Assembly (NCBI GenBank): GCA_018820315.1
Contig: JAHJOQ010000073.1
Span: 13,343-77,342 of the forward strand
Direction: 5' to 3'
Origin: Candidatus Zixiibacteriota bacterium
Lineage (GTDB): Bacteria > Zixibacteria > MSB-5A5 > JAABVY01 > JAHJOQ01
Length of the DNA stretch: 64,000 nucleotides
A program made the position numbers and the translations under genes. Positions within the stretch are counted from its first letter, which is position 1, and each line of letters begins with the position of its first letter. The notes below the pieces were generated by a model that was not told the origin of the DNA, did not search any database, and saw nothing but the letters and a program-made list of their open reading frames with translations. This document shows, in pieces, positions 1 to 64,000 of the stretch.

Positions 1-1650
1 ATGGAGCTCGACTCGGGCAATTATTTCGGCGGGCATTTCGATCCACACCTCGCTGATTATAATGAATTTGTTGTCAAGGAGCTTTTCCCGATATGGCTGC
101 AGGATCAGTACGAAGAGATCAAGGGTCTCAACAAAGTATATTCATCGAAATACAAAGAGTTTCAGGATGTCGAGCCGCCTCTGGAGTTCACGAATGTTCC
201 TCCCAAGCAGATGGCGAAGGTCTTCGACTGGTTCAAGTTCAAAGAGAGCTTGATGGAGAACCACTTGATCGAGCTCAGAGAGATGTACAAGACTTTTTCC
301 TGCGAGCCGATGTTCATCAGAACACTCTCCTTCACAAACGATTTCCAGTCTCCTTTGGACAGTCCGCGGTTGCCGGGTGAAGGCTGTCTGGACAGTGTCT
401 CCCTATCGTGGGATCACACTACGGGCGAGAACCTTAGCCGTGTGAGGCATCTGAGAACTGTATCGGAATTTCCGTATGTCTGCGAACTACCGGTCGGCAA
501 TTGGAGCTACAAACCGGAAAGAAGCAGGGAATACTATCCTATAGGAGCTGATGCCACACGTTACATGATGACTGTGGGATTTGCCGGCGGTGCCAAGGGG
601 GTCAGTTATCACATGTTTGCCGGGCGTGATCACTGGTACGGTTCGGCGCTGGCATCAGATGGGACAATTCAGGATTCGTACGAACTGGTGAAGACCTTTA
701 ATATAAACGCCCAGATGCACGAGATATCTGCATGCAATCCGATCGCGGACATTGGTGTTGTCACATATAAACCGTACGCGTGGGAGTCGCTCCTAAAGTT
801 TGAGAACGAGCACAAGTCGCTGTCGCAGTATCTCCATTCTTATACGATGCCGAAGTTCGGCCGTGATCTGGATATGCTGAAATTCGATTTCGGTGTGCCG
901 TCGCTGAGCAATCCTGCAAGTCTGGACAAGTTTGGTACGCTGGTCATCCCTGTTTCGGATGTTATGGATGAAAAGGAGCAGAACCACATCATTGATCTTG
1001 CGAAGAGTGGTCACAATATTATCCTGATTGGTACGCTGCCTCAGTACGATACTGCAATGCAGCCTTGCACTGTGTTGGTGAAGGCTCTCAGATGCAAGAC
1101 TACTAAAGAGTTTAAGCTGGGGAGAGTCACTGCCGACGGTCAGGAATTCTCATCGATGGTTTTCGGATTCCTGAAGACCACCGAGAAGCGTAAGAAAGTT
1201 CTGGCTAAGGTGGCGCAGAAGGTGGTTGCTCTGTCGTATTCGAAGTACAAGGGGACCGTGGTGCTGATTTCTTTCGATCCCTCCACTGAGACCAATCACC
1301 ACAAGATGACCTTCCTGGAACAGATTCTAAGAAGCTGCAAAATCAAGAGATATGTCGAGACGTCGAACCCGAGGATCAGGGCATTGGTCCATAAAGGTGA
1401 TAAGAAGCTCGTTTTATTCCTGATGAACTCCACTCCTCCGTTACAGTTCAAAGAGGCAGCTGGTGGACTTACTCGTACAGCAGTCAGGTTAGATCTCAAG
1501 GCTCTAGGCTTCAAGGGGGCCAGGATCAAGATGACCGATCTTTTTGCAACCGAGGAAGTAATAAGCACAACCGCTGCCGATCTCTCCAGCGGCCTCTATT
1601 TTACCATGTCCGAACTGGACGGTCGTGCCTATTTGCTGACAAGTCGGTAA
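1..1650 (+). CDS. Hypothetical protein, 5'-truncated at window edge; function unclear (possible glycoside-hydrolase-associated fold)
   Basis: Long uninterrupted ORF (549 aa) running from the window edge. No diagnostic catalytic motif recognised. The segment DLAKSGHNIILIGTLP is vaguely reminiscent of beta-galactosidase trimerisation-type domains. No signal peptide is visible because the N-terminus is missing. Confidence 0.35.
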   Translation: MELDSGNYFGGHFDPHLADYNEFVVKELFPIWLQDQYEEIKGLNKVYSSKYKEFQDVEPPLEFTNVPPKQMAKVFDWFKFKESLMENHLIELREMYKTFSCEPMFIRTLSFTNDFQSPLDSPRLPGEGCLDSVSLSWDHTTGENLSRVRHLRTVSEFPYVCELPVGNWSYKPERSREYYPIGADATRYMMTVGFAGGAKGVSYHMFAGRDHWYGSALASDGTIQDSYELVKTFNINAQMHEISACNPIADIGVVTYKPYAWESLLKFENEHKSLSQYLHSYTMPKFGRDLDMLKFDFGVPSLSNPASLDKFGTLVIPVSDVMDEKEQNHIIDLAKSGHNIILIGTLPQYDTAMQPCTVLVKALRCKTTKEFKLGRVTADGQEFSSMVFGFLKTTEKRKKVLAKVAQKVVALSYSKYKGTVVLISFDPSTETNHHKMTFLEQILRSCKIKRYVETSNPRIRALVHKGDKKLVLFLMNSTPPLQFKEAAGGLTRTAVRLDLKALGFKGARIKMTDLFATEEVISTTAADLSSGLYFTMSELDGRAYLLTSR

Positions 1651-1837
1651 TCGGAGCAGTTTCCCAGACAATTCCGTTCCCAATTCATCCGGAGAACTGG
1701 AATATGTAGACCCGCTTTTCCGGAATAATCGACGTGTACGGGAACATACTCGAAGAATGGACCGTATATATCTTTGGAAGTTGCGCAATTTGGCTTGACA
1801 ATTTGCGATTAGTTCGTATATTACTTGTCTGTCGAGG

Positions 1838-3403
1838 ATGGAGGTGGTTCACTTGCGCGAGAATAAAAGTGTCACCCGGTGGGGGCTTTTTTTTGTTTCA
1901 CTGGCATTAACAGCAATAATCTTCGCTGCCATAGGCTTTGGGGTTTCCAATGTCGTGAGCGTGCGGCGCGATGTAGATCATTCTCTTCCTGCGCCTCAGG
2001 TGACTTATACACAGGCGGTTTCGCTCCCTCCCACGCCGATTACTCAGAGTGGGGAGAGCCCATTCGTTGCGGTGGTCGAGAAGTCTTATGACGCTGTCGT
2101 GAATATCTCCTCCAACCGGCGAGTGCAGTCTCGTTATCACGAAATGTATGACGATTTTTGGCGCCGTTTCTTCAAGATGCCGGACAGAGAGCAGGTAATC
2201 CCTTCATTCGGGTCCGGATTCGTTGTTCGCGACGATGGGTACATTGTCACCAACAATCATGTTGTCGACGGCGGGGAAGATATCACTGTCACTCTATCGG
2301 ACAAGAGCACACACAAGGCGACAGTTGTCGGCGCAGACCAGCCGACTGACCTCGCAGTTTTGAAGATCGAAACCAATAGAAGGCTTCAGACGGTAGAATT
2401 CGGAAATTCATCTGATATGAGGGTGGGTGACTGGGTCCTTGCTATCGGGAATCCTTTCCCATCTCTCGGACTCGATCGAACGGTTACCGTCGGAGTGGTT
2501 TCGGGCAAGGGCAGATCGCAGCTCTCCTTTGGATCGGAGACGCCAATTTATCAGGACTATATACAGACCGACGCATCCATCAACCCGGGTAACTCCGGCG
2601 GGCCGCTGATCAATCTGGAAGGCAAAGTGGTCGGCGTCAATTCCGCGATAGCTTCGCCGAGCGGTGGTTCTGTAGGTATCGGATTTGCAATTCCTTCCGA
2701 CCTGGCTAAGCAGATTGTCTCGGAGATAATAACCGAAGGCAAGGTTGCTCGAGGGTATCTTGGGGTGCTGCCGAGAAATCTCACGACCGATGAGGCGGAG
2801 ATGGTCGGTCTCGATCGGCTCATGGGAGTTTATATTGACGAAGTGACTCCCGGTTCTCCTGCTGCGGTTGGTGGCCTGAGAAATGACGATGTCATATCGA
2901 CATTCAATGGGCAGGAGATCAATGGTGAACAGGATTTTCGCTTGAGAGTCGCCGCCGCCAAGAATGGAGAAGAAGTTAAGCTTGGGATCATAAGACGGGG
3001 CAAGCAGCAGCAGGTGACGGTTGTCCTCGCCGATCGAGAAGCTGCTCTTGCTGACTACACTCCCGCAACACCGAGTACGGGCAATAAGCCGGCGGAATCT
3101 GAGAACGTTTCATCGAACTGGCTTGGGATGACAGTCGCCGATTGCAGTCAAGAGCTTGCATACAGCATGGGTGTGGATTATCATGAGGGTGCAATAGTCG
3201 TTTCGGTGGACGGCAGGTCGCCTGCCGATGTCAAAGGAGTTGTTCCCGGGACAATCATCGTTGAGATCGACTACGTACCAGTAAAAGGGAAGGACGACTT
3301 TGAGAAAGTCGCAAAAGACATTGGAAATAGAGATAGGGCTATAGCATTTCATGTTTTTGATGTGACTGGCCGGATAGGCTATGTTGCCATAAAACCGCAA
3401 TAA
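1838..3403 (+). CDS. degP: DegP/HtrA-family periplasmic serine endoprotease with C-terminal PDZ domain(s)
   Basis: N-terminal hydrophobic anchor. Trypsin-like catalytic triad motifs: TNNHVV (His), DLAVLKI (Asp), GNSGGPL (Ser). PDZ-like region follows (YLGV...EVTPGSPAA). Confidence 0.9.
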   Translation: MEVVHLRENKSVTRWGLFFVSLALTAIIFAAIGFGVSNVVSVRRDVDHSLPAPQVTYTQAVSLPPTPITQSGESPFVAVVEKSYDAVVNISSNRRVQSRYHEMYDDFWRRFFKMPDREQVIPSFGSGFVVRDDGYIVTNNHVVDGGEDITVTLSDKSTHKATVVGADQPTDLAVLKIETNRRLQTVEFGNSSDMRVGDWVLAIGNPFPSLGLDRTVTVGVVSGKGRSQLSFGSETPIYQDYIQTDASINPGNSGGPLINLEGKVVGVNSAIASPSGGSVGIGFAIPSDLAKQIVSEIITEGKVARGYLGVLPRNLTTDEAEMVGLDRLMGVYIDEVTPGSPAAVGGLRNDDVISTFNGQEINGEQDFRLRVAAAKNGEEVKLGIIRRGKQQQVTVVLADREAALADYTPATPSTGNKPAESENVSSNWLGMTVADCSQELAYSMGVDYHEGAIVVSVDGRSPADVKGVVPGTIIVEIDYVPVKGKDDFEKVAKDIGNRDRAIAFHVFDVTGRIGYVAIKPQ

Positions 3404-3459
3404 GAGGCTACGCTTACGTATACCAAGGGAAACCTTTAATCGGGAGGAAGGCTTAATAG

Positions 3460-4314
3460 TTGCCAAGGCAATCGAGAAAATATCGCGACGAAGATAGGTC
3501 ACTTGACCTTTATCTTCGCGAAATCGGTGAGACTCCTCTTTTGAAACCAGAGGAAGAGGTAGAACTGGCTTGCAGGATCCACGATGGAGATCAGGCAGCA
3601 CTTGAGCAACTTACCAAGGCGAACTTGCGTTTTGTTGTCTCAGTAGCCAAACAGTATCAGAATCAGGGTTTGTCACTGGCCGATTTAATTAATGAAGGCA
3701 ATATTGGCCTTATCAAAGCGGCAAAGAGATTTGACGAGACCCGTGGATTCAAGTTCATCTCCTATGCGGTGTGGTGGATCAGACAGGCTATCTTGCAGGC
3801 TCTTGCTGAGCAGTCAAGAATAGTACGGCTTCCTCTTAATCGCGTGGGAACTCTGCACAAAATCGGTAAGATTTCGAGCTCGCTCGAACAGACATATGGC
3901 AGAGAGCCCTCGCCGGACGAAATAGCGGAAGAGTTAGAGCTGACTACGGCGGAAGTTTCCGATACGCTCAAGATATCGAACACGCATTTATCGCTCGACG
4001 CTCCTTTCTCTTCTTCTGAGGATAACAGTCTCATCGATGTTCTGGAGGATGAATTTCAGCCTGCCCCAGACGAAGCTCTGCTCCAGCATTCTCTGAAGCT
4101 CGAAATCGAGAAAGCGCTGGAAACACTCACGCCGCGCGAGGCAGAGGTTATCAATCTTTATTTCGGGTTGAGCCATGAAAAAGCTCTGACTCTGGAAGAG
4201 ATTGGAGCCCGTTTCGCGTTGACTCGTGAAAGAGTCCGGCAGATCAAGGAAAAGGCAATTCGCAGGCTTAGGCACGCCTCCAGGTCGAGATCTCTGAGAG
4301 CATACCTCAGCTAA
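3460..4314 (+). CDS. Sigma-70 family RNA polymerase sigma factor (RpoD/RpoS-like; regions 1.2, 2, 3 and 4 present; no long region 1.1)
   Basis: TTG start with GGGAGGAAGG RBS. Region 2 motifs [17 protein letters not shown] and [13 protein letters not shown] are present. Region 4 HTH is [20 protein letters not shown]. At 284 aa it is too short for a typical primary sigma. Confidence 0.85.
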
Positions 4315-4341
4315 ACAAGATTAAGGTACCTAATTAGAAGA

Positions 4342-4375
4342 AGAGGGAAGGCAGAACGCCTTCCCTCTCTTAGTT
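4342..4375. terminator. Bidirectional Rho-independent terminator between convergent genes
   Basis: Perfect 11 bp stem AGAGGGAAGGC / GCCTTCCCTCT with 5 nt loop, followed by CTCTTAGTTT. Lies between the stop of the sigma gene (+) and the stop of the DUF4097 gene (-). Confidence 0.6.
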
Positions 4376-4417
4376 TCCGCAAGCTTCGGATAGATTCAAA
4401 TTCGAAAACTTTGCTGA

Positions 4418-5284
4418 TCACCTCACGTCGATGTTTGCCGAGCCCATTCCAACCTGTAGAGTAATCTCAAGATGCCCTTCTGCATCATCCCAGTTCCTTG
4501 ACTCATAGAAGTCGCGCTCAATCTCCTCGAAATGCCTCTTCGGGATATCAATCGAGGAGAGAAATGTGTCCTCGGCATAGATTCTCACGCCAATGTGCTC
4601 CGGTACGATTATATTTACCGATCCCAATCCGACAGAAATGTCCGCTTCTGCATCGAAATCGAACTTGCCGGAGAAATCGATGTCAGAGGATCCGACGCCA
4701 CCTTTGAACTTGAGCATTCCGAAACGCGCATTTCCGAGTTCTTCGAGCGTGACCGAACTCGCTCCGGCATCCACCACAATTCTGTCCAGTTCGCAACCAT
4801 TCAGCTCTTCGAAGCTGATGTTGCAGTCCGCAGCCCCGATATCGAGCCAGAGGCGTCTCACTGACAGTCCTCCGAGTCGCATTTCACAGGATGCGGCACC
4901 AATATCGACTTTAAACTCAATGGGGATACGGTCGGTTAATCCTAATCTCCATTCATTGTCAACATCCCGGTCATGCCAGTTGCCGCTCTCGGCAGAAATG
5001 TCAAAATACAGCCGCCCTTCGCGTTTATTCTTGCGGTAATCGTAATCGTACTCGAATCGCTCGTCCTCGTAATCACCTTCAAGGCGAAATGCCTTGTCTG
5101 GATCACAGGCGTCGATGAAAAGCTCACCCAAGCCGAAATCAATCTCAATATCGAGCGCCTCTTCATCAGTGAGGACAACTTCTTTCTCCTCCGTCACCAT
5201 TTCGCCTATGGCTGATGATGCGAACAGGAACGCAGCAATCAGCGTCGAAAATGTGAGAGCAGTTCTGTTTCCAGTCATGATCAA
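4418..5284 (-). CDS. DUF4097/DUF2154 'toast-rack' (LiaG-like putative adhesin) domain protein with N-terminal signal peptide
   Basis: Signal peptide MIMTGNRTALTFSTLIAAFLFASSA. Repeated beta-strand units of the form VDIGAASCEM / LDIGAADCNI / VDAGASSVTL / GGVGSSDIDF are typical of the DUF4097 repeating fold. The start overlaps the upstream membrane-protein gene by 4 nt. Confidence 0.6.
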   Translation of the reverse strand: MIMTGNRTALTFSTLIAAFLFASSAIGEMVTEEKEVVLTDEEALDIEIDFGLGELFIDACDPDKAFRLEGDYEDERFEYDYDYRKNKREGRLYFDISAESGNWHDRDVDNEWRLGLTDRIPIEFKVDIGAASCEMRLGGLSVRRLWLDIGAADCNISFEELNGCELDRIVVDAGASSVTLEELGNARFGMLKFKGGVGSSDIDFSGKFDFDAEADISVGLGSVNIIVPEHIGVRIYAEDTFLSSIDIPKRHFEEIERDFYESRNWDDAEGHLEITLQVGMGSANIDVR

Positions 5285-6576
5285 TTCTCCTGCACAGCGT
5301 CGGGCAAGACTGTCTCGTCGCCGCCCAAGCCACCGTTACGCGTCGAATCGCTGCTTCCGGCGCAGTTGCCTATGTCTTTGGGGCGAGTCCCAAATCGCGA
5401 GAACCAGATTGCTCCATATCCGATACAGAGCACAGCTGCAACTACGGCTGTGCCGAATCCAAAGAAAATACCAGAGGCAACTTCAGCCCCTGTCACCTGG
5501 AAGAACCCGGAAATGAGCCACAGCAACATGAAAGCAATGACTCCCATTATCATAGTCATGAATCTGGATGTGAACCTGAGACTGCCGGAGGTTTTTCCGA
5601 GTCGCTGGCCAATATAGTGCGCAGTCCCTACCGTCCCCAGTATGGTTGCGCCTACTATCGCAAATGGATATATCAACACGGCTACCGGAATGCCAACAAT
5701 AGTGATGCAGAGTAGCACAAAGAAGGGACCTATTCCGAGAACCAGGAGAAAGCCCACCAGCAGGTTCTTTGCGGCACCTCTTTCAATCTGATACTTGATG
5801 CGCTCCACAGGCCTGCGGAATATCACCATGACCAGGAATGAGAAGACTACAATATAGAGCGCCACCATGAACCAAGTGAAAAGTCCCGGCAGACCTATGT
5901 CACCGCCGGACGGGAACGGGAAATATTTGGGGTCGAACTTCTTGAATCGTCCCTGGACTTCCGCACCCGGGTCTTTCTGAATCCTCTTTGCAACAACATC
6001 GCCTGTCACAATCGCGTTTGGTCCCAGAGTGACTGACCCGGTAGAGAATATCGTACCATCGATCACGCCATCGACTGTTACATTTCCGCCGACACAAACA
6101 ACGTCACCGTCCACTTCATCATCGTATGCTATGTAGACATCGCCGAATTCAACGATAGGCGGCTTTCCACTTCCGGGTTGTGGTGCGTCATATGGTGGAT
6201 CGTAGTCGAGTTCGTCTTGAGGCGGTTGAAAAACATACTCGTTGCCATCTACGTCGGTTGCGCGGATGCCATCATCGTCGATACGGATTTCAACGAACTT
6301 CTTGCCCTCAAAATACAACTCGTCAAGAGCACCTGATTCGTCGAGAGCATCCAATTCGTCCAAAGCGTCGAGGGCCTCCTGTCGCTGGAGTTCTTCTAGC
6401 TCCTGCGCCTTCTCAGACTGATCTCTCGCCTTGTCAAGAGACTCCGACTGATCAAGTTCCTGAAGGATAGAATCGATTTCTTCGACATCGGGAGCGGGCG
6501 GCGGTTCAGGTGGCGCCGGCAGTCCGACCGGGACCAGAACAGCCATAATCAGCAGTATGAGGAGCGCACGGGTCAA
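5281..6576 (-). CDS. Membrane protein: signal/anchor, acidic coiled-coil segment, bactofilin-like (COG1664 polymer-forming) beta-helix segment, C-terminal polytopic (about 5 TM) domain; candidate ECF anti-sigma/sensor partner
   Basis: N-terminal hydrophobic segment MTRALLILLIMAVLVPVGL followed by a Pro-rich stretch. EELQRQEALDALDELDALDE coiled-coil. GDVVCVGGNVTVDGVIDGTIFSTGSVTLGPNAIVTGDVVAK resembles bactofilin/CcmA beta-helix repeats. Several long hydrophobic helices follow in the C-terminal 200 aa. Lies in an operon between an ECF sigma and the DUF4097 gene. Confidence 0.5.
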   Translation of the reverse strand: MTRALLILLIMAVLVPVGLPAPPEPPPAPDVEEIDSILQELDQSESLDKARDQSEKAQELEELQRQEALDALDELDALDESGALDELYFEGKKFVEIRIDDDGIRATDVDGNEYVFQPPQDELDYDPPYDAPQPGSGKPPIVEFGDVYIAYDDEVDGDVVCVGGNVTVDGVIDGTIFSTGSVTLGPNAIVTGDVVAKRIQKDPGAEVQGRFKKFDPKYFPFPSGGDIGLPGLFTWFMVALYIVVFSFLVMVIFRRPVERIKYQIERGAAKNLLVGFLLVLGIGPFFVLLCITIVGIPVAVLIYPFAIVGATILGTVGTAHYIGQRLGKTSGSLRFTSRFMTMIMGVIAFMLLWLISGFFQVTGAEVASGIFFGFGTAVVAAVLCIGYGAIWFSRFGTRPKDIGNCAGSSDSTRNGGLGGDETVLPDAVQEN

Positions 6577-6701
6577 GATTACCTCTGCTTTTCGTCCAGT
6601 TCAGAGCTGGAACTTAAGTCTGAGTTGACAAATTGGAGATTGGCTACGACTTGCCAGGGAAGATTAGACAATGTTAATGTTTTCTTGCACATGGCTTTGT
6701 C

Positions 6702-7286
6702 CTACCGAATCGACTTGAGCTTCTTCTTCAGCAGCTCTCGCGCTCTGAATATTCGTGCCTTGACTGTCCCGACAGGTGTACCAAGTATATCGGCGATCTC
6801 TTCATACGACTTGTCGTCCCTGTGCCTGTAGATGATAACCTCCCGATACTTGTCCGGCAGTGAATCAATAGCCTCGTCAATGGACTGGAGCTTCTGCTTT
6901 CGAACCAGGTTTCGCTCCGGGTCCCATGTCCGGTCGGGCAACTCGAATTCTACCTGACCATCCTTGGTTTGGATTGGCCTGTCAAGCGACAACGCCTCAA
7001 TCCGTTTCTTCCGCACGAAGTCTATTGCACAGTTGGCGGCGATTTTGTACAGCCACGTCGAGAATCGGTATTCGGAGCGATATGAAGCAAGTGCATTGAA
7101 GGCCTTCATGAAGGTCTCCTGCACAAGATCCTGCGCTTCATCCTGATTCCTGACGATCTTCGTGACTACATGGAATATCGCCTTTCTGTGTCTGACCAAA
7201 AGGGACTCATAGGCTTTCTGATCGCCCTCAAGAGCCCTGGCAATCAGAAGATCGTCTTGAACCTGCTTTTCTGGTCCCTCTGCCAT
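6702..7286 (-). CDS. ECF-subfamily RNA polymerase sigma factor (sigma-70 regions 2 and 4)
   Basis: Region 2 motif DLVQETFMKAFNALASYRSEYRFSTWLYKIAANCAIDFVRKKR. Region 4 HTH motif SYEEIADILGTPVGTVKARIFRARELLKK. 194 aa. Confidence 0.9.
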   Translation of the reverse strand: MAEGPEKQVQDDLLIARALEGDQKAYESLLVRHRKAIFHVVTKIVRNQDEAQDLVQETFMKAFNALASYRSEYRFSTWLYKIAANCAIDFVRKKRIEALSLDRPIQTKDGQVEFELPDRTWDPERNLVRKQKLQSIDEAIDSLPDKYREVIIYRHRDDKSYEEIADILGTPVGTVKARIFRARELLKKKLKSIR

Positions 7287-7289
7287 GAA

Positions 7290-7315
7290 CTTACGATTCC
7301 CGTAGCACTATGTTT
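7290..7315 (-). promoter_or_regulatory. Candidate ECF (sigmaW-type) autoregulatory promoter TGAAAC-N16-CGTA abutting the ECF sigma start codon (implies leaderless or very short leader)
   Basis: On the minus strand the sequence TGAAACatagtgctacgggaatCGTAagtATG ends at the ATG of the ECF sigma gene. This is an exact match to the B. subtilis sigmaW-type consensus TGAAAC-N16-CGTA. No RBS is present, consistent with a leaderless transcript. Confidence 0.4.
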
Positions 7316-7761
7316 CACAAATTCAAGCTGTAAAATAGATTGCATCACCACAAAATACAAACAAAATCTGTTTCTCACCTGTTAGCCTCGATCTGACCGC
7401 TCTGTTTCAATCCTCAACTGATGGTCTTGAATGTGATTAGCTCGCTGCATCGCATTTGGATCGGTTTGAGGCTCACATTTTCAGTGTCTGATCGAGCAAG
7501 GCTTGCCATGACGATAGTTATGGTCGATGTTCCAGACTCTTAGCGAGTAGTGAGGCCGTCCGGTCCGGTGAGGCGCGACGGGCTGAGACAATTTGATGGG
7601 CGCGAGCGTCGAATGACGTCTCGATCTCAATGCACTCGATGCCAGGAGAAGGCCGGGAATACGCCACTATGTTGATAAAATCCCATTATTTATGGATAGA
7701 AACCACTTCGAAGACCAAGTCTTTCGGCAACCATTCGGATCGTCTTGTGCGCATGTGGGTA

Positions 7762-7787
7762 TAACATATTGTCTTGCAATATGTTAC
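7762..7787. promoter_or_regulatory. Perfect 10 bp inverted repeat (TAACATATTG-N6-CAATATGTTA) in a long intergenic region; candidate operator/regulator binding site or RNA hairpin
   Basis: Read directly from sequence: TAACATATTG tcttgc CAATATGTTA. AT-rich and dyad-symmetric, inside a roughly 900 bp non-coding stretch between two divergently organised gene groups. Confidence 0.35.
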
Positions 7788-7931
7788 TGTACTGCGCGAT
7801 TGATCGGATTTTGAGCAGCTTTGCGGCAATCCTCTTGCTCAATACCTGTGAGAGGTCAATTATCGAAATGCAAAACCGATAAATCTGTTAGGGACTTTGC
7901 CCTGACAGAACGGCTGGAAGGGTGAAGTAAA

Positions 7932-8072
7932 ATGGGCAAGGGAAGAAAAGACACATTCAAGCTGCCAAAGAAGACATTTTGGCATTTGTACAGTCTTCAG
8001 GGTCTCGAATCTGAGAAGTTTGTCAAAGTGGTGAACAAGATCCTGAAAAAAGAGTTTACACTGATTAAGTAA
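7932..8072 (+). CDS. Small ORF (46 aa), very lysine-rich basic peptide; hypothetical
   Basis: ATG preceded by GGAAGGGTGA. Translation is MGKGRKDTFKLPKKTFWHLYSLQGLESEKFVKVVNKILKKEFTLIK. It falls below the ORF-track length cutoff and no homolog is recognisable by eye. Confidence 0.25.
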   Translation: MGKGRKDTFKLPKKTFWHLYSLQGLESEKFVKVVNKILKKEFTLIK

Positions 8073-8185
8073 CAAAAGGCCGTTTTGGCGGCAAGTCGGC
8101 AGCTTGTTTCGGCGTTAGGAAGTCCTTTGGGAAGCGACGGGGCTTGCTAAAATGCCCTCAGGGATGAAGGTAGTCGAAATATTTC

Positions 8186-8214
8186 TTGACAAAACAGTTC
8201 AACACTGATAACAT
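8186..8214 (+). promoter_or_regulatory. Sigma-70-like promoter (TTGACA-17-TAACAT) upstream of the M23 peptidase gene
   Basis: TTGACA at 8186-8191, a 17 nt spacer, then TAACAT at 8209-8214. The GAGGA RBS and ATG at 8250 follow. Confidence 0.5.
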
Positions 8215-8249
8215 GCACGGAAATTTTGGCCGTGGTAGAGGACGCGCGA

Positions 8250-9179
8250 ATGCAACGTAGGAAATACACCATACTTGTCATCCCCAATGGGAAGGGCAAG
8301 TCTTACCGTTTCTCGGTCGATTCAGTTATCCTGACATCACTCGCAGCATTCTCGATAATATTCGCCGCGTTCACTTTCTTCTTCTCGTACGATTATTTCT
8401 TCGAACAATTTGACAAGAGCAAGCTGGCACATCTTCAGTCAGAAAAAGTACTCTTGTGCAATAAAATAGATGGCATGAGCAGCACGATCATCGATCTGCA
8501 GGATAGCTATGAGAACATTGTCGATAAAGAAAAGGCTATCCGCGCGATATTCGATTTGCCAGATATCGACCCGCAGGAAAGACAGCTCGGTATCGGTGGT
8601 CCGGAACTGTTCGATTACACAGATAAGAGCGACGCGGAAATGCTGGCGTACCAGACCGAATCAGAAATCGATGAGCTGGTACGGCTCTCGACTTTTGAGA
8701 CGCAGCAGTTCAAAGCAATTTATGAGAAACTTCTGGATAAGAAGGATGACCTGGATCACATGCCGTCGATCATGCCATGTGCCGGTTATCTCACGCGCGG
8801 GTACGGAATCAAGAAGCATCCCATTTCCGGTTTCAAGAGTCTGCACGCAGGTCTCGACATCGCCAATCGCACGGGGACTCCGGTGTATGCTACCGCCAGC
8901 GGTGTTGTCTCGTCAGTCGGCAACAATGGACGGCTCGGGAAGACAGTCGTGATTGATCACGGCAACGGCATCAAGACGAAATATGGCCATCTCAATAAAT
9001 ACACTGTCAAGAAGGGCACGAAAGTCAACCGTGGCGACAAGATCGCCGAGATGGGAAGCACCGGTTATTCCACCGGCACTCACCTGCACTACGAAGTACA
9101 ACTCAACGGCCAGTCGGTCAATCCTCAGAAATTTGTTCTGTCACCCGAGATGGTGAACGAGCATTCTTCGGTTTACTAG
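8250..9179 (+). CDS. M23/LytM-family murein endopeptidase with N-terminal membrane anchor and coiled-coil region (EnvC/MepM-like)
   Basis: M23 catalytic motifs HAGLDIA and GSTGYSTGTHLHYEV. TM helix ILTSLAAFSIIFAAFTFFF. The likely start is ATG at 8250 (GAGGA RBS); an alternative upstream ATG is at 8226. Confidence 0.85.
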   Translation: MQRRKYTILVIPNGKGKSYRFSVDSVILTSLAAFSIIFAAFTFFFSYDYFFEQFDKSKLAHLQSEKVLLCNKIDGMSSTIIDLQDSYENIVDKEKAIRAIFDLPDIDPQERQLGIGGPELFDYTDKSDAEMLAYQTESEIDELVRLSTFETQQFKAIYEKLLDKKDDLDHMPSIMPCAGYLTRGYGIKKHPISGFKSLHAGLDIANRTGTPVYATASGVVSSVGNNGRLGKTVVIDHGNGIKTKYGHLNKYTVKKGTKVNRGDKIAEMGSTGYSTGTHLHYEVQLNGQSVNPQKFVLSPEMVNEHSSVY

Positions 9180-9263
9180 ATTCTCCCTACATATATTTGA
9201 TTGCGTGGAGCGGGTTAATTCCTTGCGGATTGGGTGATACTATCTTGGGCACTCGCATATTAT

Positions 9264-9300
9264 AACCACGCCTCGCGTTGTGCGTGGCGTGGTTTTGATT
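9264..9300. terminator. Bidirectional Rho-independent terminator between convergent genes
   Basis: Perfect 9 bp stem AACCACGCC / GGCGTGGTT with 13 nt loop, followed by TTTTGATTT. The M23 gene ends at 9179 (+) and the dockerin-like protein gene ends at 9343 (-). Confidence 0.6.
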
Positions 9301-9342
9301 TACTCAATGTCCGAATGGCTCACAATTCTCGCCAGGTGCATT

Positions 9343-10707
9343 TTACCACGGTGGATCGCAGTTAATGACCGGTTCAAATCCACTCGAAAATATGTATGCT
9401 ATTAGATATACGACGTCGTCGATGTCAACCGTATTGCTGGCATCTGCATCGGCGCAACAGGTAATCGGGACTGGTGGCCATCCGCCTGAGAAAATATACG
9501 CGATTAGATAGACCACGTCGTCGATATCGACAAATCCGCTACCGTCAGCGTCACCCGGAACGCACCACTGCCCACTTGCACCACATTCGATGCCGTTGGC
9601 AAATGTCCAGTGTCCTCCCTTGTCGATAAGCTCCTGCAGTTCATACAGTCCGTCAAGGCGGGACGCGAGCACCATACAGGTCACCGTGCATTCTCCCGGT
9701 TCAAGTTCAACATCCTGAGCGATGATATAGAATGAACTCAGGTTTTCTATTGAGTCTGGGTCACCTGCTACGAATCCCGCGTGCGTAGCCATGAAGGTGC
9801 CTATCTCGGCAGGCGTATACCCGTTGTTTGGATCAACCCAGTTGTCGTTTTCAAGAACGGCTGCACCTGCGATATAATCGACATCGGCTGCTGCCTTGAT
9901 CTCCCAGGGACCGAATCCTGCACCACAACTGTAATTCTCCGTCGGTGATCCGATCGGACCGAACTGATAGACTTCGTTTCTCCATGGGTCTGCACCGGAT
10001 CTGTTATTCACTCCGCCAGCGCCATCCGGGATATCCCAGTCGATACCTTCTCCCAGATGTATCCTCACAGTCGTGTCAGCATTGTTGCAGACCTCGATTC
10101 GCTGGACCATAACGCACGTGTCGGGATGCATGGGAATGTAATACTCGATACCACCGACAACAACTGTGTCAGGTGTAGCCCATTGACAGCTGGCCTGTGT
10201 GTAAGTTGGTGTATGAGTAACTGCCAACACACTCATCGGGATCAGGCTGACTTCGCTGTCTGAACCATCATACATCGAGAACCATGTTGTGCTGGGATCA
10301 TTAGCATAGCTGATCACCAAACTCTGGTCAAACAACATAGACTCGCCTATGTCATACCAGTATAAGTTCCCTTCCTCTGACAGATATCCTGTCCCTGTCC
10401 GCGTATGGTTCCAGACCGCTATGGACCAGCAGAATGTTCCCAGGAGTTCGTACTCTGGAACACTGAAGCTGCTCGAATACTCTTTTACATAGCCTCCTTT
10501 GATCACTTCCGATGAATCTGCGAGCTTCTGCAGACTGAGCGCTTTCGACTTCGACAAGCCCTCATCAGCCAGGAGGCCCCAGAGCATCGTCAGGGCTGCG
10601 GCTATACAGATGCTGGTGCCCTTATGTACCACTTGATCCTCCTTCAATACGATATCGCCCGTACCGGAACAATCCGATCGTACTGTGCTACACTGATTGG
10701 ATATCAA
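9343..10707 (-). CDS. Secreted hypothetical protein with C-terminal tandem dockerin-like (EF-hand-type Ca-binding) repeats
   Basis: Putative signal peptide near the N-terminus (GTSICIAAALTMLWGLLA). The C-terminus carries two near-identical 21-22 aa segments, DADGSGFVDIDDVVYLIAYIF and DADASNTVDIDDVVYLIAYIF. Both have Asp/Ser at loop positions 1,3,5,9,12 followed by a hydrophobic helix, which is the hallmark of dockerin repeats. The remainder has no recognisable catalytic motif. Confidence 0.55.
   Translation of the reverse strand: MISNQCSTVRSDCSGTGDIVLKEDQVVHKGTSICIAAALTMLWGLLADEGLSKSKALSLQKLADSSEVIKGGYVKEYSSSFSVPEYELLGTFCWSIAVWNHTRTGTGYLSEEGNLYWYDIGESMLFDQSLVISYANDPSTTWFSMYDGSDSEVSLIPMSVLAVTHTPTYTQASCQWATPDTVVVGGIEYYIPMHPDTCVMVQRIEVCNNADTTVRIHLGEGIDWDIPDGAGGVNNRSGADPWRNEVYQFGPIGSPTENYSCGAGFGPWEIKAAADVDYIAGAAVLENDNWVDPNNGYTPAEIGTFMATHAGFVAGDPDSIENLSSFYIIAQDVELEPGECTVTCMVLASRLDGLYELQELIDKGGHWTFANGIECGASGQWCVPGDADGSGFVDIDDVVYLIAYIFSGGWPPVPITCCADADASNTVDIDDVVYLIAYIFSSGFEPVINCDPPW
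9377..9529 (-). repeat. Imperfect direct DNA repeat (about 43 nt x2, about 85% identity, about 110 nt period) encoding the two dockerin-like segments
   Basis: GAAAATATGTATGCTATTAGATATACGACGTCGTCGATGTCAAC (9377-9419) versus GAGAAAATATACGCGATTAGATAGACCACGTCGTCGATATCGAC (9487-9529). Confidence 0.6.
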
Positions 10708-10935
10708 CGTCGGTGAGGAGGTTTATTGCCACAGCATTTGCTTCCAATGCGAGATGCCAAGATTCGTCATTCATACCTGATGAATGCTCAGCGACTTGAT
10801 CTGAACGCAATATAGATTCTTCATTCCCTGCTGTCAAGAATAGTGACTGTTATTCTCTCACGTTCCTCGCGGAGTCAGATCGGACTTGGCGTCACCGAGA
10901 GCAAGTGACGTATAATTACCTACATGGGTGATCGA

Positions 10936-10964
10936 ATCCTCTATAGGAACTCTGCGCGAATGAT
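10936..10964 (+). promoter_or_regulatory. Candidate ECF sigmaE-type promoter (GGAACTC-N16-TTCTAG) upstream of the second ECF sigma gene
   Basis: GGAACT at 10936-10941 and TCTA at 10960-10963. This resembles the RpoE-type GGAACTT-N16-TCTAA consensus and lies about 75 nt upstream of the likely ATG at 11042. Confidence 0.3.
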
Positions 10965-11041
10965 GCAGTTCTAGAAAGTGAAGGCTGTTTTGCCCGCGAA
11001 TGGACTCACTTGCGGGCAGCAAGAAAGTCAGGTGTATAAGA

Positions 11042-11749
11042 ATGAATAGGAATGCGCCAGAATCGGAAGCTGGGAGGACTGCTGCGATCTCCGAACAGGG
11101 TTCGGCAAAGCAGGGTCAGACCCCGACAAATGGCGCACGGAACACGAAGGATAACAGTGAAGAGGAGACCTTGCACCTGATCGGACTCGTCAAGGCTGGA
11201 GACAACCGGGCGTTCGGAGAGCTTGTGAATCGTTATCAATCTCAGGTCGCCAACATCGCCTATCGGATGGTAAACGATTATGACGACGCCAAGGATGTTA
11301 GTCAATTGGTGTTTGTCAAGACCGCCGATAATATCAACAGCTACGATCCCTCCAAGAGGTTCTCGACATGGCTTTACAGAATTACAGTGAATGCGTCGAT
11401 CGACTATATTCGCAAGCACAGACGTCACAATCATGAACATCTCGACAATTACGCAGACTCGCTGGAAAACCTCGATGCATCTCCGGCTCAGGTCTATCAG
11501 ATGAAGCATCTCCGCTTCGCGATTCTGAAAGCCGCTGATCGACTGAATGCGAAGCAGCGAGCGGCCTTTATTCTGAAAGATATGGAGGGGCACGAGGTGA
11601 GCGAGGTGGCTGAGATACTCAACATGCCGGAAGCGACCGTGCGTTGGTATATCCACCGGGCAAGACTTAGGTTGAGACGTGAATTAAAAGGGCAGTATTC
11701 TCTTCGAACGTTCGGAAGCGAGATGGTGAACAGCCTCATTAGAAATTGA
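11042..11749 (+). CDS. ECF-subfamily RNA polymerase sigma factor with low-complexity N-terminal extension
   Basis: Region 2 motif FGELVNRYQSQVANIAYRMVNDYDDAKDVSQLVFVKT...FSTWLYRITVNASIDYIRKHRR. Region 4 HTH motif VSEVAEILNMPEATVRWYIHRARLRLRREL. The ORF opens at 11000; the ATG at 11042 has a better RBS (AGGTG). No anti-sigma gene is evident downstream. Confidence 0.85.
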   Translation: MNRNAPESEAGRTAAISEQGSAKQGQTPTNGARNTKDNSEEETLHLIGLVKAGDNRAFGELVNRYQSQVANIAYRMVNDYDDAKDVSQLVFVKTADNINSYDPSKRFSTWLYRITVNASIDYIRKHRRHNHEHLDNYADSLENLDASPAQVYQMKHLRFAILKAADRLNAKQRAAFILKDMEGHEVSEVAEILNMPEATVRWYIHRARLRLRRELKGQYSLRTFGSEMVNSLIRN

Positions 11750-11926
11750 TGGTCCGCTCACTGTGAAATCAAAGCAGCACAGCTACTGTGTGCACTAGTA
11801 TGGCTCGTCTTAGCTCCGCTGAACGAATTGTGCCCCGACACCACAGGAACTTTTTGTCTGTACGGTCATTAATTGTTATATTGTCCAACGTGGCTCAATA
11901 TTGATTACTTGTGGATGGGGAATATC

Positions 11927-12964
11927 ATGAAGGCTGTCAATTCGATTCTTGAAGCAATAGGTGGAACTCCGATGATGCGGATCAACAATCTGGTCCCGGA
12001 TGGATGGGCTGATTTGTACGCAAAGGCGGAATATATGAATCCCGGTGGCTCTGTCAAAGACAGGATGGCGCTCTATGTCATCGACGACGCCGAGAAACGC
12101 GGGCTGCTCAAACCGGGCGGAACAATTGTCGAGAATACGTCGGGAAACACGGGTGTCGGTGTGGCGATGGTCGCGGCGGTTAAGGGCTACAAGGCGATAC
12201 TGACCATTCCCGACAAAATGTCACGCGAGAAGATAGACAGGCTGAGGGCATACGGCGCCGAGGTTATTGTCACTCGGACAGATGTTCCACCAGATTCGCC
12301 GGAGTCATACTACGAGATTGCAAAGCGAATTGCAAAAGAGACTCCCAATTCATTCTATCTCGATCAATACCACAACCCGAAAAATATCGAAGCTCACTAC
12401 AACACCACCGGGCCGGAAATTTGGGAGCAGACCGAGGGCAAGCTCGATTATTTCGTTGGTGGAATCGGAACCGGAGGGACAGTCTCTGGAATCGGGAGGT
12501 TCCTCAAGGAGCAAAACCCCAATATCAAAATCATAGCTGTCGATCCTGAAGGGTCGGTGTTTTACGACTATTTCAAGACGGGCAAGCTGATAGAGCCTCA
12601 TGTTTACAAGCTTGAAGGCATCGGCGAGGATATGCTTGTCAAGGCGATGGATTTTGATGTAGTAGACGATATCATTCAGGTCAAAGACAAAGAGTCATTC
12701 CTGATGGCGAGGCGTCTGATGACGGAAGAGGGTATCTATGCGGGAGGATCATCCGGCGCCGCGATGGTTGCTGCTCTCAAGGTTGCTGAAGAAGCGGGCA
12801 GAGGCAGGATGGTAGTGACACTGTTCCCCGACTCTGGCGACAGGTATCTGTCGAAGATGTTCTCGGATGAATGGATGCGCGAAAACGGATTTCTCGACAA
12901 CGACAACATTTCTGGCGACGCACAAGAAGGATCTCGATATGAGCAAAGACAAAACAAGGTTTGA
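11927..12964 (+). CDS. PLP-dependent cysteine synthase / cystathionine beta-synthase family enzyme (CysK/CBS fold; no C-terminal CBS-pair)
   Basis: PLP-lysine motif NPGGSVKDRMALY. Gly-rich loop SGNTGVGVAM. GIGTGGTVSGIG nucleotide-like loop and C-terminal SSG motif. The ORF-track start at 11873 (TTG) was moved to the in-frame ATG at 11927. Confidence 0.8.
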   Translation: MKAVNSILEAIGGTPMMRINNLVPDGWADLYAKAEYMNPGGSVKDRMALYVIDDAEKRGLLKPGGTIVENTSGNTGVGVAMVAAVKGYKAILTIPDKMSREKIDRLRAYGAEVIVTRTDVPPDSPESYYEIAKRIAKETPNSFYLDQYHNPKNIEAHYNTTGPEIWEQTEGKLDYFVGGIGTGGTVSGIGRFLKEQNPNIKIIAVDPEGSVFYDYFKTGKLIEPHVYKLEGIGEDMLVKAMDFDVVDDIIQVKDKESFLMARRLMTEEGIYAGGSSGAAMVAALKVAEEAGRGRMVVTLFPDSGDRYLSKMFSDEWMRENGFLDNDNISGDAQEGSRYEQRQNKV

Positions 12965-14096
12965 AACACGAGCCATTCACGCCGGACAATCTCCGGATCC
13001 ATCCACAGGCGCAATAACAACACCGATATTCCAGACATCGACATATGTTCAGGAGGGTGTCGGAGGACACAAGGGCTATGAGTATTCCCGCACTGACAAT
13101 CCGACCCGCACAGCGCTGCAGGAGTGCCTTGCGTCACTCGAAAACGCAAAGTACGGACTGTCGTTTGCTTCCGGGATGAGCACGATCTCGACGATCATGA
13201 ATCTCCTGAAAGCGGGCGATCATATCGTGTCATCGGATGATGTCTATGGTGGCACGTATCGGATCTTCGAACATGTATTTCGTGACTACGGCCTGAAGTA
13301 CGATTATGTGAATATATCGAATCTCTCTGAAATAGAGAGCGCAATAAAGCCTGAAACAAAGATGGTCTGGGTTGAGACCCCCACTAACCCGCTGCTGAAA
13401 ATCACCGACCTCAAAGGTGTAGCCGAAATTTGCCGAAAGCACAATCTCATTTCCTGTGTAGATAACACTTTTGCGACCCCATACTTCCAGAAGCCTCTTG
13501 ATTACGGCATTGATATTGTGATGCATTCGGTCACAAAATTCCTCGGTGGGCATGCGGATACGGTCGGTGGAGCGCTGATGACATCGAGTGACAAACTCTA
13601 TGACCGTCTGAAGTTCTGCCAGAATGCCGTCGGAGCAATTCCGGGACCGTTCGACTGCTGGCTGGTACTGCGGGGCGTGAAGACGCTTGCTGTGCGCATG
13701 GAGCGGCACGCACAGAATGCCGGTCAAATCGCGAACTGGCTGGAGGCGCATCCTAAAGTCAGGAAAGTCATATATCCGGGATTGAAGTCGCATCCGGGGC
13801 ATGAGATTGCTAAGAAGCAAATGACCGGCTTTGGCGGGCTCATCTCGTTTGAGATCGACGGTTCGCAGGCGGACGCAGTCAAGTTTCTCGAAAATGTTAA
13901 GCTGTTTGCGCTGGCCGAATCGCTGGGAGGTGTCGAATCCCTGATCGAGCATCCCGGTCTGATGACGCATGCGTCTATTCCGGCTGAAGTGCGGCACGAG
14001 AAAGGGCTCTCAGACAGTCTCATCAGGATTTCGGTCGGCATCGAGTATGTCGACGACCTGATAGCTGATCTTGACGACGCGTTGGCTAATCTGTAG
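12939..14096 (+). CDS. Cys/Met-metabolism PLP-dependent enzyme (cystathionine gamma-lyase / gamma-synthase family)
   Basis: N-terminus TRAIHAGQSPDPSTGAITTPIFQTSTY. PLP-lysine region SVTKFLGGHADTVGGAL. The start at 12939 (AAGAAGGA RBS) overlaps the upstream gene by 26 nt, indicating translational coupling. Confidence 0.85.
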   Translation: MSKDKTRFETRAIHAGQSPDPSTGAITTPIFQTSTYVQEGVGGHKGYEYSRTDNPTRTALQECLASLENAKYGLSFASGMSTISTIMNLLKAGDHIVSSDDVYGGTYRIFEHVFRDYGLKYDYVNISNLSEIESAIKPETKMVWVETPTNPLLKITDLKGVAEICRKHNLISCVDNTFATPYFQKPLDYGIDIVMHSVTKFLGGHADTVGGALMTSSDKLYDRLKFCQNAVGAIPGPFDCWLVLRGVKTLAVRMERHAQNAGQIANWLEAHPKVRKVIYPGLKSHPGHEIAKKQMTGFGGLISFEIDGSQADAVKFLENVKLFALAESLGGVESLIEHPGLMTHASIPAEVRHEKGLSDSLIRISVGIEYVDDLIADLDDALANL

Positions 14097-14161
14097 CGCT
14101 ATGGTAAGGCTCTACTATAAGAATGGCTTGGGATAGTGGTATCGAATTAACTGGAGGTTAT

Positions 14162-14557
14162 ATGGAAAAGATGAAATACACATTCGGTAAGCTGACGAAG
14201 ATGACTTACGACGAGGCGCTTGCAAAGCTGCCTGATCTCCTCAAGGAAGAGGGTTTCGGAGTGCTCACCGAGATCGATGTCAAAGAGACGATGAAGAAGA
14301 AACTTGATGTCGGATTTCGGAAGTACAAGATCTTGGGTGCATGCAATCCGAAGCTTGCATATCAGGCATTTCAAGCCGAGATTGAGATCGGCGCTCTGCT
14401 TCCGTGCAATGTGATAGTGTATGAAGATGACAGCGGCAAGGCTGTTGTATCATTCATGGATCCGCTGATGGCGCTCGGGTTCATTGGTAATGAGAGCCTG
14501 TCAGGCGTTGCTAAAGAAGCCAACGATCGCCTAAGAAGAGTACTGGACAAGATTTGA
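14162..14557 (+). CDS. DUF302-family small protein
   Basis: 131 aa. The sequence pattern (KMTYDEALAKLPDLLKEEGFGVLTEIDV...GALLPCNVIVYEDD...VSFMDP) matches the DUF302 fold. GGAGG RBS sits 5 nt upstream of ATG 14162. Confidence 0.6.
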   Translation: MEKMKYTFGKLTKMTYDEALAKLPDLLKEEGFGVLTEIDVKETMKKKLDVGFRKYKILGACNPKLAYQAFQAEIEIGALLPCNVIVYEDDSGKAVVSFMDPLMALGFIGNESLSGVAKEANDRLRRVLDKI

Positions 14558-14588
14558 TAATAACTGTTGTCTGATCCGGCGGAGCCTC

Positions 14589-16793
14589 ATGAAACCAGTT
14601 TACTTAGATTATAACGCCACGACTCCGATCGATCCCGGTGTTGCCGACGCCATGCTGCCGTTTCTCCGGGATGATTTCGGCAACCCGTCAAGCGGGCATT
14701 ACTATGGATATCGCACACGCGCGGCGGTAGAGATTGCGCGCTTGCAGATCGCCTCTCTTCTCGGTTGTGATTCCGATGAAGTGATATTCACAAGTGGCGG
14801 CACCGAATCGAACAACTACGCAATCCGGGGATATGCCTTTGCGAACAGGCATCGAGGACAGCACATAATCACGTCTCAGATCGAACATCCGGCGGTGCTT
14901 GAAGTCTGCAGCTACCTCGAGAAGCACTGTTTCGACATAACGCGCCTCCCAGTCGATGAATTCGGTATGGTGAATCCCTCGGCAGTGGACGATGCGATTC
15001 GCGCCGACACCATTCTCGTGACGATCATGTTGGCAAACAATGAGGTAGGAACAATCCAGCCGATTGCTGAAATAGCAGAGATTCTCACCGACCGTCAAAT
15101 CGGTTTTCACACCGATGCTGCTCAGGCTGTCGGCAAGATTGCGACGCGTGTTAACGATCTCGGAGTCGATATGCTCAGCATAGCGGGGCACAAGCTATAC
15201 GCACCGAAGGGGATCGGCGCGCTGTATGTCCGTCGCGGAATCGAAATCGAGAAATTTATGTTCGGCGCCGATCATGAATCAAATCGACGTGCAGGCACCG
15301 AGAATGTGCTCGAGATAGTCGGTTTAGGCAAGGCATCCGAACTTGCACACGAGAATTTCGATAGCTATGCCTCAAGTATGCGCCGAACACGTGATCGGAT
15401 GCAGGAGCTTCTGCTTGCCGGGTTCCCTTCGATGAAGATTAACGGTCATCTTGAGAAGCGACTGCCGAATACCCTCAGCGTCAGCTTCCCCAGAATCGAA
15501 GCAAACATAATCATTTCTGAGGCTGCCGGTGTTGCAATATCTGCCGGAGCGGCTTGCCATACGGAATCTGTTGATATATCACACGTGCTTGAAGCGATGG
15601 GTATCCCTGAGGATATTGCCATGGGGACATTGCGGATTTCAACCGGCAGATTTACTACCGACAACGACATCGAGAAGGCTTTCGAGGAGCTGAGCCGAGT
15701 TGTGAGTGGACTTTTGTCTGGCGCTAGCGGGAGTGATGGCACATCTGCGAAGCAAGGGGAGTATAAGCTAACCCGATATACACACGGACTTGGATGTGCG
15801 TGCAAGCTGAGACCACAGGTGCTTGAATCAGTCTTGAGCAAACTGCCGATCCCGGATGACAAGAATGTCCTGGTCGGGACAGAGAACGCCGATGACGCCG
15901 CAGTGTATCTAATCAGCGATGATCTGGCTATCGTGCAGACGGTCGATTTCTTCACTCCGGTCGTGGACGATCCATACGATTTCGGTCAGGTGGCTGCAGC
16001 CAATTCGCTCAGCGATATATATGCAATGGGTGCGAAGCCTCTGTTTGCCCTGTCCATAGTAGGCTTCCCATCGAATCGCCTACCACAGTTTGTCCTCGAA
16101 GAGATACTGCGAGGTGCGCATGACAAGGCGAAGGAGGCGGGGATATGCATCATCGGCGGTCATACAGTTGATGACACCGAACCCCAATATGGCCTGGCCG
16201 TTACTGGCAGTGTGCACCCGTCGAAAATCTGGATGAACAGAGGTGCACGCCCCGGTGATAGCATCATCCTGACCAAACCGATTGGCATCGGCATACTGAG
16301 CACAGCCGCTAAGCAGGGGATGATCGATCAGCCCAGCATGGATGAAATTGTGCTGCACATGTCTACGCTTAACAAAGGCGCTGCAGATATTCTTGCGGAC
16401 TACTCCGTTCATGCGTGTACCGATGTGACTGGTTTCGGATTAGCGGGACATCTTCATGAAATGACTCGCGCCAGCGGGGTAGAAGTTGAACTCGATTCTT
16501 CAGTCATTCCGGTGATAGGCGGCGCGCGCGAAGCGGCTGTGGCTGGTGCGATTCCGGGAGGCACTGTTTCGAATATGGAATTTATGGAGGGAAAGATCGA
16601 GTGGGATGACTCGGTCGACCGCATCGCGCGGACTCTTATCTGCGACGCCCAGACTTCCGGCGGCCTCCTGATTGCGCTGGATAGTGCTGATGCTCCACAG
16701 GCAGTCCGGGCGCTTCAGGATGCCGAAGTGAAATACGCGGCTATCATTGGAAAAGTTACCGGAACCGGCGCGGGGAAGATTTTCGTCAAATAG
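14589..16793 (+). CDS. selD: Fusion protein: N-terminal NifS/IscS-like cysteine desulfurase (selenocysteine lyase-like) + C-terminal selenophosphate synthetase SelD (Cys-type active site)
   Basis: N-terminal domain carries the PLP-lysine motif SIAGHKLYAPKGIGALYV and active-site Cys in SAGAACHTES, read as IscS-like. After a Gly/Ser linker (SGLLSGASGSDGTS), the sequence LTRYTHGLGCACKLRPQVLESVL...LVGTENADDAAVYLI...VDFFTPVVDDPYDFGQVAAANSLSDIYAMGAKP aligns closely with E. coli SelD (LTQYSHGAGCGCKISP...DDAAVYD...[33 protein letters not shown]). Confidence 0.85.
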   Translation: MKPVYLDYNATTPIDPGVADAMLPFLRDDFGNPSSGHYYGYRTRAAVEIARLQIASLLGCDSDEVIFTSGGTESNNYAIRGYAFANRHRGQHIITSQIEHPAVLEVCSYLEKHCFDITRLPVDEFGMVNPSAVDDAIRADTILVTIMLANNEVGTIQPIAEIAEILTDRQIGFHTDAAQAVGKIATRVNDLGVDMLSIAGHKLYAPKGIGALYVRRGIEIEKFMFGADHESNRRAGTENVLEIVGLGKASELAHENFDSYASSMRRTRDRMQELLLAGFPSMKINGHLEKRLPNTLSVSFPRIEANIIISEAAGVAISAGAACHTESVDISHVLEAMGIPEDIAMGTLRISTGRFTTDNDIEKAFEELSRVVSGLLSGASGSDGTSAKQGEYKLTRYTHGLGCACKLRPQVLESVLSKLPIPDDKNVLVGTENADDAAVYLISDDLAIVQTVDFFTPVVDDPYDFGQVAAANSLSDIYAMGAKPLFALSIVGFPSNRLPQFVLEEILRGAHDKAKEAGICIIGGHTVDDTEPQYGLAVTGSVHPSKIWMNRGARPGDSIILTKPIGIGILSTAAKQGMIDQPSMDEIVLHMSTLNKGAADILADYSVHACTDVTGFGLAGHLHEMTRASGVEVELDSSVIPVIGGAREAAVAGAIPGGTVSNMEFMEGKIEWDDSVDRIARTLICDAQTSGGLLIALDSADAPQAVRALQDAEVKYAAIIGKVTGTGAGKIFVK

Positions 16794-16812
16794 TACAAGA
16801 TATTGGAATGAG

Positions 16813-16845
16813 AAAGCCGGGACAGAGTCCCGGCTTTTCTATTTG
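16813..16845. terminator. Bidirectional Rho-independent terminator
   Basis: Stem AAAGCCGGGAC / GTCCCGGCTTT with AGA loop, followed by TCTATTT. Lies between the NifS-SelD stop (+) and the rplY stop (-). Confidence 0.65.
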
Positions 16846-16882
16846 CAGGTCAAGAACCGAGCGATAGTGTCTGCTCGTCTGA

Positions 16883-17581
16883 CTATTCCTTCTTCTTTTC
16901 GGTGATGACCTCAGGCTCCTTCTTCTCTTCGCCTTCACCTTCACCGGCGCCTTCACCCTCAGCACCTTCGGCCACTTCGCCTTCAGCAGCCTCTCCGGCA
17001 GTCCCGGCCACCTTTGCAACAGTCGGGGCGGCCACGGTCACTATGACTTGACTCTCATTAGTGACGAGCTCCAGCCCTGATAGGTCAAGGTCTCTGGCAT
17101 GAACAGAGTCACCGATTGCCATTTCAGAGACGTCGATCTCGATGAAATCTCTCATATCGGTCGGCAAGCAGGCAACATCGATCTGTCTCCGGGTGAACTC
17201 GAGGATTCCTCCCATGGTCTTCACGCCGTCCGGAATTCCTTTTAGATGAATGGGAACGCTGACGGTGATTTTCTTGGTGAGAGAAATCTGCTGGAAGTCA
17301 ACATGGAGCATTTTGCTCTGAATCGGTCCGCGCTGGACTTCTCTAATCAAGACTTTGTAAGGCTCACTGGTTTTTCCCTCTATAGTCAGATCGATCAGAA
17401 TATTATCCGATTCGGACTTTCTAAAGAGGGCGGCCAGATCGCGCAGACTAATCGCTATAGGGATCGCATCAAGGTCGGGACCATAGACGACGGCTGGTAG
17501 CATGCCCTGCTCGCGTAGCTTTCGGGCAACGCCTTTGCCAGCGTCAGCGCGCGGTACCGCGGTTAATGTTCTCGTTTCCAC
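16883..17581 (-). CDS. rplY: 50S ribosomal protein L25 / general stress protein Ctc form, with acidic Glu/Gly/Ala-rich C-terminal tail
   Basis: N-terminus METRTLTAVPRADAGKGVARKLREQGMLPAVVYG is typical of L25. The C-terminal tail is GEAAEGEVAEGAEGEGAGEGEGEEKKE. Adjacent to prs, which is the conserved neighbourhood. Confidence 0.85.
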   Translation of the reverse strand: METRTLTAVPRADAGKGVARKLREQGMLPAVVYGPDLDAIPIAISLRDLAALFRKSESDNILIDLTIEGKTSEPYKVLIREVQRGPIQSKMLHVDFQQISLTKKITVSVPIHLKGIPDGVKTMGGILEFTRRQIDVACLPTDMRDFIEIDVSEMAIGDSVHARDLDLSGLELVTNESQVIVTVAAPTVAKVAGTAGEAAEGEVAEGAEGEGAGEGEGEEKKEPEVITEKKKE

Positions 17582-17601
17582 TTATTGGCTCCTTTGCATT
17601 A

Positions 17602-18537
17602 TTAATCGAAGAGTATTGAAATAGATTCTCTATTGGAAATTCGTCTGATTGCCTCGCCGAAGAGCTGCGCCGTGGACATAACCCTGATCTTAGAACAATC
17701 CTTGCTCTTGTCCTGATCCAGGCTATCGGTAACCCAAAGCTCCTTGATCGGAGAATTCTCTATTTTATCGATGGCGTCGCCTGAGAAGAGACCATGCGTG
17801 CAGCAGGCATATACTTCCGAAGCGCCCCGGCTGATGACCCCTCGGGCGGCATCGGTAAGTGTTCCAGCGGTGTCGCACATGTCATCTCTGATTATCACCG
17901 TCTTGCCCTCGACTTCACCAATGATGTTCAGAACTTCTGACTTGTTATAATCAGGCCGTCTCTTGTCGACTATCGCAAGACCGCAATGCAGTGAATTCGC
18001 GAATGCTCTGACCATCTTGACAGATCCGATATCGGGAGCGAGCATGACGAGATTGTCGAACCTGCGGCTCCTGAATTCATTGAGAAAGACCGGATTTGCG
18101 AACAAATGGTCAGATGGTATATCGAAGAACCCCTGGAGTTGGGGTGCATGAAGATCGAGCGTCACGATCCGGTCGGCGCCGGCAACAGAGATCACATTTG
18201 CGACGAGCTTGGCCGTAATGCCGACTCTTGGACGGTCTTTCCTGTCCTGCCGACCGTAACCGTAATATGGGACGACCGCCGTCACTTTATCCGCCGAAGC
18301 CCTGCGGGCTGTCTCAATAAGCATGAGTAATTCAAGGAGGTTCTCCGCCGGGGGATTGGTTCCCTGGATAATGAAGACATCGTGACCGCGAATGTTCTCG
18401 TTAACCTGGACGCGAAACTCGCCGTCCATAAAATTGGTCGTTTCTGTACTTGTCAGAGAAATGCCCAGATAACCGGCGATTTTCTCAGCCAAAGGCTTGT
18501 TGGATCGACCTGCAATCAGTTTTATGGGTCCCGGCAT
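17602..18537 (-). CDS. prs: Ribose-phosphate pyrophosphokinase (PRPP synthetase)
   Basis: IKLIAGRSNKPLAEKIAGYL...DGEFRVQVNENIRGHDVFIIQ...PYYGYGRQDRK. PRPP-binding loop VIIRDDMCDTAGTL. The ORF-track start at 18624 was moved to the internal ATG (MPGPIKL) to give a canonical length. Confidence 0.9.
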   Translation of the reverse strand: MPGPIKLIAGRSNKPLAEKIAGYLGISLTSTETTNFMDGEFRVQVNENIRGHDVFIIQGTNPPAENLLELLMLIETARRASADKVTAVVPYYGYGRQDRKDRPRVGITAKLVANVISVAGADRIVTLDLHAPQLQGFFDIPSDHLFANPVFLNEFRSRRFDNLVMLAPDIGSVKMVRAFANSLHCGLAIVDKRRPDYNKSEVLNIIGEVEGKTVIIRDDMCDTAGTLTDAARGVISRGASEVYACCTHGLFSGDAIDKIENSPIKELWVTDSLDQDKSKDCSKIRVMSTAQLFGEAIRRISNRESISILFD

Positions 18538-18629
18538 AGTAAAACCACACTCCAGCGTAATCAGTAATTTAGCCCACAAATATACCGAAAATGCGGTGAA
18601 ACGCAACAGAAAAATCGCCTTCATTACCC

Positions 18630-18658
18630 TTGACAGGCATGGCGGCGTAAGTTAATAT
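18630..18658 (+). promoter_or_regulatory. Sigma-70-like promoter TTGACA-17-TAATAT upstream of the S9 peptidase gene
   Basis: TTGACA at 18630-18635, a 17 nt spacer, then TAATAT at 18653-18658. Followed by AGGAGG RBS and a TTG start at 18693. Confidence 0.55.
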
Positions 18659-18692
18659 CAGAACAGAAGAAATCTAACAACAGGAGGTCGGT

Positions 18693-20567
18693 TTGAGGAA
18701 ATTTAGCGTCACCCTGATGATCACCCTAATGCTATCGGCAAATTCTTACTGCATGGATCTTTTCCAGTCTGATTCAGCATTCATTCCGGACATTGAGACG
18801 TTTATGCAGATAGGATGGTCATCGGACGGCAGCATATCTCCGGATGGGAAGATTATACTGTTTATGACCTCGTTTACTGATGCGAATCAGCTCTTCAGGC
18901 TCACACCGGAAGGCTGGCCGTACCAATTGACAACATTCAAGGACGGGATCGATTTCTATTCTCCATCGTACGACTTCAAGTATGCTGTTGTAGGAGCGTC
19001 GGTTGGAGGTAATGAGGATGCCCAACTCTACCTTCTTGACGTGATGACCGGCAGGATTAAGAAGCTCACAGATAGTCCTGAAGTCAGGTACGGAGCTCCG
19101 ATCTGGACACGGGATGGCAGTACCATCTATTTCCGCTCAAACAAAACAAATGGTACGGATTTTCAGGTCTGGAAGATGAATATTCTGGATGGTGAGGAGA
19201 TCCTGGTTCAGGACAAGACTGGATATAATGGTCCAGCAGGTCTGAGCCGGGACGGCAAATATCTCCTGACTTACACCTATACATCAAATGTTGATAACAA
19301 TTACTATCTCTATGATCTTGCGACCAGCGAAGAGAGACTTCTGACCCCGCATGAAGGCGATGCGATGTGCGAATCGTTTTCGCTGACTCCCGATGGCACA
19401 ACGGCCTATATCGTTACAAATGCCAATGAAGATGGAATCGCAAGACTCGCCAAAATGGACATTGCTTCTCTGGAGATAGAGTTCCTTGAAGATAACTCCA
19501 AATGGGAGAACGAAGGTTGCCTGCTTTCTGACGATGGCCGCTACCTGGCGTGGCGTGTAAATGACGAGGGTTATTCAAAACCTTATATCAAAGATATCAA
19601 GACCGGCACGATGCTCCCCACACCTCCACTGGAAGGCATGTTCGGCGACGGTTGGATGTCTGAGGTGAAGAGCCTTCTCTTCTCATTCAATTCTCCGACC
19701 ATGGCGCCCGATTTGTGGCTCTGGGATTGGGAAACGCAGACCTTGAAGCGGATCACGTATTCAACCTATGCCGGGATCGACCCAAGCCTCTTCACCGACC
19801 CCGAACTCATCCACTACGAGTCATTCGACGGGCTTGAAGTACCGGCATTTATCTTCCTGCCCGCGGGTTACAAGGGTGGCGAGATTCCGTTTATCATCGA
19901 TGCCCACGGCGGCCCTGAGGGACAGTATCGACCGAGTTTTGCCCGACATTTCCAATATCTCCTCCTTAACGGCTATGGCATTCTTGCGGTCAATCCTCGC
20001 GGATCCTCGGGATACGGTCGGGATTATATGGCGATGGATGATTACAAGAAGCGCCTGAATTCTATCAAGGACTATGCCTGGGCGGCCAAATGGCTGATCA
20101 AGAACGGCTATACCAGAGAGAGCATGCTCGGCATCAAGGGTGGCTCGTACGGAGGCTATGTCGTGATGGCGTCGCTCACCGAATATCCGAGTCTATACCG
20201 AGCAGGCATCGATAATGTCGGGATCGTGAATTTTGTGACCTTCCTTCAGAATACGAGAGATTACCGCAGAGCAATGCGAGAGTCAGAGTATGGTCCTTTG
20301 TCGGATTCGGCTTTCCTCTCGTCGATCAGTCCTATTCATAAGATGGATAAAGTAAAAGCTGCTCTGATGGTTGTGCATGGCGAAAACGATCCGAGAGTGC
20401 CGGTCGGTGAGGCGAGACAAATAATCGACGCGATGCAGGCCAGGGGAGCGGAAGTCGTCAGTCTGATCTATCCCGACGAAGGGCATGGCATTTCAAAGCT
20501 TTCGAATCGATTGGATTACTATAGACAGATGGTCGATTTCTTTGATAAGTACCTGAAGTCGAAATAG
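18693..20567 (+). CDS. S9-family serine peptidase (prolyl oligopeptidase / acylaminoacyl-peptidase type) with N-terminal beta-propeller
   Basis: Signal peptide. WD40/TolB-like repeats in the N-terminal half. C-terminal alpha/beta-hydrolase with GGSYGG nucleophile motif and VVHGENDPRVP...DEGHG. TTG start with AGGAGG RBS. Confidence 0.85.
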   Translation: MRKFSVTLMITLMLSANSYCMDLFQSDSAFIPDIETFMQIGWSSDGSISPDGKIILFMTSFTDANQLFRLTPEGWPYQLTTFKDGIDFYSPSYDFKYAVVGASVGGNEDAQLYLLDVMTGRIKKLTDSPEVRYGAPIWTRDGSTIYFRSNKTNGTDFQVWKMNILDGEEILVQDKTGYNGPAGLSRDGKYLLTYTYTSNVDNNYYLYDLATSEERLLTPHEGDAMCESFSLTPDGTTAYIVTNANEDGIARLAKMDIASLEIEFLEDNSKWENEGCLLSDDGRYLAWRVNDEGYSKPYIKDIKTGTMLPTPPLEGMFGDGWMSEVKSLLFSFNSPTMAPDLWLWDWETQTLKRITYSTYAGIDPSLFTDPELIHYESFDGLEVPAFIFLPAGYKGGEIPFIIDAHGGPEGQYRPSFARHFQYLLLNGYGILAVNPRGSSGYGRDYMAMDDYKKRLNSIKDYAWAAKWLIKNGYTRESMLGIKGGSYGGYVVMASLTEYPSLYRAGIDNVGIVNFVTFLQNTRDYRRAMRESEYGPLSDSAFLSSISPIHKMDKVKAALMVVHGENDPRVPVGEARQIIDAMQARGAEVVSLIYPDEGHGISKLSNRLDYYRQMVDFFDKYLKSK

Positions 20568-20591
20568 CCGATCCGGCATGAGCCGAGTTTG

Positions 20592-20620
20592 AGGGTGGGA
20601 GCGATCCCGCCCTTTTCTTG
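20592..20620 (+). terminator. Rho-independent terminator after the S9 peptidase gene
   Basis: Stem GGGTGGGA / TCCCGCCC (one G.U wobble) with GCGA loop, followed by TTTTCTTGTGG. Confidence 0.5.
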
Positions 20621-20778
20621 TGGATTTTCTCTGTTTTCGGATGTATTTGATAGAGGAACAGCTGGGGCTGCAGAATCGTATAGAGCAGTGGGCGCAATAC
20701 TTTTGTTGACAGAGAGAAGGTAAGATTGCAATATGTTTAGTAGGTCGACTCGTATACAAGAATGCAGGGAGGTGTTTG

Positions 20779-22068
20779 ATGATAGGTAGGACGCTGGCGT
20801 TAGCCTTGGTATTTCTGATTCTCGCCGCGTCGGTGTTCCCTCTTCCCCCGAAGGCCAAGGAGGTCACCGTCCTTGATATCGATGGTGCCATCGGACCGAT
20901 TGCGGTGAAGATGATTAAGAAAGCTATCAAGGTGGCTGAGGATTCAGGTTCTGAGGCGCTGGTGATTCGCCTCAACACGCCCGGAGGGCTAACCAACTCG
21001 ACCTGGAAGATCACAACTGCCATATTGAGCGCCGATGTGCCGGTGATCGTCTATGTCTGGCCGCCCGGGGCGAGGGCTGGTTCAGCGGGTGTGTTCATCA
21101 CGTATTCTGCGCATATAGCGGCAATGTCATCCGGCACCAACATTGGAGCAGCGACACCGATCCAGATGGAAGGAGAGATGGACTCGACGTTGGCGAAGAA
21201 GGTGACGAATGATGCCGTGGCCAATCTTCAATCCATCGCCGAGAAGCGAGGGCGCAATCAGGAGTGGATTGAGAGAGCAATCAGGGACGGTGAATCCATC
21301 ACGGCAAGCGTTGCGCTGGACTCGAATGTTGTCGACCTGCTCGCGGAGGATATCTCTGAACTGTTGTTCAAAGTTGATGGAATGGAAGTTGCCCTGCACA
21401 GTGGAGATACCGTGACATTGTCTACGAAAGCGGCTGTGACGGTCAAAGTGGAGAAGAGCTTCTCGGAGAGGATACTTGAAGTGATATCTGATCCTAATAT
21501 AGCTTTCATTCTCTTCACTCTCGGATCGCTCGGCCTTGTCATGGAGCTGTACAATCCAGGCGCGATCGTACCGGGTGTTGTGGGGGGCATCTGCATCATT
21601 CTGGCATTCTTCTCATTCCAGACACTTCCGATCAACTACTCCGGCATTGCGCTGATTATCTTTGCTATCATACTCTTCCTGCTTGAGATAAAAGTCCCAT
21701 CGTATGGGATTCTCTCGATTGGTGGTGTTGTCTCGCTGGCTCTCGGAGGATTATTCCTGATAGATTCTCCGGGCCCGTATATGGAAGTCTCGAAAGGAGT
21801 GATATTCTCTGTCGTAGCCGTCACTGCTGCATTCTTCATGATTGCAATTCGGTATGTATTTAAGGCGCACCGAAGGCAGGTAACGACCGGAGGAGAAGGA
21901 CTCATCGGTCTGACGGCAGAAGTCAAGGAGAGGATAGATGCAGAGGGATTGGTCTATGTCTCCGGTGCCCTGTGGAAAGCTGTCAGCGATGAGCCGCTTG
22001 AAGTCGGAACCAAGGTAGAGGTCGTCAGCGTGGACGGTCTGATCGTTAAGGTCAAAAGGAAAGCATAA
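20779..22068 (+). CDS. NfeD-family membrane-bound serine protease (ClpP-class)
   Basis: Signal/anchor. ClpP-like segment VLDIDGAIGPIAV...VIRLNTPGG...VIVYVWPPGARAGSAGVFI. Multiple TM helices, then a C-terminal OB-fold beta domain. Immediately followed by a stomatin-like gene, which is the classic pairing. Confidence 0.85.
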   Translation: MIGRTLALALVFLILAASVFPLPPKAKEVTVLDIDGAIGPIAVKMIKKAIKVAEDSGSEALVIRLNTPGGLTNSTWKITTAILSADVPVIVYVWPPGARAGSAGVFITYSAHIAAMSSGTNIGAATPIQMEGEMDSTLAKKVTNDAVANLQSIAEKRGRNQEWIERAIRDGESITASVALDSNVVDLLAEDISELLFKVDGMEVALHSGDTVTLSTKAAVTVKVEKSFSERILEVISDPNIAFILFTLGSLGLVMELYNPGAIVPGVVGGICIILAFFSFQTLPINYSGIALIIFAIILFLLEIKVPSYGILSIGGVVSLALGGLFLIDSPGPYMEVSKGVIFSVVAVTAAFFMIAIRYVFKAHRRQVTTGGEGLIGLTAEVKERIDAEGLVYVSGALWKAVSDEPLEVGTKVEVVSVDGLIVKVKRKA

Positions 22069-22083
22069 AGAAGGAGGGATCGA

Positions 22084-22830
22084 ATGATTTCGACATATGG
22101 AATAACAATCGTCGTACTCGCTCTGTTCATACTTGCCAATGCGGTAAGAATACTAAAAGAGTATGAACGCGGAGTGGTCTTCAGGCTCGGTCGTGTGATC
22201 GGAACCAAGGGACCCGGGCTGATTCTTCTGATACCGATCGTCGATAAGATGGTGAGGGTGTCGTTGAGAACTGTCACAATGGATGTTCCGCCACAGGATG
22301 TGATAACCAAGGACAACGTGACGGTAAAAGTCAACGCTGTGATCTATTTCTCCGTAATGGATGCAAACAAGGCTATCATCGCAGTCGAGGATTTTCTCTA
22401 TGCTACTTCACAGATAGCACAGACGACGCTTCGGTCGGTATTGGGCGAAGTCGAGCTGGACGATCTCCTGTCGAAACGCGAGGATATCAATCAGAAGCTG
22501 CAGCACATCATCGATGAACAGACCGAGCCATGGGGTATCAAGGTGTCTGTTGTTGAGGTTAAGAATGTCGATCTGCCACTCGAGATGCAACGTGCAATCG
22601 CTCGTCAGGCTGAGGCAGAGCGTGAGAGAAGAGCCAAAGTCATCCATGCTGAGGGTGAATTTCAGGCGGCCCAGAAGCTTGCAGATGCGGCTGGCATCAT
22701 CTCCACGCAGCAGGGTGCGTTGCAGTTGAGGTATTTGCAGACCCTGACGGAGATTTCGAGCGAGAGGAACTCTACGCTGATTTTCCCGCTCCCGATTGAG
22801 ATGCTGGGCGGCATGCTTAAGCGAGATTAG
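22084..22830 (+). CDS. SPFH/band-7 (stomatin/prohibitin-like) membrane protein
   Basis: N-terminal TM. SPFH core: [21 protein letters not shown]...[22 protein letters not shown] coiled-coil EAERERRAK follows. Confidence 0.85.
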
Positions 22831-23119
22831 AGTCCTAAGATAGCCGCTGCTATTTCAGTACGGCATCTCCAGGTTCTGACATGCTGAGCGCAGTGAACAG
22901 CGATCGCCAGTCTTTGCCTCAGCTGCCGGGAACTCTTGGCAAATGGCCGTGTTACGCGAGTCATTGGTTGGGAACTGTCTCAACAGACTTGTGGATTGTG
23001 AGTCTTCAGGGGCTGCAGACAACTCACTATCATGGATATATTTGGTTCCAGATTTATGTTGACAGAGCCGATATCAAGATAGTATTCGTGATCTTTGCAT
23101 TTTGAAAGGAGTTTCTTGT

Positions 23120-24445
23120 ATGTCGCTGACGAATGAAGATATCCTGAGGAAGATCCGAGACAACGGCGTGAAATACATTCGCCTCTGGTTTACCGACATC
23201 CTTGGTCAGTTGAAGGGCATGTCTATTACATTAAGTGAGATAGAAAACGTTCTCGAAAGCGGCCAGGGTTTCGATGGTTCGTCTATCGAGGGCTTTGTCC
23301 GCATCGAGGAATCTGACCTCATGGCCTGGCCCGACCTTGATACGTTTACGATCTTCCCGTGGGATCTCGGTGGCGAAAAAGTAGCAATGATGTTCTGCGA
23401 CATCAAGAACCCCGACGGGACTCCCTACGATGGTGATCCTCGCTACTGTCTGCGGCGGAATTTGGAAGCTGCAACAGAGCAGGGGCTGACTTTCTACACT
23501 GGTCCGGAGTTGGAGTACTTCTATTTCAAGAACAGCGAGAATCCCGAGACAATGGACAAGGGTGGCTACTTCGATTTCTCTACTGTCGATGAGGGCGTTC
23601 GTCTTAGGAAGAAGACCGTGAATTTTCTTGAGCTGATGGGTGTTCCTGTCGAATGTTCCCACCACGAAGTTGCGCACAGCCAGCACGAAATCGATCTGCA
23701 ATATCAGTCTGCGCTTCGCATGGCAGACTGTGTCCAGATATATCGCCTGATCGTCAAAGAGGTCGCCCAGCACGCAGGTTATTATGCAACGTTTATGCCA
23801 AAGCCGATACTGGGTCAGAACGGTAGCGGCATGCATGTTCACCAGTCGCTTTTCAAAGGCGATAAGAACATCTTTTTCTCGCAGGAGAACGAGTACAATC
23901 TGTCGGCTGAGGCAAAGCACTATATCGCCGGCTTGCTCAAGCATGTAAAAGAATTCACTCTCATAACGAATCAGTGGGTTAACTCATACAAGCGACTCGT
24001 TCCGGGATTCGAAGCTCCGTGTTATGTGTCGTGGGGGCGGCGTAACAGATCGTCGCTGGTAAGAGTGCCAATGTATCGGGTCGGCAAAGAGAAGGCGACA
24101 AGAATCGAACTTCGATCTGCCGATCCTGCGTGCAATCCATATCTTGCGTTTTCGGTTATGCTGGCTGCGGGACTTAAGGGCATCAACGAGAAGTACGCGA
24201 TTCCGGCACCGGTTGAAGACAACATCTTTCATGTAGAGCCGGGCGACTTCAAGAAGAGAGAAATAGACGTGCTGCCGAATAGTCTCGAAAATGCGATCAG
24301 GGAGACTGAAAACTCTAAGCTCGTGCGCGAGACTCTTGGGGAGCACATTTTCGGCTCATTGATTGCCAACAAGCAAGTGGAATGGGACAGCTACCGGGTA
24401 CACGTTTCCCGGTACGAACTTGACAAATATCTGCCAATGCTGTAA
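23120..24445 (+). CDS. glnA: Glutamine synthetase (type I, short about 442 aa form)
   Basis: N-terminal beta-grasp IRLWFTDILGQLKG. Catalytic-domain motifs SGMHVHQSLF and NPYLAFSVMLAAG, with the ATP-binding region. AAGGAG RBS 8 nt upstream of ATG 23120. Confidence 0.9.
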   Translation: MSLTNEDILRKIRDNGVKYIRLWFTDILGQLKGMSITLSEIENVLESGQGFDGSSIEGFVRIEESDLMAWPDLDTFTIFPWDLGGEKVAMMFCDIKNPDGTPYDGDPRYCLRRNLEAATEQGLTFYTGPELEYFYFKNSENPETMDKGGYFDFSTVDEGVRLRKKTVNFLELMGVPVECSHHEVAHSQHEIDLQYQSALRMADCVQIYRLIVKEVAQHAGYYATFMPKPILGQNGSGMHVHQSLFKGDKNIFFSQENEYNLSAEAKHYIAGLLKHVKEFTLITNQWVNSYKRLVPGFEAPCYVSWGRRNRSSLVRVPMYRVGKEKATRIELRSADPACNPYLAFSVMLAAGLKGINEKYAIPAPVEDNIFHVEPGDFKKREIDVLPNSLENAIRETENSKLVRETLGEHIFGSLIANKQVEWDSYRVHVSRYELDKYLPML

Positions 24446-24454
24446 ACTCACTGG

Positions 24455-25909
24455 ATGAATATCCAGCGTGCCTCGGCTGAGGAAATCCACCGGAGGACGG
24501 TTTGCGGCGAGCTTGATCCGATCGAAACTGCCGAAATCTTCTCGGATTCTGCACAGCGCTCGCAGGCTAACCTTAATAGTTTCATTGCGTTAACGCCATA
24601 CCTAGCCCTCAGGTCTGCGGAAGAAGTGAAATCTCGCCTGGAGAAACGCGAATCCCTCGGCAGCCTTGCCGGTGTTCCGGTGGCTGTCAAAGATAACATC
24701 TGTCTCGAAGGATACCCCACAACTTGCGCTTCGCGCATTCTCGCCGATTTCAGGCCGCCATACAATGCCACAGTGGTCGAAAAGCTAATTGATGCGGGAG
24801 CACTGATTATAGGAAAGACGAATCTCGATGAGTTCGCGATGGGCTCTACCACCGAGAGCAGTTACTTCGGATCGGCAAAGAATCCCCTGAATTCAGAGTA
24901 TTCACCCGGCGGATCATCGGGGGGCTCCGCTTCTGCGGTTGCTTCCTTTCATGTGGCGGTAGCGCTCGGGTCAGATACAGGCGGTTCGATTCGCCAGCCA
25001 GCCTCGTTGACAGGGATCGTCGGCCTTAAGCCGACATACGGCGCTGTATCGCGCTACGGCCTCATCGCCTATGCATCTTCTTTCGATCAAATCGGTCCAT
25101 TCGCGAGAAATGTCAGAGATACTGCAATGCTGTACGCTGCAATTGCAGGGCGCGATCGACGAGACTCGACATCTGTTGACAACGATACAACCAACTTGAT
25201 GTCCGCCATCGATCAATTCAAGCCGGTGCGGATCGGCGTTCCGAGAGAATACTTCGGAGAAGGGCTTGATGATGATGTCGGCAGAGCAGTTGGCAGCGCT
25301 CTCGAAACGGCGAAGTCAATCGGCTGTGAGATTGTGGATTTGTCGATGCCAATCCTCGACAAAGCGATTGCGGCATACTACGTGATTGCGACCGCAGAGG
25401 CTTCATCCAACCTGGCCAGATACGACGGTGTGCAGTTCGGACAGAGGTCCCCGCGTGCGGCCGCTATGCAGGAGATGTATTCGAACACGAGATCCGAGGG
25501 TTTTGGTGACGAGGTCAAGCGGAGAATCATGCTCGGTACGTATGTGTTGTCGTCAGGTTACTACGAAGAATACTATCAGAAGGCAATGCAGGTGAGGGAG
25601 ATCATTAGGCGTGATATTATGCATGCATTTGACAAAGCAGATGTCATAGTCACTCCGACATCGCCTACAGCGGGGATCAGGCTTGGCGAGAAGATTGACA
25701 ATCCCCTGTCAATGTACCTCGCAGACGTCTACACAGTGATAGCAAATCTCACCGGGACATGTGCGATGTCAATACCGTGCGGTCATGGAGCGTTCGGCCT
25801 CCCAATCGGTGTTCAGGTAATCGGAAAGCATTTCGACGAGATGAATCTTTTCAGATTAGCGCACCGACTTGAGTCGGCGCTCGATTTTCGGGCGGGTGAG
25901 GATGACTGA
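24455..25909 (+). CDS. gatA: Glu-tRNA(Gln)/Asp-tRNA(Asn) amidotransferase subunit A (amidase signature family)
   Basis: Amidase signature [22 protein letters not shown] and [11 protein letters not shown] motifs. Confidence 0.9.
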
Positions 25910-27356
25910 AGTGCATCGATACGAATCTGTGATTGGTCTCGAGGTACATGCTCAGCTCGAAACCAGATCGAAGTTGTTCTGCGGCTGTGCGTCTGCTTAC
26001 GGTTCACCTGCCAACACACAGGTTTGTCCCGTCTGCCTCGGGCTTCCGGGCGCATTGCCAGTACTCAACGAGGCTGCTGTGGATTCTGCTATCAAGATGA
26101 TACTCGCCTGCGGAGGACAGATCAGCGCCAGGTCAGTCTTTGCACGAAAGAACTACTTCTATCCGGATCTTCCCAAAGGCTATCAGATTTCGCAGTTTGA
26201 CGAGCCTATCGGAGTGGGTGGAGCGATAGTGTTCGATCTCGATGGCGAGACGCATCGTATCGGCTTGACCCGGATTCATTTGGAAGAGGATGCCGGTAAG
26301 TCTGTCCATCCAACCGAGGTTTCCGGCGATGCTATGTCCCTGATCGATATGAATCGCTGCGGTGTGCCGCTGCTTGAGATCGTATCGAAGCCGGGAATTC
26401 GCAGTCCGGAGGAGGCGTACGCGTATCTTTCACGACTCAGACAAATAGTCCAGTATCTTGGAATCTGCTCGGGCGATATGGAAAAAGGTGCTCTGAGGTG
26501 CGATGCTAATGTCTCTGTCCGGTTGAGAGACATTGATGAGTACGGGACGAGAACGGAGTTGAAAAACCTCAATTCATTCAGGGGCGTCGAGCGGGGACTT
26601 AAGTATGAGATAGACCGCCAGATAGAAATCTTGGAATTAGGCGGCAGTGTGGTTCAGGAGACGAGGCTTTGGGATGAGGACCGAAATATCAGTGTTTCCA
26701 TGCGTTCCAAGGAGGAATCACACGATTATCGCTATTTCCGGGAACCGGACCTTGTCGATCTCGCTATCTCCGATGAGTGGGTTTCGGCCGTTGCAGATTC
26801 GCTCCCGGAACTGCCGCACGAGACGTATATCAGGTTCATGAGCGAATATTCACTCCCCCGATATGACGCAGAAGTATTGACAATGAGCCGCGAGTTAGCT
26901 AATTATGTTACTGAGGCGATGCGGTTCTTCCCCGACCCGAAGAAGGTCTCAAACTGGACCATGACCGAGGTGCTCGGAGTCCTGAAGGATTTGGGGATCG
27001 GTATCGACAAGTTCCCGGTGTCTCCGGCTCAGGTCGGTGAGTTGCTGAAGGCTGTTGATGATGGTCTGATTTCCGGCAAGATCGCAAAGGATGTATTTCG
27101 GCAGATGGCGGAGACGGGCGAATCGCCGTTGGTCATCATAAACAGGGAAGGTCTGCGGCAGATTAATGATGAGGATATGCTTGATGCCGTGATCACTGAG
27201 TTGCTTGCATGCAGCCGTGAGAATGTCGAAGCCTACCGCGGAGGCAGGAAGCAGATATTCAGCTTCCTCATTGGCGAGATAATGAAAGCAACAAATGGAC
27301 GGGCAAATCCGGATATTGCGAACAGATTGCTCAAGAGGAGACTTGATGAGAGGTAA
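25902..27356 (+). CDS. gatB: Glu-tRNA(Gln)/Asp-tRNA(Asn) amidotransferase subunit B
   Basis: [23 protein letters not shown]...[18 protein letters not shown] at 25902 overlaps the gatA stop (ATGACTGA). Confidence 0.9.
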
Positions 27357-27960
27357 AATACGGGTGGCCGTCTTCATCTCGGGAGGGGGAACGAACCTCC
27401 AGTCCCTGATCGATAGCAGTCAGGCTGAAGGCTTTCCGGCTGAGATCGCCTTCGTATTGTCGAGCAATGAGGATGCATACGGTTTAGAGCGTGCTCGGAA
27501 GCATTCGATACCGACTGGAGTCATCCGGCGAAAAGACTTCGAATCAAGCGATGAATTCTCCAATGCAATCATGGATGCTCTCGAAGCTCATCGAATCGAT
27601 GTCATCTGTCTTGCGGGTTACATGAAGCTGATCCCGGCGAAAGTTATTCGGCATTTCAGGGATCGTATCCTTAACATACACCCGGCACTGCTCCCCAAAT
27701 TCGGCGGCAAGGGTATGTATGGCATGCGGGTGCACGGAGCGGTGATTGCGGCTGGGGAGACCGAGTCGGGACCAACTGCCCATTTGGTTGACGAGATTTA
27801 CGACCACGGTGATATTGTAATGCAGATGAGAGTCCCAGTGCTGCCGGGTGACACGCCGGAGGACTTGCAGAAGCGCGTGCTCGAGGCCGAACACAAGCTC
27901 TACCCGGAAGCGCTGAGAGCACTTGCAGAGAAGATAATCTCAGAGGAAAAGAGGAAATAA
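27346..27960 (+). CDS. purN: Phosphoribosylglycinamide formyltransferase
   Basis: [11 protein letters not shown]...[11 protein letters not shown]...[18 protein letters not shown]...[13 protein letters not shown]. The start overlaps the gatB stop by 11 nt. Confidence 0.88.
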
Positions 27961-28872
27961 ATGAAGATGACTGATCAGATATGGGAGTTTGAGATATCTG
28001 AATATCCGAAGTATGCCCGGGGCAAAGTGAGGGAGATATACGATCTCGATGACAAGCTGCTGTTCATCGCAAGCGACCGCCTTTCGGCATTCGATGTCGT
28101 CCTGCCAACTCCGATTCCCGGCAAAGGCAAAGTACTTACCGCGATGTCCGTTTTCTGGTTCGATTACCTGCGAGACGTCGTGCCGAACCACTTCGTGACT
28201 GCGAACGTCGATGAGTATCCAGAGCCGCTACAGAAGTATCGTCAGATGCTCGATGGTCGCTCGATGCTGGTCACGAAGTGTCAGCGACTCGATGTAGAAT
28301 GCATCGTCAGAGGATATATCACCGGCTCTCTGTTTAAAGAATATATGACCGAGCAGGATGATTCATTCAGCGGGGAAGTGGTGGTCAACGGGATTTCCTT
28401 TCCTGATGACCTCAGGGAGTCACAGAAACTCCCCGCTGCGATCTTCACGCCATCCACGAAGGCTGACAGCGGACATGATGAGAATATCTCGTTTGAGGAC
28501 ATGGTGCGTACAACCGGCACAGACGTGGGCGAAAAGCTGCGCCAGGTTTCGATTGATCTCTACACCAAAGCCTCTGACTATGCCCGGTCACGTGGGATAA
28601 TAATTGCCGACACCAAATTCGAGTTTGGATTCAAAGCTGGCGAGCTTATCCTGATCGACGAAGTGCTTTCGCCGGATTCGTCGCGGTTCTGGCCCGCTGA
28701 CGAGTACGAAGTGGGAAGATCTCAGCGGAGTTTCGACAAGCAGTATGTGCGTGATTGGCTGAATAGTGCGCATTGGGATAAGACGCCTCCTGGTCCGGCG
28801 CTTCCTGATGATGTAATCAGGAAGACATCTGAAATCTACACGCGCGCACTTGAAATTCTGACCAGACGGTAA
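27961..28872 (+). CDS. purC: Phosphoribosylaminoimidazole-succinocarboxamide (SAICAR) synthase
   Basis: KVREIYDLDDKLLFIASDRLSAFDVVLP...IADTKFEFG. The start codon immediately follows the purN stop. Confidence 0.88.
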   Translation: MKMTDQIWEFEISEYPKYARGKVREIYDLDDKLLFIASDRLSAFDVVLPTPIPGKGKVLTAMSVFWFDYLRDVVPNHFVTANVDEYPEPLQKYRQMLDGRSMLVTKCQRLDVECIVRGYITGSLFKEYMTEQDDSFSGEVVVNGISFPDDLRESQKLPAAIFTPSTKADSGHDENISFEDMVRTTGTDVGEKLRQVSIDLYTKASDYARSRGIIIADTKFEFGFKAGELILIDEVLSPDSSRFWPADEYEVGRSQRSFDKQYVRDWLNSAHWDKTPPGPALPDDVIRKTSEIYTRALEILTRR

Positions 28873-28896
28873 ACCGTTTGCAATTGAGAGGTAGGC

Positions 28897-30480
28897 ATGG
28901 AAGCAGATAAGAAGAACAAAGCTGTCAGAGTTCGCCGGGCGCTGTTGAGTGTCTCGGACAAGACAGGAATAGTCGAGTTCGCGAAGAAGCTCTGCGAGAT
29001 GGACATCGAGATTATCTCGACAGGCGGTACGAAACGTGTCCTGAAGGAAGCCGGTGTGCAGGTACTGCCAGTGTCTTCGTTTACGGGTGCGCCGGAGATT
29101 CTCGATGGCAGAGTCAAGACCCTGCATCCGGCGGTGCATGGCGGCATTCTCTACAAGAGGGATAACACCGATCATGTGAAACAGATGCGCGAGCATGATA
29201 TGCGCGCTATTGACATGGTTGTCGTGAATCTGTACCCGTTCGAGGAGACTGTAGAGCGTCCCGATGCAACCGATGACGAAATCATCGAGAACATTGATAT
29301 CGGTGGACCCTCGATGGTACGCTCGGCAGCGAAGAACCACAACGATGTTGTCGTCGTGACTGAACCGGCACAGTATGGTCCGATAGTCGAGGAGATGGCT
29401 GCCGCAGATGGGTCAATTTCGTATGAGACGCGATTCAATTGCGCTAAGAGAGCTTTCAAGCTTACGGCGCGCTACGACAGCATGATTGCGGCATACTTCG
29501 GTAGAGAAGATGCCGGAAAAAGCGACGAATTCCCCGACACTCTTAAGCCTGAATACAGCAGAATGACAAGTCTCCGGTATGGTGAGAATCCACATCAGAA
29601 GGCAGCAATCTACTCGCTTGTGGGGCACTCAGGACCATCGCTGGTCGATGCTCAGATACTCGCCGGCAAAGAGCTGTCTTACAACAACTACAATGATCTC
29701 GAGGCTGTGCTCGGCATGCTCCTCGATTTTGAAGATCCATTTGCATGCGTTGTCAAACACACTAACCCATGCGGGGCAGCAGTTGCGGAGACTTCAACCG
29801 AAGCGTACAAACTGGCATACGAGTCTGACCCGATGTCGGCGTTCGGATCGATCATCGGTATCAACCGATTTGTCGATATGGAGATCGCGATGCTCCTCCA
29901 CGAGACGCCATTCGTAGAATGCATAATCGCCCCTGGATACAGCGATGAGGCTGTCGAGATGATGAGAAAGAAGAAGGCTCGTAGGCTCCTCGCGCTCCCG
30001 TCCATTGCGCCTGGAAAGCATGGAAAGGTGCGCCAGACGTTCCTTCAGGGGGGACTACTGGCTCAAACGGTGGACAATTACAGGGTTACACGGGAAGATC
30101 TGAAGGTGGTGTCAAAAGTCCAGCCTAATGAAGGCCAAATTGAGTCTATGTTGTTCGGATTCCAGATAGTGAAGCATATCAAATCGAACGCGATTGTGTT
30201 AGTCCAGGGGAAGCAGACAGTTGGAGTCGGATGCGGTCAGACTTCAAGGGTAGACGCTTCACTGATGGCTGCCTACAAGGCGGGCGACCGATCCAACGGA
30301 GCTGTACTAGCTTCAGATGCCTTTTTCCCGATGCGTGACGGCATCGATAAGGCTGCCGAGGCGGGCGTGGTCGCGATTATCCAGCCGGGGGGATCAAAGC
30401 GCGATGACGAAGCTATTGAGGCGGCAGACGAACACAAAATGGCAATGGTTTTGACGGGAATACGGCATTTTAAGCACTGA
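28897..30480 (+). CDS. purH: Bifunctional AICAR transformylase / IMP cyclohydrolase
   Basis: MGS-like N-terminus [20 protein letters not shown]...ISTGGT...[17 protein letters not shown]-terminal AICARFT domain. Confidence 0.9.
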
Positions 30481-30545
30481 CGGATCTTTTTTGCCTTGCG
30501 GTTAGGTTGATGATTTAGTAGATTTCACCTAACCGTGGAGGACAC

Positions 30546-31013
30546 TTGGGAGAAAGAATTCTAGACATCGTGTTCTATCTTGTGCAGTATGTCAGAACGC
30601 ACAATGGTTCGCTCGCGCACCTTGATGACATCTCGAAGTCACTGAGAAATCTCGGGTTTACCGAGAGCGAAATCTCATCTGCTTACGGTTGGTTTCTGGA
30701 GGAAGTGCAGTCTCGAAGCGAGAAGTTCGTGTTTTCTAACGACATCGGCAATTGCCAGCCGCGTGTATTCTCAGAGCTTGAAAGACAGCAGATTGAGCCT
30801 GCCGCTCAGGGATATCTAATCCAGATTCATCAGATGGGGCTGCTCAGCGAAGAAGAATTCGAAATGACGATTGAGCGGGCGATGATGTTGGCTCCTGAGC
30901 AAGTAGACGTCGCAGGAATGAAGATGCTCACCTCGACGGTGCTGTTCTCCGGCGCCTCTCCCAATATGGATCTCAACTGGTTCAATGTCTCGGGCGACGA
31001 GACTGTCCATTGA
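30546..31013 (+). CDS. smg: Smg-like (DUF494) protein
   Basis: N-terminus ILDIVFYLVQYVRTHN...LRNLGFTESEISSAYGWFLE parallels Enterobacterial Smg (FDVLMYLFE...LTDAGFEREDIYNALLWLE). TTG start with GGAGG RBS. Confidence 0.55.
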   Translation: MGERILDIVFYLVQYVRTHNGSLAHLDDISKSLRNLGFTESEISSAYGWFLEEVQSRSEKFVFSNDIGNCQPRVFSELERQQIEPAAQGYLIQIHQMGLLSEEEFEMTIERAMMLAPEQVDVAGMKMLTSTVLFSGASPNMDLNWFNVSGDETVH

Positions 31014-31018
31014 TCTAA

Positions 31019-32215
31019 GTGCGACTATCAGGTAAGAAGATTCTGTTAGGTATCACCGGCTGTATTGCAGCCTATAAGGCGGGCTACGTCTTACGCGCAC
31101 TGATGCGGGAAGGTGCAGAGGTCAGAGTCGTGATGACCAAGGCTGCCTGCGAATTTGTAACACCCCTGACTTTTGAAGCTTTGTCGGGCAGACCGGTCGC
31201 TGTCGAGATGTTTCCTCGGGATCAGTTTTCCTCTGTGCAGCATGTATTTGCAGCGGAGTGGGCTGATTTGATTCTTGTTGCGCCTGCGACGGCGAGCATT
31301 ATCGCAAAATCGGCATCGGGTGTCTGGGATGATCTTCTCTCGACTACAATCGGTGCCGCGCAGAGTCAGGTGATATTTTCTCCCGCAATGAACACATTCA
31401 TGTGGAATAATCCGGTAACTCAGCAGAATATTGCCAAACTGAAGTCGTTCGGACATGAGTTTATCGATCCGGAGGAAGGCGATCTGGCCAGTTGGGCGGT
31501 GGGACCGGGGAGGTTTCCCGAGCCTGACACGATCGTTGAGTTTGTGGTGAATTTCTTTGGGAAGCAGACTGACTTCGTCGGGAAGAGAGTCCTCGTAACT
31601 GCTGGTCCGACATACGAATATATTGATCCTGTCAGGTTTATCGGGAATCCCTCGACCGGAGCGATGGGTTTTGCGTTGGCGGACGCTGCTCGGAAGCGAG
31701 GCGCCGATGTCACGCTGATATCCGGCCCAACGCAGCTCGAACCGCCTGTTGTCAGCGAATTTTGCTCGATTATATCGACTGATCAGTTGGCGGAAGAGGT
31801 TCTGTCTCGAGTCGAGAATGCAGATATTGTAATTATGGCTGCGGCACCCTCCGATTATTCCCCGGCGAACTCATACAGCAATCAGAAGATCAAGAAATCG
31901 ACCAAGCCGCTGTCGATCAAGCTTTCACCGACTATGGATATTTTGAAGGAAGTCGGTAAGAAGAAGGGCAGCAAGATCGTGGTTGGATTTGCCTTGGAGA
32001 CTGAGAAAGAAGTTGCCAACGCTCGCAAGAAAATGACCGACAAGAAGCTCGATATGATTGTCGTCAATAATCCAAATGCCGAAGGGGCCGGTTTCGGAAC
32101 CAAGACGAACAAAGTCACTATTCTCAGCGGCAAATCAAAGGCCGAGAAGTTGCCATTGATGTCTAAGCGCGACCTTGCCGATGAAATCCTCAACCGCATA
32201 AAGAAACTTATCTAA
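31019..32215 (+). CDS. coaBC: Bifunctional phosphopantothenoylcysteine decarboxylase / phosphopantothenate-cysteine ligase
   Basis: Flavoprotein N-terminus [24 protein letters not shown]-terminal DFP ligase domain ([24 protein letters not shown]). GTG start. Confidence 0.9.
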
Positions 32216-32217
32216 TC

Positions 32218-32922
32218 ATGCCTGACCCGTGGGATTTGGCAGAAATTGCTGAAACGGCCAAGAAGGCTCTGTTGCAGGCTGAAGAGCTTGGGACTGGTGC
32301 GCCGCAGATCGGAACCGAAGTGCTGAAGAGCATTAGCCTCGGCTCCGGGTCCGAGGATAGTGCGAAATTGCTGGCTGAGTTCAATTCAGAGATCAAGAAT
32401 TGTACTCTTTGCAGGTTGCATGAAGGGCGAAACAAACTTGTGTTCGGAGTCGGCAATCCCGATGCGGATGTGATGTTTGTCGGTGAGGGTCCGGGGCGCG
32501 ACGAGGACCTCAAGGGCGAGCCGTTTGTGGGACGTGCCGGGCAGCTCCTAGACAAGATTCTTGCGGCGATCGGCTTTGATCGGTCGATTGTCTACATCGC
32601 CAATATCGTGAAATGTCGCCCTCCGCAAAATCGCGATCCACAGCCGGACGAAATGACGACCTGCATGCCGTATCTTTTTCGCCAGATTGAAATCATCCAG
32701 CCAAAGCTGATTTGCTGCCTCGGGCGCATTTCGGCTCAGGCGCTGCTTCAGACCACGCAGCAACTCGGAAAACTACGAGGCCAGTTTCACGATTTCCGGG
32801 GCATCAAGCTGCTGGTGACATATCATCCAGCCGCGCTGCTTCGATTCCAGCAGTACAAGCGTCCGACATGGGAAGATGTCCAGATGCTTCGCGCCGAGTA
32901 CGACTGGATGATCGGCAAGTAG
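32218..32922 (+). CDS. Family 4 uracil-DNA glycosylase (UdgA-type, 4Fe-4S)
   Basis: [36 protein letters not shown]...[16 protein letters not shown]...[13 protein letters not shown]. Confidence 0.85.
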
Positions 32923-32973
32923 CTTCTAATCACCAAGACCACTCAACCAGTAGCGAATCACCAATTCAGCAGT

Positions 32974-33270
32974 TCATCTCTTCGTCCAATGACCGGCTAC
33001 CCAGACATGGCCACGACCCTGTCTCTTGTGATAGCCCGGCACCCAATTTCCTCTGGGATTCCTCTCCCAGTGCCCACTGTTCCAGACGTACATGTGATTA
33101 TTCCACTTCCAGTAACCATCGATCCAGACAGCTTTGGGGCCCGGCCGGGGTGGTTTGATCTCCGACTTAGTTGGTGGCGGCGCTTCGGTGATGACCATCG
33201 GACCAGCACAGCTGTAAGCGTAAAGTGCTATCAGCGCGATCATCCCGAGTACGAACAATGTTTTTCTCAT
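32974..33270 (-). CDS. Small lipoprotein with YXWGXW/WXXGXW repeats
   Basis: Start re-assigned to ATG at 33270 (AAAGGGGA RBS). Signal MRKTLFVLGMIALIALYAYSC (lipobox-like). Four repeats: WIDGYWKWN, WNSGHWERN, WVPGYHKRQ, WVAGHWTKR. Confidence 0.55.
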   Translation of the reverse strand: MRKTLFVLGMIALIALYAYSCAGPMVITEAPPPTKSEIKPPRPGPKAVWIDGYWKWNNHMYVWNSGHWERNPRGNWVPGYHKRQGRGHVWVAGHWTKR

Positions 33271-33620
33271 ATATTCCCCTTTCATATCCACTATCGGCCG
33301 ATTATCTGCGATGTCCATATTGAGGATCATAGAACTTGCGGTAAATGTGATGCGGCGTTCATTTCGAAACACTTCTGCGAGGTGACCTATGCGGATTCTT
33401 GCGTAATGGCTGTGGATATGGCGCATGGGATGTACCCCAGCCACATTAACGATGGCAGATTTCGGAGAATCCTGCACTACAATCGTGTCGAGAGGGTTCG
33501 TTCTTGACCGGCGCGTTGGGATTGTGTATTTTAAGTCATTAATCCCACTTCAGGGTGTGGGCTGCCCAGTGGTTTTGAAGGGTATAGTCTGACAATCATA
33601 CTAACGCAGGGAAGCTTCCG

Positions 33621-35033
33621 ATGGCAGGTTCAGATACATCACAGAAACAGCCCCCTCATTCAGTTGAAGCCGAGCGCGCGGTACTAAGTGCAGTTCTGAA
33701 TTACAGAGACTCCATTCATGACGCAGCCGACGTTTTGACCCCGGAGTGTTTTTACGATGGTCGCCATGAGGTCGTATTTGCATCAGCTATCGAGCTCTAC
33801 AATGATGGCATCCCGATTGACCTTGTAACGATTTCAGATGACCTGACCAAGAAAAGCAAGCTCGACAAAATCGGCGGAATCGAGATGCTGACCGATCTGT
33901 TGACCGTGGTATCTTCGTCTGCCAATGTCCGCCACCATGCCGAGATTATCTATGACAAGTTTCTTCTACGGCGGCTAAAGCGAGCTGCTGATGATATATC
34001 TATTCAGGCTCGCAATGCCGAGGAGGGTGCAGAAGAAATCATAAACCACGCCGAGAACGAGATATTCAGAATCAGCCAGCGGCGACTTGGTGAGGGGTTC
34101 GTGTCGATAAACACGATCCTCCCACGCACATTCGATGAGATCGAAAACTACCGTCAGCGCAAAGGTTCGATCATCGGGACTCCGACCGGCTATCATGATC
34201 TCGATCGGATGACATCGGGACTCCAGGACAACGATCTGATTGTCGTTGCCGGGCGTCCATCTATGGGCAAGACTGCGCTTGCTCTCAACATCTGCGCGCA
34301 CATAGCGATGGAAGAGAAAAGAGGAGTGGGGTTATTCTCGCTCGAAATGTCCGCAAACCAAATTTCGCAACGGATGCTCTGCGCCAAAGCACACATCAGT
34401 CCTCACATGCTCCGCTCCGGGATGCTGCGGGATGAGGATTATACCCGGCTCGGAATCGCTGTCGGACCACTCTCCGAGGCGCCGATATTCATCGACGATT
34501 CACCGAACATTAGTATTCTCGAACTGAGATCCAAAGCGCGCAGGTTAAAAGTGCGTGAGGATATAGGACTGCTTGTGATAGACTATCTGCAAATGATGCA
34601 CGGAGGAGCATCCTCAGAGAGCCGTCAACAGGAAATATCACAGATTTCGAGATCGCTCAAGGCTCTTGCCAAAGATCTCAGCATTCCGGTGATGGCAGTT
34701 TCACAGCTCTCTCGTGCTCCTGAGATGCGCGGGGGCGACAGACGACCGCAGCTTGCGGACCTTCGTGAATCGGGCGCAATCGAGCAGGATGCCGATCTTG
34801 TAGCATTTGTTTATCGAGAAGAATATTATCTGGAAAGGACGCCGGATGGCTGCCCGCCCGACAAGCAAGGGATTGCCGAGATAATTGTCGCAAAGCAGCG
34901 TAACGGTCCGACAGGGGTTGTAAAGTTGACGTTCCTGAAGGACTACATCCAGTTTGTCAATCCTGAGTTTCACCACAGGGAGCCGGCTGGCGTCGCGTAC
35001 GATGATGATAATGCGGGGGATGTGCCGTTTTGA
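33621..35033 (+). CDS. dnaB: Replicative DNA helicase
   Basis: N-terminal PPHSVEAERAVLSAVL. Walker A GRPSMGKTALALN. Characteristic H2-H4 motifs (SLEMS, LLVIDYLQM). Confidence 0.92.
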   Translation: MAGSDTSQKQPPHSVEAERAVLSAVLNYRDSIHDAADVLTPECFYDGRHEVVFASAIELYNDGIPIDLVTISDDLTKKSKLDKIGGIEMLTDLLTVVSSSANVRHHAEIIYDKFLLRRLKRAADDISIQARNAEEGAEEIINHAENEIFRISQRRLGEGFVSINTILPRTFDEIENYRQRKGSIIGTPTGYHDLDRMTSGLQDNDLIVVAGRPSMGKTALALNICAHIAMEEKRGVGLFSLEMSANQISQRMLCAKAHISPHMLRSGMLRDEDYTRLGIAVGPLSEAPIFIDDSPNISILELRSKARRLKVREDIGLLVIDYLQMMHGGASSESRQQEISQISRSLKALAKDLSIPVMAVSQLSRAPEMRGGDRRPQLADLRESGAIEQDADLVAFVYREEYYLERTPDGCPPDKQGIAEIIVAKQRNGPTGVVKLTFLKDYIQFVNPEFHHREPAGVAYDDDNAGDVPF

Positions 35034-35806
35034 TATTTCTGCGGTACCTTGGGAGAGTCACAACGTCGCTCTTTTCTGATCTCGGTGGCATCTGTCTGAT
35101 GCTGGCCGGGGTCATTCGTTCGCTGCCCTCACAATTCAGACATTTCGGACTTATCACCGAACAGATGCTTCGAATGGGTGTGAATTCACTCCCGCTGATC
35201 GTATTGACATCGATATTCACCGGGGCGGTGTCCGCATGGCAGGCGGCGTATCAGATGGAGGGCTATGTCCCGCTCAGATACCTCGGCACTGGCGTGTCGA
35301 AGGCCGTTTTCATTGAACTGGCACCTGTGTTGACTGCTCTTGTCGTTGCCGGTCGTGTAGGAGCCTCAATAGCCGCCGAACTCGGGACGATGCGGGTAAC
35401 GGAACAGATCGATGCCATGGAAACGATGGCTATCGATCCGATCGGCTACCTCGTGACACCGCGTATCATATCCGGAATGATCATGCTGCCGGTGCTAGTC
35501 ATTTTCGCTGATATCATTGCCATTCTGGGAGCGCTGGCCGTAGCTACCGCACTTCTTGGCATCGAACCGGAACTGTTCATGAACGGGATGAAGGCTTTTT
35601 TCAGAGTGTCTGACGTGCTGTCGGGACTGGTCAAGGCGGTGTCATTCGGAGTTATCATATCGACACTCGGCTGTTTCCACGGCTTCAAGGCATCTGGCGG
35701 CGCAGAGGGCGTCGGCCTTGCCACAACAAGAGCGGTCGTAACATCATCTGTCTTGATATTAGTATCTGATTATGTAATCGCGACACTGCTCTTCAGGGTT
35801 GGATGA
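35030..35806 (+). CDS. mlaE: MlaE-family ABC transporter permease (lipid asymmetry maintenance)
   Basis: Conserved MlaE core ELAPVLTALVVAGRVGASIAAELGTMRVTEQIDAMETMAIDPI. TTG start overlaps the dnaB stop (TTGA). Confidence 0.85.
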   Translation: MIFLRYLGRVTTSLFSDLGGICLMLAGVIRSLPSQFRHFGLITEQMLRMGVNSLPLIVLTSIFTGAVSAWQAAYQMEGYVPLRYLGTGVSKAVFIELAPVLTALVVAGRVGASIAAELGTMRVTEQIDAMETMAIDPIGYLVTPRIISGMIMLPVLVIFADIIAILGALAVATALLGIEPELFMNGMKAFFRVSDVLSGLVKAVSFGVIISTLGCFHGFKASGGAEGVGLATTRAVVTSSVLILVSDYVIATLLFRVG

Positions 35807-36530
35807 GATGATTCGAATCGAGAATCTGCATAAGAGTTTTGATGACAAGCTGGTGCTCCGGGGAGTCGACCTCGAAATCCTCGATGGCGAGGTTATGGTC
35901 ATTCTTGGCTCGTCCGGCTGCGGCAAGAGTGTCCTGTTGAAACACCTCATAGGTCTGATGATGCCGGATGAAGGCAGCGTGATAGTCGACGGAACGGATA
36001 TCACCTCTTTGTCCAAGAGAGCGCTGTACGAAGTAAGGCGCAATTTTGGGATGCTGTTTCAATCTGCGGCCCTGTTTGATTCAATGACAGTATACGAAAA
36101 CGTTTCGCTCGGTCTTACTGAACATTCACCCCTGTCGGAAGCGGAGAAGCGCGAGATAGTGAGAGACAAGTTGGAATTGGTCGGGCTTTCCGATACCGAG
36201 GAGATGTCTCCATCTGAGCTTTCTGGTGGTATGCGAAAGAGGGTCGGGCTGGCGCGAGCGATTTGCATGGATCCGGCAATAGTGCTCTACGACGAGCCGA
36301 CGACCGGACTCGATCCTGTCATTGGTGACACGATAAACGATCTGATCCAACGACTGCAGAGTCGTCTAAACATAACTTCTGTCGTAGTGACTCACGACAT
36401 GCGGTCGGCATTCATGGTCGCCGATCGGATGGCTATGCTAAGCAACGGGAAGATTCATTTTGTCGGAACATCAAAAGAAATCGAAGCATCAGATGATCCG
36501 GAAGTACGCGAATTCCTTGCGCATCGATAA
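35799..36530 (+). CDS. mlaF: MlaF-type ABC transporter ATP-binding protein
   Basis: Walker A GSSGCGKS. ABC signature LSGGMRKRVGLARA. Walker B VLYDEPTTGLD. Overlaps the mlaE stop. Confidence 0.88.
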   Translation: MDEMIRIENLHKSFDDKLVLRGVDLEILDGEVMVILGSSGCGKSVLLKHLIGLMMPDEGSVIVDGTDITSLSKRALYEVRRNFGMLFQSAALFDSMTVYENVSLGLTEHSPLSEAEKREIVRDKLELVGLSDTEEMSPSELSGGMRKRVGLARAICMDPAIVLYDEPTTGLDPVIGDTINDLIQRLQSRLNITSVVVTHDMRSAFMVADRMAMLSNGKIHFVGTSKEIEASDDPEVREFLAHR

Positions 36531-36559
36531 GATGGCAATCAATCTGTTAAGTTGAATTT

Positions 36560-37924
36560 ATGGCCACTGCTGAAAAAACGATCTATGTCTGCCAGTCGTG
36601 CGGATCGACTTATCCGAAATGGTCGGGCAAGTGCGTGCAGTGTGGTGAGTGGAACACGCTGACTGAAGAGAAGCAGAAGAAAAAGACACAGAGGCAGATC
36701 GACAGCGACCGCCTTGGGACAGTCGTGACTCGTCTCGACAAAATCGAAACCTCGGACAACTTCCGCGTGCCGACTGCTCTTGGTGAGTTTGACCGAGTTA
36801 TCGGCGGTGGGCTTGTCGCGGGTGCGTCGCTGCTGCTGGGTGGCGATCCCGGGATCGGGAAATCGACGTTGTTGCTGCAGACAGCCGGAAGTTTGGCATT
36901 GAACGGTCAGTCGGTGCTATATGTCTCGGGCGAGGAATCGGCTGAGCAGATAAAGAATCGCGCAGATCGGCTCGGGATAATGTCTGACAGAGTGACTGTC
37001 GCCACAACTACGGAGATGCATGAAATCAAGGCTATCATCGATCGGGAATATCATTCGTTTGTGATTATAGACTCGATCCAGACATTGCGTTCGCGGGAAT
37101 ACGAGTCATCGCCGGGAACCGTGACCCAGATACGCGAATGTGTAGCCGTGCTACAGGACATCTGCTCCGCGAGAGGCATGTGCCTGCTGCTCATTGGACA
37201 TATTACCAAAGAAGGCGCAATAGCCGGTCCGAAAGTCCTCGAGCATATGGTTGATGTGGTTTTGTATTTTGAAGGCGAGAAGAATCATCTCTATCGGATT
37301 CTGCGCGCAGAGAAGAATCGGTTCGGATCGACTTCAGAGATCGGTATCTTCACAATCGGTGGCGCCGGCCTTGAGCCTGTCGCAAATCCATCACAACTTT
37401 TCTTGTCGGAGCGCACCGGCGGCATTTCCGGTCAGGCAATCGTCTGCTCAGTCGAGGGCGCTCGACCGATTCTCTTCGAAATTCAGGCGTTGGTTGCGGA
37501 TTCATCGTACGGAGTTTCTCAGCGAGTGTCATCCGGCTTTGACCAGAAGCGATTGAGTCTGTTGCTTGCGATCCTCGAAAAGAAGCAGGGATTTCGCCTT
37601 GCGGGCAAGGATGTGTTCGTCAATCTGGCTGGAGGATTGCGAATCGATGAGCCTGCAATCGATCTTGGAGTGATGAGCGCAATAGTGTCGAGCCATCAGG
37701 ATACGCCGGTGAGAAGCGATTCTGTGCTGGTCGGCGAGGTCGGACTGGGCGGGGAGATACGGTCCGTTCCGAAGCTTGAAGCGAGAATCAAGGAGGCGAT
37801 TAATCTCGGTTTCTCAAGAATTGTCGTCCCCAATCGAGGGCTGGGTGATTTGAAAAGCAAGTCGGGAATCAAGATAGTGCCTGTGTCGACACTCGACGAG
37901 GCATTCAGAGCTGCATTAGAATAG
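36560..37924 (+). CDS. radA: DNA repair protein RadA/Sms
   Basis: Zn-finger CQSCGSTYPKWSGKCVQCGEWN. Walker A GDPGIGKST. KNRFG motif. Lon-like C-terminal domain. Confidence 0.92.
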   Translation: MATAEKTIYVCQSCGSTYPKWSGKCVQCGEWNTLTEEKQKKKTQRQIDSDRLGTVVTRLDKIETSDNFRVPTALGEFDRVIGGGLVAGASLLLGGDPGIGKSTLLLQTAGSLALNGQSVLYVSGEESAEQIKNRADRLGIMSDRVTVATTTEMHEIKAIIDREYHSFVIIDSIQTLRSREYESSPGTVTQIRECVAVLQDICSARGMCLLLIGHITKEGAIAGPKVLEHMVDVVLYFEGEKNHLYRILRAEKNRFGSTSEIGIFTIGGAGLEPVANPSQLFLSERTGGISGQAIVCSVEGARPILFEIQALVADSSYGVSQRVSSGFDQKRLSLLLAILEKKQGFRLAGKDVFVNLAGGLRIDEPAIDLGVMSAIVSSHQDTPVRSDSVLVGEVGLGGEIRSVPKLEARIKEAINLGFSRIVVPNRGLGDLKSKSGIKIVPVSTLDEAFRAALE

Positions 37925-37938
37925 AGCAGGAGGGTACT

Positions 37939-38520
37939 GTGGCCAAAACATTGATCAAACCAGACGGGTTCATGGTTCCACTGCCTGCGACCCTGCTCTC
38001 CTGTCAGAAGCCGGGGGAGACACCTAACATCATCACGTTGTCATGGGTCGGTGTGCTTTGCAGCGAACCACCGCTGATCGGAGTCGGTATCAGGCCCGGC
38101 AGATATTCTTACGGCATTGTGAAGGAGACCGGTGAGTTTGTTATCAATGTGCCAAATGAAGATCAGGTGGCTGCGTCAGATTATTGCGGGCATGTTTCCG
38201 GCCGCAAGAAGGATAAATTCGCGGAGTGTTCGTTAACAGCGGAAAAGGGTAGTGTCGTTTCGGCGCCGATCATCAAGGAATGCCCCATTAATATCGAGTG
38301 CAGAGTGACTCAGTCGATTGTGCTCGGATCGCATGAGCTTTTTATCGGCGAGATAGTCGCAATACAGGTAGATGAGAATTGTCTCAACGACAAAGGTCAT
38401 GTCGATATCGGCAAAGTGAAACCATTTGTGTATATCCCCGGTTCGAGTGAGTATGTCGGTGGATTTGACAACCTTCTCGGCAGGAGTGGGTTTGCAGCAA
38501 AGAAGCGAACGATGCAATAG
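37939..38520 (+). CDS. Flavin reductase-like (FMN-binding split-barrel) domain protein
   Basis: The sequence pattern (PNIITLSWVGVLCSEPPLIGVGIRPGRYSYGIVKETGEFVINVP...GEIV) is consistent with the flavin reductase like domain. GTG start. Confidence 0.6.
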   Translation: MAKTLIKPDGFMVPLPATLLSCQKPGETPNIITLSWVGVLCSEPPLIGVGIRPGRYSYGIVKETGEFVINVPNEDQVAASDYCGHVSGRKKDKFAECSLTAEKGSVVSAPIIKECPINIECRVTQSIVLGSHELFIGEIVAIQVDENCLNDKGHVDIGKVKPFVYIPGSSEYVGGFDNLLGRSGFAAKKRTMQ

Positions 38521-38563
38521 TGCATCGTTGTTGCGATATTAGATCGCAATTAGTGGAAACAAA

Positions 38564-39829
38564 GTGAGGCGAAAAGTGAGTGGAGCGAAAAGTTGGCACA
38601 GACTACTTGAATATCGAGATTGGATATTCGGAGTGATAGCGGCCGCAGCGGCAGTAATTGGCGTATGGAGTTACTTGCAGCAGCCGGAATTGAGATGGCG
38701 ACACATTGAAACCACTGAACATATGACAGAATCGGGAGATCGCGGACAATATACACTGTTAATCGCCAACAAGGGGTTACGTGATGCCTTTAATGTAACG
38801 TTCGTGGCGAGTCTGGAATATGGTCAGTTAGACTCAGCCAATTTCAATCTCGGACTTTCTGATACCCAGTCAGTGGTACTAGGGCAAACTGACATTGAGA
38901 TCGGACTCTCGCGAATACCCAAAGGAAGCGCATCAGAGATCTACGTTTTCGCCAGTTCGCAGGATAGTCTGCCGAGAGAATTGGAAGTTATCAAGCTAAT
39001 AGGTGATGAAGTGCAGGGCGAAGAGTGGGCTCCAGTAACCAGAGTGTGGAAAGCGGTCTATTCAGGAGTTGTTCTTCTTCTACTACTACTGTGTATCATC
39101 AACATTCGCCGATTGCGATTCCCGAAAGTGCGGTCAGGCGGCTATGAATCAAGTATGACGGATATTGTAACGCAAGACGCTTTGGATGAAATCAAGACAA
39201 TAGGGGCATTTGAATTAAAGGCTGATACAGAGGATAGCAGTTATGAATGGAAGACTGAGCATTTAGCTGGCCTTGAGTGGCTCCAGAATAGAATTAAGAA
39301 TGCCAAGAAGCAGATTTCGATTGTATCGTACTCTTTTGTGTCACTTGAGACCCAGCTTGAGCAAGCTCTCGAGGAATATCTTCAGAAAGACAGTACTTGT
39401 CGTTTGCGCATTCTCCTTCTGCAACCGCATTCTCCTAGTTTCGTACAGAAGACACTACTGGAGTCATTCGATCGCCAGGCAGAGTTATTTACGCCGAGTC
39501 AATGGAACAAAGCCGCTATGGAATTGCGAAAGTTGCATGCCCATGATCTAACCCAGACGTTCTCGATTGTTAAGAGATGGTCCAATAAGTACGGTGCCGA
39601 AAGGGTAAAGTGCAGAACGTACTTTGATACGCCGTTATTTGCAGGTTTCCTCTTTGATGATGATGCATTTTGTCTTTCGTCTTACTTCCTCGATCCGGTG
39701 ATGCGTGGGTTCCACAGTCGACGACTTTGCGTGGAAAGCTGCGGCAATTCCGATGATCTGCAAGTTCTGCGGAAGATCTTTCAGAACTGGTTCACTGTTA
39801 AGTTTGCGATGGGGGGCGAAGCCGGTTGA
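38564..39829 (+). CDS. Hypothetical two-TM membrane protein; C-terminal cytoplasmic domain with phospholipase-D-like sequence pattern lacking the catalytic His/Lys (HxK replaced by FxG)
   Basis: TM1 WIFGVIAAAAAVIGVW. An approximately 130 aa beta-rich extracytoplasmic segment. TM2 VVLLLLLLCIINI. The cytoplasmic region ISIVSYSFVSLETQLEQALEEYLQKDSTCRLRILLL ... RVKCRTYFDTPLFAGFLFDDDAFCLSSYFLD parallels the PLD pattern (i.i.spYf...aL..a..rGV.Vrill ... lHaKvmivDd.wa.iGSaNfD) with H replaced by F and K by G. Confidence 0.4.
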   Translation: MRRKVSGAKSWHRLLEYRDWIFGVIAAAAAVIGVWSYLQQPELRWRHIETTEHMTESGDRGQYTLLIANKGLRDAFNVTFVASLEYGQLDSANFNLGLSDTQSVVLGQTDIEIGLSRIPKGSASEIYVFASSQDSLPRELEVIKLIGDEVQGEEWAPVTRVWKAVYSGVVLLLLLLCIINIRRLRFPKVRSGGYESSMTDIVTQDALDEIKTIGAFELKADTEDSSYEWKTEHLAGLEWLQNRIKNAKKQISIVSYSFVSLETQLEQALEEYLQKDSTCRLRILLLQPHSPSFVQKTLLESFDRQAELFTPSQWNKAAMELRKLHAHDLTQTFSIVKRWSNKYGAERVKCRTYFDTPLFAGFLFDDDAFCLSSYFLDPVMRGFHSRRLCVESCGNSDDLQVLRKIFQNWFTVKFAMGGEAG

Positions 39830-39867
39830 AATCTATCTCGATCAACTGGGTAAGGAGAAGTCAACAT

Positions 39868-40551
39868 ATGTACGCCATAGCCAGATCTTACAATGCGCCT
39901 CGCTTGCGAGGCTTAATCAAGAGACTTGACAGTAGTGATCGGTTTACGGCGATTGTTGTTGTAGTCGATAGCGATCGGGACTCAACTGGGACTGCAGACA
40001 GTGTTTCAGCTATGCGGACACGCACATCCATACGAACAGTCCTTCTGGAGAACTATGGATGGTCCAGAGCCTTGAATGCCGGTATTGATGCCTTGCCACG
40101 TCAGCAGCACGAGAATGAGCTTGTCATGATGATATCTAATGAGGTCGCAATCACGATACCTCAAATCGATGCGCTTGCTGAGAAGGCATCCTCGAAAGAT
40201 GCTTCCTGTAGTTACGTACACTTTAAAGGGCGGTCAGAACCGACTTATTTTGTTCCCAGAAACACGTGCGCAGTGTGGAGGAGAGGTGTTTTTGAAAGAG
40301 TGGGACTTTTTGACGAAAGGTTTGATCACAAGACTGGCATGGAGGACTACGAGCTGGTTTTGCGATCGTATAGAGATGCATCACTGCTTCCTTTTCTGGC
40401 CGCGAGAGGCGTTCCTCTTCGGCTTCCGGAGACTCTTAATCTTGCTGAGAAGCTAGATTGGGAAAGCCGCGGGTTGCTCTGGATCAACTCGCTGTATAGC
40501 GAGCATGTTGTATCAGCGATCGAGGCGCACCTTGCTTCGCAGTTTATATAG
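39868..40551 (+). CDS. Glycosyltransferase family 2-like protein (degenerate: DxD motif not evident)
   Basis: AAGGAGAA RBS 8 nt upstream of ATG. TAIVVVVDSDRDSTGT parallels the GT2 DDGSTD segment. ENYGWSRALNAGIDA parallels the NxG..ARN.Gi segment. ERVGLFDERFDHKTGMEDYELVLR parallels GGFDE...gEDyDl..R. The expected DAD/DxD position reads MMISNEV. Confidence 0.45.
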   Translation: MYAIARSYNAPRLRGLIKRLDSSDRFTAIVVVVDSDRDSTGTADSVSAMRTRTSIRTVLLENYGWSRALNAGIDALPRQQHENELVMMISNEVAITIPQIDALAEKASSKDASCSYVHFKGRSEPTYFVPRNTCAVWRRGVFERVGLFDERFDHKTGMEDYELVLRSYRDASLLPFLAARGVPLRLPETLNLAEKLDWESRGLLWINSLYSEHVVSAIEAHLASQFI

Positions 40552-40632
40552 GAAGGGATTTGAAATCTGCCTCTGGCTGATGGTTTTGATCGTTCTTATA
40601 AGCGCGATCCTGATCTTAGATTACAACGTACA

Positions 40633-41949
40633 ATGAACTTCTTCGCAAGCACAGTCACTACCCTCGCATCAAAAGTACTCACAATATTATTCGGCACACT
40701 CACCGGAGTGCTTACGGCGCGAGCGCTCGGACCATCGGGGCGCGGTACTCTGTCTGTTATCCTCTCGACAGTTTTGATCGGCGTCATATTCGGTGAGTTT
40801 GGCTTGATCGAGGCCAACGCATACATGGCGGCGGGAGACCGACGCAAATCGGCCAAGTTGACTGTCAACAGCCTCTGGAGCTCTATGGGATTTGGAACAT
40901 TGACCGGCTGCGTGATCGTAGCGCTCTATTTGATTTCGCCGGACATTTTCGAAGCAATTCCATTGAGTCTTATGATTGTCGGACTGATATCTGTTCCGTT
41001 CGTGATGCTGGGATTGATGCTGCAGCGCATATATCTGGGGCAGAATCGAATTGTGCAGTTCAACGCCTATGATCTCATTAGTAAGCTGCTGGTATTGATA
41101 CTGACTTTTGTCGGACTCTATCTTCTGCATGTGACACTTTCAACCTATCTAATGATTTACGCGGCCATATTTTGTTTTTCGGGAGTGATATTCTTTCTGG
41201 GGCAGAGAGTGAGCCTCTCAACGATTATGAGACCCGATCTCGGTGTGCTCAAAGAATCGCTTCGATATGGATTCCGTGCGTACATAGCGGTGTCACTGCC
41301 GTTTGTTCTCTCTCGACTTGGACTTTACTTCGTGAACGCACAACTCGGAGCGACCGAAGCGGGGCAATACTCCGTTGCGATGCAGGCCAATGATTTGTTT
41401 CTGATCGTACCTGGCGTCATCGGCACTCTGCTTTTCTCCAGAGTGGCAGCCGACCAGAAGACTCATACACTGACTCTTAAGAGCTTCAGATTCATGCTGA
41501 TGGTTATGCTGCCCATTTTCATACTGGGGCAAATCTTCACACGAGAGCTGGTGCTGTTGCTTTTTGGTGCTGACTTTTTGCCCGCAGTGCTTCTTATGCG
41601 AATCCTGTTCATCGGCGGATTCGCAACTGGTCTCGGGGTCATATTCTTGAATGATCTGGCAGGCAGAGGTTATCCTCTGTTCATAGTCCTGATGTGGCTT
41701 CCATTGTGCGCGATAAACGTAATCCTGAACCTGGTACTGATGAATCTGTGGGGCACCGCCGGCGCAGCAGCATCGCTGGCGGTTACGTATGTATTGGGAT
41801 TCATAGCTGCGGTGCTCTATTTCAGATATTACGTCAAGGTCAGAGGTTGGAGCGGTTTCCTGCCGAGGCCGGGTGATTTCACTGACCTGATTCAATCCTG
41901 TAAGACCGCTGTGGCTGGCCTGACCGGCAGAGGTGAGACTAGACAGTGA
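40633..41949 (+). CDS. MOP-superfamily oligosaccharide/polysaccharide flippase (Wzx-like) integral membrane protein
   Basis: 438 aa with about 12-14 predicted TM helices distributed as in Wzx/RfbX 'polysaccharide biosynthesis protein' family members. The sequence is hydrophobic throughout. Confidence 0.55.
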   Translation: MNFFASTVTTLASKVLTILFGTLTGVLTARALGPSGRGTLSVILSTVLIGVIFGEFGLIEANAYMAAGDRRKSAKLTVNSLWSSMGFGTLTGCVIVALYLISPDIFEAIPLSLMIVGLISVPFVMLGLMLQRIYLGQNRIVQFNAYDLISKLLVLILTFVGLYLLHVTLSTYLMIYAAIFCFSGVIFFLGQRVSLSTIMRPDLGVLKESLRYGFRAYIAVSLPFVLSRLGLYFVNAQLGATEAGQYSVAMQANDLFLIVPGVIGTLLFSRVAADQKTHTLTLKSFRFMLMVMLPIFILGQIFTRELVLLLFGADFLPAVLLMRILFIGGFATGLGVIFLNDLAGRGYPLFIVLMWLPLCAINVILNLVLMNLWGTAGAAASLAVTYVLGFIAAVLYFRYYVKVRGWSGFLPRPGDFTDLIQSCKTAVAGLTGRGETRQ

Positions 41950-42062
41950 TGAGTAAGACACGATTTAGGATATAAGAGGCAGGTTTCGGGCAAACTTACA
42001 CAGCCAGTCGCCTGCACAGCCACCGACCGCGTTTATTATTTGCCTGTTTTACGAAAATGTGA

Positions 42063-42091
42063 TTGCCTTGGATCACCTTTGTATATATTAT
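42063..42091 (+). promoter_or_regulatory. Candidate sigma-70-like promoter (TTGCCT-17-TATTAT) for the methyltransferase gene
   Basis: TTGCCT at 42063-42068, a 17 nt spacer, then TATTAT at 42086-42091, about 25 nt upstream of ATG 42118. Confidence 0.35.
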
Positions 42092-42117
42092 CGATTCGAG
42101 AACATCCACAGGAGAAG

Positions 42118-42972
42118 ATGGTGATCCAAAGAAATCTGTTGCCGGTTAATAAGATAATCTGCGGGAATTGCGAAGAAGTCTTGAAGGGATTCCCTGAGGA
42201 CTCGGTGGATCTTATCGTTACATCTCCACCGTACGCCGATAGCAGGAACAGTACATATGGCGGCATACATCCTGATGAGTATGTGGACTGGTTTTTGCCC
42301 AAGGCAGTTGAATTCCATCGTGTTCTAAAACCTACGGGAACATTCATATTGAACATCAAGGAGAAGGCCGTCCGTGGAGAGCGCCACACTTATGTATTAC
42401 AGTTGATACTCCGGCTCCGCGAAGAGGGTTGGCTTTGGACGGAGGAATTCGTGTGGTACAAGAAGAACTGCTATCCAGGCAAATGGCCGAACAGATTTAG
42501 GGATGCATGGGAACGATGCCTTCAATTCAATAAGCAGAAGAAATTCGCCATGTATCAAGATGAGGTTATGGTGCCGATGGGAGAATGGGCCAAATCGCGG
42601 CTCAAGAACCTCAGCGAAACCGACAAAATCCGGGATGAGTCAAGGGTCGGTAGCGGTTTTGGCAAGAATATTTCCAATTGGCTCCGGAGAGATAAGGCTT
42701 ATCCATCAAATGTCTTGCATTTGGCCACCGAATGTTCTAACAAGAATCACAGCGCGGCATTTCCCTTGTCGCTGCCAGAGTGGTTCATTAAGCTCTTCAC
42801 CAAGAGAGGCGACCTCGTGCTTGATCCCTTTAATGGATCGGGGACTTCTGCCATTGCCGCCAGGAAGCTGGGGCGGAAGTATATCGGCGTGGATTCGAAC
42901 CTCGAGTACTGCTTAATGGCCGAGAGGCTTCTGAAGAGCGAAGACAGGCAGGTAGTCATATGGAACAACTGA
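42118..42972 (+). CDS. DNA methyltransferase, beta-class (N4-cytosine or N6-adenine; SPPY motif IV precedes motif I)
   Basis: NKIICGNCEEVLKGFPEDSVDLIVTSPPY carries motif IV SPPY. The C-terminal LDPFNGSGTSAIAA carries the motif I FxGxG AdoMet site. The order IV then I is typical of the N6_N4_Mtase beta class (e.g. PvuII/RsrI-type). The ORF-track start at 42040 was moved to ATG 42118 (AGGAG RBS). Confidence 0.8.
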   Translation: MVIQRNLLPVNKIICGNCEEVLKGFPEDSVDLIVTSPPYADSRNSTYGGIHPDEYVDWFLPKAVEFHRVLKPTGTFILNIKEKAVRGERHTYVLQLILRLREEGWLWTEEFVWYKKNCYPGKWPNRFRDAWERCLQFNKQKKFAMYQDEVMVPMGEWAKSRLKNLSETDKIRDESRVGSGFGKNISNWLRRDKAYPSNVLHLATECSNKNHSAAFPLSLPEWFIKLFTKRGDLVLDPFNGSGTSAIAARKLGRKYIGVDSNLEYCLMAERLLKSEDRQVVIWNN

Positions 42973-43706
42973 GTTTGAAGGATGTAGAGAAATTTGTTAG
43001 CACGGAAATCGTCACCTTTCACAAGAACAAACTTGAGATTTTGAAGCGGAAAAAACTTCAGAAGCTTCTAAGAGATAAGAATCCGTATCTCTTCAAGGCC
43101 AAGAACATTCTCATCGCCTCGGACTTGGTTACCAACATAATGGATGCTTACCTGTATGCTTCTGAGGAGAAACTCTTCGGTGATTTTCTGGAGGAACTGG
43201 CGATTTTTGTTGCCGGAAAGACATACGGGGGAAGAAAGTCATCGGCAACTGGCATTGACCTAGAGTTTGAGAAGTGTGGTAGACATTATCTGGTTTCAGT
43301 GAAATCTGGACCCAATTGGGGAAACAGCTCTCAACAGAAGAAGCAACAGACTGACTTTCAGAAGGCAGTCGGAGTACTCAAGCAGTCCCGATCTGAAGCT
43401 ATGGTCGAACCAGTTCTGGGAATCTGCTATGGCAAGTCTAAGACGAAGCATCTAAGAGGTTACACAAAGGTCATGGGACAGCTCTTCTGGAATCTTCTTG
43501 GCGGCAATCCAAATCTGTATACTGACATAATTGAACCGTTAGGTCATGATGCGAAGAAGCACAATGAAGAATTCTTGAAACAAAAGGCAGTCATAATCAA
43601 CACATTTACAGCGGAATTCCTGAAGGAATTCTGCGGCAGTGGCCAAATATGCTGGGATAAGCTTGTCAAATTCAATAGTGGAAACATGACGGACGATGCT
43701 TCCTAA
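42960..43706 (+). CDS. Hypothetical protein; candidate cognate Type II restriction endonuclease (by context only)
   Basis: Overlaps the MTase stop by 13 nt, suggesting co-transcription and translational coupling. No database-recognisable motif. The segment TGIDLEFEKCGRHYLVSVKSG could form a divergent PD-(D/E)xK core. AT-richer than the flanks by eye. Confidence 0.35.
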   Translation: MEQLSLKDVEKFVSTEIVTFHKNKLEILKRKKLQKLLRDKNPYLFKAKNILIASDLVTNIMDAYLYASEEKLFGDFLEELAIFVAGKTYGGRKSSATGIDLEFEKCGRHYLVSVKSGPNWGNSSQQKKQQTDFQKAVGVLKQSRSEAMVEPVLGICYGKSKTKHLRGYTKVMGQLFWNLLGGNPNLYTDIIEPLGHDAKKHNEEFLKQKAVIINTFTAEFLKEFCGSGQICWDKLVKFNSGNMTDDAS

Positions 43707-43804
43707 CGTGCTGCTGGCCGCGGAGATGGTAAAAACGCCACATTGCAGAATTGTCGGGCACTTGCTTCAGTATACATGCTCACCAAAAGGCATACTTCGC
43801 GAAC

Positions 43805-44929
43805 ATGGTAATACATTTCAACATAATACATTATGATCCTTCTTCCCGTGCGCGCACGGGTGAAGTGACGACTGCGCATGGGACATTCCCGACGCCGGCG
43901 TTTATGCCGGTCGGGACTGCGGGTGCGGTCAAGGCTGTATCCGCCGATGATCTCGAAGCGCTCGGTTTTGATATCATCCTCGGTAACACATATCATCTCT
44001 ATCTGCGTCCCGGCACCGATGTTATCGAACATGCAAGTGGATTGCACAGATTCAATTCATGGAAGAAATCGATCCTGACCGATTCGGGTGGATTCCAGGT
44101 GTTTAGCCTCGGTGAGTTGAGCAAAATCAATGACGAGGGTGTGACGTTCAAATCGCATCTCGATGGGTCATCGCATCTCTTCACGCCGGAAAAAGTCGTC
44201 GATATTCAGCGGATACTGCGGTCAGATATCATGATGCCGCTCGATCAATGCGTAAAGTTCCCGACGGAGCACGATGATGCGGCCAAGGCGGTCGATCTGA
44301 CGCTCGACTGGCTGAAGCGATCTGTTGATGCATGGAGGCCGCTATCAGATAAGCAGGCGCTGTTCGGAATAGTGCAGGGATCAACGTACAAAGACCTTCG
44401 AACCATAGCGGCCGAGACCACAGTCGAACTCGAATTGCCCGGTTATGCAGTCGGTGGGCTGTCTGTCGGGGAGCCGAATGATCTGATGCTGGAGCTTGCC
44501 GATCACACTGTGCAGTATCTCCCGGAAGATCGACCGCGATATCTGATGGGGCTCGGTACTCCGGTCGAGCTTCTGGAAGCAATCGCCCTCGGCTATGATA
44601 TGTTCGACTGCGTGCTTCCGACCCGCAACGCGCGCAATGCGACCCTCTTGACCACCAATGGTCGAATGATAATCAAGGCAGCTCGTTATAAGAGAGATTT
44701 TCGTCCAATCGATGAAGATTGCGGCTGCCTGACCTGTCGGCAATATCACCGGGCGTATTTGCGCCATCTCTTCAATATCAATGAGCCATCAGCTCTTAGA
44801 TTATCCACGATACACAATCTCTACTTCACATCGCGCCTGATGCAGGATTCTCGCAAAGCCATTGCTGACGGTCGTTTCGGGGTGTTTCTGGAACAATTCA
44901 AAGGCCGCTATGTTAATAACGACAGGTAA
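43805..44929 (+). CDS. tgt: Queuine tRNA-ribosyltransferase
   Basis: RARTGEVTTAHGTFPTPAFMPVGTAGAVKAVSADDLEALGFDIILGNTYHLYLRPG parallels E. coli Tgt. Zn-binding CGCLTCRQYHRAYLRHL. Start placed at the ATG matching the N-terminal alignment. Confidence 0.88.
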   Translation: MVIHFNIIHYDPSSRARTGEVTTAHGTFPTPAFMPVGTAGAVKAVSADDLEALGFDIILGNTYHLYLRPGTDVIEHASGLHRFNSWKKSILTDSGGFQVFSLGELSKINDEGVTFKSHLDGSSHLFTPEKVVDIQRILRSDIMMPLDQCVKFPTEHDDAAKAVDLTLDWLKRSVDAWRPLSDKQALFGIVQGSTYKDLRTIAAETTVELELPGYAVGGLSVGEPNDLMLELADHTVQYLPEDRPRYLMGLGTPVELLEAIALGYDMFDCVLPTRNARNATLLTTNGRMIIKAARYKRDFRPIDEDCGCLTCRQYHRAYLRHLFNINEPSALRLSTIHNLYFTSRLMQDSRKAIADGRFGVFLEQFKGRYVNNDR

Positions 44930-45008
44930 AAAGTACTTGACTTTGGCAGACTTAGGGCGAAATTAAGTGGTTTGTCGAAGTAACGGGCTAAACAGCAGGA
45001 GGTAGTTT

Positions 45009-45326
45009 GTGATTCACTTTTTGTCAGGATTCGCCGCTAACCCGGAATCGGGCGGGGGAAATCCGCTTATGCAGATGCTGATATTTTTCGTGCCGATCAT
45101 TTTGATCATGTACTTCTTCATGATTCGCCCTCAGAAGAAGCGGCAGAAAGAGCATCAGGATCTGTTGGCAGCGCTGAAAACGGGTGACAAGGTAGTCACC
45201 AATAGTGGTATGATCGGCACAGTTGTCGGTATTCACGACGATAAGAATAAAGTCGTGCTCAAAGTGGCCGATCAAGTTAAAATAGAGTTTGTAAAAAGTT
45301 CAATAGCTGGACTTGTAGAAAACTGA
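45009..45326 (+). CDS. yajC: Preprotein translocase subunit YajC
   Basis: LIFFVPIILIMYFFMIRPQKKRQKEHQDLLAALKTGDKVVTNSGMIGTV is the canonical YajC sequence. The true start is probably the internal ATG at 45069. Confidence 0.85.
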   Translation: MIHFLSGFAANPESGGGNPLMQMLIFFVPIILIMYFFMIRPQKKRQKEHQDLLAALKTGDKVVTNSGMIGTVVGIHDDKNKVVLKVADQVKIEFVKSSIAGLVEN

Positions 45327-45336
45327 TTGAGCAGGT

Positions 45337-45840
45337 ATGGCTGGAAATCTTGTTCGAAAGTATGGTGATCCGGTTCTGAGAGAACCGTGTGAACCGGTAG
45401 TGGTATTCGATGAGGAGCTGAAAAGATTTGCGGAGAAGATATTCTCCATTATGAAATCCGCCAATGGCATCGGATTGGCGGCTCCCCAAGTGGGAGATAC
45501 TCGGCGTATGTTCGTAATTGATTTGTCCTCGCAGACTTTTGACGCTGAGCCGATGGCTTTTGTAAACCCCGAAATAGAGAGCACCGATGGCACAGAGACC
45601 GCCGAAGAGGGATGTCTATCATTCCCCGGCCTCTTCTTACAGGTGGTTCGCGCCGAGAAGATTACGGTGAAATTCCAGGATCTGGAAGGGAAGACTCATC
45701 GTATCGAAGCGACCGGTCTCGCAGCCCGTGCGATCCAACATGAGAATGATCATCTAAACGGGGTTTTGTTCATCGACCACATACCTTCAGTAGATCGAGA
45801 GATCCTGGCCGGCAAGCTCAAGAAGATCAAAGTCGGCTGA
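45337..45840 (+). CDS. def: Peptide deformylase
   Basis: Motifs GIGLAAPQ, EGCLSFPG and QHENDHLNG (HExxH). Confidence 0.92.
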   Translation: MAGNLVRKYGDPVLREPCEPVVVFDEELKRFAEKIFSIMKSANGIGLAAPQVGDTRRMFVIDLSSQTFDAEPMAFVNPEIESTDGTETAEEGCLSFPGLFLQVVRAEKITVKFQDLEGKTHRIEATGLAARAIQHENDHLNGVLFIDHIPSVDREILAGKLKKIKVG

Positions 45841-45842
45841 GT

Positions 45843-46775
45843 ATGCGTCTGATTTTTTTTGGTAACCCCAAATTTGCTCTGCCCAGCCTCCAGCGATTGG
45901 CGTCGTCCCCGCACGAGATAATGTGCGTAGTGACCTCGCCTAACCGCGCTGCGGGACGTGGCAGGAAGCTTCATGTGCCGGAAGTCAAGATTGCGGCCGA
46001 ACAGTATGGGCTGCCTGTTTTACAGGTAGAAGACTTGACAGATTCCTCCTTTCTGGAGAAACTTGCCCAGTTAGCTGCTGCTCTGTTCGTAGTCGTCGCA
46101 TTTCGGATCCTTCCGCCGGAATTGTTGGCAATACCGGCGCTCGGTGCGATCAACCTGCACGCTTCACTGCTGCCCAAGTACAGAGGCGCCGCCCCAATCA
46201 ATCATGCGATAATGGCGGGGGAAACAGAGACCGGTGTCACGACCTTCCAGATAAAACAAAAGGTTGATACAGGAGGGATTCTCGTACAGCGAAAAGAGAG
46301 AATTCTCCCCGATGACACTTACGACAGTCTGTATGACAGACTGAGTCTTCTGGGGGCTGATGTTTTGCTCGAAACAGTCAATGGCCTTGAAAAAGGCATT
46401 CTTGAACCGGCGGAGCAGAATCCTGCTCTTGCGTCAAAAGCGCCGAAAATCAAACCGGAACAGGGAGAGATCGACTGGTCGCAGTCCGCTGAGTCCATCA
46501 ACAACCGTATCAGAGGATTCTGCTCCAAACCGGGAGCTTATACCTTTCGAAACGGAAGCAAGCTGAAGATATTGCGAAGTGAAGTCTTGCATGCCGCGAA
46601 GAATTCTCCGGAGGACGGAAGCTTGGTTATGGAAAGCGGTGTGGACGGTCTCGTGGTCGCGACTGGCGATGGCTGGTTGAGACTCCACGAAGTCCAGCCG
46701 GCGGGCAAGAAGCGAATGAAGGCTGAAGATTACCTCAGGGGTTATCCACCAGTATCCGGCGAAGCGCTCGGATAA
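45843..46775 (+). CDS. fmt: Methionyl-tRNA formyltransferase
   Basis: MRLIFFGNPKFALPSL...INLHASLLPKYRGAAPINHAI. The def-fmt adjacency is conserved. Confidence 0.9.
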   Translation: MRLIFFGNPKFALPSLQRLASSPHEIMCVVTSPNRAAGRGRKLHVPEVKIAAEQYGLPVLQVEDLTDSSFLEKLAQLAAALFVVVAFRILPPELLAIPALGAINLHASLLPKYRGAAPINHAIMAGETETGVTTFQIKQKVDTGGILVQRKERILPDDTYDSLYDRLSLLGADVLLETVNGLEKGILEPAEQNPALASKAPKIKPEQGEIDWSQSAESINNRIRGFCSKPGAYTFRNGSKLKILRSEVLHAAKNSPEDGSLVMESGVDGLVVATGDGWLRLHEVQPAGKKRMKAEDYLRGYPPVSGEALG

Positions 46776-46809
46776 TCAGACGCTCCGATCACGCAGAGAG
46801 GAGCAGAAT

Positions 46810-48372
46810 TTGAAGCAAGAGATTGTAATTAACTGTGCACAGCACGAAACCCGGATAGCTATTCTGGAGAACGACAAGCTTGTCGAACTCCTGGTTGAGC
46901 GACCGGGGGATCAACGAAATGTAGGGGCTATCCACAAGGGGAGGGTGACGGCAGTTCTGCCGGGCATGCAGGCGGCATTTCTTGATTTGGGACTCGATCG
47001 CACGTCGTTCCTGCATATCTCCGATGTCGGCACCGACTCGTCGGCACGCAGGTATGATTTTGATTATGATGATGACGAGAATGAGACCGAAAGCGACATA
47101 ATCCGCAAGACGAGCCGTCAGAATCCCATCGAGAAGCTAATCCATCAGGATCAGGAGATTCTGGTTCAAGTAATCAAGGAGCCACTGGGCGACAAGGGGG
47201 CGCGCGTCAGCACGGCCATAAGTCTGCCCGGGAGATTCCTGGTGCTCGTTCCGAACGAGAAGCACATCCGTGTGTCGAAGAGAATATCGAACTGGGCGGA
47301 GCGCAAGAGGCTGCGCCGGATGCTTTTCGATCTTCGCCCCGAAGGTTTCGGATTCATTGTCCGCACGGAGGGTGAAGGCAAGACTGAGAGAGACTTCAGA
47401 AGAGATATAAAGCGGCTTGTCAAGATCTGGGACCGTATCAGGAAGTCCGCCGACCGCAAGAGCGCGCCCGCGCTCCTGCACCGCGATGCCGGTATAACAA
47501 CCAGTATAGTGCGGGATTTCTTCACAGAGGACACGGAACGCGTAATAGTCGACTCACGTGATATTTACAAAGAAGTGATCGCATTCGTGAAAATGGTAGC
47601 TCCCGGTCTCAGGGACAAAGTCGAGCTGTACAAAGGTGATGTCCCCATATTCGATCTCTATGGTATCGAAGATGAGATCGATCGAACGCTCAATCGCAAG
47701 GTATGGATTAGAAAGGGCTCATTCATCGTCATTGATCAGACTGAGGCGCTCTGGGCTATCGACGTCAACACCGGCCGATTTGTAGGCCGAAAGGCCCAGG
47801 AACAGACGATTCTACTGACGAACCTTGAGGCAGCAAGAGAGATAGCTCGCCAGATCAGGTTGAGGGATCTTGGCGGACTGATCATAATCGACTTCATCGA
47901 TATGTATAGTCGCGAAAACCGTCGCAGGCTCTTCGAGGAGTTCAAGTCGCACTTCAGGAATGACCGCGCGAAGAATGCAATCAGTCCGGTGTCGGACTAC
48001 GGTCTCATCGAAATGACTCGCGAAAGAACGCGCCCGTCCCTGATTCAGACTTTTTCCGAGCCCTGTCCGACCTGCAACGGCTTCGGACGAGTATTGTCCA
48101 AGGACACAATTGCAACGAAGATTGATCGCTGGTTCCAGCGCGCGCGAGCAGGCACGCGGACTCGCAAATTCCAGTTGATAGTTCATCCTGAGGTCGCAAA
48201 GCATCTTCGCGCTCGCGAATCGAACAGTCTCAAGAGGATTTTAATGCAACTCAGATTCAAGATTGAGATTATTGAAGATGATTCTCTTAGACCGGAGAAC
48301 TACAAAGTGATTTCTCTCGATGATAATGTAGAGGTCACTGATCTGTATAAGACGAAGGCTGAAGTTAAATGA
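46810..48372 (+). CDS. rng: Ribonuclease E/G-family endoribonuclease (RNase G-sized, with acidic insertion in the S1 region)
   Basis: S1 domain GRVTAVLPGMQAAFLDLG...FLHISDV. DNase I-like catalytic core (GGLIIIDFIDM). Zn-link CPTCNGFG. Acidic insertion RYDFDYDDDENETESD. Confidence 0.85.
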   Translation: MKQEIVINCAQHETRIAILENDKLVELLVERPGDQRNVGAIHKGRVTAVLPGMQAAFLDLGLDRTSFLHISDVGTDSSARRYDFDYDDDENETESDIIRKTSRQNPIEKLIHQDQEILVQVIKEPLGDKGARVSTAISLPGRFLVLVPNEKHIRVSKRISNWAERKRLRRMLFDLRPEGFGFIVRTEGEGKTERDFRRDIKRLVKIWDRIRKSADRKSAPALLHRDAGITTSIVRDFFTEDTERVIVDSRDIYKEVIAFVKMVAPGLRDKVELYKGDVPIFDLYGIEDEIDRTLNRKVWIRKGSFIVIDQTEALWAIDVNTGRFVGRKAQEQTILLTNLEAAREIARQIRLRDLGGLIIIDFIDMYSRENRRRLFEEFKSHFRNDRAKNAISPVSDYGLIEMTRERTRPSLIQTFSEPCPTCNGFGRVLSKDTIATKIDRWFQRARAGTRTRKFQLIVHPEVAKHLRARESNSLKRILMQLRFKIEIIEDDSLRPENYKVISLDDNVEVTDLYKTKAEVK

Positions 48373-48397
48373 TATGTTGACCAGAAATTGCAGAAGA

Positions 48398-48428
48398 AAA
48401 GTCCCGCCGTAGCTGACGGGGCTTTTTG
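48398..48428. terminator. Bidirectional terminator-like hairpin between convergent rng and ppiD
   Basis: GTCCCG...CGGGGC stem followed by TTTTTGT on the + strand, and T-rich on the reverse. Confidence 0.45.
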
Positions 48429-48454
48429 TACGAGGAGTTTATTCTGTCAAACGA

Positions 48455-50272
48455 TCAATAGCTGCCGTATAGCTGATCGCGATAGTCCTTCACATTACTC
48501 GCATCCTGCAGTTTTCCGAACCACTGTTGGTAGTCCTGCTGCCGAATCGTGCCGATCATCCGCTGTTTTATTGTATCTTGTTCACTAGCGAAATCCTGCA
48601 GGTTTGCTGCCTGCCTATCGAGGAACTTGACGACCGCGGCTCCTTTACCGGTCATAATTGGACCGCTGATCGGGTTGTCGGAGCTGAGCTTGAAAGCTGC
48701 ACCGAGGAAATTAGGATCGCGTCCCAGCTTTCGTATTGTTCCTTTACGGGAAATCATCTCTGTGACGTCGTACTCCGCTACCAGCTGCTCAGAAGCTTCC
48801 TCGAGTGAGGTTCCTTCCATCACGAGATCGTAGATTCCACTTGCTTTGGCGAACGCTCGAGCCATCAACTTCTTCTGAGTGAGGTCTGAGGATGCTCTAC
48901 CGAAGCTCTCATCGATTCCCCTCACGCCCTCCGGCCTGTATGTCTCCACTTGTGCCACGACTATTCCAGTGGCATCCTCAATAGCATGTGATATTGCGCC
49001 GGCATCGTTTGAGAAAGCGAACTCATTAGCTTTCGGTACCTGCCCCATTGCACCGGCATTGTTACCTTTGGGGAACGGGCCGGTGTTGAGAACTTCATAA
49101 CCGAGATCATTCGCCGTCTGCTCAAATCCGGATGAGTTGGCTTCTTCGATGAAACTCTGTGCGAGGTTCTGCATATCAGACACAGTCTGTCCCGATGGCT
49201 TGAACTTTATCAAGATGTGGCTAGCCCTGATTTCCTTGTTTCCATCCTGCTCGCGCTCACCGGTCTTCATTATCAGATGCCATCCGAACTGAGTCTCAAC
49301 TGGTTCCGAGACATCACCCGAATCCGCGAGTGCGAATGCCGCATCTTCGAATTCTTTGACCATCTTCCCTGTACCGAACCAACCGAGATCCCCACCTTGC
49401 TGAGCCGAACCATCCTCCGAGAGATTCATAGCCAACTCTGCAAAATCGACACTGTCCCTGATCTCCTGTGCAATGCTCTCGATCTGTTGCTTGATGCCGA
49501 GACTGTCACTTGCAGTCGGATCTTTCTTGAACTCTACATATCTGAGCTTGGCCTCAGCAGGCTTGAAATAGCGGTCTAAGTGGTTTTTGTAATACTCGAG
49601 GACTTCCGCAGTGTCGTTGACGATTTCCGGATCGCGCATGTTGTCTTTCATGACAAGGGCATATTCGAATTTCATCAGTTCTTTTGTATCGATGAATTCC
49701 TCTTTCAGGTCCTCGCCGGTCACGCGCGCAGCAGTCACGGCCAATTCCTGTAACTTCACGCTCATTATGTCATTTCGCGCGACATTCTCGACCTCAATCC
49801 AGAACTGCACATATCGAGGATCCTGCATGGTCGATAGATATTTCTGATAATCAAAGCCTCCCGCTTCACTCTGGAACTCAGGATGCCGTTGCAGGAATTG
49901 TGGCGGGAACCGCTTGAGATGTTCGGCTAACTCGACGTTGGTGATATTCAGTTTCAACTCATTGAACTTCTGTTGGTATATGAGATCGGTCACCATATCG
50001 CTCCACGCTCTGTTTCTGATATCAATCATTTCGGATTGACTGATCTCGCGTTGGGATGACTGTGATGCCTGCTGATAGTAGTTGTCGACTATTTGCCCGT
50101 AAGCCTTATAATCAATATCTTCACCATTGATCTCTCCGATTATACCCTTCTCACCTTTGGACCTGGTGATATCGGCTCCCCAGGCGAAGATGATCGTCCC
50201 GACGAAGGCGGCGATGACTATGTATAGAAAAGCTTTACTAAATTTCCGAAAATTCTGCAACATACCTGCCAA
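48455..50272 (-). CDS. ppiD: Periplasmic chaperone PpiD-like parvulin-type peptidyl-prolyl isomerase (N-terminal membrane anchor)
   Basis: N-terminal anchor FLYIVIAAFVGTIIFAWG. SurA-N-like chaperone region. Parvulin domain ASHILIKF...GGDLGWFGTGKMVKEFEDAAFAL...GWHLIMKTGE. Confidence 0.75.
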   Translation of the reverse strand: MAGMLQNFRKFSKAFLYIVIAAFVGTIIFAWGADITRSKGEKGIIGEINGEDIDYKAYGQIVDNYYQQASQSSQREISQSEMIDIRNRAWSDMVTDLIYQQKFNELKLNITNVELAEHLKRFPPQFLQRHPEFQSEAGGFDYQKYLSTMQDPRYVQFWIEVENVARNDIMSVKLQELAVTAARVTGEDLKEEFIDTKELMKFEYALVMKDNMRDPEIVNDTAEVLEYYKNHLDRYFKPAEAKLRYVEFKKDPTASDSLGIKQQIESIAQEIRDSVDFAELAMNLSEDGSAQQGGDLGWFGTGKMVKEFEDAAFALADSGDVSEPVETQFGWHLIMKTGEREQDGNKEIRASHILIKFKPSGQTVSDMQNLAQSFIEEANSSGFEQTANDLGYEVLNTGPFPKGNNAGAMGQVPKANEFAFSNDAGAISHAIEDATGIVVAQVETYRPEGVRGIDESFGRASSDLTQKKLMARAFAKASGIYDLVMEGTSLEEASEQLVAEYDVTEMISRKGTIRKLGRDPNFLGAAFKLSSDNPISGPIMTGKGAAVVKFLDRQAANLQDFASEQDTIKQRMIGTIRQQDYQQWFGKLQDASNVKDYRDQLYGSY

Positions 50273-50436
50273 ACTCCTCTAAGTGATGATATGGTAACAA
50301 CACAAGCCAGTAATATATACATATCATCGGCAGAACCACAAGTCTTTTTTGTCGAGAAGTGCGTGCAACCTTGACTTATCGCAAATGTTATAATATGGTT
50401 GACACGTGCGGTATGTTTCCCATAACCTTAAGAATT

Positions 50437-52716
50437 ATGCAGCAATTTGCCAGTCACCCACAGAGAGCAGTCATCGTCGCACTCATTGTATTTGCCATAA
50501 CCATTCCCTGTATTGCCAATGGAGACAATTACTTATGGCCATTGCCGGCATCCAGAGAATTGACTTCAGGATTTTGCCAATGGCGGTCCGGGCACTGGCA
50601 TTCGGGCATAGATATCAGAACCTTCGGCAAAACCGGCTACAAAGTCAGCGCAATAGCTGGCGGGCATGTCTGGCGGGTGCGGACCGGGTGGCGAGGATAT
50701 GGAAAATCACTCTATCTGAAGCTCGATGATGGCCGAATCGCCGTATATGCTCACCTGGAGAAATTCACCCCTGAGATCGATCGCTATGTCCAGGAGCAGC
50801 AACTGGCTCAGCGGCGTTATCAGGTCGACCTGTACCCGCTTGAGGGGAGATTCCGATTCAAGGCGGGTGAGACTGTTGCAGTGTCGGGCAAATCTGGTGG
50901 AGCCGCCCCGCACCTTCACTTCGAAATTCGCGCGCGTGACGAGAATCCGCTCTCACCGCTGACATTCTACCCTGATTTGGTGGACGATCTCTCGCCTGTC
51001 ATTCGCAAGATATCCTTTCGATCTCTGTCACCGACGCAGAGCAGAGTGGATGGGCATACAGGAGTGACGGAAGTGCCGCTATTGCGCGGTAAGGGGAATC
51101 TCACGTCGAGCGACACGTGTACTGTCTACGGTCCCGTAGGCGTGGAGATTGATTGCGTAGACAAGCGCTCAAACACCAGCAGAAGTTATGCAGTATCGCG
51201 GATAGAGATGTTCGTCGATAGCTACGAGACCGCTCTCTTTGTCACAAATTATGACACGCTGTCATTCGATCGATGGGGCGAGGTCAATCTTGAGTTGAAC
51301 TACACACGGTCGCTCAAGGGCGACAACTTTGTTCATAACCTATATCAATTCTCAGGTACAAATCCGCCGCTGGTCAATGATCATACGTGGAACAAGGGGT
51401 GGATCGAGGCAGGCGCGTCAGAAAACGGAATCGGTATCGGGCCGGGTGTTCACACGCTCTTGTTCAGAGTCTATGATCAATCAGGCAATGTCTCCCGTGC
51501 GAGTGTTATTATCGATTTGAGATGCCCACCTGCTTTTGACGGCCACTCTGAAGTGGCTGGCAGCCTGTGTAGTGACCATTCAAATGTCGTACGACATGAG
51601 GTGGCATTACTTGATCAGGCCACCGGTACCTTCGCTCCGTATCTTCCCGGTGAAAATGCATCGGCGTTCGGTGATTATATAGACGGGGACATAAACCTCC
51701 TTGCTCAGTTTCGCGATCTCACTCAACGACTTGTACTGTATTCGATCTTCACCGACGACGGTGCCAGGTTCGATCACCTTGTGAGAGTCTCCGAGACAGG
51801 AGTTCCGATCCCAGCTCCCACAGCAGGGCTTGGGGCAGATGTGCTGTCTCCGTCTCGGCTTGAATCACGCTACGACCCGCTCCAGCTCGACACCAGGAAA
51901 CTTGCGGATTTCTGGGATGCAAAGAGCCGCACGGCTCGCAGTGTCTGCTTTGTACTGCCCGTAATGTTTGATACAGCGGACTCGTTGGTTCTGGTCGATC
52001 CCTCTGAAATATCGATTCCTGAGACGTTCTTTGGTCAATATGGCACACCGATAGTCGCGGGTGGCAACGGATCATCCGCTCATAATGTGAAATTCCCGGG
52101 AGCAGAGTTTATTCTGGAGAAAGGCGATCTCCTTGGAGCGAGCGCTGTCAGAGTAGACACTGCAACGATATCGGTTACGGACTATGGGATGGCGAAGGCA
52201 ATAATTCTCGGACCGGCTGATTTGCTTCTTAATGACTGGATCGATATTGGCGTACCTTCCGTGGAATGCGAAAGTGCGGCGCGATGCCATCTCTACAGTG
52301 TCACCGAAGATGGGGGAGTCTCATTCGTATCGAGCAGTCTCGACAGCAATTCAGTCCTCCACGCAAAGGTCTCCAGGCTTGTATCTTATGCGGTTCTTAG
52401 CGATACGGTTGGACCGAGAATCTGGCAAGTGACTCCGGGTGATGGAGGGAGAGTCAACAGCTCGAGGCCTAAGATCAGCTTCAAGCTCGATGATGCACTG
52501 TCAGGCATCGAGGACGACACCTCAATCGAGATTACTGTAGACGGCATCTGGGCGATTCCTGAATACGATACGGCTTCCAAATGGATGGTTACATATTCCA
52601 GCCAAGACCTCGATCCCGGCAACCACGTACTGCGTATACACGTCCGCGACCGAGCGGGTAATGAGACAGCATATTCGTCGAGCTTTCGCTATGTCAAGGG
52701 GAGTGGCCAGAGATAG
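50437..52716 (+). CDS. M23-family metallopeptidase with long (about 550 aa) C-terminal beta-rich extension
   Basis: Signal peptide. M23 motifs HSGIDI and GKSGGAAPHLHFEI. The C-terminal region is rich in predicted beta-strands (Ig/fibronectin-like) without recognisable catalytic motifs. Start uncertain (50437 versus upstream in-frame Met). Confidence 0.7.
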   Translation: MQQFASHPQRAVIVALIVFAITIPCIANGDNYLWPLPASRELTSGFCQWRSGHWHSGIDIRTFGKTGYKVSAIAGGHVWRVRTGWRGYGKSLYLKLDDGRIAVYAHLEKFTPEIDRYVQEQQLAQRRYQVDLYPLEGRFRFKAGETVAVSGKSGGAAPHLHFEIRARDENPLSPLTFYPDLVDDLSPVIRKISFRSLSPTQSRVDGHTGVTEVPLLRGKGNLTSSDTCTVYGPVGVEIDCVDKRSNTSRSYAVSRIEMFVDSYETALFVTNYDTLSFDRWGEVNLELNYTRSLKGDNFVHNLYQFSGTNPPLVNDHTWNKGWIEAGASENGIGIGPGVHTLLFRVYDQSGNVSRASVIIDLRCPPAFDGHSEVAGSLCSDHSNVVRHEVALLDQATGTFAPYLPGENASAFGDYIDGDINLLAQFRDLTQRLVLYSIFTDDGARFDHLVRVSETGVPIPAPTAGLGADVLSPSRLESRYDPLQLDTRKLADFWDAKSRTARSVCFVLPVMFDTADSLVLVDPSEISIPETFFGQYGTPIVAGGNGSSAHNVKFPGAEFILEKGDLLGASAVRVDTATISVTDYGMAKAIILGPADLLLNDWIDIGVPSVECESAARCHLYSVTEDGGVSFVSSSLDSNSVLHAKVSRLVSYAVLSDTVGPRIWQVTPGDGGRVNSSRPKISFKLDDALSGIEDDTSIEITVDGIWAIPEYDTASKWMVTYSSQDLDPGNHVLRIHVRDRAGNETAYSSSFRYVKGSGQR

Positions 52717-52998
52717 TAATTGAAATTATCCAAGAAACTGCTTAATATTCTGCGGCTGGTTGAAGAAACTATAGGTTAGGCTTGAGATGCTTCCGATCAA
52801 GGATGACATACTAACACAGCACAAACCTGTGGTTACGATGGTGTGCGCATCCGGAGCGATTGCCGGAGTGCCGGGATCTGAGGGTGGTGGTGGCGTGGTT
52901 TGCGCATATAGGCGGGTTCATTTTCGGAGTCGTCGTATTCATATTGTTTGTGAAGAGGGCTCCACATGTGTACTATAAAGAATGATGGGTTTTGACGT

Positions 52999-54120
52999 AT
53001 GATCAAGTTTCTGAATCTGCAAATCGGTGTTGTGCTCATGGCTGTTCTTTTTGCCATGCCGGCGCCCGGCCAGACATCGGATCAATACATGCAGCTCGCC
53101 GACTCACTCCTGAAGGTGAAAGATCTCGCTGGCTCCGCAGATGCTCTCCGAGAGGCCTACAGCGCAGACGAAGGGAATTTCGATGCCATGCGGAAGCTGG
53201 TCGGAATTTCGATCAGGTTAGGCGAGTTTGAGATGGCGAGACAAGCACTGGAGCTCTTGATAGAGTATCAGGAGATGGATGCCAACTCATATCTGGAAGC
53301 TGGACGTCTCGCTTGGTTGGCGAGAGAATTCGACATCGCCAATCAGTATATTGATCTTGCTGAGCTTGTAGCGGTGTTGCCAAACGAGAAAATACCTGCC
53401 TATCGGTCTATAGTCTACCGTGGAACAGGACGGCTCGCCGAAGCGGAGAGCCTGCTGGTTGCTGCGCAGAAGCAATTTCCGAAGAGCACCCTGATTCTGT
53501 CAAATCTCGGCCTGGCAGTGGCATTGCAGAGAGGACCGGAGGAGGGATTCAAGTATGTACAGCGCGCATACGAAATAGACTCGACTGATGTTTACACTCT
53601 GAGTTCATTGGCAAGTCTCTATCTCGCAGAAGGCGATGTTGAGAAGGCGCGATCTCTGTTTGAGAAGGCGCTGAAATACGATCCACAGAATTTCTTCACC
53701 AAGTCAAGCTTTGAGAATCTGGACAACACCGCTAAGGAGATGCAGATTCCGGTGTTGATGCAGAAGGGTGTGACCTATTTCGACAAATCTCTCTATACAC
53801 GAGCACGTAATGCTTTTAAGGATGTTATTGCGCTCGATTCGACTTTCGTGGAAGCATACATGAATCTCGGATTCACGCTCAACCTCCTCGGGGAGCCGCG
53901 TAACGCCATAGTTGCGTTCGAGAAGGGAGCTGCTATCGACAGCAGCATGGCTCCGTTATACATCGGCTGGGGAAATGCACTCGCCGGAATCGGAAAGCTC
54001 GATAGCGCAATAGTGATGTACAACAGGGCTATCGCATTGGATGCATCACTTCCGGAGGCACATGAAGCGCTAAAGACAGTCAAAGAGCTCAAGGATCAGA
54101 TGTCCGGAGATAAAGAATGA
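52999..54120 (+). CDS. Tetratricopeptide-repeat (TPR) protein with signal peptide
   Basis: Signal IGVVLMAVLFAMPAPGQ. Multiple 34-aa TPR-like units (A...Y..AG......A...Y..A). Confidence 0.7.
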   Translation: MIKFLNLQIGVVLMAVLFAMPAPGQTSDQYMQLADSLLKVKDLAGSADALREAYSADEGNFDAMRKLVGISIRLGEFEMARQALELLIEYQEMDANSYLEAGRLAWLAREFDIANQYIDLAELVAVLPNEKIPAYRSIVYRGTGRLAEAESLLVAAQKQFPKSTLILSNLGLAVALQRGPEEGFKYVQRAYEIDSTDVYTLSSLASLYLAEGDVEKARSLFEKALKYDPQNFFTKSSFENLDNTAKEMQIPVLMQKGVTYFDKSLYTRARNAFKDVIALDSTFVEAYMNLGFTLNLLGEPRNAIVAFEKGAAIDSSMAPLYIGWGNALAGIGKLDSAIVMYNRAIALDASLPEAHEALKTVKELKDQMSGDKE

Positions 54121-57100
54121 GCACAGCAGATTTTATCCATCTCCACAATCATACGCAATATTCGCTTCTCGACGGGGCTTGCCGCATTGACCCATTCCTT
54201 GAACTTGCCCACGACATGAAAATGCCTGCCCTGGCTATCACTGATCACGGAAATATGTTCGGAGCGATAGAATTCTATAAGAAGGCGAGAAAAAGGGGCA
54301 TCAAGCCGATAATCGGGTGCGAGATTTACGTAGCCCCGAAAAGTCACACGCACAAGGAGCCGATAGCGGGCAAACCGAGCGCTGGATACCATATGCTTCT
54401 TCTCGCCAGGAACGAAACAGGTTACAAGAATCTGATGAAGCTCGTTTCTGCCGGTTATCTGGAAGGTTTCTACCATAGACCGCGCGTAGACAAGAAGCTC
54501 CTGAAGGAACATGCCGAAGGATTGATTGCAACCTCAGCCTGCATGAAGGGCGAGATTCCCTGGCTTTTGTTAGCGAATGATGATGTCGAGGCAGCTCGCG
54601 CTGCCAAGAAATTCACAGACATTTTCGGCGAAGGCAACTTCTATCTTGAAATACAGAATCACGGCATACCAAAGGAGGACGAGGCCAGGTCCAAGGTGTT
54701 GGCGCTTGCTAAGCGGATCGGCCTTCCAATTGTCGCCACAAATGACTGCCACTATCTGCATCAGAAAGACTCAAGTGCGCACGACGCCCTCCTGTGCATC
54801 CAGACCGGCAAGTTCATCTCCGACTCCGACAGGATGAGATACAACACTGACCAGATTTATGTGAAGACACCTGCGGAAATGAAGGAACTGTTCGCCGATT
54901 ATCCGGATGCTATCGAGAACACGCTGAGGATTGCAGAGATGTGCAATCTCGATATCGAACTTGGCAAGAATCATCTGCCCGCGTTTCCATTGCCGGAGGG
55001 GCACAGCAATCTGGATGATTATCTACGGCTACTGGCCGAGGATGGATTGAAACAGCGGTACTCGGAGATAACTGACGAACACAGAAAGAGACTTGACTTC
55101 GAACTTGATGTGATAATCAAGATGGGATACTCCGGCTACTTCCTCATCGTCAAAGACTTCATCGATCAGGCCCGGAGGCTGGGTGTCCGTGTAGGTCCTG
55201 GAAGAGGCTCCGCAGCAGGTTCAATTGTCTCATACTGTCTCGGAATCGTAAATCTCGATCCGCTGAAGTACGGGCTTCTTTTCGAGCGGTTCCTTAATCC
55301 TGAGAGAATTTCGCTCCCGGATATCGACATAGACTTTGCTGATCGAGGGCGGGAGAGGATTATCGATTATGTTATTGACAAGTACGGCAAAGCCAATGTG
55401 TGCCAGATTATTACATTCGGGACTATGGCAGCTCGTCAGTCGATCAGAGATGTCGGACGAGTTATGCAGGTGCCGTACAGCGAAATCGATCGCATCGCGA
55501 AGTTGATTCCCTCCGGACCGGGCCAGACTATATCCGGAGCGCTTTCGACAGAACCGGAATTGAAGAAGCTCGCCAAAGGAGATGAGGAGTCGCGCAAGCT
55601 ACTGGAATTCTCTCAAACTCTTGAAGGTTTGGCTCGGCACGCATCGACGCATGCAGCGGGAGTAGTTATAGCTCCCAAGGCGCTCACAGAGTTCGTTCCG
55701 CTTTTCCGGGCGCCGAAAGGCGAAGAGACAACGACACAATACGACATGAAGTGTATCGAAGAGATCGGTCTTCTGAAGATGGATTTTCTGGGATTGCGGA
55801 CGCTGACGGTTATTGATGACGCTATCGCAATGATCAAAGAGAATCACGGCATTGAGATTGATCTTGAAAAGATACCTCTGGACGACGAGCGCGTATTCGA
55901 ACTATTCTGCGGTGGCCATACTGTCGGCATATTCCAGTTTGAATCGAGCGGAATGCAGGACTACCTGAGGAAGCTCGGTCCCGAGAATCTTGGCGATCTG
56001 ATTGCAATGAACGCGCTTTATCGACCCGGTCCCCTTGATGCCGGCACTATTGATGATTACATAAAGCGGAAGCACGGCGAGGAGGAGGTGATCTACGATC
56101 ATCCGAAGCTCGAACCGATTCTGAAGGAGACATATGGTGTCATCGTCTATCAGGAGCAGGTGATCAAGATTGCCATGGAACTGGCCGGCTTTACAGCCGG
56201 ACAGGGTGATGTGCTCAGAAAGGCGATGGGAAAGAAAGTCGTCGAGATAATGGAGCAGCAACAGAAGACTTTCCTTGACGGGTGCGCCGCCAACGGTGTC
56301 GATCCCAAAGTTGCTGCCGCTGTGTTTCTGCAGATAGAGACGTTCGCCAGATATGGCTTCAATAAATCGCATGCCGCGGGATACTCCTATTTGGCATACC
56401 AAACGGCATATTTGAAAGCTCACTATCCGCGCGAGTTCAATGCTGCGTCGCTGACGTCGGAAATGGGCAACACGGATCGAGTGATCATCCTGATCGAGGA
56501 GTGCCGGAGGCTTGGAATCCCGGTGCTTCCGCCGGACATAAATAGCTGTGGCGCTCAGTTCACGGTGGACGGTGACAGGATTCGGTTCGGCCTTGGGGCG
56601 GTGAAGAATGTGGGACTCGGTGCTATTGAGAAGATCATGGAAGCACGTGAGAAGGATGGAGATTTTGCTTCGATTTTCGACTTCGTCTCGAGGGTGGATA
56701 TCAAGGCGATGAATCGACGCGTTCTCGAATCGCTGATCAAGGCTGGTGCGTTGGATTCTCTGCCGGGGCACAGGGCGCAATTGCTGGCGGCTGTCGAATC
56801 GGTGCTGGCATTCGGTCAGGCGAGACATGCCAGCAAACAACACGAGAATCAGGCGAGCCTGTTTGGCGCCGATGCCGATACAATCGGAGTTGTGGAGCCG
56901 GCTCTTCCGGACGAGACCGAATGGGATAACATGACAAAGCTGAGTTTCGAGGAAGAGCTTCTCGGAGAGTATATTTCCGGGCATCCGCTCGACTCCTACA
57001 GGACACTGCTGTCTGCCGCTGCCACATGCAATACATTCGAGGCAGAGGACTATCCCGATGATTCGAGCGTGACTATCGGGGGTGTTCTGACGAGAATCAG

Positions 57101-57593
57101 AGAAAACACAGACAAGAAAGGCAATCGGATGGCCTTTGCTACGCTGAGAGATCTCAGCGGTACAATTGAGATTATCATCTTCTCGGCTCTTTACGCAACT
57201 CGGCAGGATATTATCAAAGAGAAATCCCTGGTAATGATATCCGGGAGATTATCGAAGCGCGAGGAAGAAAAACCGAAGATAGTAGCAGACAGGGTCGAGT
57301 CTCTTGATACAATCGCGGATGGTGGAGAGTTGACTCTCACACTATTCATTGAAGGTCCTAATTTCAACGGTGGGCGACTTGAATCGATAGAAGAGATTCT
57401 CGGCGATTATCCGGGCTCTGCCCAGGTAATACTCGTCCTCGATACCGGAAATGAACACGTGGTCGTGGAAGCTGAAGGGCTGAAAGCATCTGCGAAACCT
57501 GGACTTACACGGAGACTTTCGGGGCTTCTCGGCTCCGACAAAGTACGTTGGGAAGCGAGAGCATCAGCGCATAAGAACGGAACTACCGCATAG
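54117..57593 (+). CDS. dnaE: DNA polymerase III alpha subunit
   Basis: PHP domain FIHLHNHTQYSLLDGA...ALAITDHGNMFG. Polymerase core GRGSAAGSIVSYCLGI and PDIDIDF. OB-fold and tau-binding C-terminus. 1158 aa. Confidence 0.95.
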   Translation: MSTADFIHLHNHTQYSLLDGACRIDPFLELAHDMKMPALAITDHGNMFGAIEFYKKARKRGIKPIIGCEIYVAPKSHTHKEPIAGKPSAGYHMLLLARNETGYKNLMKLVSAGYLEGFYHRPRVDKKLLKEHAEGLIATSACMKGEIPWLLLANDDVEAARAAKKFTDIFGEGNFYLEIQNHGIPKEDEARSKVLALAKRIGLPIVATNDCHYLHQKDSSAHDALLCIQTGKFISDSDRMRYNTDQIYVKTPAEMKELFADYPDAIENTLRIAEMCNLDIELGKNHLPAFPLPEGHSNLDDYLRLLAEDGLKQRYSEITDEHRKRLDFELDVIIKMGYSGYFLIVKDFIDQARRLGVRVGPGRGSAAGSIVSYCLGIVNLDPLKYGLLFERFLNPERISLPDIDIDFADRGRERIIDYVIDKYGKANVCQIITFGTMAARQSIRDVGRVMQVPYSEIDRIAKLIPSGPGQTISGALSTEPELKKLAKGDEESRKLLEFSQTLEGLARHASTHAAGVVIAPKALTEFVPLFRAPKGEETTTQYDMKCIEEIGLLKMDFLGLRTLTVIDDAIAMIKENHGIEIDLEKIPLDDERVFELFCGGHTVGIFQFESSGMQDYLRKLGPENLGDLIAMNALYRPGPLDAGTIDDYIKRKHGEEEVIYDHPKLEPILKETYGVIVYQEQVIKIAMELAGFTAGQGDVLRKAMGKKVVEIMEQQQKTFLDGCAANGVDPKVAAAVFLQIETFARYGFNKSHAAGYSYLAYQTAYLKAHYPREFNAASLTSEMGNTDRVIILIEECRRLGIPVLPPDINSCGAQFTVDGDRIRFGLGAVKNVGLGAIEKIMEAREKDGDFASIFDFVSRVDIKAMNRRVLESLIKAGALDSLPGHRAQLLAAVESVLAFGQARHASKQHENQASLFGADADTIGVVEPALPDETEWDNMTKLSFEEELLGEYISGHPLDSYRTLLSAAATCNTFEAEDYPDDSSVTIGGVLTRIRENTDKKGNRMAFATLRDLSGTIEIIIFSALYATRQDIIKEKSLVMISGRLSKREEEKPKIVADRVESLDTIADGGELTLTLFIEGPNFNGGRLESIEEILGDYPGSAQVILVLDTGNEHVVVEAEGLKASAKPGLTRRLSGLLGSDKVRWEARASAHKNGTTA

Positions 57594-57706
57594 TCACAGG
57601 GTTATAAGCAACGAAATAGGTTGATTTTTGGTGGATTTTGTTTACATTGGTAGACAGTTATTGCCGATGAGAATCAGAGTCTGATACATATAGTCTGGAG
57701 ATTGAG

Positions 57707-58249
57707 ATGAGGAAGTCTGCAATCGTATTCATGGTTGGAATACTGGTCTTAAGCTTTACAATTTATGCAACAGCGCAGACAGGTTCGAAAGGGCAGGCTC
57801 CGAAAGATGAGAATGCTCTCACCTGGCACAAGTACGACAAAGCTCTTGAACTCGCGAAAGAGCAGAACAAGCATGTGATGGTGTTCTTCACAACTACCTG
57901 GTGTGGCTACTGCAAGAAGATGAAGAAAACAACATTCACCGATCCCAAAGTTCTTGCTCTCATGACAGGAAAATTTATACTTGCAGTCGTCGACGGTGAT
58001 TCCAAGAACAAGCTCAATCTGACAGACAAGGAAGGTGAGCCGTTAGTGATGACCGAAAAGCAGCTTTCCCGTGCGTTTGGAGTTAAGGGATATCCTACGA
58101 CAATATTCCTGAAACCGGACGGTACAACGATAGCCCCGATCTCAGGTTATTGGGCGGCTGATCAATTCGAGATAGCCCTGAGATTTGTCAGCACAGATTC
58201 TTACGAAAAGATGTCATTCAAAGACTTCGCCTCTCAGAAGCAGGGATGA
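57707..58249 (+). CDS. Thioredoxin-fold protein with signal peptide (WCGYC active site)
   Basis: Signal MRKSAIVFMVGILVLSFTIYATAQ. CxxC motif TTWCGYCKKMKK. Thioredoxin-like length and pattern (DsbD-gamma/DUF255-like). Confidence 0.7.
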   Translation: MRKSAIVFMVGILVLSFTIYATAQTGSKGQAPKDENALTWHKYDKALELAKEQNKHVMVFFTTTWCGYCKKMKKTTFTDPKVLALMTGKFILAVVDGDSKNKLNLTDKEGEPLVMTEKQLSRAFGVKGYPTTIFLKPDGTTIAPISGYWAADQFEIALRFVSTDSYEKMSFKDFASQKQG

Positions 58250-58265
58250 CGAAGCGTATTCAAAG

Positions 58266-58871
58266 ATGAAAAGAAGATTTTTCTCTACTCTGGCGGGGAG
58301 CTTTGCTTCTATCCTTGCCCTGACTTTCGTGTCACTTATTTGTGGTTGTGGAAACAACGGAGAGACATCCGAGACTTCACCAGTTCCGACCGATACGAGT
58401 GCCTTATCTGCAGCCTCTGTTCAGGGAGCTGCGGAGTCAATTCCTGACAGCCTCGAAGACGGTGATGACCTTGTATTCAAGTGCATCGACGGTGTCACTT
58501 TTTCCCTCTCCGATCTCAGAGGTTACGTTGTGATGATTGATGTCTGGCGGACTGATTGTGATCCATGTATCGAGAGACTCGGGTTTCTTAATGAGTTGCT
58601 GGCTGAGCATGGCGACGACAGGTTCAAAATGATCGGCATTTCACTGGATTTGCCAGACGGAGATGTGCTTCGCCGTTTTGTCGATAGACACCGTTTGCCG
58701 TATCCAATCGTCGCTGGTGTGGGTCAGTTTACGCTGAGTCCCGATCTGCTTGGCGCGTTGCCGGTGACCTACATTTTCGACAAGAACGGGAAGCTTCAGA
58801 GCCGGATCATTGGGAGCTACGAGAAGGAAGTGTACGAAGAACAGATCAGGCTTGTATCAGAAATGGGCTGA
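58266..58871 (+). CDS. TlpA/redoxin-like thiol-disulfide oxidoreductase lipoprotein (CDPC motif)
   Basis: Lipobox LICGC. Redoxin motif VVMIDVWRTDCDPCIERLGFLNEL. ATG 58266 is internal to the ORF-track call. Confidence 0.7.
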   Translation: MKRRFFSTLAGSFASILALTFVSLICGCGNNGETSETSPVPTDTSALSAASVQGAAESIPDSLEDGDDLVFKCIDGVTFSLSDLRGYVVMIDVWRTDCDPCIERLGFLNELLAEHGDDRFKMIGISLDLPDGDVLRRFVDRHRLPYPIVAGVGQFTLSPDLLGALPVTYIFDKNGKLQSRIIGSYEKEVYEEQIRLVSEMG

Positions 58872-58947
58872 TCTGGTATTTCGATTATCAGGTTGTATTG
58901 CAGAAGAAGAGAAGATATTAACATAAGTCACATTGATGGAGGAACTG

Positions 58948-59526
58948 ATGAAGAGAACAGGCAGAACACAGGCAATTCTTATCGCATTCGTGCTCATGGC
59001 ATTTCTTGCCGGATCGCTGATTGCAGGTGATGGATGTCCCGCCAGCAAGGCTAAAGCCGAAGCGAGCAGCACCAAATCGACTGATACTAAGTCCGCTCAG
59101 GCTGGCTGCGCCAAGACATGTGGCTCGAAAGCCGCGGCCGCCTGCACTCCTGCGGAGAAAAAGGCGTGTGGCGCCAGTTTGGCAACGTCCGATAAGCTCG
59201 GCAAGTTGACTCTTGGTGTCGCATACATGACCTGCAATGGCTGTGCGGGCCAAGTCAGCACTGCCCTCAAAGGTGTATCGGGTGTGCAATCTGTGGCCGT
59301 AGATTATCGCACCGGCACGGCTGATGTCGAATATGATGCCAAGTTCGTAACCACGGGCGATCTGGTCAGTGCAGTCGAGAAGGCTGGTTATCATGCCCAG
59401 GTCGGACCCTATTCTGAGAAGGAACTCATGGAATTTGCCAAAGGCGGCAAGCCGGAAGTATCATCCGTGAGCGCCACTCCGACTGTCAAGGCTGTCACGG
59501 CGACGGAGAAGGCTGGTTCTGAATAG
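58948..59526 (+). CDS. Heavy-metal-associated (HMA) domain protein with Cys-rich N-terminal region and signal peptide
   Basis: Signal MKRTGRTQAILIAFVLMAFLAGSLIAG. Cys-rich low-complexity region GCPASKAKAE...AGCAKTCGSKAAAACTPAEKKACG. HMA motif MTCNGCAGQV within a ferredoxin-like beta-alpha-beta-beta-alpha-beta pattern. GGAGG RBS 5 nt upstream. Confidence 0.7.
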   Translation: MKRTGRTQAILIAFVLMAFLAGSLIAGDGCPASKAKAEASSTKSTDTKSAQAGCAKTCGSKAAAACTPAEKKACGASLATSDKLGKLTLGVAYMTCNGCAGQVSTALKGVSGVQSVAVDYRTGTADVEYDAKFVTTGDLVSAVEKAGYHAQVGPYSEKELMEFAKGGKPEVSSVSATPTVKAVTATEKAGSE

Positions 59527-59663
59527 AAGATGTATCGCGTGATAATTCGTGAGGGAGCGGGGGAAACCCCGCTCCTTTCTTTGTGTATGATAGTTGGTAG
59601 AGTCGTCAAGGCTATTATCGTGCCGAGTGATTTGTGTTGACAGCGAAGCTCTTAGAAAATATC

Positions 59664-60635
59664 ATGAATGCAATGATTGTTAAGTTTGCTACTTGTGTAT
59701 TCGCCGCACTGTTTCTGTGCTATTGTCCGAATGCAGGTACCTCTGTAGCTGCGAAGTATGCCGGTGATCCTTTCCAGTTGGGTGTCGGTGCGCGAGCAGT
59801 CGGTATGGGAGGCGCGCATTCTGCCGCAGTTAATGATGTGACTGCAGGTTTTTGGAATCCTGCCGGCCTTTCATCGATCCCGAACAGACAGGTCATCTTC
59901 ATGCATTCAGAGACATTCGGATTGCTCCTGAATCATGACTATATCGCGTTTGCCTCACCTCTGAGGTCACAATCCGGTTCGGCAGTCGGGGCAATCAGTC
60001 TCACCCGTCTCGGGGGCGGAGGGATCAAACTCACTGAATGGGATTATAAATTCAACCGGCCGAGGGTCGTCAAGGAGAGCGGGCATGCGGATTATCAAGT
60101 GATATTTTCATATGCTGCGGGGAGCTCCTCTCGATTCAGGTTTGGGGGATCCGCAAAGATCCTTTATAGGAATATTGCTGATAATAGCGCGTATGGCATC
60201 GGTGCGGATCTTGGCGTTCAATGCGAACTTGGCGCGAATATGACGGCTGCACTGATGGTTCGCGACGCATCGACCACACTCTTGTCGTATGATACCGGAA
60301 CCAAGGAGAGCATCTATCCTACTATGGTGCCTGGCTTCTCGACTCGGCAGACAATGGGTGATTTCAGTATCGTTGCGACTGCAGATGCTGAGGTGAGATT
60401 CGAGAATTACCGAGAGGCTGCGCAGTACTGGAGCGGCTCAATCTCGGCCGACACGCATCTCGGATGCGAGATTGGATTTCGCGAGCGCGCGTTCGGACGG
60501 ATCGGGTCCGACATCGGGAGACTGACCCTCGGATGCGGAATCTCGGTCTCCTCCCTCGAATTCGATCTCGCGTACATGAGACAGACCGATATTGACGACA
60601 GCTTTCGAATATCTCTTCTTTACAACATGAAATGA
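59664..60635 (+). CDS. FadL/TodX-superfamily outer-membrane beta-barrel protein (short, about 320 aa; PorV/PorP-like size)
   Basis: Signal peptide. N-terminal conserved segment GDPFQLGVGARAVGMGGAHSAAVNDVTAGFWNPAGLS matches the FadL-family consensus (GfqL...garalGmaGA..A.adDasa.fwNPAgL). Amphipathic beta-strand pattern. C-terminal aromatic residue. Confidence 0.55.
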   Translation: MNAMIVKFATCVFAALFLCYCPNAGTSVAAKYAGDPFQLGVGARAVGMGGAHSAAVNDVTAGFWNPAGLSSIPNRQVIFMHSETFGLLLNHDYIAFASPLRSQSGSAVGAISLTRLGGGGIKLTEWDYKFNRPRVVKESGHADYQVIFSYAAGSSSRFRFGGSAKILYRNIADNSAYGIGADLGVQCELGANMTAALMVRDASTTLLSYDTGTKESIYPTMVPGFSTRQTMGDFSIVATADAEVRFENYREAAQYWSGSISADTHLGCEIGFRERAFGRIGSDIGRLTLGCGISVSSLEFDLAYMRQTDIDDSFRISLLYNMK

Positions 60636-60663
60636 TTTTGAAAACGAAAGGACTGCGCTCCAA

Positions 60664-62457
60664 ATGTCAAAGAAAGATCTACTCTTATTACTAGTACTGG
60701 CTGTATTTGCCGGATGTAATGGTGGCGCGGACGAGGAACCTGCCAAGGTGTTCGACCTTTCGCGGGAAGTAGCGTGGGTCGATGACACGGTTTTCACCCT
60801 TGCCAATCTGAACGAACAGCTTGAGAGAATGGGATGGACCGAGCACGCAGGGCTGAAACGCATCGGTGACACTGCTGATTTCAATTTCAACGCTCTGAAT
60901 GAGTTGATAACCGAGAGGCTGGTGAGTGGAGTTGCTGAGACTATCTCTGTCGATACGGTTCTCGAAGCTCAGAAGCGAATTCGAGAGCATATGCGCGGAT
61001 ATGTCATGCAACTGATGTACGCGGATGCGATCACCGAGAACGTGACAGTAACTCCCGAAGACGTCGAGAGTTACTATGACTCGAACCAAACGAAATACTT
61101 CAAACCAGCAAGCGCGAACGCCGCGCACATTCTGATATCGAACAACCCGTCCTTCTATGTGGAAGAAGGGCACAGTCACTCGGAAATAAGCAAGGATAGC
61201 ATAGATATTCTTGCGAGGCAGAAGATGTCTGAGGTCCTCGAGAAGCTCGACGATGGCGAATCCTTCGAATATCTCGCTAAAGAGTACTCGCACGATCAGA
61301 ACTCGGGTCGCAATGGCGGAGCACTGGGGTGGATAGAGAAAGATCAGAGTCCGGCCGAGTTCGACTCTGTGATTTTTGCCATTCCCATCGGTGAAACATC
61401 GCCGGCCGTCCGGACTCAGCACGGTTATCATGTGATAAGAGTGTATGAGAGGTCGGATTCCGGCTACACTCCGCTGGATGATCAACTTCGCGCGGCGATT
61501 GAGTATCAACTGCTCTCAGAGCAGCACAGGACGGTGGCAGCTGCATTTCTGGACAGTTTGAAGCAGGTCGCAAATGTGAGATTCAATGAGAAGCTTCTCA
61601 AAAGGGACGATTCCACTTATAAACCGACTGACTGGCTTGCGACAGTCAATAGTTCCGACACAATATATGTCTATGAGTACTCGAATTATGCTCGCACATA
61701 CAAGATGAAGAACAGGCTGCCGAAGCTGGATGTTGAGTCGAAGAAGGAGGTGCTCGACGGATTTGTCACCGTGCACATCCTTGGCGTGGAAGCGAAGAAG
61801 CGCGGCTATTATGACAGGGAGGATGCTAAACAGGAGCTTGCGGATTATACGTTCCAGCAGGCCAAACACCAGTACCGCCTGAAGGCTGATCCCCCTGTGT
61901 GGGAACCGACCGATGAAGAGGCCGAAGCATTCTATGACGCACATTTGGATGACTACTACTCGGAGAGGCCCATATCCGTGCAGCACATCCTCTTCGAGGA
62001 TTCGATGAAGGCTGAGAAAATCCGCTTGCAGGTAGAGGATGGTGCTGACTTCAAAGAGATGGCGCTCAAGTATTATCCTGGTGAAAGAGAAATCAGGGAG
62101 ACATTGTTCGATCTTGGTTATATCTCCAAGGACGAGATGCCCATTGAATTCTGGAATGCGGCCTGGTTGCTGTCAGTAGGAGATGTGTCTCGGCCTGTTC
62201 GAACCCAATATGGCTTCCATTTGATCAAGATGATAGATCGCAAGGAAATGACCACATTCGATCAGGCAAGTGCCAAAGTCAAACGTCGGATGAAAGACGA
62301 GAGGCGGGAGGAATACAAAGAGCGATGGCACAGTGATCTCTTCGCAGGACATCCGATAGTAATCGATAGTGCGCTTGTGCGCGAGTTTGTGTTTCAGGCG
62401 CCGGCACAGGTCGAGGGTGGCGCTCCCGCTCCCGATACTGCAGGCTCTAGTCAATAA
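60664..62457 (+). CDS. Lipoprotein peptidyl-prolyl isomerase with two parvulin domains (SurA/PrsA-like)
   Basis: Lipobox LAVFAGC. Two parvulin modules: AHILIS...GGALGWIEKDQSPAEFDSVIF...GYHVIRV and VQHILFE...LGYISKDEMPIEFWNAAW...GFHLIKM. Confidence 0.75.
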   Translation: MSKKDLLLLLVLAVFAGCNGGADEEPAKVFDLSREVAWVDDTVFTLANLNEQLERMGWTEHAGLKRIGDTADFNFNALNELITERLVSGVAETISVDTVLEAQKRIREHMRGYVMQLMYADAITENVTVTPEDVESYYDSNQTKYFKPASANAAHILISNNPSFYVEEGHSHSEISKDSIDILARQKMSEVLEKLDDGESFEYLAKEYSHDQNSGRNGGALGWIEKDQSPAEFDSVIFAIPIGETSPAVRTQHGYHVIRVYERSDSGYTPLDDQLRAAIEYQLLSEQHRTVAAAFLDSLKQVANVRFNEKLLKRDDSTYKPTDWLATVNSSDTIYVYEYSNYARTYKMKNRLPKLDVESKKEVLDGFVTVHILGVEAKKRGYYDREDAKQELADYTFQQAKHQYRLKADPPVWEPTDEEAEAFYDAHLDDYYSERPISVQHILFEDSMKAEKIRLQVEDGADFKEMALKYYPGEREIRETLFDLGYISKDEMPIEFWNAAWLLSVGDVSRPVRTQYGFHLIKMIDRKEMTTFDQASAKVKRRMKDERREEYKERWHSDLFAGHPIVIDSALVREFVFQAPAQVEGGAPAPDTAGSSQ

Positions 62458-62553
62458 GTACTGACGCGAAGCGATGAAATCGCTTCGATCAGTGCATCGA
62501 CGTATGGCTGAGAGGACGGTCTCGCACGGATGCGAGACGGTCGGAGGCTGAAC

Positions 62554-63222
62554 ATGAAGCGATTGAAGAGAACGGAGTCGGCTGTTTCATCCAATGTAAC
62601 CAATGAATCTGGCAGCGGGGGCTGTCCGGATTCTCAGCCGAATATCACCTACCTCAATGAGAGTTTGCGCAAAGCGACTCACCTCTTCGCGCTGGTCATT
62701 CCTATCGGGTATCTGTTGACGGACAAGCAGGTCAGTCTGTTGGTTCTCATACCGTTGGCGGCTCTCTTCATTCTATTCGACACCGCTAGACTTCGCGGGT
62801 GGTCTCTCTGGCATTTCGTGAGTCGAATCTGGGGGCCATTGATTCGACCTCAGGAGGACTGCAGATACACCGGTGCAAGTTACATCATGTTTTCGACCGT
62901 ACTGACAGTTGTCATGTTTCCGAAACCGGTCGCCATCTGCGCGCTCTCGTTCATCATAATCGGCGACACGGCCGGAGCCCTGATCGGCAGAAAGTGGGGC
63001 AGGCACAGGTTTCGGAACAAATCGTACGAGGGATCATTGGCATTCTTTGTATTTTCACTGATACCTGCACTATACCTTCCCGAATTGCCGTTCTGGCTGA
63101 TATCAGTCGGTGCTGTTGTAGCCACTGTAACCGAAGCGCTGAGCAGTGAGATCGATGACAACCTTTCTGTGCCGCTGGTGTCGGGTCTTGCCATGCACCT
63201 ACTGATGAAAATATCAATGTGA
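62554..63222 (+). CDS. CTP-dependent polyprenol/dolichol/phytol kinase-like or CdsA-superfamily integral membrane protein
   Basis: Six or more TM helices. Conserved basic-Gly motif GDTAGALIGRKWGRHRF in a cytoplasmic loop, similar to CTP_transf_1 family members. GGAGG RBS. Confidence 0.5.
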   Translation: MKRLKRTESAVSSNVTNESGSGGCPDSQPNITYLNESLRKATHLFALVIPIGYLLTDKQVSLLVLIPLAALFILFDTARLRGWSLWHFVSRIWGPLIRPQEDCRYTGASYIMFSTVLTVVMFPKPVAICALSFIIIGDTAGALIGRKWGRHRFRNKSYEGSLAFFVFSLIPALYLPELPFWLISVGAVVATVTEALSSEIDDNLSVPLVSGLAMHLLMKISM

Positions 63223-63371
63223 CGACCTTCTGGAATCGATTTAGTTCTCGTGGTGTTTTCGACTCAGTGATCAATTGCTGATAAAATCCCTTTGGCAGGC
63301 AGACAGTTCTTTGTTACTATTCAACCATGCATTTTCTGTCGGGATATTAACAGAGTCTGAAAGGAATTGAA

Positions 63372-64000
63372 ATGAAATACATTGATCTGCGATCTGACAC
63401 CGTGACCAAGCCTTCTGATGCTATGCGCAAGGCGATGGCCAATGCCGAAGTGGGCGATGACGTTTTCGGCGATGATCCTACAGTCAACCGCCTACAGGAC
63501 ATGATTGCTGAGAGACTCGGTAAGGAGTCAGCGCTCTTTGTGCCGTCCGGGTCAATGGGTAACGCTATCTGTCTGCGTGTCCAGACGTCTCCGGGAGATG
63601 AGATCATTATCGAACGGTATGGTCATATAGTCAACTATGAGGTCGCGAATGTTGCTGTGTTCTCCGGTTTGCAGACAAGCATGGTAGACGGCATCAATGG
63701 TGTGATTTCGCGCGAGCAGGTCGAACCGCTTTTGAAGGACGAGTCGCTGCACAGCCCCGGTACGAAACTCATTTGTATCGAGAATACTCACAACAGGGCG
63801 GGGGGCACGGTGTTTCCACTTCAGGAGATCAAGAAGCTCCGGGAGCTGGCAGATGATCGCGGAATCGGCATGCACCTCGACGGCGCCCGCCTCTGGAATG
63901 CTCACATTTCCACCAATATCCCACTTCAAGATTTTGCCAGGCTTGCGGATTCGGTGTCTGTATGTTTTTCGAAAGGGCTTGGCGCGCCGATTGGTTCGTG
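63372..64000 (+). CDS. ltaE: Low-specificity L-threonine aldolase (beta-eliminating lyase family), 3'-truncated at window edge
   Basis: MKYIDLRSDTVTKPSDAMRKAMANAEVGDDVFGDDPTVNRLQDMIAERLGKESALFVPSGSMGN matches the LtaE N-terminus closely. Confidence 0.85.
   Translation, partial: MKYIDLRSDTVTKPSDAMRKAMANAEVGDDVFGDDPTVNRLQDMIAERLGKESALFVPSGSMGNAICLRVQTSPGDEIIIERYGHIVNYEVANVAVFSGLQTSMVDGINGVISREQVEPLLKDESLHSPGTKLICIENTHNRAGGTVFPLQEIKKLRELADDRGIGMHLDGARLWNAHISTNIPLQDFARLADSVSVCFSKGLGAPIGS

What the first reader, a model, noticed from the sequence alone, without database searches (positions are those of the whole stretch)
4418..7315. ECF sigma / bactofilin-like polytopic membrane protein / toast-rack (DUF4097) triad with a sigmaW-type promoter fused to the start codon
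The operon architecture resembles cell-envelope-stress modules (LiaF/LiaG-like toast-rack domains). The middle protein is unusual: it combines a secretion/anchor signal, an acidic coiled-coil, a bactofilin-type beta-helix and a C-terminal five-TM bundle. It has no zinc-finger anti-sigma domain. The exact TGAAAC-N16-CGTA motif ending 3 nt before the ATG implies a leaderless, autoregulated transcript.
Basis: partly seen in the sequence, partly recalled or inferred. Interest (0 to 1): 0.5.

Follow-up and report, generated by a model that had tools for sequence, protein, structure and literature searches.

The report
Zixibacterial ECF sigma envelope-sensing operon
This is one copy of an operon conserved across Zixibacteria, encoding an alternative sigma factor, a membrane protein with a bactofilin-like domain facing outside the cell and a secreted "toast-rack" protein; it has no recognisable anti-sigma factor, and its self-recognised promoter probably starts transcription just after the start codon, so the transcript is unlikely to be leaderless.

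Summary
The three genes are real. They lie on the minus strand: ECF sigma 7286..6702, a 431-aa membrane protein 6576..5281, and a toast-rack protein 5284..4418.

- The third protein is DUF2154/LiaF-C-type, not DUF4097.
- CGTA ends 5 nt, not 3 nt, before the ATG.
- The triad is derived. Most relatives (33 versus 8 loci) carry a secreted DUF4097 gene between sigma and the membrane protein. The window keeps only a 37-codon deletion scar of it.

GAAAC-N16/17-CGTA lies upstream of sigma in 67 of 91 related loci, so the promoter is genuine. In most loci the start codon lies 14-25 nt after CGTA. Published ECF open-complex structures put the TSS about 11 nt after CGTA, which is nt 6 of this ORF. The leaderless reading is therefore disfavoured.

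A conserved sigma70-type promoter (TTGTAT-N17-TATTTT) lies upstream and would supply the ATG-containing mRNA.

The membrane protein belongs to DUF8173, a large uncharacterised family that sits next to ECF sigma genes in several phyla. Its regulatory role is inferred, not shown.

The parts
7355..7360 (-). P1 -35 hexamer TTGTAT of a predicted sigma70-type promoter
   Evidence: TTGnnn-N16-18-TAT(T/C/A)(T/A)T, ending 12-16 nt upstream of GAAAC, is present in 52 of 64 non-redundant loci while the spacer sequence varies. The sequence was read.
7332..7337 (-). P1 -10 hexamer TATTTT. The predicted P1 TSS is about 7325-7323, giving a leader of roughly 38 nt that contains P2.
   Evidence: The TSS is inferred from standard sigma70 geometry. 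The leader shows no significant RNA structure (z 0.33).
7312..7317 (-). P2 -35 element TGAAAC (ECF, sigmaW/sigmaE-type)
   Evidence: It is conserved in 67 of 91 loci.
7292..7295 (-). P2 -10 element CGTA, 16 nt after the -35 element and 5 nt before the ATG
   Evidence: The fourth base is A in 67 of 67 loci.
7280..7283 (-). Predicted P2 transcription start window (mode A7281, preceded by C7282). It lies inside the sigma ORF, 3-6 nt after the A of the ATG.
   Evidence: Inference from ECF RPo structures (PMC6372665; PMC6411747), the numbering in PMC5758882 and family geometry. It has not been measured.
6702..7286 (-). ECF sigma factor, 194 aa (sigma2 + sigma4). ATG 7286 is the only canonical in-frame start before codon 30.
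6579..6692 (-). 37-codon remnant ORF, the deletion scar of the DUF4097 toast-rack gene present in most relatives
   Evidence: The sigma 3' end, TAG, SD and ATG align at 93% with the DUF4097 gene start of L008 and L103, and similarity stops after the ATG. Gene order across relatives is DUF4097-MID-TOAST in 33 loci and MID-TOAST in 8.
5281..6576 (-). DUF8173-family polytopic membrane protein, 431 aa, TTG start preceded by AGAGG
5938..6156 (-). Bactofilin-fold beta-helix (aa 141-213), predicted to be extracytoplasmic
5392..5883 (-). Five-TM bundle (aa 232-395) with a short cytoplasmic helix (aa 254-266) and the conserved cytoplasmic end motif RFGTRPK
   Evidence: AF2. Alignments A1-A3. No PDB fold match.
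4418..5284 (-). Secreted toast-rack protein (Toast_rack_N + LiaF-like_C). The likely true start is ATG 5278 (AGGAG-N8-ATG), 2 nt after the stop of the upstream gene.
   Evidence: The signal peptide is and inspection.
4341..4369 (.). Bidirectional terminator hairpin (13-bp stem) that ends the operon and the convergent rpoD-like gene

Best explanation
The locus is the Zixibacteria form of a widespread, uncharacterised ECF sigma module.

Shown:
- One operon encodes the sigma, a DUF8173 membrane protein and a secreted DUF2154-type toast-rack protein. The DUF8173 protein has a bactofilin-fold beta-helix after a signal peptide or anchor, followed by a conserved 5-TM bundle. The operon ends at a strong terminator.
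- The window carries a derived three-gene version in which a second secreted toast-rack gene (DUF4097) has been deleted.
- Two conserved promoters lie in tandem upstream: a sigma70-type P1 and an ECF-type P2 (TGAAAC-N16-CGTA).

Inferred:
- The sigma recognises P2, so the family is autoregulated.
- All the beta-helical domains face the periplasm. There they form the sensory part of an envelope-signalling complex anchored by the DUF8173 TM bundle. That bundle, through its short conserved cytoplasmic elements or an unidentified partner, restrains or modulates the sigma in place of a classical anti-sigma factor.
- In this clade the start codon has moved to 5 nt after CGTA, inside P2's discriminator. 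P2 transcripts should therefore begin at about 7281 and lack the AUG. Sigma would then be translated from P1 transcripts, and P2 would mainly raise expression of the downstream membrane and toast-rack genes. This is feedback on the regulators rather than a leaderless positive loop.
For: - Domains.
- Conserved block: M23 peptidase | sigma-[DUF4097]-DUF8173-toast-rack | rpoD-like-htrA in about 50 Zixibacteria-type loci.
- DUF8173 homologues sit directly downstream of an ECF sigma in Gemmatimonadota and Acidobacteriota MAGs as well, overlapping by 4 nt a small uncharacterised membrane protein in two of the three loci.
- P2 is conserved in 67 of 91 loci, with an invariant A as the fourth base of CGTA.
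- P1 is conserved in 52 of 64 loci.
- Five distinct close-clade genomes share CGTA-N5-ATG although their spacers differ.
- Elsewhere the start codon lies 14-25 nt after CGTA, with SD-like tracts at +10 to +14.
- The GGGA of window codons 3-4 sits at the same offset (+14 to +17) as the SD GGGA of L017-type loci.
- Sister locus L102 has ATA in place of the ATG and a perfect GGAGG at +11 to +15.
- TSS geometry comes from PMC6372665, PMC6411747 and PMC5758882.
- The deletion scar is shown.
- The organism uses SD sequences and classical sigma70 promoters.
Against: - No evidence of any kind shows that the DUF8173 protein binds or controls the sigma. Its cytoplasmic surface is small: a loop of about 20 aa, a loop of about 16 aa and an unconserved tail of about 35 aa.
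- In other phyla a separate small membrane protein sits between sigma and DUF8173. This suggests that DUF8173 is an accessory protein rather than the anti-sigma.
- The DUF4097 gene is dispensable.
- Topology and TSS positions are predictions only.
- If P2 transcripts lack the AUG, it is odd that P2 stays perfectly conserved directly in front of sigma, unless it serves the downstream genes.
- No other P2-like site exists in the 64 kb window beyond chance, so no regulon is visible.
Confidence: 0.45

Rival explanations
1. One reading: P2 initiates at the A of ATG 7286 and produces a leaderless, positively autoregulated sigma mRNA.
For: - CGTA-N5-ATG is retained in five distinct close-clade genomes.
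- The ATG is the only canonical start before codon 30.
- The ATG has no well-placed SD; GGGA ends 12 nt upstream.
- Codon 2 varies at the wobble position (GCA/GCG), which is consistent with coding.
Against: - A TSS at A7286 leaves only 1 nt between the -10 element (-12 to -7 equivalent) and +1. Scaffolds with 4-7 nt function, and 6 nt is optimal (PMC6372665).
- The relative with true leaderless geometry, L065, has CGTA-N10-ATG.
- Sister locus L102 has ATA at this position together with a strong SD downstream.
- The conserved upstream P1 can supply ATG-containing mRNA.
Confidence: 0.15
2. The downstream genes are effectors rather than regulators. In this model the DUF8173 and toast-rack proteins are envelope-stabilising or scaffolding proteins that form the sigma's small regulon, and the sigma is controlled elsewhere, by a trans-encoded anti-sigma or by transcription alone.
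For: - No anti-sigma domain is detected in any operon protein.
- All globular domains are predicted to be extracytoplasmic.
- The DUF4097 gene has been lost independently in the window and in L001.
- From my own knowledge, toast-rack and PspC genes such as yvlB belong to the B. subtilis sigmaW regulon. Toast-rack partners of stress systems are reviewed in PMC11237479.
Against: - The DUF8173 gene sits directly after the sigma or its small partner gene across at least three phyla, with overlapping stop and start codons. This arrangement is typical of cognate regulators.
- An autoregulated ECF sigma with no negative regulator would tend to lock on.
Confidence: 0.3
3. A periplasmic version of the bactofilin-M23 peptidase partnership. 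In this model the beta-helix of the membrane protein organises or regulates the divergently encoded M23 (LytM) peptidase for peptidoglycan remodelling, under control of the sigma.
For: - The M23 gene is divergently adjacent to the sigma in nearly all Zixibacteria-type loci.
- Bactofilins are known partners of M23 and Csd1-type hydrolases (PMC9507126 abstract; otherwise my own knowledge).
Against: - The synteny may simply be inherited within one phylum.
- It is not seen in the Gemmatimonadota or Acidobacteriota loci.
- The M23 gene has no P2-like promoter.
- Known bactofilins act in the cytoplasm.
Confidence: 0.1

Closest known systems
Bacillus subtilis sigmaW-RsiW
   Same: - The sigma's best NCBIfam hit is the SigW model.
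- The promoter matches the sigmaW signature TGAAAC-N16-CGTA, in which CGTA confers sigmaW selectivity (PMC5758882).
- The promoter lies upstream of its own gene, implying autoregulation.
   Different: - The score is below the SigW equivalog cut-off (165.6 against 209).
- There is no RsiW-like zf-HC2 anti-sigma.
- The partner genes are a DUF8173 membrane protein and toast-rack proteins.
- A sigma70-type promoter lies in tandem upstream.
- The organism is a Zixibacterium (FCB group).
E. coli sigmaE-RseA-RseB with DegS
   Same: - An RpoE-like ECF sigma is co-transcribed with envelope-located partners.
- An HtrA-family PDZ protease gene is a conserved neighbour.
   Different: - There is no RseA- or RseB-like protein.
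- The htrA gene is in a separate convergent unit with its own consensus sigma70 promoter.
- Regulated proteolysis is not demonstrated.
LiaF / VraT / YvlB toast-rack proteins of cell-envelope stress systems
   Same: The third protein has the toast-rack fold (PF17115 and PF09922; 4QRK 3e-15). This is the same fold family as the LiaF C-terminal domain (PMC11237479).
   Different: - There is no LiaI-LiaF-TM domain and no LiaSR-type two-component system nearby.
- The protein starts with a Sec-type signal and is predicted to be periplasmic. PMC11237479 argues that Toastrack domains are intracellular.
Cytoskeletal bactofilins (BacA 2N3D, Thermus bactofilin 6RIA)
   Different: - Here the domain is embedded in a 431-aa membrane protein between a signal peptide and a 5-TM bundle.
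- It is predicted to face the periplasm.
- Polymerisation is untested.
Pfam DUF8173 (PF26514) family
   Same: Homologues at 27-39% identity carry precomputed PF26514 hits and share the conserved beta-helix plus TM bundle, including the motifs ITIIGIPVA and RFGTRPK.
   Different: - The family has no known function and no literature in the searched library.
- The window's clade adds an acidic coiled-coil region.

Membership tests
ECF (group 4) sigma-70 factors | Only sigma2 and sigma4 domains, about 190 aa | tested here: met
   PF04542 at 65.5 bits and PF08281 at 68.3 bits. TIGR02937 sigma70-ECF at 120.9 bits against a cut-off of 42.9.
ECF (group 4) sigma-70 factors | Cognate promoter with AAC in the -35 element and CGT in the -10 element upstream of its own gene | tested here: met
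   TGAAAC-N16-CGTA at 7317..7292. It is conserved in 67 of 91 homologous loci. Recognition by this sigma is inferred.
ECF (group 4) sigma-70 factors | Co-transcribed anti-sigma factor with an anti-sigma domain (typical, not universal) | tested here: not met
   No ASD, zf-HC2 or RskA hit in any operon protein. No HxxxCxxC ORF in the window. Both downstream proteins begin with signal peptides.
SigW equivalog (NCBIfam NF007223 / TIGR02948) | Score at or above the curated cut-off | tested here: not met
   165.6 bits against 209, and 143.7 bits against 243.1.
Bactofilin (PF04519) | Bactofilin beta-helix domain | tested here: met
Bactofilin (PF04519) | Cytoplasmic, polymer-forming cytoskeletal protein | tested here: inconclusive
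   The predicted topology places the domain outside the cytoplasm (signal peptide, positive-inside rule). Polymerisation cannot be tested with these tools.
DUF8173 (PF26514) | Match to the family model | tested here: inconclusive
   The model appears to be absent from the local Pfam copy: P0020 and P0037 carry a precomputed PF26514 hit but gave none. Membership rests on homology. P0019 (39% identity) and P0020-P0050 (27-31% identity, E down to 1e-32) carry precomputed PF26514 hits.
Toast-rack (DUF2154 / LiaF-like C) | Toast_rack_N and LiaF-like_C domains | tested here: met
   PF17115 at 35.6 bits against 22. PF09922 at 30.7 bits against 29. 4QRK at 3.3e-15.
DUF4097 (PF13349) toast-rack | Match to PF13349 | tested here: not met
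   No hit at E<=0.1 for the window protein. The genuine PF13349 gene of relatives (98 bits in L003) is deleted in the window.
LiaF proper | N-terminal LiaI-LiaF-TM domain and linkage to a LiaSR-type two-component system | tested here: not met
   There is a single N-terminal hydrophobic segment. NF040535 LiaF_C_term scores 26.9 bits against a cut-off of 57. The neighbours within about 4 kb are htrA, an rpoD-like gene, M23 and a sigma; no kinase or regulator is among them.
Leaderless mRNA | Transcription start coincides with the first base of the start codon | not testable with these tools
   No RNA data are available. Published ECF promoter geometry predicts a TSS 3-6 nt downstream of the A of the ATG.

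The most novel reading that the evidence does not exclude
DUF8173 proteins, present in thousands of clusters in uncultured bacteria, could be a new class of ECF sigma regulator that lacks any anti-sigma domain. In this reading they sense the envelope through a periplasmic bactofilin-like beta-helix that assembles with secreted toast-rack proteins. In this Zixibacteria clade the sigma start codon has also migrated into the discriminator of the sigma's own promoter. Sigma-dependent transcripts would then omit the sigma AUG and express only the regulators, which rewires positive autoregulation into pure negative feedback.
Probability: 0.15. Interest if true: 0.7.

Novelty: new variant of a known kind. 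Interest (0 to 1): 0.42.

Why it matters
- ECF sigma factors are a major class of bacterial signal transduction, and their logic usually depends on a recognisable anti-sigma factor. This phylum-wide module has none. It pairs the sigma with DUF8173, a large family of unknown function, and with toast-rack proteins that are predicted to be exported, although the literature argues such domains are intracellular.
- If the membrane protein controls the sigma, that would define a new regulator type and give DUF8173 its first function.
- The promoter analysis is a caution for sequence-only calls of leaderless genes. An ECF -10 element must lie about 10 nt, not 3-5 nt, upstream of the ATG.
- The analysis also raises a testable oddity: a conserved autoregulatory promoter whose predicted transcript lacks the sigma start codon.

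Tried and rejected
- The 37-aa ORF in the sigma-membrane gene gap was considered as a hidden mini anti-sigma. It was rejected because it is not conserved in L001 and its start aligns with the DUF4097 gene start of relatives, so it is a deletion scar.
- A search for zf-HC2-like ORFs, or for homologues of the ~170-aa membrane protein found in other phyla, gave nothing in the window.
- Annotating that ~170-aa family as an anti-sigma failed. It has no Pfam hit, no PDB hit and 318 homologues that are all "hypothetical". Its resemblance to an anti-sigma domain rests only on my reading of its N-terminal motif.
- A search for further P2 sites to define a regulon in the window returned chance-level hits only.
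- Rfam on 4300-8300 found nothing meaningful.
- An RNA fold of the P1 leader was not different from shuffled sequences.
- A weak NCBIfam GlpG rhomboid hit (17 bits) on the TM bundle was dismissed, because no polar residue is conserved in the alignments.
- The sigma70-like match TTTACA-N16-CATAGT at 7334..7307 is not conserved in relatives.
- Literature searches for bactofilin or DUF583 with ECF or anti-sigma, for DUF4097 with ECF, and for DUF8173 found nothing relevant. The main text of the ECF reclassification paper mentions none of these domains, and its supplements are not held.
- The wide alignment A1 was too divergent for the search for related loci.
Full report
**What is there**

The region holds three co-oriented ORFs on the minus strand:
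- an ECF sigma (7286..6702, 194 aa);
- a 431-aa protein (6576..5281, TTG start preceded by AGAGG);
- a 288-aa protein (5284..4418), whose more likely start is ATG 5278 behind AGGAG-N8.

Pfam and NCBIfam results:
- The sigma has Sigma70_r2 and r4_2. Its best models are SigW/RpoE-type, below the equivalog cut-offs.
- The middle protein matches Bactofilin PF04519 at 37.2 bits against a cut-off of 27.9.
- The third protein matches Toast_rack_N and LiaF-like_C. It also hits the toast-rack structure 4QRK at 3e-15, but it does not match DUF4097.

A 13-bp hairpin at 4341-4369 terminates the operon and the convergent rpoD-like gene.

The closest database protein is 98% identical and comes from a Candidatus Zixiibacteriota MAG.

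**The middle protein**

An AlphaFold2 model built from 88 homologues has mean pLDDT 80.7. It shows:
- an N-terminal hydrophobic helix;
- a long acidic helix (aa 44-79);
- a small beta unit (aa 94-116);
- a beta-helix (aa 141-213, pLDDT >94);
- five TM helices plus a short cytoplasmic helix (aa 232-395, pLDDT >93);
- a disordered tail.

The beta-helix is bactofilin-fold:
- Foldseek gives the same top hits.
- A family profile finds the same two chains by sequence.

The TM bundle matches nothing solved. It has no conserved polar residue; only Gly, Pro and aliphatic positions are conserved, plus a cytoplasmic RFGTRPK motif.

The signal peptide and the positive-inside rule place the beta-helix outside the cytoplasm (inference). 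No anti-sigma signature is present.

The family corresponds to Pfam DUF8173, based on precomputed hits on homologues. It is large: 3,241 clusters at 50% identity with E<1e-30. It has no literature in the searched library.

**Conservation and history of the operon**

Loci recovered through the membrane protein and through the sigma share a conserved block in Zixibacteria-type MAGs. The block runs: M23 peptidase (divergent), sigma, optional DUF4097, DUF8173, toast-rack, then a convergent rpoD-like gene and htrA.

Among loci with enough downstream sequence:

| Gene order after sigma | Loci |
|---|---|
| DUF4097-DUF8173-toast-rack | 33 |
| DUF8173-toast-rack | 8 |
| DUF4097-DUF8173 | 6 |

The DUF4097 protein also starts with a cleavable-looking signal peptide, not an anti-sigma domain.

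In the window, the 125-nt gap between the sigma and the membrane gene is a deletion scar. The end of the sigma gene, its TAG, the SD and an ATG (6692) align at 93% with the start of the DUF4097 gene in L008 and L103. Similarity then stops, which leaves a 37-codon remnant ORF. L001 lost the gene independently. So the "triad" is a reduced form, and the DUF4097 label belongs to the gene that is missing.

In Gemmatimonadota and Acidobacteriota MAGs, DUF8173 homologues again follow an ECF sigma. In these loci they come after a ~170-aa two-TM protein with a conserved cytoplasmic N-terminus, whose gene overlaps the DUF8173 gene by 4 nt in two of the three loci. That small protein family is itself wholly unannotated, and no homologue is present in the window.

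**The promoters**

P2, TGAAAC-N16-CGTA, occurs once in the window (7317..7292; chance expectation 0.08).

It is genuine. Of 91 non-redundant homologous sigma loci, 67 carry GAAAC-N16/17-CGTA just upstream, and the fourth base is always A.

This CGTA-N5-ATG arrangement is shared by five distinct close-clade genomes whose spacers differ.

The arrangement does not imply a leaderless mRNA:
- The sigmaL open-complex structures number the ECF motif C-14 G-13 T-12. They find 4-7 nt spacers after the -10 element functional, with 6 nt optimal (PMC6372665).
- The sigmaH complex (PMC6411747) and the B. subtilis numbering (PMC5758882) agree.
- The TSS should therefore be the 9th-12th nt after CGTA, which is 7283-7280. 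The best candidate is A7281 after C7282, inside codon 2.

In the rest of the family:
- The start codon lies 14-25 nt after CGTA (mode 21-22).
- SD-like tracts peak at +10 to +14.
- The window's GAGGGA (codons 3-4) occupies exactly that offset.
- Sister locus L102 has ATA in place of the ATG, GGAGG at +11 to +15 and CTG at +24.
- L101 retains a TTG at +24.
- L065 shows what true leaderless geometry looks like: CGTA-N10-ATG.

The window has no canonical in-frame start after the ATG until codon 30.

The ATG-containing message most likely comes from P1, a second conserved promoter. P1 reads TTGTAT (7360..7355)-N17-TATTTT (7337..7332). A motif of this type ends 12-16 nt upstream of GAAAC in 52 of 64 loci while its spacer varies.

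The organism clearly uses classical sigma70 promoters (htrA has TTGACA-N16-TATATT) and SD sequences.

P2 transcripts would then lack the sigma AUG and would mainly express the downstream genes. This is a prediction that needs 5' end mapping.

**Mechanism**

Shown:
- the domain content;
- the operon structure;
- conservation of the two promoters;
- the association of DUF8173 with ECF sigma genes in several phyla;
- the absence of a recognisable anti-sigma domain.

Inferred:
- The beta-helical proteins are periplasmic and form a sensory assembly on the DUF8173 membrane bundle.
- That assembly modulates the sigma.

I give this 0.45.

Rivals:
- The downstream genes are effectors, and the anti-sigma is elsewhere or absent (0.3).
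- The leaderless model holds (0.15).
- There is a periplasmic bactofilin-M23 peptidase partnership (0.1).

**Comparison with known systems and novelty**

The system works like sigmaW/sigmaE-type envelope-stress modules and uses the toast-rack fold known from LiaF, VraT and YvlB. It fails the membership tests for SigW, LiaF, DUF4097 and class I anti-sigma partnership. Its bactofilin domain is in a non-cytoskeletal context.

The predicted export of the toast-rack proteins contrasts with the intracellular location argued in PMC11237479.

I rate it a new variant of a known kind, of moderate interest. The strongest open points are what restrains this sigma and where P2 actually starts.

Noticed in passing
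window 7932..8072 (+): An unannotated 46-aa basic ORF (MGKGRKDTFKLPKKTFWHLYSLQGLESEKFVKVVNKILKKEFTLIK) lies just upstream of the M23 peptidase gene. It is conserved at 57-83% identity in 40 related loci at the same position and strand. It has no Pfam hit.
   Followed up: partly
window 1795..1822 (+): The htrA/degP-like gene (1838..3403) has a near-consensus sigma70 promoter, TTGACA-N16-TATATT, and a GAGG SD. This shows that the Zixibacterium uses classical promoters, not the Bacteroidetes type.
   Followed up: yes
window 11000..11749 (+): A second, longer ECF-like sigma (249 aa; Sigma70_ECF and weak PhyR_sigma-like hits) is conserved in synteny beside the M23 gene in L001, L007, L009-L011 and L014.
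   Followed up: partly
window 3460..4314 (+): A 284-aa rpoD-like sigma (regions 1.2, 2, 3 and 4) is convergent with the operon. It is conserved together with htrA in nearly all related loci.
   Followed up: no
window 9343..10707 (-): A 454-aa protein ends in two dockerin/EF-hand-like repeats (DADGSGFVDIDDVVYLIAYIFSGG). The Pfam Dockerin_1 match is only marginal.
   Followed up: partly
L065 (about 3,970-4,020, upstream of the sigma gene): One relative has CGTA-N10-ATG, the geometry expected for a genuinely leaderless ECF-driven sigma transcript.
   Followed up: no
L102:1806-1880: The sister lineage of the window's clade has ATA where the window has ATG. It also has a perfect GGAGG at +11 to +15 and CTG at +24 after CGTA. 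The gene caller ran the ORF back through the promoter to give a spurious 251-aa sigma.
   Followed up: partly
L005:4901-5413, L019:4433-4963, L020:4501-5004: A ~170-aa two-TM protein family with a conserved cytoplasmic N-terminus (LxRWLxxE...F..RV) lies between an ECF sigma and DUF8173 in Gemmatimonadota and Acidobacteriota. It has 318 homologues, all "hypothetical", with no Pfam or PDB match. It is a candidate for an unrecognised anti-sigma family.
   Followed up: partly
L001:4381-5218: Three tandem EutN/CcmL (microcompartment vertex) genes are inserted between the M23 gene and the sigma in one relative.
   Followed up: no
L020:9147-9470: A stand-alone 107-aa bactofilin gene lies about 3 kb from the sigma-DUF8173 operon in an Acidobacteriota-type contig.
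   Followed up: no

What the first reader, a model, noticed from the sequence alone, without database searches (positions are those of the whole stretch)
10936..16845. ECF-sigma-headed operon linking transsulfuration enzymes, DUF302 and a NifS-SelD fusion: a candidate selenomethionine/selenocysteine-to-selenophosphate salvage route
Four genes (CBS/CysK-like, CGL/CGS-like, DUF302, NifS-SelD) run head to tail with overlaps or short spacers. A strong terminator follows only the last gene. An ECF sigma with its own sigmaE-like promoter sits directly upstream. CBS plus CGL convert homocysteine to cysteine, and equally selenohomocysteine to selenocysteine. NifS-like enzymes are the established selenocysteine lyases feeding SelD. 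Clustering all four suggests a dedicated salvage pathway for organoselenium or organosulfur, possibly stress-regulated by the ECF sigma. A weak GGAACTT motif also lies about 75 nt upstream of the first gene.
Basis: partly seen in the sequence, partly recalled or inferred. Interest (0 to 1): 0.65.

Follow-up and report, generated by a model that had tools for sequence, protein, structure and literature searches.

The report
Transsulfuration genes joined to selenophosphate operon
In one lineage of Zixibacteria, the genes that turn homocysteine into cysteine share an operon with an already known fused enzyme that takes selenium from selenocysteine and activates it; this hints at a bacterial route for recycling organic selenium but does not prove one.

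Summary
An ECF sigma gene is followed by four tightly packed genes: a CBS core, CGL, DUF302 and a NifS-SelD fusion. One strong hairpin terminator closes the unit. Both GGAAC promoter motifs are conserved in relatives.

NifS-SelD fusions are already described and have thousands of homologs. In 16 fusion loci from other phyla and in 80 stand-alone SelD loci, no CBS, CGL or DUF302 gene lies nearby.

The cluster is confined to one Zixibacteria clade, always in the same chromosomal slot. There it occurs as a nested series:
- sigma-CBS-CGL-DUF302-fusion
- sigma-CGL-DUF302-fusion
- sigma-DUF302-fusion
- sigma-fusion
- fusion alone, once with a CBS pseudogene relic that shows secondary loss

In other genomes, at least one of them a more distant relative, CBS-CGL-DUF302 occurs without the fusion.

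The best reading is a composite operon. A dispensable homocysteine-to-cysteine module with DUF302 is co-expressed with a self-sufficient selenium-activating enzyme. Selenium can pass through it because these enzymes do not distinguish sulfur from selenium. A dedicated selenomethionine salvage route remains possible (about 0.25). It is testable and bears on a gap stated in a 2026 review. Whether this genome uses selenium could not be checked here.

The parts
10946..10975 (+). ECF-type, probably autoregulatory promoter of the sigma gene: GGAAC-N17-GTTCTA
   Evidence: Read directly from the sequence. G[GA]AAC-N17/18-GTT is found upstream of the orthologous sigma gene in the window, L087, L088, L089 and L002. 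My estimate of the chance expectation is about 0.01 per 150-nt region.
11000..11749 (+). ECF sigma factor, with a likely start at 11043. It has a poorly conserved basic N-terminal tail. No anti-sigma gene is adjacent.
   Evidence: Pfam Sigma70_r2, r4_2 and Sigma70_ECF. TIGR02937 108 bits against a cutoff of 42.9. Orthologs are 60-66% identical, and the core is near-invariant.
11846..11882 (+). Operon promoter: GGAAC (11846-11850), -35 TTGTCT (11854-11859), N17, -10 TATATT (11877-11882). It ends 44 nt before the CBS start.
   Evidence: Promoter scan hit with a TG extension. It is the only TTGNNN-N17-TANNNT match in the sigma-to-operon spacer in each of 5 lineages, with (G/C)GAAC 3 nt upstream in 4 of 5. 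L086 keeps it in front of the relic.
11927..12964 (+). Cystathionine beta-synthase catalytic core, 345 aa, without heme or Bateman domains
   Evidence: PF00291 E 2e-83. TIGR01137 460 bits, compared with cysK 334 bits. The best solved relative is M. tuberculosis CBS Rv1077, E 1e-103. Orthologs in L172 and L176 (68-71% identical) carry CBS-pair domains.
12939..14096 (+). Cystathionine gamma-lyase family enzyme, 385 aa. It overlaps the CBS gene by 26 nt.
   Evidence: PF01053 E 4e-160. NF005871 547 bits against a cutoff of 513. The best solved relatives are bacterial CGLs, 7ba4 at E 1e-150.
14162..14557 (+). DUF302 protein, 131 aa, with two invariant cysteines in GACNP and LPCN motifs
   Evidence: PF03625 E 1.5e-27. 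Resembles TT1751, PDB 1j3m, E 8e-25. The alignment of 25 homologs gives C61 and C82 as invariant.
14589..16793 (+). NifS-SelD fusion: a cysteine desulfurase / selenocysteine lyase-like domain (aa 1-375) joined to selenophosphate synthetase (aa 390-734)
   Evidence: Aminotran_5, AIRS and AIRS_C. TIGR03402 470 bits; TIGR00476 398 bits against a cutoff of 125. GLGCACK aligns with E. coli SelD GAGCGCK, which holds Cys17 and Lys20 by my numbering from the alignment. H201-K202 (the HK motif) and C323 (in the SAGAAC loop) are invariant in the alignment; I assign them as the PLP lysine and the catalytic cysteine from general knowledge of NifS/IscS enzymes.
16813..16845 (.). Intrinsic terminator hairpin shared with the convergent L25 gene (16883-17581, minus strand)
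   Evidence: -25.9 kcal/mol, z = -4.6, 0 of 200 shuffles as stable, followed by UUUUCUAUUU.

Best explanation
This is a lineage-specific composite operon of Zixibacteria, built from two modules that can each stand alone.

Module 1 is CBS core, CGL and DUF302. It is a reverse-transsulfuration unit that converts homocysteine through cystathionine to cysteine. DUF302 is a conserved partner of unknown role with two invariant cysteines.

Module 2 is the already known bifunctional NifS-SelD. Its PLP-dependent NifS domain takes the chalcogen from selenocysteine or cysteine onto its catalytic cysteine. It then hands selenium to the Cys/Lys loop of the fused SelD domain, which uses ATP to make selenophosphate.

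Both modules are transcribed from one conserved promoter: a sigma-70-like -35/-10 pair with an ECF-type GGAAC just upstream. This promoter lies downstream of an autoregulated ECF sigma gene. Transcription ends at a single hairpin.

Because CBS and CGL do not discriminate sulfur from selenium, the upstream module can supply selenocysteine as well as cysteine to the NifS domain. It is an optional supply line, not a required or demonstrably selenium-dedicated pathway.

Shown: gene content, spacing, promoter and terminator conservation, and the separability of the modules. Inferred: co-transcription, substrate flow, and any role of the sigma factor or of DUF302.
For: - Domains and catalytic motifs are intact.
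- Junctions are tight, no internal terminator was found, and there is one strong terminal hairpin.
- The same promoter precedes whichever gene comes first in every architecture: CBS in the window, CGL in L088 and L170, DUF302 in L002, the fusion in L089, and a CBS relic in L086.
- The nested architectures all sit in one syntenic slot, from the M23 peptidase to the convergent L25-Prs-S9 genes.
- The CBS pseudogene relic in L086 (78% identity over 27 aa, E 8e-13) shows that the full operon was ancestral and the upstream genes were lost secondarily.
- CBS-CGL-DUF302 occurs without the fusion in L172, L173 and L176.
- The fusion has no conserved neighbours in 16 species of other phyla. No Pfam family appears in more than 4 of 114 neighbouring proteins.
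- No CBS, CGL or DUF302 gene lies near any of 80 stand-alone SelD genes.
- NifS-SelD fusions are described in the literature and predicted to make selenophosphate (PMC2398784 and PMC4561486).
Against: - Retaining one promoter and tight packing through every deletion state means co-expression with NifS-SelD has been preserved. This fits a real functional link better than mere adjacency.
- The CBS in the sigma-headed clade has lost the regulatory Bateman module that is present in the versions not linked to the fusion. This could mark specialisation.
- The biochemistry matches the animal trans-selenation route step for step.
- Nothing here measures co-transcription or substrate preference.
Confidence: 0.5

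Rival explanations
1. Dedicated trans-selenation salvage. The operon exists to convert selenomethionine-derived selenohomocysteine to selenocysteine with CBS and CGL. The NifS domain releases the selenium and SelD makes selenophosphate. DUF302 acts as a selenium or persulfide carrier, and the ECF sigma switches the pathway on.
For: - All four enzymatic steps are encoded in order in one unit.
- The arrangement is ancestral in the clade and is kept at 69% fusion identity.
- The same promoter always drives the fusion.
- DUF302 stays with the fusion even where CBS and CGL are gone (L002).
- DUF302 has two invariant cysteines.
- DUF302 recurs in sulfur clusters: sox, sqr, and next to rhodanese and thioredoxin.
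- The animal pathway is a precedent.
- A 2026 review calls the prokaryotic selenomethionine-to-selenocysteine route uncertain (PMC13188914).
Against: - CBS-CGL-DUF302 exists without SelD in the same chromosomal slot.
- The upstream genes were lost repeatedly while the fusion was kept.
- No such association appears in other phyla or around stand-alone SelD genes.
- Flanking synteny is conserved equally well.
- No selenium-specific feature could be shown in the CBS or CGL.
Confidence: 0.25
2. A sulfide, persulfide or other chalcogen stress unit under ECF control. CGL, with or without CBS, mainly generates or consumes H2S or persulfide. DUF302 buffers reactive sulfur or selenium. NifS-SelD is co-induced to deal with selenium or sulfur species.
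For: - An autoregulated ECF sigma gene lies directly upstream in 5 lineages, and a GGAAC element lies at the operon promoter in 4 of 5.
- CGL occurs without CBS in L088 and L170.
- DUF302 has sulfur-oxidation and rhodanese-thioredoxin contexts.
Against: - No anti-sigma or sensor gene is adjacent.
- The -10 region expected for the ECF promoter is not conserved at the operon. The conserved hexamers are sigma-70-like.
- The GGAAC-N17/18-GTT motif is not enriched in the window: 4 found against 3 expected.
- The sigma gene is absent from L001, L086, L172 and L176.
Confidence: 0.12
3. An all-sulfur reading. The fusion acts on cysteine made by CBS and CGL, and the SelD domain makes thiophosphate or another sulfur compound rather than selenophosphate.
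For: - The NifS domain is closest to true NifS/IscS cysteine desulfurases and far from the selenocysteine lyase SclA family (88 bits against a cutoff of 525).
- A review notes that SelD-like proteins have been proposed to act in sulfur metabolism in some archaea (PMC9312934).
Against: - The SelD half scores 398 bits on the SelD equivalog model against a cutoff of 125, and only 158 against a cutoff of 700 on the 'fusion_not_SelD' model.
- The Cys/Lys loop is identical in type to that of E. coli SelD.
- In one Bacteroidota genome a tRNA-Sec gene sits 1.2 kb upstream of the orthologous fusion (L013).
- Published fusions occur in genomes that have selenoproteins.
Confidence: 0.05

Closest known systems
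NifS-SelD (NifS-SPS) fusion proteins, first noted in Geobacter sp. FRC-32 (Zhang 2008, PMC2398784; Mariotti 2015, PMC4561486)
   Same: The domain order is the same, with NifS at the N-terminus and SelD at the C-terminus. The predicted function is also the same: selenium delivery plus selenophosphate synthesis. Homologs of about 60% identity span many phyla.
   Different: This one is the cysteine form (GCACK), not the selenocysteine form reported for Geobacter. Here it is the last gene of an operon with CBS, CGL and DUF302, a context that neither paper reports.
Animal and yeast trans-selenation pathway: CBS, CGL, selenocysteine lyase and SEPHS2 (PMC6770646; PMC13188914)
   Same: The same four chemical steps are encoded in pathway order.
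   Different: In animals the genes are unlinked and the lyase is selenium-specific. Here the lyase-like domain is NifS/IscS-like and fused to SelD. No flow of selenium through the pathway has been shown here.
Bacterial reverse-transsulfuration gene pairs, for example M. tuberculosis Rv1077 (cbs) with Rv1079, and B. subtilis mccA-mccB (recalled from memory, apart from the structure matches)
   Same: An adjacent, translationally coupled CBS and CGL pair. The closest solved relatives are the Rv1077 CBS and bacterial CGL or MccB-type enzymes.
   Different: The CBS here lacks the Bateman module. The pair is followed by DUF302 and NifS-SelD and preceded by an ECF sigma gene.
[quoted passage not shown]
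   Same: A PLP-dependent lyase is genetically coupled to SelD, together with small accessory proteins proposed to traffic sulfur or selenium.
   Different: None of YedE, YedF, LysR_Se or DUF3343 is present here. The accessory protein is DUF302, the regulator is an ECF sigma factor, and the lyase is not of the SclA family (88 bits against a cutoff of 525).
DUF302 genes in sulfur-oxidation and sulfide clusters: sox clusters of Acidithiobacillia and Sulfitobacter, and the sqr operon of Synechocystis (PMC5037610, PMC11034169, PMC5061849)
   Same: The same Pfam family, again sitting in a chalcogen-metabolism context.
   Different: The DUF302 described for Thermithiobacillus is a longer, 191-aa form that its authors suggest is periplasmic. 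Here it is a 131-aa form linked to CBS-CGL and to NifS-SelD; I did not run a signal-peptide or localisation prediction on it.

Membership tests
Selenophosphate synthetase SelD (TIGR00476) | Score above the curated equivalog cutoff, with AIRS and AIRS_C domains | tested here: met
   398 bits against a cutoff of 125. AIRS E 6e-30 and AIRS_C E 2e-22.
Selenophosphate synthetase SelD (TIGR00476) | N-terminal glycine-rich loop with the catalytic Cys (or Sec) and Lys, equivalent to E. coli Cys17 and Lys20 | tested here: met
   GLGCACK aligns with GAGCGCK of 3u0o. The loop is invariant in 16 fusion homologs.
Selenophosphate synthetase SelD (TIGR00476) | The genome carries a selenium-utilisation trait (selA/selB/tRNA-Sec, selU, or a selenium cofactor) | not testable with these tools
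   None was found in the 64 kb window (part of the window annotated by eye only). An ortholog in L013 lies beside tRNA-Sec.
NifS/IscS class-V cysteine desulfurase | PLP lysine in an HK motif and a catalytic cysteine loop | tested here: met
   H201-K202 and the SAGAAC(323)H loop are invariant in the alignment of fusion homologs. Aminotran_5 E 7e-71. The roles of these residues are assigned from general knowledge of NifS/IscS enzymes, not tested here.
NifS/IscS class-V cysteine desulfurase | Reaches the curated equivalog cutoff of NifS (TIGR03402) | tested here: not met
   470 bits against a cutoff of 530.75. It is also below the IscS and SclA cutoffs. It is NifS-like, but not assignable to a named subfamily.
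Selenocysteine-specific lyase | Preference for selenocysteine over cysteine | not testable with these tools
   This requires enzyme kinetics. Sequence places the domain nearer to the desulfurases than to SCLY or SclA.
Cystathionine beta-synthase (TIGR01137) | PALP fold closest to the CBS catalytic core rather than to CysK or CysM | tested here: met
   TIGR01137 460 bits against cysK 334 and cysM 290. The best solved relative is Rv1077 CBS. By my reading of the translated sequence, the SVKDR and TSGNTG motifs, which I recall as typical PLP-site motifs of this fold, are present.
Cystathionine beta-synthase (TIGR01137) | Full-length architecture with a C-terminal CBS-pair (Bateman) module and a score above the cutoff | tested here: not met
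   345 aa, and 460 bits against a cutoff of 510.25. Only model positions 3-332 of 457 are matched. Orthologs in L172 and L176 do carry the module.
Cystathionine gamma-lyase / gamma-synthase family (PF01053) | Family membership and the PLP lysine | tested here: met
   PF01053 E 4e-160. NF005871 547 bits against a cutoff of 513. The SVTKFLGGH motif, which by my reading of the translated sequence holds the PLP lysine, is present. The top solved relatives are CGLs.
Cystathionine gamma-lyase / gamma-synthase family (PF01053) | Reaction specificity: gamma-lyase rather than gamma-synthase, beta-lyase or methionine gamma-lyase | tested here: inconclusive
   Several equivalog models score within 25 bits of each other. 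The CGL reading rests on the pairing with CBS.
ECF (group 4) sigma factor | Regions 2 and 4 only, with a score above the family cutoff | tested here: met
   Sigma70_r2, r4_2 and Sigma70_ECF. TIGR02937 108 bits against a cutoff of 42.9.
ECF (group 4) sigma factor | Autoregulatory promoter with an AAC -35 element and a conserved -10 element | tested here: met
   G[GA]AAC-N17/18-GTT lies upstream of the gene in 5 of 5 lineages.
ECF (group 4) sigma factor | A co-transcribed cognate anti-sigma factor | tested here: not met
   The upstream gene is on the opposite strand and the downstream gene is CBS. No conserved extension resembling an anti-sigma domain is seen.
DUF302 (PF03625) | A Pfam score above the gathering cutoff and similarity to the TT1751 fold family | tested here: met
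   95.6 bits against a cutoff of 23. PDB 1j3m E 8e-25.

The most novel reading that the evidence does not exclude
The operon is the first gene-cluster-encoded bacterial trans-selenation pathway. It would run from selenomethionine or selenohomocysteine to selenocysteine and on to selenophosphate. DUF302 would be a new two-cysteine carrier of selenium or persulfide, and an anti-sigma-less ECF sigma factor would be its regulator.
Probability: 0.2. Interest if true: 0.7.

Novelty: new variant of a known kind. Interest (0 to 1): 0.4.

Why it matters
A 2026 review states that it is uncertain whether prokaryotes convert selenomethionine to selenocysteine as yeasts and animals do (PMC13188914). This operon places all the required enzymes in one transcription unit, directly upstream of a selenium-activating fusion enzyme. 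That gives a concrete, clonable candidate with which to test the question.

It also gives DUF302 two reproducible genetic partners, CBS-CGL and NifS-SelD. DUF302 is a widespread family that has solved structures but no known function.

If the link proves to be only co-location, the locus is still a clean example of an operon eroding gene by gene while it keeps its promoter.

Tried and rejected
- **Riboswitch or attenuator in the sigma-to-CBS spacer.** No Rfam hit anywhere in the window, and the spacer folds no better than shuffles (z = +0.42). Rejected.
- **tRNA-Sec.** None in the window or in the 12 loci from the Zixibacteria clade and its relatives. One was found, in L013.
- **Selenoprotein genes in the window.** A scan for in-frame TGA read-through found nothing convincing; the hits were shadow ORFs or ordinary stops.
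- **Genome collection scan.** The search patterns fell in the NifS half, so most of the 80 loci were plain NifS genes. Only 17 matched both halves of the fusion; 16 of these (L003-L017 and L043) were analysed, and L032, where the two halves lie in the reverse order, was left out.
- **Metagenome scan.** The patterns fell in the SelD half, so only stand-alone SelD genes were returned. I used them as a negative control instead.
- **Regulon search.** GGAAC-N17/18-GTT gave 4 hits against 3 expected, so there is no enrichment.
- **Recent horizontal transfer of the cluster.** GC content of 0.51-0.52 equals that of the surrounding sequence. Rejected.
- **CysK reading of the first gene.** Rejected in favour of a CBS core.
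- **Literature on DUF302 and TT1751.** No function has been reported.
- **Terminator scan.** The consensus tool missed the real terminator. Folding confirmed it.

Full report
**Observation.** The window carries five + strand genes between 11000 and 16793.
- An ECF sigma factor: Sigma70_r2 and r4_2, TIGR02937 108 bits against a cutoff of 42.9.
- A PALP enzyme closest to the cystathionine beta-synthase core: TIGR01137 460 bits, compared with cysK 334 bits.
- A Cys_Met_Meta_PP enzyme: E 4e-160, NF005871 above its cutoff.
- DUF302: E 1.5e-27.
- A 734-aa fusion of a class-V aminotransferase (NifS-like, TIGR03402 470 bits) with selenophosphate synthetase (TIGR00476 398 bits against a cutoff of 125).

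Orthologous gene calls and ribosome-binding sites refine the starts. CBS starts at 11927 (345 aa), CGL at 12939 (385 aa) and DUF302 at 14162 (131 aa). CBS and CGL therefore overlap by 26 nt. The next spacers are 65 nt and 31 nt.

The hairpin at 16813-16845 is strong: -25.9 kcal/mol, z = -4.6, with no shuffle as stable, followed by a U-rich run. It is shared with the convergent L25 gene. No + strand terminator was found inside the unit. The window has no tRNA gene and no Rfam match.

**The enzymes look functional.**
- The SelD loop GLGCACK aligns with GAGCGCK of E. coli SelD, the loop that holds Cys17 and Lys20.
- H201-K202 (the HK motif) and C323 (in the SAGAAC loop) are invariant across 16 fusion homologs. 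I assign them as the NifS PLP lysine and catalytic cysteine from general knowledge of NifS/IscS enzymes.
- The CBS-like protein is closest to the catalytic core of M. tuberculosis Rv1077 and to animal CBS. Its orthologs in more distant genomes carry the CBS-pair module.
- The CGL is closest to solved bacterial cystathionine gamma-lyases.
- DUF302 resembles TT1751 and has two invariant cysteines, in GACNP and LPCN motifs.

**What is already known.** NifS-SelD fusions were reported in 2008 and 2015 and were predicted to make selenophosphate. At least 7,998 database proteins matched the fusion at E <= 1e-20 (the search stopped at 8,000 candidates). All 120 that were listed are full-length, and the named ones come from Zixibacteria, Calditrichota, Eisenbacteria and Bacteroidales. 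The fusion itself is therefore not new. The closest match, at 99% identity, is from a Zixibacteria MAG.

**Neighbourhoods outside the clade.** I examined 16 fusion loci from species of other phyla. None has a CBS, CGL, DUF302 or ECF sigma gene beside the fusion by tblastn; the only sigma matches, in L009 and L017, lie 5-7 kb away on the opposite strand. No Pfam family occurs in more than 4 of their 114 neighbouring proteins. In 80 metagenomic loci with stand-alone SelD, none has CBS, CGL or DUF302 within 8 kb. One Bacteroidota locus has tRNA-Sec 1.2 kb upstream of the fusion, which fits a selenium role for the fusion.

**Neighbourhoods inside the clade.** In relatives whose fusion protein is 65-99% identical, the fusion gene sits in the same chromosomal slot. 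In most of them this slot runs from an M23 peptidase gene to the convergent L25-Prs-S9 genes. In several relatives NfeD, Band7 and GlnA follow, and in L087 the purine genes too. The architectures form a nested series.

| Loci | Architecture |
|---|---|
| window, L083/L084, L085, L087 | sigma-CBS-CGL-DUF302-fusion (the short contigs L083-L085 end before the sigma gene) |
| L088, L170 | sigma-CGL-DUF302-fusion |
| L002 | sigma-DUF302-fusion |
| L089 | sigma-fusion |
| L001, L086 | fusion alone |

L086 still has the operon promoter. Behind it lies a CBS pseudogene relic, 78% identical over 27 aa with E 8e-13. So the full operon was ancestral there and the upstream genes were deleted.

In other genomes, CBS (with the Bateman module), CGL and DUF302 occur without any fusion gene. 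L172 and L173 are more distant relatives (Prs 56% identical) and keep the trio beside L25-Prs. In L176 the downstream genes differ and no Prs gene is available for comparison.

A further DUF302 homolog lies beside rhodanese and thioredoxin genes. The literature places DUF302 in sox and sqr clusters.

**Promoters.** G[GA]AAC-N17/18-GTT lies upstream of the sigma gene in all five lineages that have the gene. This is a typical ECF-type autoregulatory promoter.

Between the sigma gene and the first operon gene, each lineage has exactly one TTGNNN-N17-TANNNT match. In four of five lineages a (G/C)GAAC lies 3 nt upstream of its -35 element. The -10 element expected for an ECF promoter is not conserved there. 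I therefore read this as a sigma-70-type promoter with a possible overlapping ECF -35 element.

The ECF motif is not enriched elsewhere in the window. No anti-sigma gene is adjacent, and the N-terminal tail of the sigma factor is poorly conserved.

**Interpretation.** CBS and CGL make selenocysteine from selenohomocysteine in rat liver, and NifS-like enzymes supply SelD.

The comparative evidence, however, shows two separable modules rather than an obligate pathway. The fusion is usually alone. The trio exists without it. The upstream genes have been lost repeatedly while the fusion stayed. The surrounding non-operonic synteny is conserved just as well.

Two observations still argue for a functional link:
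- One promoter is kept in front of the fusion through every deletion state.
- The CBS in this clade has lost its regulatory module.

I commit to a composite operon in which a dispensable homocysteine-to-cysteine module with DUF302 is co-expressed with NifS-SelD. It can feed the fusion cysteine or selenocysteine because the enzymes do not separate the two elements (confidence 0.5). A dedicated selenium salvage route is the main rival (0.25). An ECF-controlled chalcogen-stress unit (0.12) and an all-sulfur reading (0.05) follow.

[quoted passage not shown] A search for papers combining selenophosphate synthetase, cystathionine gamma-lyase, selenocysteine lyase and operon found only a 2026 review. 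That review calls the prokaryotic selenomethionine-to-selenocysteine route uncertain. The parts are all known and the combination is a new variant.

**Limits.** The whole-genome selenium trait, co-transcription and substrate preference could not be tested with these tools.

Noticed in passing
L086:8089-8415: A CBS pseudogene relic lies between the conserved promoter and the NifS-SelD start. It matches window CBS aa 170-216. A tiny ORF, MAKMEYTLKAYECLQGVLDKL, resembles the fused N- and C-termini of DUF302. A DUF772 transposase gene lies upstream. This looks like an operon caught in the middle of erosion.
   Followed up: yes
L172:5340-8396, L173:5340-8396, L176:3334-6402: CBS (with Bateman module), CGL and DUF302 form a recurrent trio without SelD. 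This suggests that DUF302 is a partner of reverse transsulfuration in its own right.
   Followed up: partly
L174:4779-6387 and L175:264-1913: A rhodanese, thioredoxin and DUF302 gene cluster in another genome. This is a further sulfur-trafficking context for the same DUF302 subfamily, which has two invariant cysteines.
   Followed up: no
L013:8755-8851: A tRNA-Sec gene lies 1.2 kb upstream of the NifS-SelD fusion in a Bacteroidota MAG.
   Followed up: no
window:42040-43706: A type II restriction-modification pair (N6_N4 DNA methylase and an EcoO109I-type endonuclease). It lies in a lower-GC stretch (about 0.47, against about 0.51 for the window) that spans roughly 38-44 kb. Two ORFs without Pfam hits, at 38564-40551, lie in the same stretch. 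It may be an island.
   Followed up: no
window:4418-7286 (minus strand): A second ECF sigma gene (6702-7286) is followed by two long ORFs. Their syntenic counterparts in relatives carry bactofilin and Toast_rack/LiaF-like domains (DUF4097 in some relatives), so they are probably its anti-sigma or stress module. The group is conserved in L001, L087 and L089.
   Followed up: no
window:9343-10707 (minus strand): A 454-aa protein with no Pfam hit. It ends in two dockerin-like repeats (DIDDVVYLIAYIFSGG). L001 has a different Pfam-less minus-strand ORF (537 aa) at this position, and tblastn did not link the two.
   Followed up: no
window:57579-59526: A cluster of a thioredoxin-like gene, an AhpC/TSA-like gene and an HMA-domain gene. 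A GGAAC-N18-GTT motif lies just upstream, at 57579. The motif count in the window is not above chance, so this is only a lead for the ECF regulon.
   Followed up: partly

What the first reader, a model, noticed from the sequence alone, without database searches (positions are those of the whole stretch)
14589..16793. Single polypeptide fusing an IscS/NifS-like PLP desulfurase to a Cys-type selenophosphate synthetase
A NifS-SelD fusion would allow direct channelling of selenide (or sulfide) from the persulfide/perselenide Cys (SAGAACHTES loop) to the SelD active site. SelD-NifS fusions have been noted only sporadically in comparative genomics. The SelD catalytic residue is Cys (GCACK), so no Sec decoding is required. 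The linker is a short Gly/Ser stretch, and the reading frame is continuous with no frameshift.
Basis: seen in the sequence. Interest (0 to 1): 0.55.

Follow-up and report, generated by a model that had tools for sequence, protein, structure and literature searches.

The report
NifS-like desulfurase fused to SelD
This gene really does encode one protein joining a selenium/sulfur-releasing PLP enzyme to selenophosphate synthetase, but the fusion is already described in the literature and is common in uncultured anaerobes, so it is a genuine yet largely ordinary member of a known family.

Summary
Window 14589-16793(+) is one uninterrupted 734-aa ORF with an N-terminal class-I (NifS/IscS-type) PLP desulfurase domain (res 1-378), a Gly/Ser linker of about 17 aa, and a canonical Cys-type SelD (res 393-734).

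It is not an assembly artefact. The identical protein is encoded on 6 independent contigs. All 120 best hits, each representing a 90%-identity cluster, are full-length fusions, and species genomes from at least 8 phyla carry one.

The catalytic residues are invariant: PLP-Lys202, Cys323 and SelD Cys403/Cys405/Lys406. The spacing between the two catalytic cysteines is fixed at 77-83 residues in 122 of 129 proteins.

The architecture is already published (Zhang 2008; Xu 2014; Mariotti 2015), and JGI gives it a product name. This gene is therefore a new member (Zixibacteria) of a known kind.

The most likely function is hand-off of a Cys-bound perselenide from the desulfurase loop to the SelD N-terminal loop. 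That is inferred, not shown.

Two modest new points emerged:
- The desulfurase loop (GAACHSD) matches mammalian selenocysteine lyase locally, but the Asp146 specificity determinant is absent.
- Only in this Zixibacteria sub-lineage, the gene ends a tight array: CBS-like, cystathionine gamma-lyase, DUF302, then the fusion. This resembles the mammalian trans-selenation route.

The parts
14589..16793 (+). Complete NifS-SelD fusion gene (734 aa plus TAG stop)
   Evidence: The identical protein is found on 6 contigs.
14589..15722 (+). Class-I (NifS/IscS-type) PLP-dependent cysteine desulfurase / selenocysteine lyase domain, res 1-378
   Evidence: Pfam PF00266 7e-71. TIGR03402 NifS scores 470 bits, below its 530 cutoff. 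PDB NFS1 337 bits, IscS 324 bits, SCLY 243 bits. Foldseek TM (target-normalised) about 0.9 to NFS1/IscS.
14883..14891 (+). E99-H100-P101. P101 occupies the position of hSCL Asp146 and IscS Lys.
   Evidence: EHP is present in 127 of 129 fusion proteins. The hSCL local sequence VEHD146S comes from the primers in PMC3266270.
15183..15194 (+). A199-G-H-K202: the PLP-binding lysine motif. A199 sits at the hSCL Val256 / IscS Ser position.
   Evidence: H201 and K202 are invariant. AGHK is present in 125 of 129 proteins.
15540..15569 (+). Mobile active-site loop SAGAAC323H324TES, carrying the persulfide/perselenide cysteine
   Evidence: C323 and H324 are invariant. pLDDT is below 50 at res 322-328. 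The family consensus GAACHSD is identical to hSCL GAAC388H389SD.
15714..15764 (+). Inter-domain Gly/Ser-rich linker, res 376-392
   Evidence: Its sequence varies but its length is conserved. pLDDT is below 50 at res 379-390. Cys323-to-Cys403 spacing is 77-83 aa in 122 of 129 proteins.
15765..16790 (+). Selenophosphate synthetase (SelD; selenide, water dikinase) domain, res 393-734
   Evidence: TIGR00476 scores 397.9 bits against a cutoff of 125. E. coli SelD 3U0O scores 276 bits.
15786..15806 (+). SelD N-terminal glycine-rich loop GLGC403AC405K406, matching E. coli Cys17, Cys19 and Lys20
   Evidence: Alignment to 3U0O. Invariant in the family. pLDDT is below 50 at res 401-408.
11927..12964 (+). 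CBS-like PALP gene, the first gene of the lineage-specific array. Context only; its membership in a functional unit with the fusion is uncertain.
   Evidence: TIGR01137 cystathionine beta-synthase scores 460 bits, below its 510 cutoff. The gene is called in L083-85 and L087.
12939..14096 (+). Cystathionine gamma-lyase/synthase family gene (Cys_Met_Meta_PP); overlaps the CBS-like gene by 26 nt
   Evidence: PF01053 3.6e-160. PRK07811 scores 547 bits against a cutoff of 513. Synteny.
14162..14557 (+). DUF302 protein (TT1751-like) with two conserved Cys; ends 31 nt upstream of the fusion start
   Evidence: PF03625 1.5e-27. PDB 1J3M 8e-25. Adjacent to the fusion in 4 of 6 close lineages and absent elsewhere.

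Best explanation
The gene encodes a bifunctional selenium-activating enzyme and serves as the organism's selD. The proposed steps are as follows. (1) The N-terminal PLP domain binds free L-selenocysteine, and possibly L-cysteine, as an external aldimine on Lys202. (2) Cys323, on the mobile loop, abstracts the chalcogen to give alanine and an enzyme-bound Cys323-S-Se(-). (3) The loop swings out and passes the Se to Cys403 (or Cys405) on the equally mobile glycine-rich N-terminal loop of the SelD domain, which begins only about 20 residues after the last helix of the desulfurase. (4) SelD uses ATP, with Lys406 and the conserved Asp cluster, to form selenophosphate, AMP and Pi. Selenophosphate then feeds Sec-tRNA and/or 2-selenouridine synthesis. 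The fusion keeps toxic, very scarce selenide protein-bound. Shown here: the domain identities, the conservation of the catalytic residues, the fixed tether, the predicted flexibility of the three moving parts, and the wide distribution. Inferred: the substrate, the direct transfer between the two domains, and the downstream use of the product.
For: Both domains are intact and canonical. K202, C323, H324, C403, C405, K406 and the SelD Asp residues are invariant in 32 diverse fusions, and the motifs hold in 129. The Cys-to-Cys spacing is 77-83 aa in 122 of 129 proteins while the linker sequence varies freely, which suggests selection on tether length. In the AF2 model both domains fold confidently (pLDDT 85.6) but have no fixed mutual pose (pTM 0.55), and the segments with pLDDT below 50 include the Cys323 loop, the linker and the SelD Cys/Lys loop; two other NifS-half stretches (225-227 and 230-237) are also below 50. 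The gene sits alone in variable housekeeping contexts, as selD genes do. In one Bacteroidota genome (L011) a tRNA-Sec gene lies about 1.2 kb upstream. Literature: NifS-like proteins deliver Se to SelD in vitro (Lacourciere 2000, cited in PMC4561486). hSCL has a dynamic Cys loop proposed to deliver Se directly to SPS (PMC3266270). Genomes with this fusion were reported to contain Sec machinery and selenoproteins (PMC4561486, PMC3916229).
Against: There are no biochemical data for any NifS-SelD fusion in the literature I could search. The 64-kb window has no selA, selB, selU, tRNA-Sec or selenoprotein candidate, so the downstream use of selenophosphate in this organism is not documented here. 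The hSCL selenium-specificity determinant Asp146 is replaced by Pro101, so Sec selectivity is not supported. Stand-alone enzymes with the same EHP/AACH signature are common and not linked to selD, so the domain may be a general desulfurase. A monomer model cannot show whether the two loops can meet within one chain or across a dimer.
Confidence: 0.7

Rival explanations
1. The N-terminal domain is the cell's general cysteine desulfurase, supplying sulfur for Fe-S clusters, thiouridine and other cofactors, and it happens to be fused to SelD. Selenium would be mobilised only as a side activity, and the fusion would confer co-expression or stoichiometry, not channelling.
For: The domain is globally closest to NFS1/IscS/NifS (324-337 bits) and no closer to SCLY than an ordinary NifS is (243 vs 249 bits). 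The same EHP...AACH signature occurs in many stand-alone genes with no selD nearby. Class-I desulfurases generally accept both Cys and Sec (PMC3266270). In this lineage the gene follows a Met-to-Cys (reverse transsulfuration) gene pair, which makes cysteine.
Against: No NifU/IscU scaffold recurs next to either the fusion or its stand-alone relatives. The strict conservation of tether length and the invariant SelD acceptor Cys are hard to explain without transfer between the domains. Tethering a housekeeping desulfurase to SelD would be expected to hinder docking of other acceptors.
Confidence: 0.2
2. In this Zixibacteria sub-lineage the fusion is the last enzyme of a dedicated organoselenium salvage ('trans-selenation') operon. 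The CBS-like enzyme and CGL would convert seleno-homocysteine (from SeMet) through selenocystathionine to Sec. DUF302 would act as a carrier or chaperone. The fusion would then convert Sec directly to selenophosphate.
For: The four genes form a tight same-strand array: a 26-nt overlap, then 65-nt and 31-nt gaps, with no terminator-like site on the + strand. The array is conserved down to 65-69% fusion identity (L087 has the full array; L088 has CGL-DUF302-fusion; L082 has DUF302-fusion). The order of reactions mirrors the mammalian CBS, CGL, SCLY, SEPHS2 route (PMC6770646). The fusion's loop GAACHSD equals the SCLY loop. DUF302 carries two conserved Cys and recurs in sox sulfur-oxidation clusters (PMC5037610).
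Against: The array is missing from 2 of 6 close relatives and from all 16 fusion loci in other phyla. CBS and CGL are ordinary sulfur enzymes, and adjacency to a Cys-consuming desulfurase is explained equally well by sulfur metabolism. Co-transcription has not been shown.
Confidence: 0.2
3. The fusion is an assembly or annotation artefact that joins two adjacent genes.
For: None found.
Against: The identical ORF is present in 6 independent assemblies. There are 129 full-length homologues with conserved junction length. Species genomes from at least 8 phyla carry it. Both the junction and the N-terminus are conserved.
Confidence: 0.01

Closest known systems
Published NifS-SelD (NifS-SPS) fusion proteins: Geobacter sp. 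FRC-32, Caldithrix abyssi, and the protists Acanthamoeba, Naegleria and Spironucleus (PMC2398784, PMC4561486, PMC3916229)
   Same: Same two domains, with NifS N-terminal to SelD as PMC4561486 reports for all its cases. Same proposed role. Calditrichaeota/Caldithrix proteins are among the 60%-identical full-length hits. Divergent variants with low-complexity inserts that could be of protist origin (their source was not identified) are among the 50%-cluster representatives.
   Different: This is a Zixibacteria member. It is Cys-type, whereas Geobacter FRC-32 has Sec (CxxU). The papers list only a handful of cases, while current databases hold well over a hundred clusters in at least 8 phyla. PMC3916229 describes the Spironucleus NifS part as C-terminal.
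Stand-alone bacterial SelD (E. coli SelD, PDB 3U0O; A. aeolicus SelD, 2YYE/2ZOD)
   Same: 276 bits to E. coli SelD. The GxGCxCK loop aligns with Cys17/Cys19/Lys20. The AIRS and AIRS_C folds and the ATP/metal Asp residues are conserved.
   Different: The flexible N-terminus is not free here; it is tethered to a desulfurase.
Class-I cysteine desulfurases NifS / IscS / NFS1
   Same: Fold (TM about 0.9), PLP Lys, and a long mobile Cys loop.
   Different: It scores below every NCBIfam equivalog cutoff. The loop is GAACH(S/T)(D/E), not SSGSACTS. It has EHP and AGHK where IscS has EHK and SGHK. No NifU/IscU partner gene is nearby.
Eukaryotic selenocysteine lyase SCLY (PDB 3GZC, 3A9X) working with SEPHS2
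   Same: The local active-site loop GAAC-H-S-D is identical to the family consensus. It is a group-I enzyme with a dynamic Cys segment proposed to deliver Se to SPS.
   Different: The Asp146 specificity residue is Pro and Val256 is Ala. Global similarity is no higher than for ordinary NifS. SCLY and SEPHS2 are separate proteins.
Ndh-SelD fusion and the SclA-SelD gene neighbourhood of the SDMH trait (PMC2398784, PMC2276186, bioRxiv 10.1101/2020.02.07.939272)
   Same: These are other cases in which SelD is physically or genetically coupled to a putative Se-delivery partner.
   Different: Different partners: an FAD oxidoreductase, or a group-II NifS-like SclA. TIGR04369 scores only 158 bits against a cutoff of 700, and NF040779 SclA 88 bits against 525.

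Membership tests
SelD / selenophosphate synthetase (TIGR00476) | Score above the curated equivalog cutoff over the full model | tested here: met
   397.9 bits against a cutoff of 125, model positions 1-309 of 311. PRK00943 scores 373.6 against 299.
SelD / selenophosphate synthetase (TIGR00476) | N-terminal glycine-rich loop with catalytic Cys/Sec and Lys (E. coli Cys17 and Lys20) | tested here: met
   GLGC403AC405K406 aligns to GAGC17GC19K20 of 3U0O. It is invariant in the family.
SelD / selenophosphate synthetase (TIGR00476) | ATP-dependent formation of selenophosphate from a reduced Se donor | not testable with these tools
   This needs an enzyme assay.
SelD / selenophosphate synthetase (TIGR00476) | Co-occurrence with a selenophosphate-consuming trait (selA/selB/tRNA-Sec, selU, or yqeB/yqeC) | tested here: inconclusive
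   None is present in the 64-kb window. A tRNA-Sec gene lies next to the fusion in L011. The literature reports Sec machinery in fusion-bearing genomes (PMC4561486).
Class-I (group I) NifS/IscS-type cysteine desulfurase | Aminotran_5 fold with a PLP-binding Lys (HK motif) | tested here: met
   PF00266 7e-71. H201 and K202 are invariant. Foldseek TM about 0.9 to NFS1/IscS.
Class-I (group I) NifS/IscS-type cysteine desulfurase | Catalytic Cys on the long group-I loop (consensus SSGSACTS) | tested here: met
   The Cys is present and invariant and the loop has group-I length, but its sequence is the variant SAGAACH(S/T).
IscS or NifS equivalogs (TIGR02006, TIGR03402) | Score above the curated equivalog cutoff | tested here: not met
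   NifS 470.2 against 530.75; IscS 389.5 against 643.2; nifS_epsilon 338.6 against 587.7. I therefore file it only at the class-I superfamily level.
Sec-specific selenocysteine lyase (SCLY type) | Asp at the hSCL-146 position, which is necessary and sufficient for Sec specificity (PMC3266270) | tested here: not met
   The position is Pro101: EHP in 127 of 129 fusions. The alignment is anchored on the invariant EH, using the hSCL sequence VEHD146S from the paper's primers.
Sec-specific selenocysteine lyase (SCLY type) | His after the catalytic Cys (hSCL H389) and Val before GHK (hSCL V256) | tested here: inconclusive
   H324 is present and invariant. The V256 position is Ala199. According to the paper, neither residue confers specificity on its own.
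NifS-SelD fusion family (Zhang 2008; Mariotti 2015) | A NifS-like domain N-terminal to SelD in a single ORF, conserved across genomes | tested here: met

The most novel reading that the evidence does not exclude
In a sub-lineage of Zixibacteria, the fusion is the terminal enzyme of a four-gene bacterial 'trans-selenation' operon: a CBS-like enzyme, cystathionine gamma-lyase, DUF302, and NifS-SelD. The operon would convert methionine-derived organoselenium to selenophosphate without releasing free selenide. DUF302 would be a previously unrecognised chalcogen carrier, and the SCLY-type GAACH loop would mark a bacterial clade of Se-handling desulfurases.
Probability: 0.15. Interest if true: 0.6.

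Novelty: new member of a known kind. Interest (0 to 1): 0.3.

Why it matters
How selenium, which is scarce, toxic and chemically similar to sulfur, reaches SelD in vivo remains an open question in selenoprotein biology. A natural covalent fusion of donor and acceptor is the cleanest system for studying that hand-off, both structurally and kinetically. This report shows the fusion is not a curiosity of two genomes. It is a tight, widely distributed family with a fixed tether, so many orthologues are available for expression. It also highlights a lineage-specific link to transsulfuration genes and DUF302 that could be tested. The gene itself adds no new principle.

Tried and rejected
- **Assembly artefact:** rejected.
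- **Family-wide operon partners:** tblastn with the window's CGL, DUF302, L25, Prs and S9 proteins against 80 loci found none near other fusions. A Pfam census of 114 ORFs flanking 16 fusions found no recurrent family. A DUF302 HMM gave no hits in 18 loci.
- **Selenium genes in the window:** there is no tRNA, no Rfam hit, and no selA, selB, selU or yqeB/C among the roughly 50 ORFs scanned. A UGA read-through screen gave no credible selenoprotein.
- **SCLY orthology of the N-terminal domain:** rejected. SCLY scores 243 bits with this domain and 249 bits with an ordinary NifS, and Asp146 is absent.
- **L016 as a truncated or Sec-type fusion:** it is simply a stand-alone 395-aa NifS-like gene.
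- **Riboswitch upstream of the CBS-like gene:** none found, even at E<=1.
- **Stand-alone AACH-clade neighbours:** only a weak enrichment of DsrE (5) and rhodanese (3) among 130 ORFs. This is suggestive, not conclusive.
- **Sec-type (U) variants:** none were found among the retrieved fusions, but gene callers would truncate such genes, so this result is uninformative.
- **AF2 monomer model:** it gave no confident inter-domain pose (pTM 0.55), so loop-to-loop reach could not be evaluated.
Full report
**Observation.** The window contains a single ORF at 14589-16793 on the + strand: 734 aa, ATG start, TAG stop. Pfam finds Aminotran_5 at residues 4-363, AIRS at 435-542 and AIRS_C at 554-734. With NCBIfam, the C-terminal half passes the SelD equivalog model (TIGR00476, 397.9 bits against a cutoff of 125). 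The N-terminal half hits NifS (470 bits), DndA and IscS (389 bits) strongly but stays below every equivalog cutoff.

**Not an artefact.** The identical 734-aa protein is encoded on six independently assembled contigs, including two NCBI MAGs and a Logan SRA assembly. A search of 5.8 billion protein clusters returned 120 best hits, and all of them are full-length (about 734 aa, 58-99% identity) with the same three Pfam domains. Source names include 'cysteine desulfurase NifS/selenium donor protein' (JGI) and 'selenide, water dikinase SelD' (NCBI MAGs of Zixibacteria, Eisenbacteria, Caldithrix/Calditrichaeota and Bacteroidales). The 99%-identical hit is from a Candidatus Zixiibacteriota MAG, which identifies the window's organism. 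Among GTDB species representatives, full-length fusions occur in Zixibacteria, Caldisericaceae, Calditrichaceae, Phycisphaeraceae, Anaerolineae, Lentimicrobium/Bacteroidales, Deltaproteobacteria and KSB1. At 50% identity the full-length fusions collapse into roughly ten clusters. The family is therefore tight in sequence although it is spread across phyla.

**Anatomy and conservation.** In an alignment of 32 diverse fusions, many residues are invariant: the PLP lysine (H201-K202), the loop cysteine and the following histidine (C323-H324), the SelD loop G400-L-G-C403-A-C405-K406, and many SelD aspartates. The SelD half aligns with E. coli SelD (PDB 3U0O, 276 bits), with C403, C405 and K406 opposite Cys17, Cys19 and Lys20. 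Across 129 fusion-length proteins, the distance between the two catalytic cysteines is 77-83 residues in 122 cases (mode 80, n=74), even though the linker sequence is not conserved. All retrieved members are Cys-type. An AlphaFold2 model built on the family alignment folds both domains confidently (mean pLDDT 85.6) but gives no defined inter-domain pose (pTM 0.55). The segments with pLDDT below 50 include the desulfurase Cys loop (322-328), the linker (379-390) and the SelD Cys/Lys loop (401-408); two further stretches in the NifS half (225-227 and 230-237) are also below 50. Foldseek against the PDB finds class-I desulfurases for the N-terminal half (target TM about 0.9), and no solved chain spans both halves.

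**What kind of desulfurase.** The N-terminal domain is globally closest to NFS1, IscS and archaeal IscS (324-337 bits). Human and rat selenocysteine lyase score 243 and 237 bits. I compared the active-site signatures in 80 fetched loci. The fusion domains, and many stand-alone NifS-like genes 46-63% identical to them, share EH-P, A-GHK and GAAC-H. Canonical IscS has EH-K, S-GHK and SSGSAC-T. Collins et al. 2012 (PMC3266270) identified D146, V256 and H389 as the residues that distinguish Sec-specific human SCL from non-specific desulfurases, with D146 necessary and sufficient. Their mutagenesis primers give the hSCL local sequences VEHD146S, TIV256GHKF and GAAC388H389SDH. The fusion family therefore shares the SCL loop exactly (consensus GAACHSD) and the His, but it has Pro at the D146 position and Ala at the V256 position. 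An ordinary NifS-type enzyme scores as well against SCLY (249 bits) as the fusion domain does, and an IscS-type enzyme scores 184-188 bits. The SCL resemblance is thus local, not orthology, and Sec specificity cannot be claimed. Stand-alone members of the AACH clade have no recurrent NifU/IscU neighbour. The most frequent neighbour families are the persulfide-relay proteins DsrE (5) and rhodanese (3), among 130 flanking ORFs from 38 loci. This is a weak hint that the clade serves dedicated acceptors.

**Context.** Across the family there is no conserved neighbourhood. One Bacteroidota genome has a tRNA-Sec gene about 1.2 kb upstream of the fusion. The 64-kb window is core housekeeping: sigma factors, GlnA, GatAB, PurC/H, DnaB, DnaE, Tgt, Def/Fmt, RNase G, a restriction-modification pair and others. 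It has no selA, selB, selU, yqeB/C, tRNA, Rfam hit or credible UGA-containing ORF. Within the window's own sub-lineage there is a pattern. The gene terminates a tight same-strand array: an ECF sigma factor (11000-11749), a CBS-like PALP enzyme (11927-12964; TIGR01137 460 bits, below its 510 cutoff), a cystathionine gamma-lyase/synthase family enzyme (12939-14096, overlapping the previous gene by 26 nt), DUF302 (14162-14557, after a 65-nt gap), and the fusion (after a 31-nt gap). No terminator-like site lies on the + strand within the array, and the convergent L25 gene follows it. The full array recurs at 69% fusion identity (L087). CGL-DUF302-fusion recurs at 65% (L088) and DUF302-fusion at 67% (L082). 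Two other relatives lack all three upstream genes (L081, L086). DUF302 has no known function, carries two conserved cysteines here, has a solved structure (TT1751, 1J3M), and recurs in sox clusters of sulfur oxidisers (PMC5037610).

**Mechanism.** The best-supported reading is the one already proposed in the literature. The PLP domain strips Se (or S) from free selenocysteine (or cysteine) onto Cys323. The mobile loop then hands it to Cys403 on the flexible SelD N-terminal loop. SelD finally makes selenophosphate with ATP. What is shown here is the domain identities, the intact catalytic residues, the fixed tether, the predicted flexibility and the wide conservation. What is inferred is the substrate, the transfer between the domains and the downstream use. 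The main rival is that the N-terminal domain is a general cysteine desulfurase whose fusion to SelD is incidental. This rival draws support from the absence of Asp146, from the many unlinked stand-alone homologues, and from the adjacency to cysteine-forming enzymes. A more novel reading also cannot be excluded: in this lineage, CBS-like, CGL, DUF302 and the fusion could form a trans-selenation operon analogous to the mammalian CBS, CGL, SCLY, SEPHS2 route (PMC6770646). It rests on synteny in only 3-4 of 6 close lineages.

**Comparison with the literature, and verdict.** NifS-SelD fusions were reported in Geobacter sp. FRC-32 (Sec-type) by Zhang et al. 2008 (PMC2398784). They were reported in Spironucleus salmonicida and Caldithrix abyssi by Xu et al. 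2014 (PMC3916229). Mariotti et al. 2015 listed two prokaryotic instances plus Acanthamoeba and Naegleria, and attributed the protist copies to horizontal transfer from bacteria (PMC4561486). I found no biochemical or structural characterisation of a fusion in the searchable library. The gene in this window is therefore a new member of a known kind. It is genuine, intact and probably functional, and its architecture and proposed role are already on record. The additions from this work are modest: the family is far more abundant and widespread than the papers state, the Cys-to-Cys tether length is conserved, the active-site loop is SCL-like but lacks the SCL specificity residue, and a lineage-restricted link to transsulfuration genes and DUF302 exists. 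Interest is scored at 0.3.

Noticed in passing
window 11927-12964 (+) and 12939-14096 (+): A CBS-like PALP gene overlaps by 26 nt a cystathionine gamma-lyase/synthase family gene. Together they look like a reverse-transsulfuration pair (homocysteine to cysteine). They lie directly upstream of DUF302 and the fusion, and downstream of an ECF sigma factor. The longest-ORF start of the CGL gene (12867) is probably wrong; the start conserved in relatives is 12939 (MSKDKTRF).
   Followed up: yes
window 14162-14557 (+): A DUF302 (TT1751-like) protein with two conserved Cys (ILGACNP, LLPCNV) ends 31 nt upstream of the fusion. It is adjacent to the fusion in 4 of 6 close Zixibacteria lineages but in no other phylum. 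DUF302 also recurs in sox clusters of sulfur oxidisers (PMC5037610). It may be a chalcogen-handling protein.
   Followed up: partly
loci L016-L056 (stand-alone NifS-like genes): A large clade of stand-alone class-I desulfurases shares the EHP / AGHK / (A/S)ACH signature, a Cys-His loop as in eukaryotic selenocysteine lyase. It is distinct from both IscS and classical NifS. DsrE-like and rhodanese genes are its most frequent neighbours, and NifU/IscU does not recur. Its function appears to be uncharacterised.
   Followed up: partly
L011 8755-8851 (+): In an uncultured Bacteroidota genome, a tRNA-Sec (anticodon TCA) gene lies about 1.2 kb upstream of the NifS-SelD fusion, with a dihydroorotate-dehydrogenase-like ORF between them.
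   Followed up: partly
window 7287-8225: A 939-nt stretch between an ECF sigma factor gene (-) and an M23 peptidase gene (+) has no ORF of 90 aa or more and no significant Rfam match. The only hit is a chance-level CRISPR-DR9 match (E=0.72). Relatives have just a 46-aa gene called there.
   Followed up: partly
window 42040-43706 (+): An N6/N4 DNA methylase and an EcoO109I-type restriction endonuclease form a type II restriction-modification pair. They sit in a region of lower GC (about 0.47 over 38-44 kb), next to two ORFs with no Pfam match (38564-40551) and a polysaccharide-biosynthesis (Polysacc_synt family) membrane protein gene. This may be a horizontally acquired island.
   Followed up: no
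window 58185-59526 (+): An AhpC/TSA-redoxin-like protein and an HMA (heavy-metal-associated) domain protein each have an N-terminal extension of about 95 aa before the recognised domain. A 591-nt gap precedes them. No in-frame UGA was seen.
   Followed up: partly
proteins P0125, P0129, P0132, P0133: These are divergent fusion variants of 688-919 aa, with low-complexity Asn/Asp/Glu-rich inserts between the Cys loop and the SelD motif. The Cys-to-Cys spacing is 103-193 aa. They could be the protist copies described as horizontal transfers by Mariotti 2015, but their source organisms were not identified.
   Followed up: no
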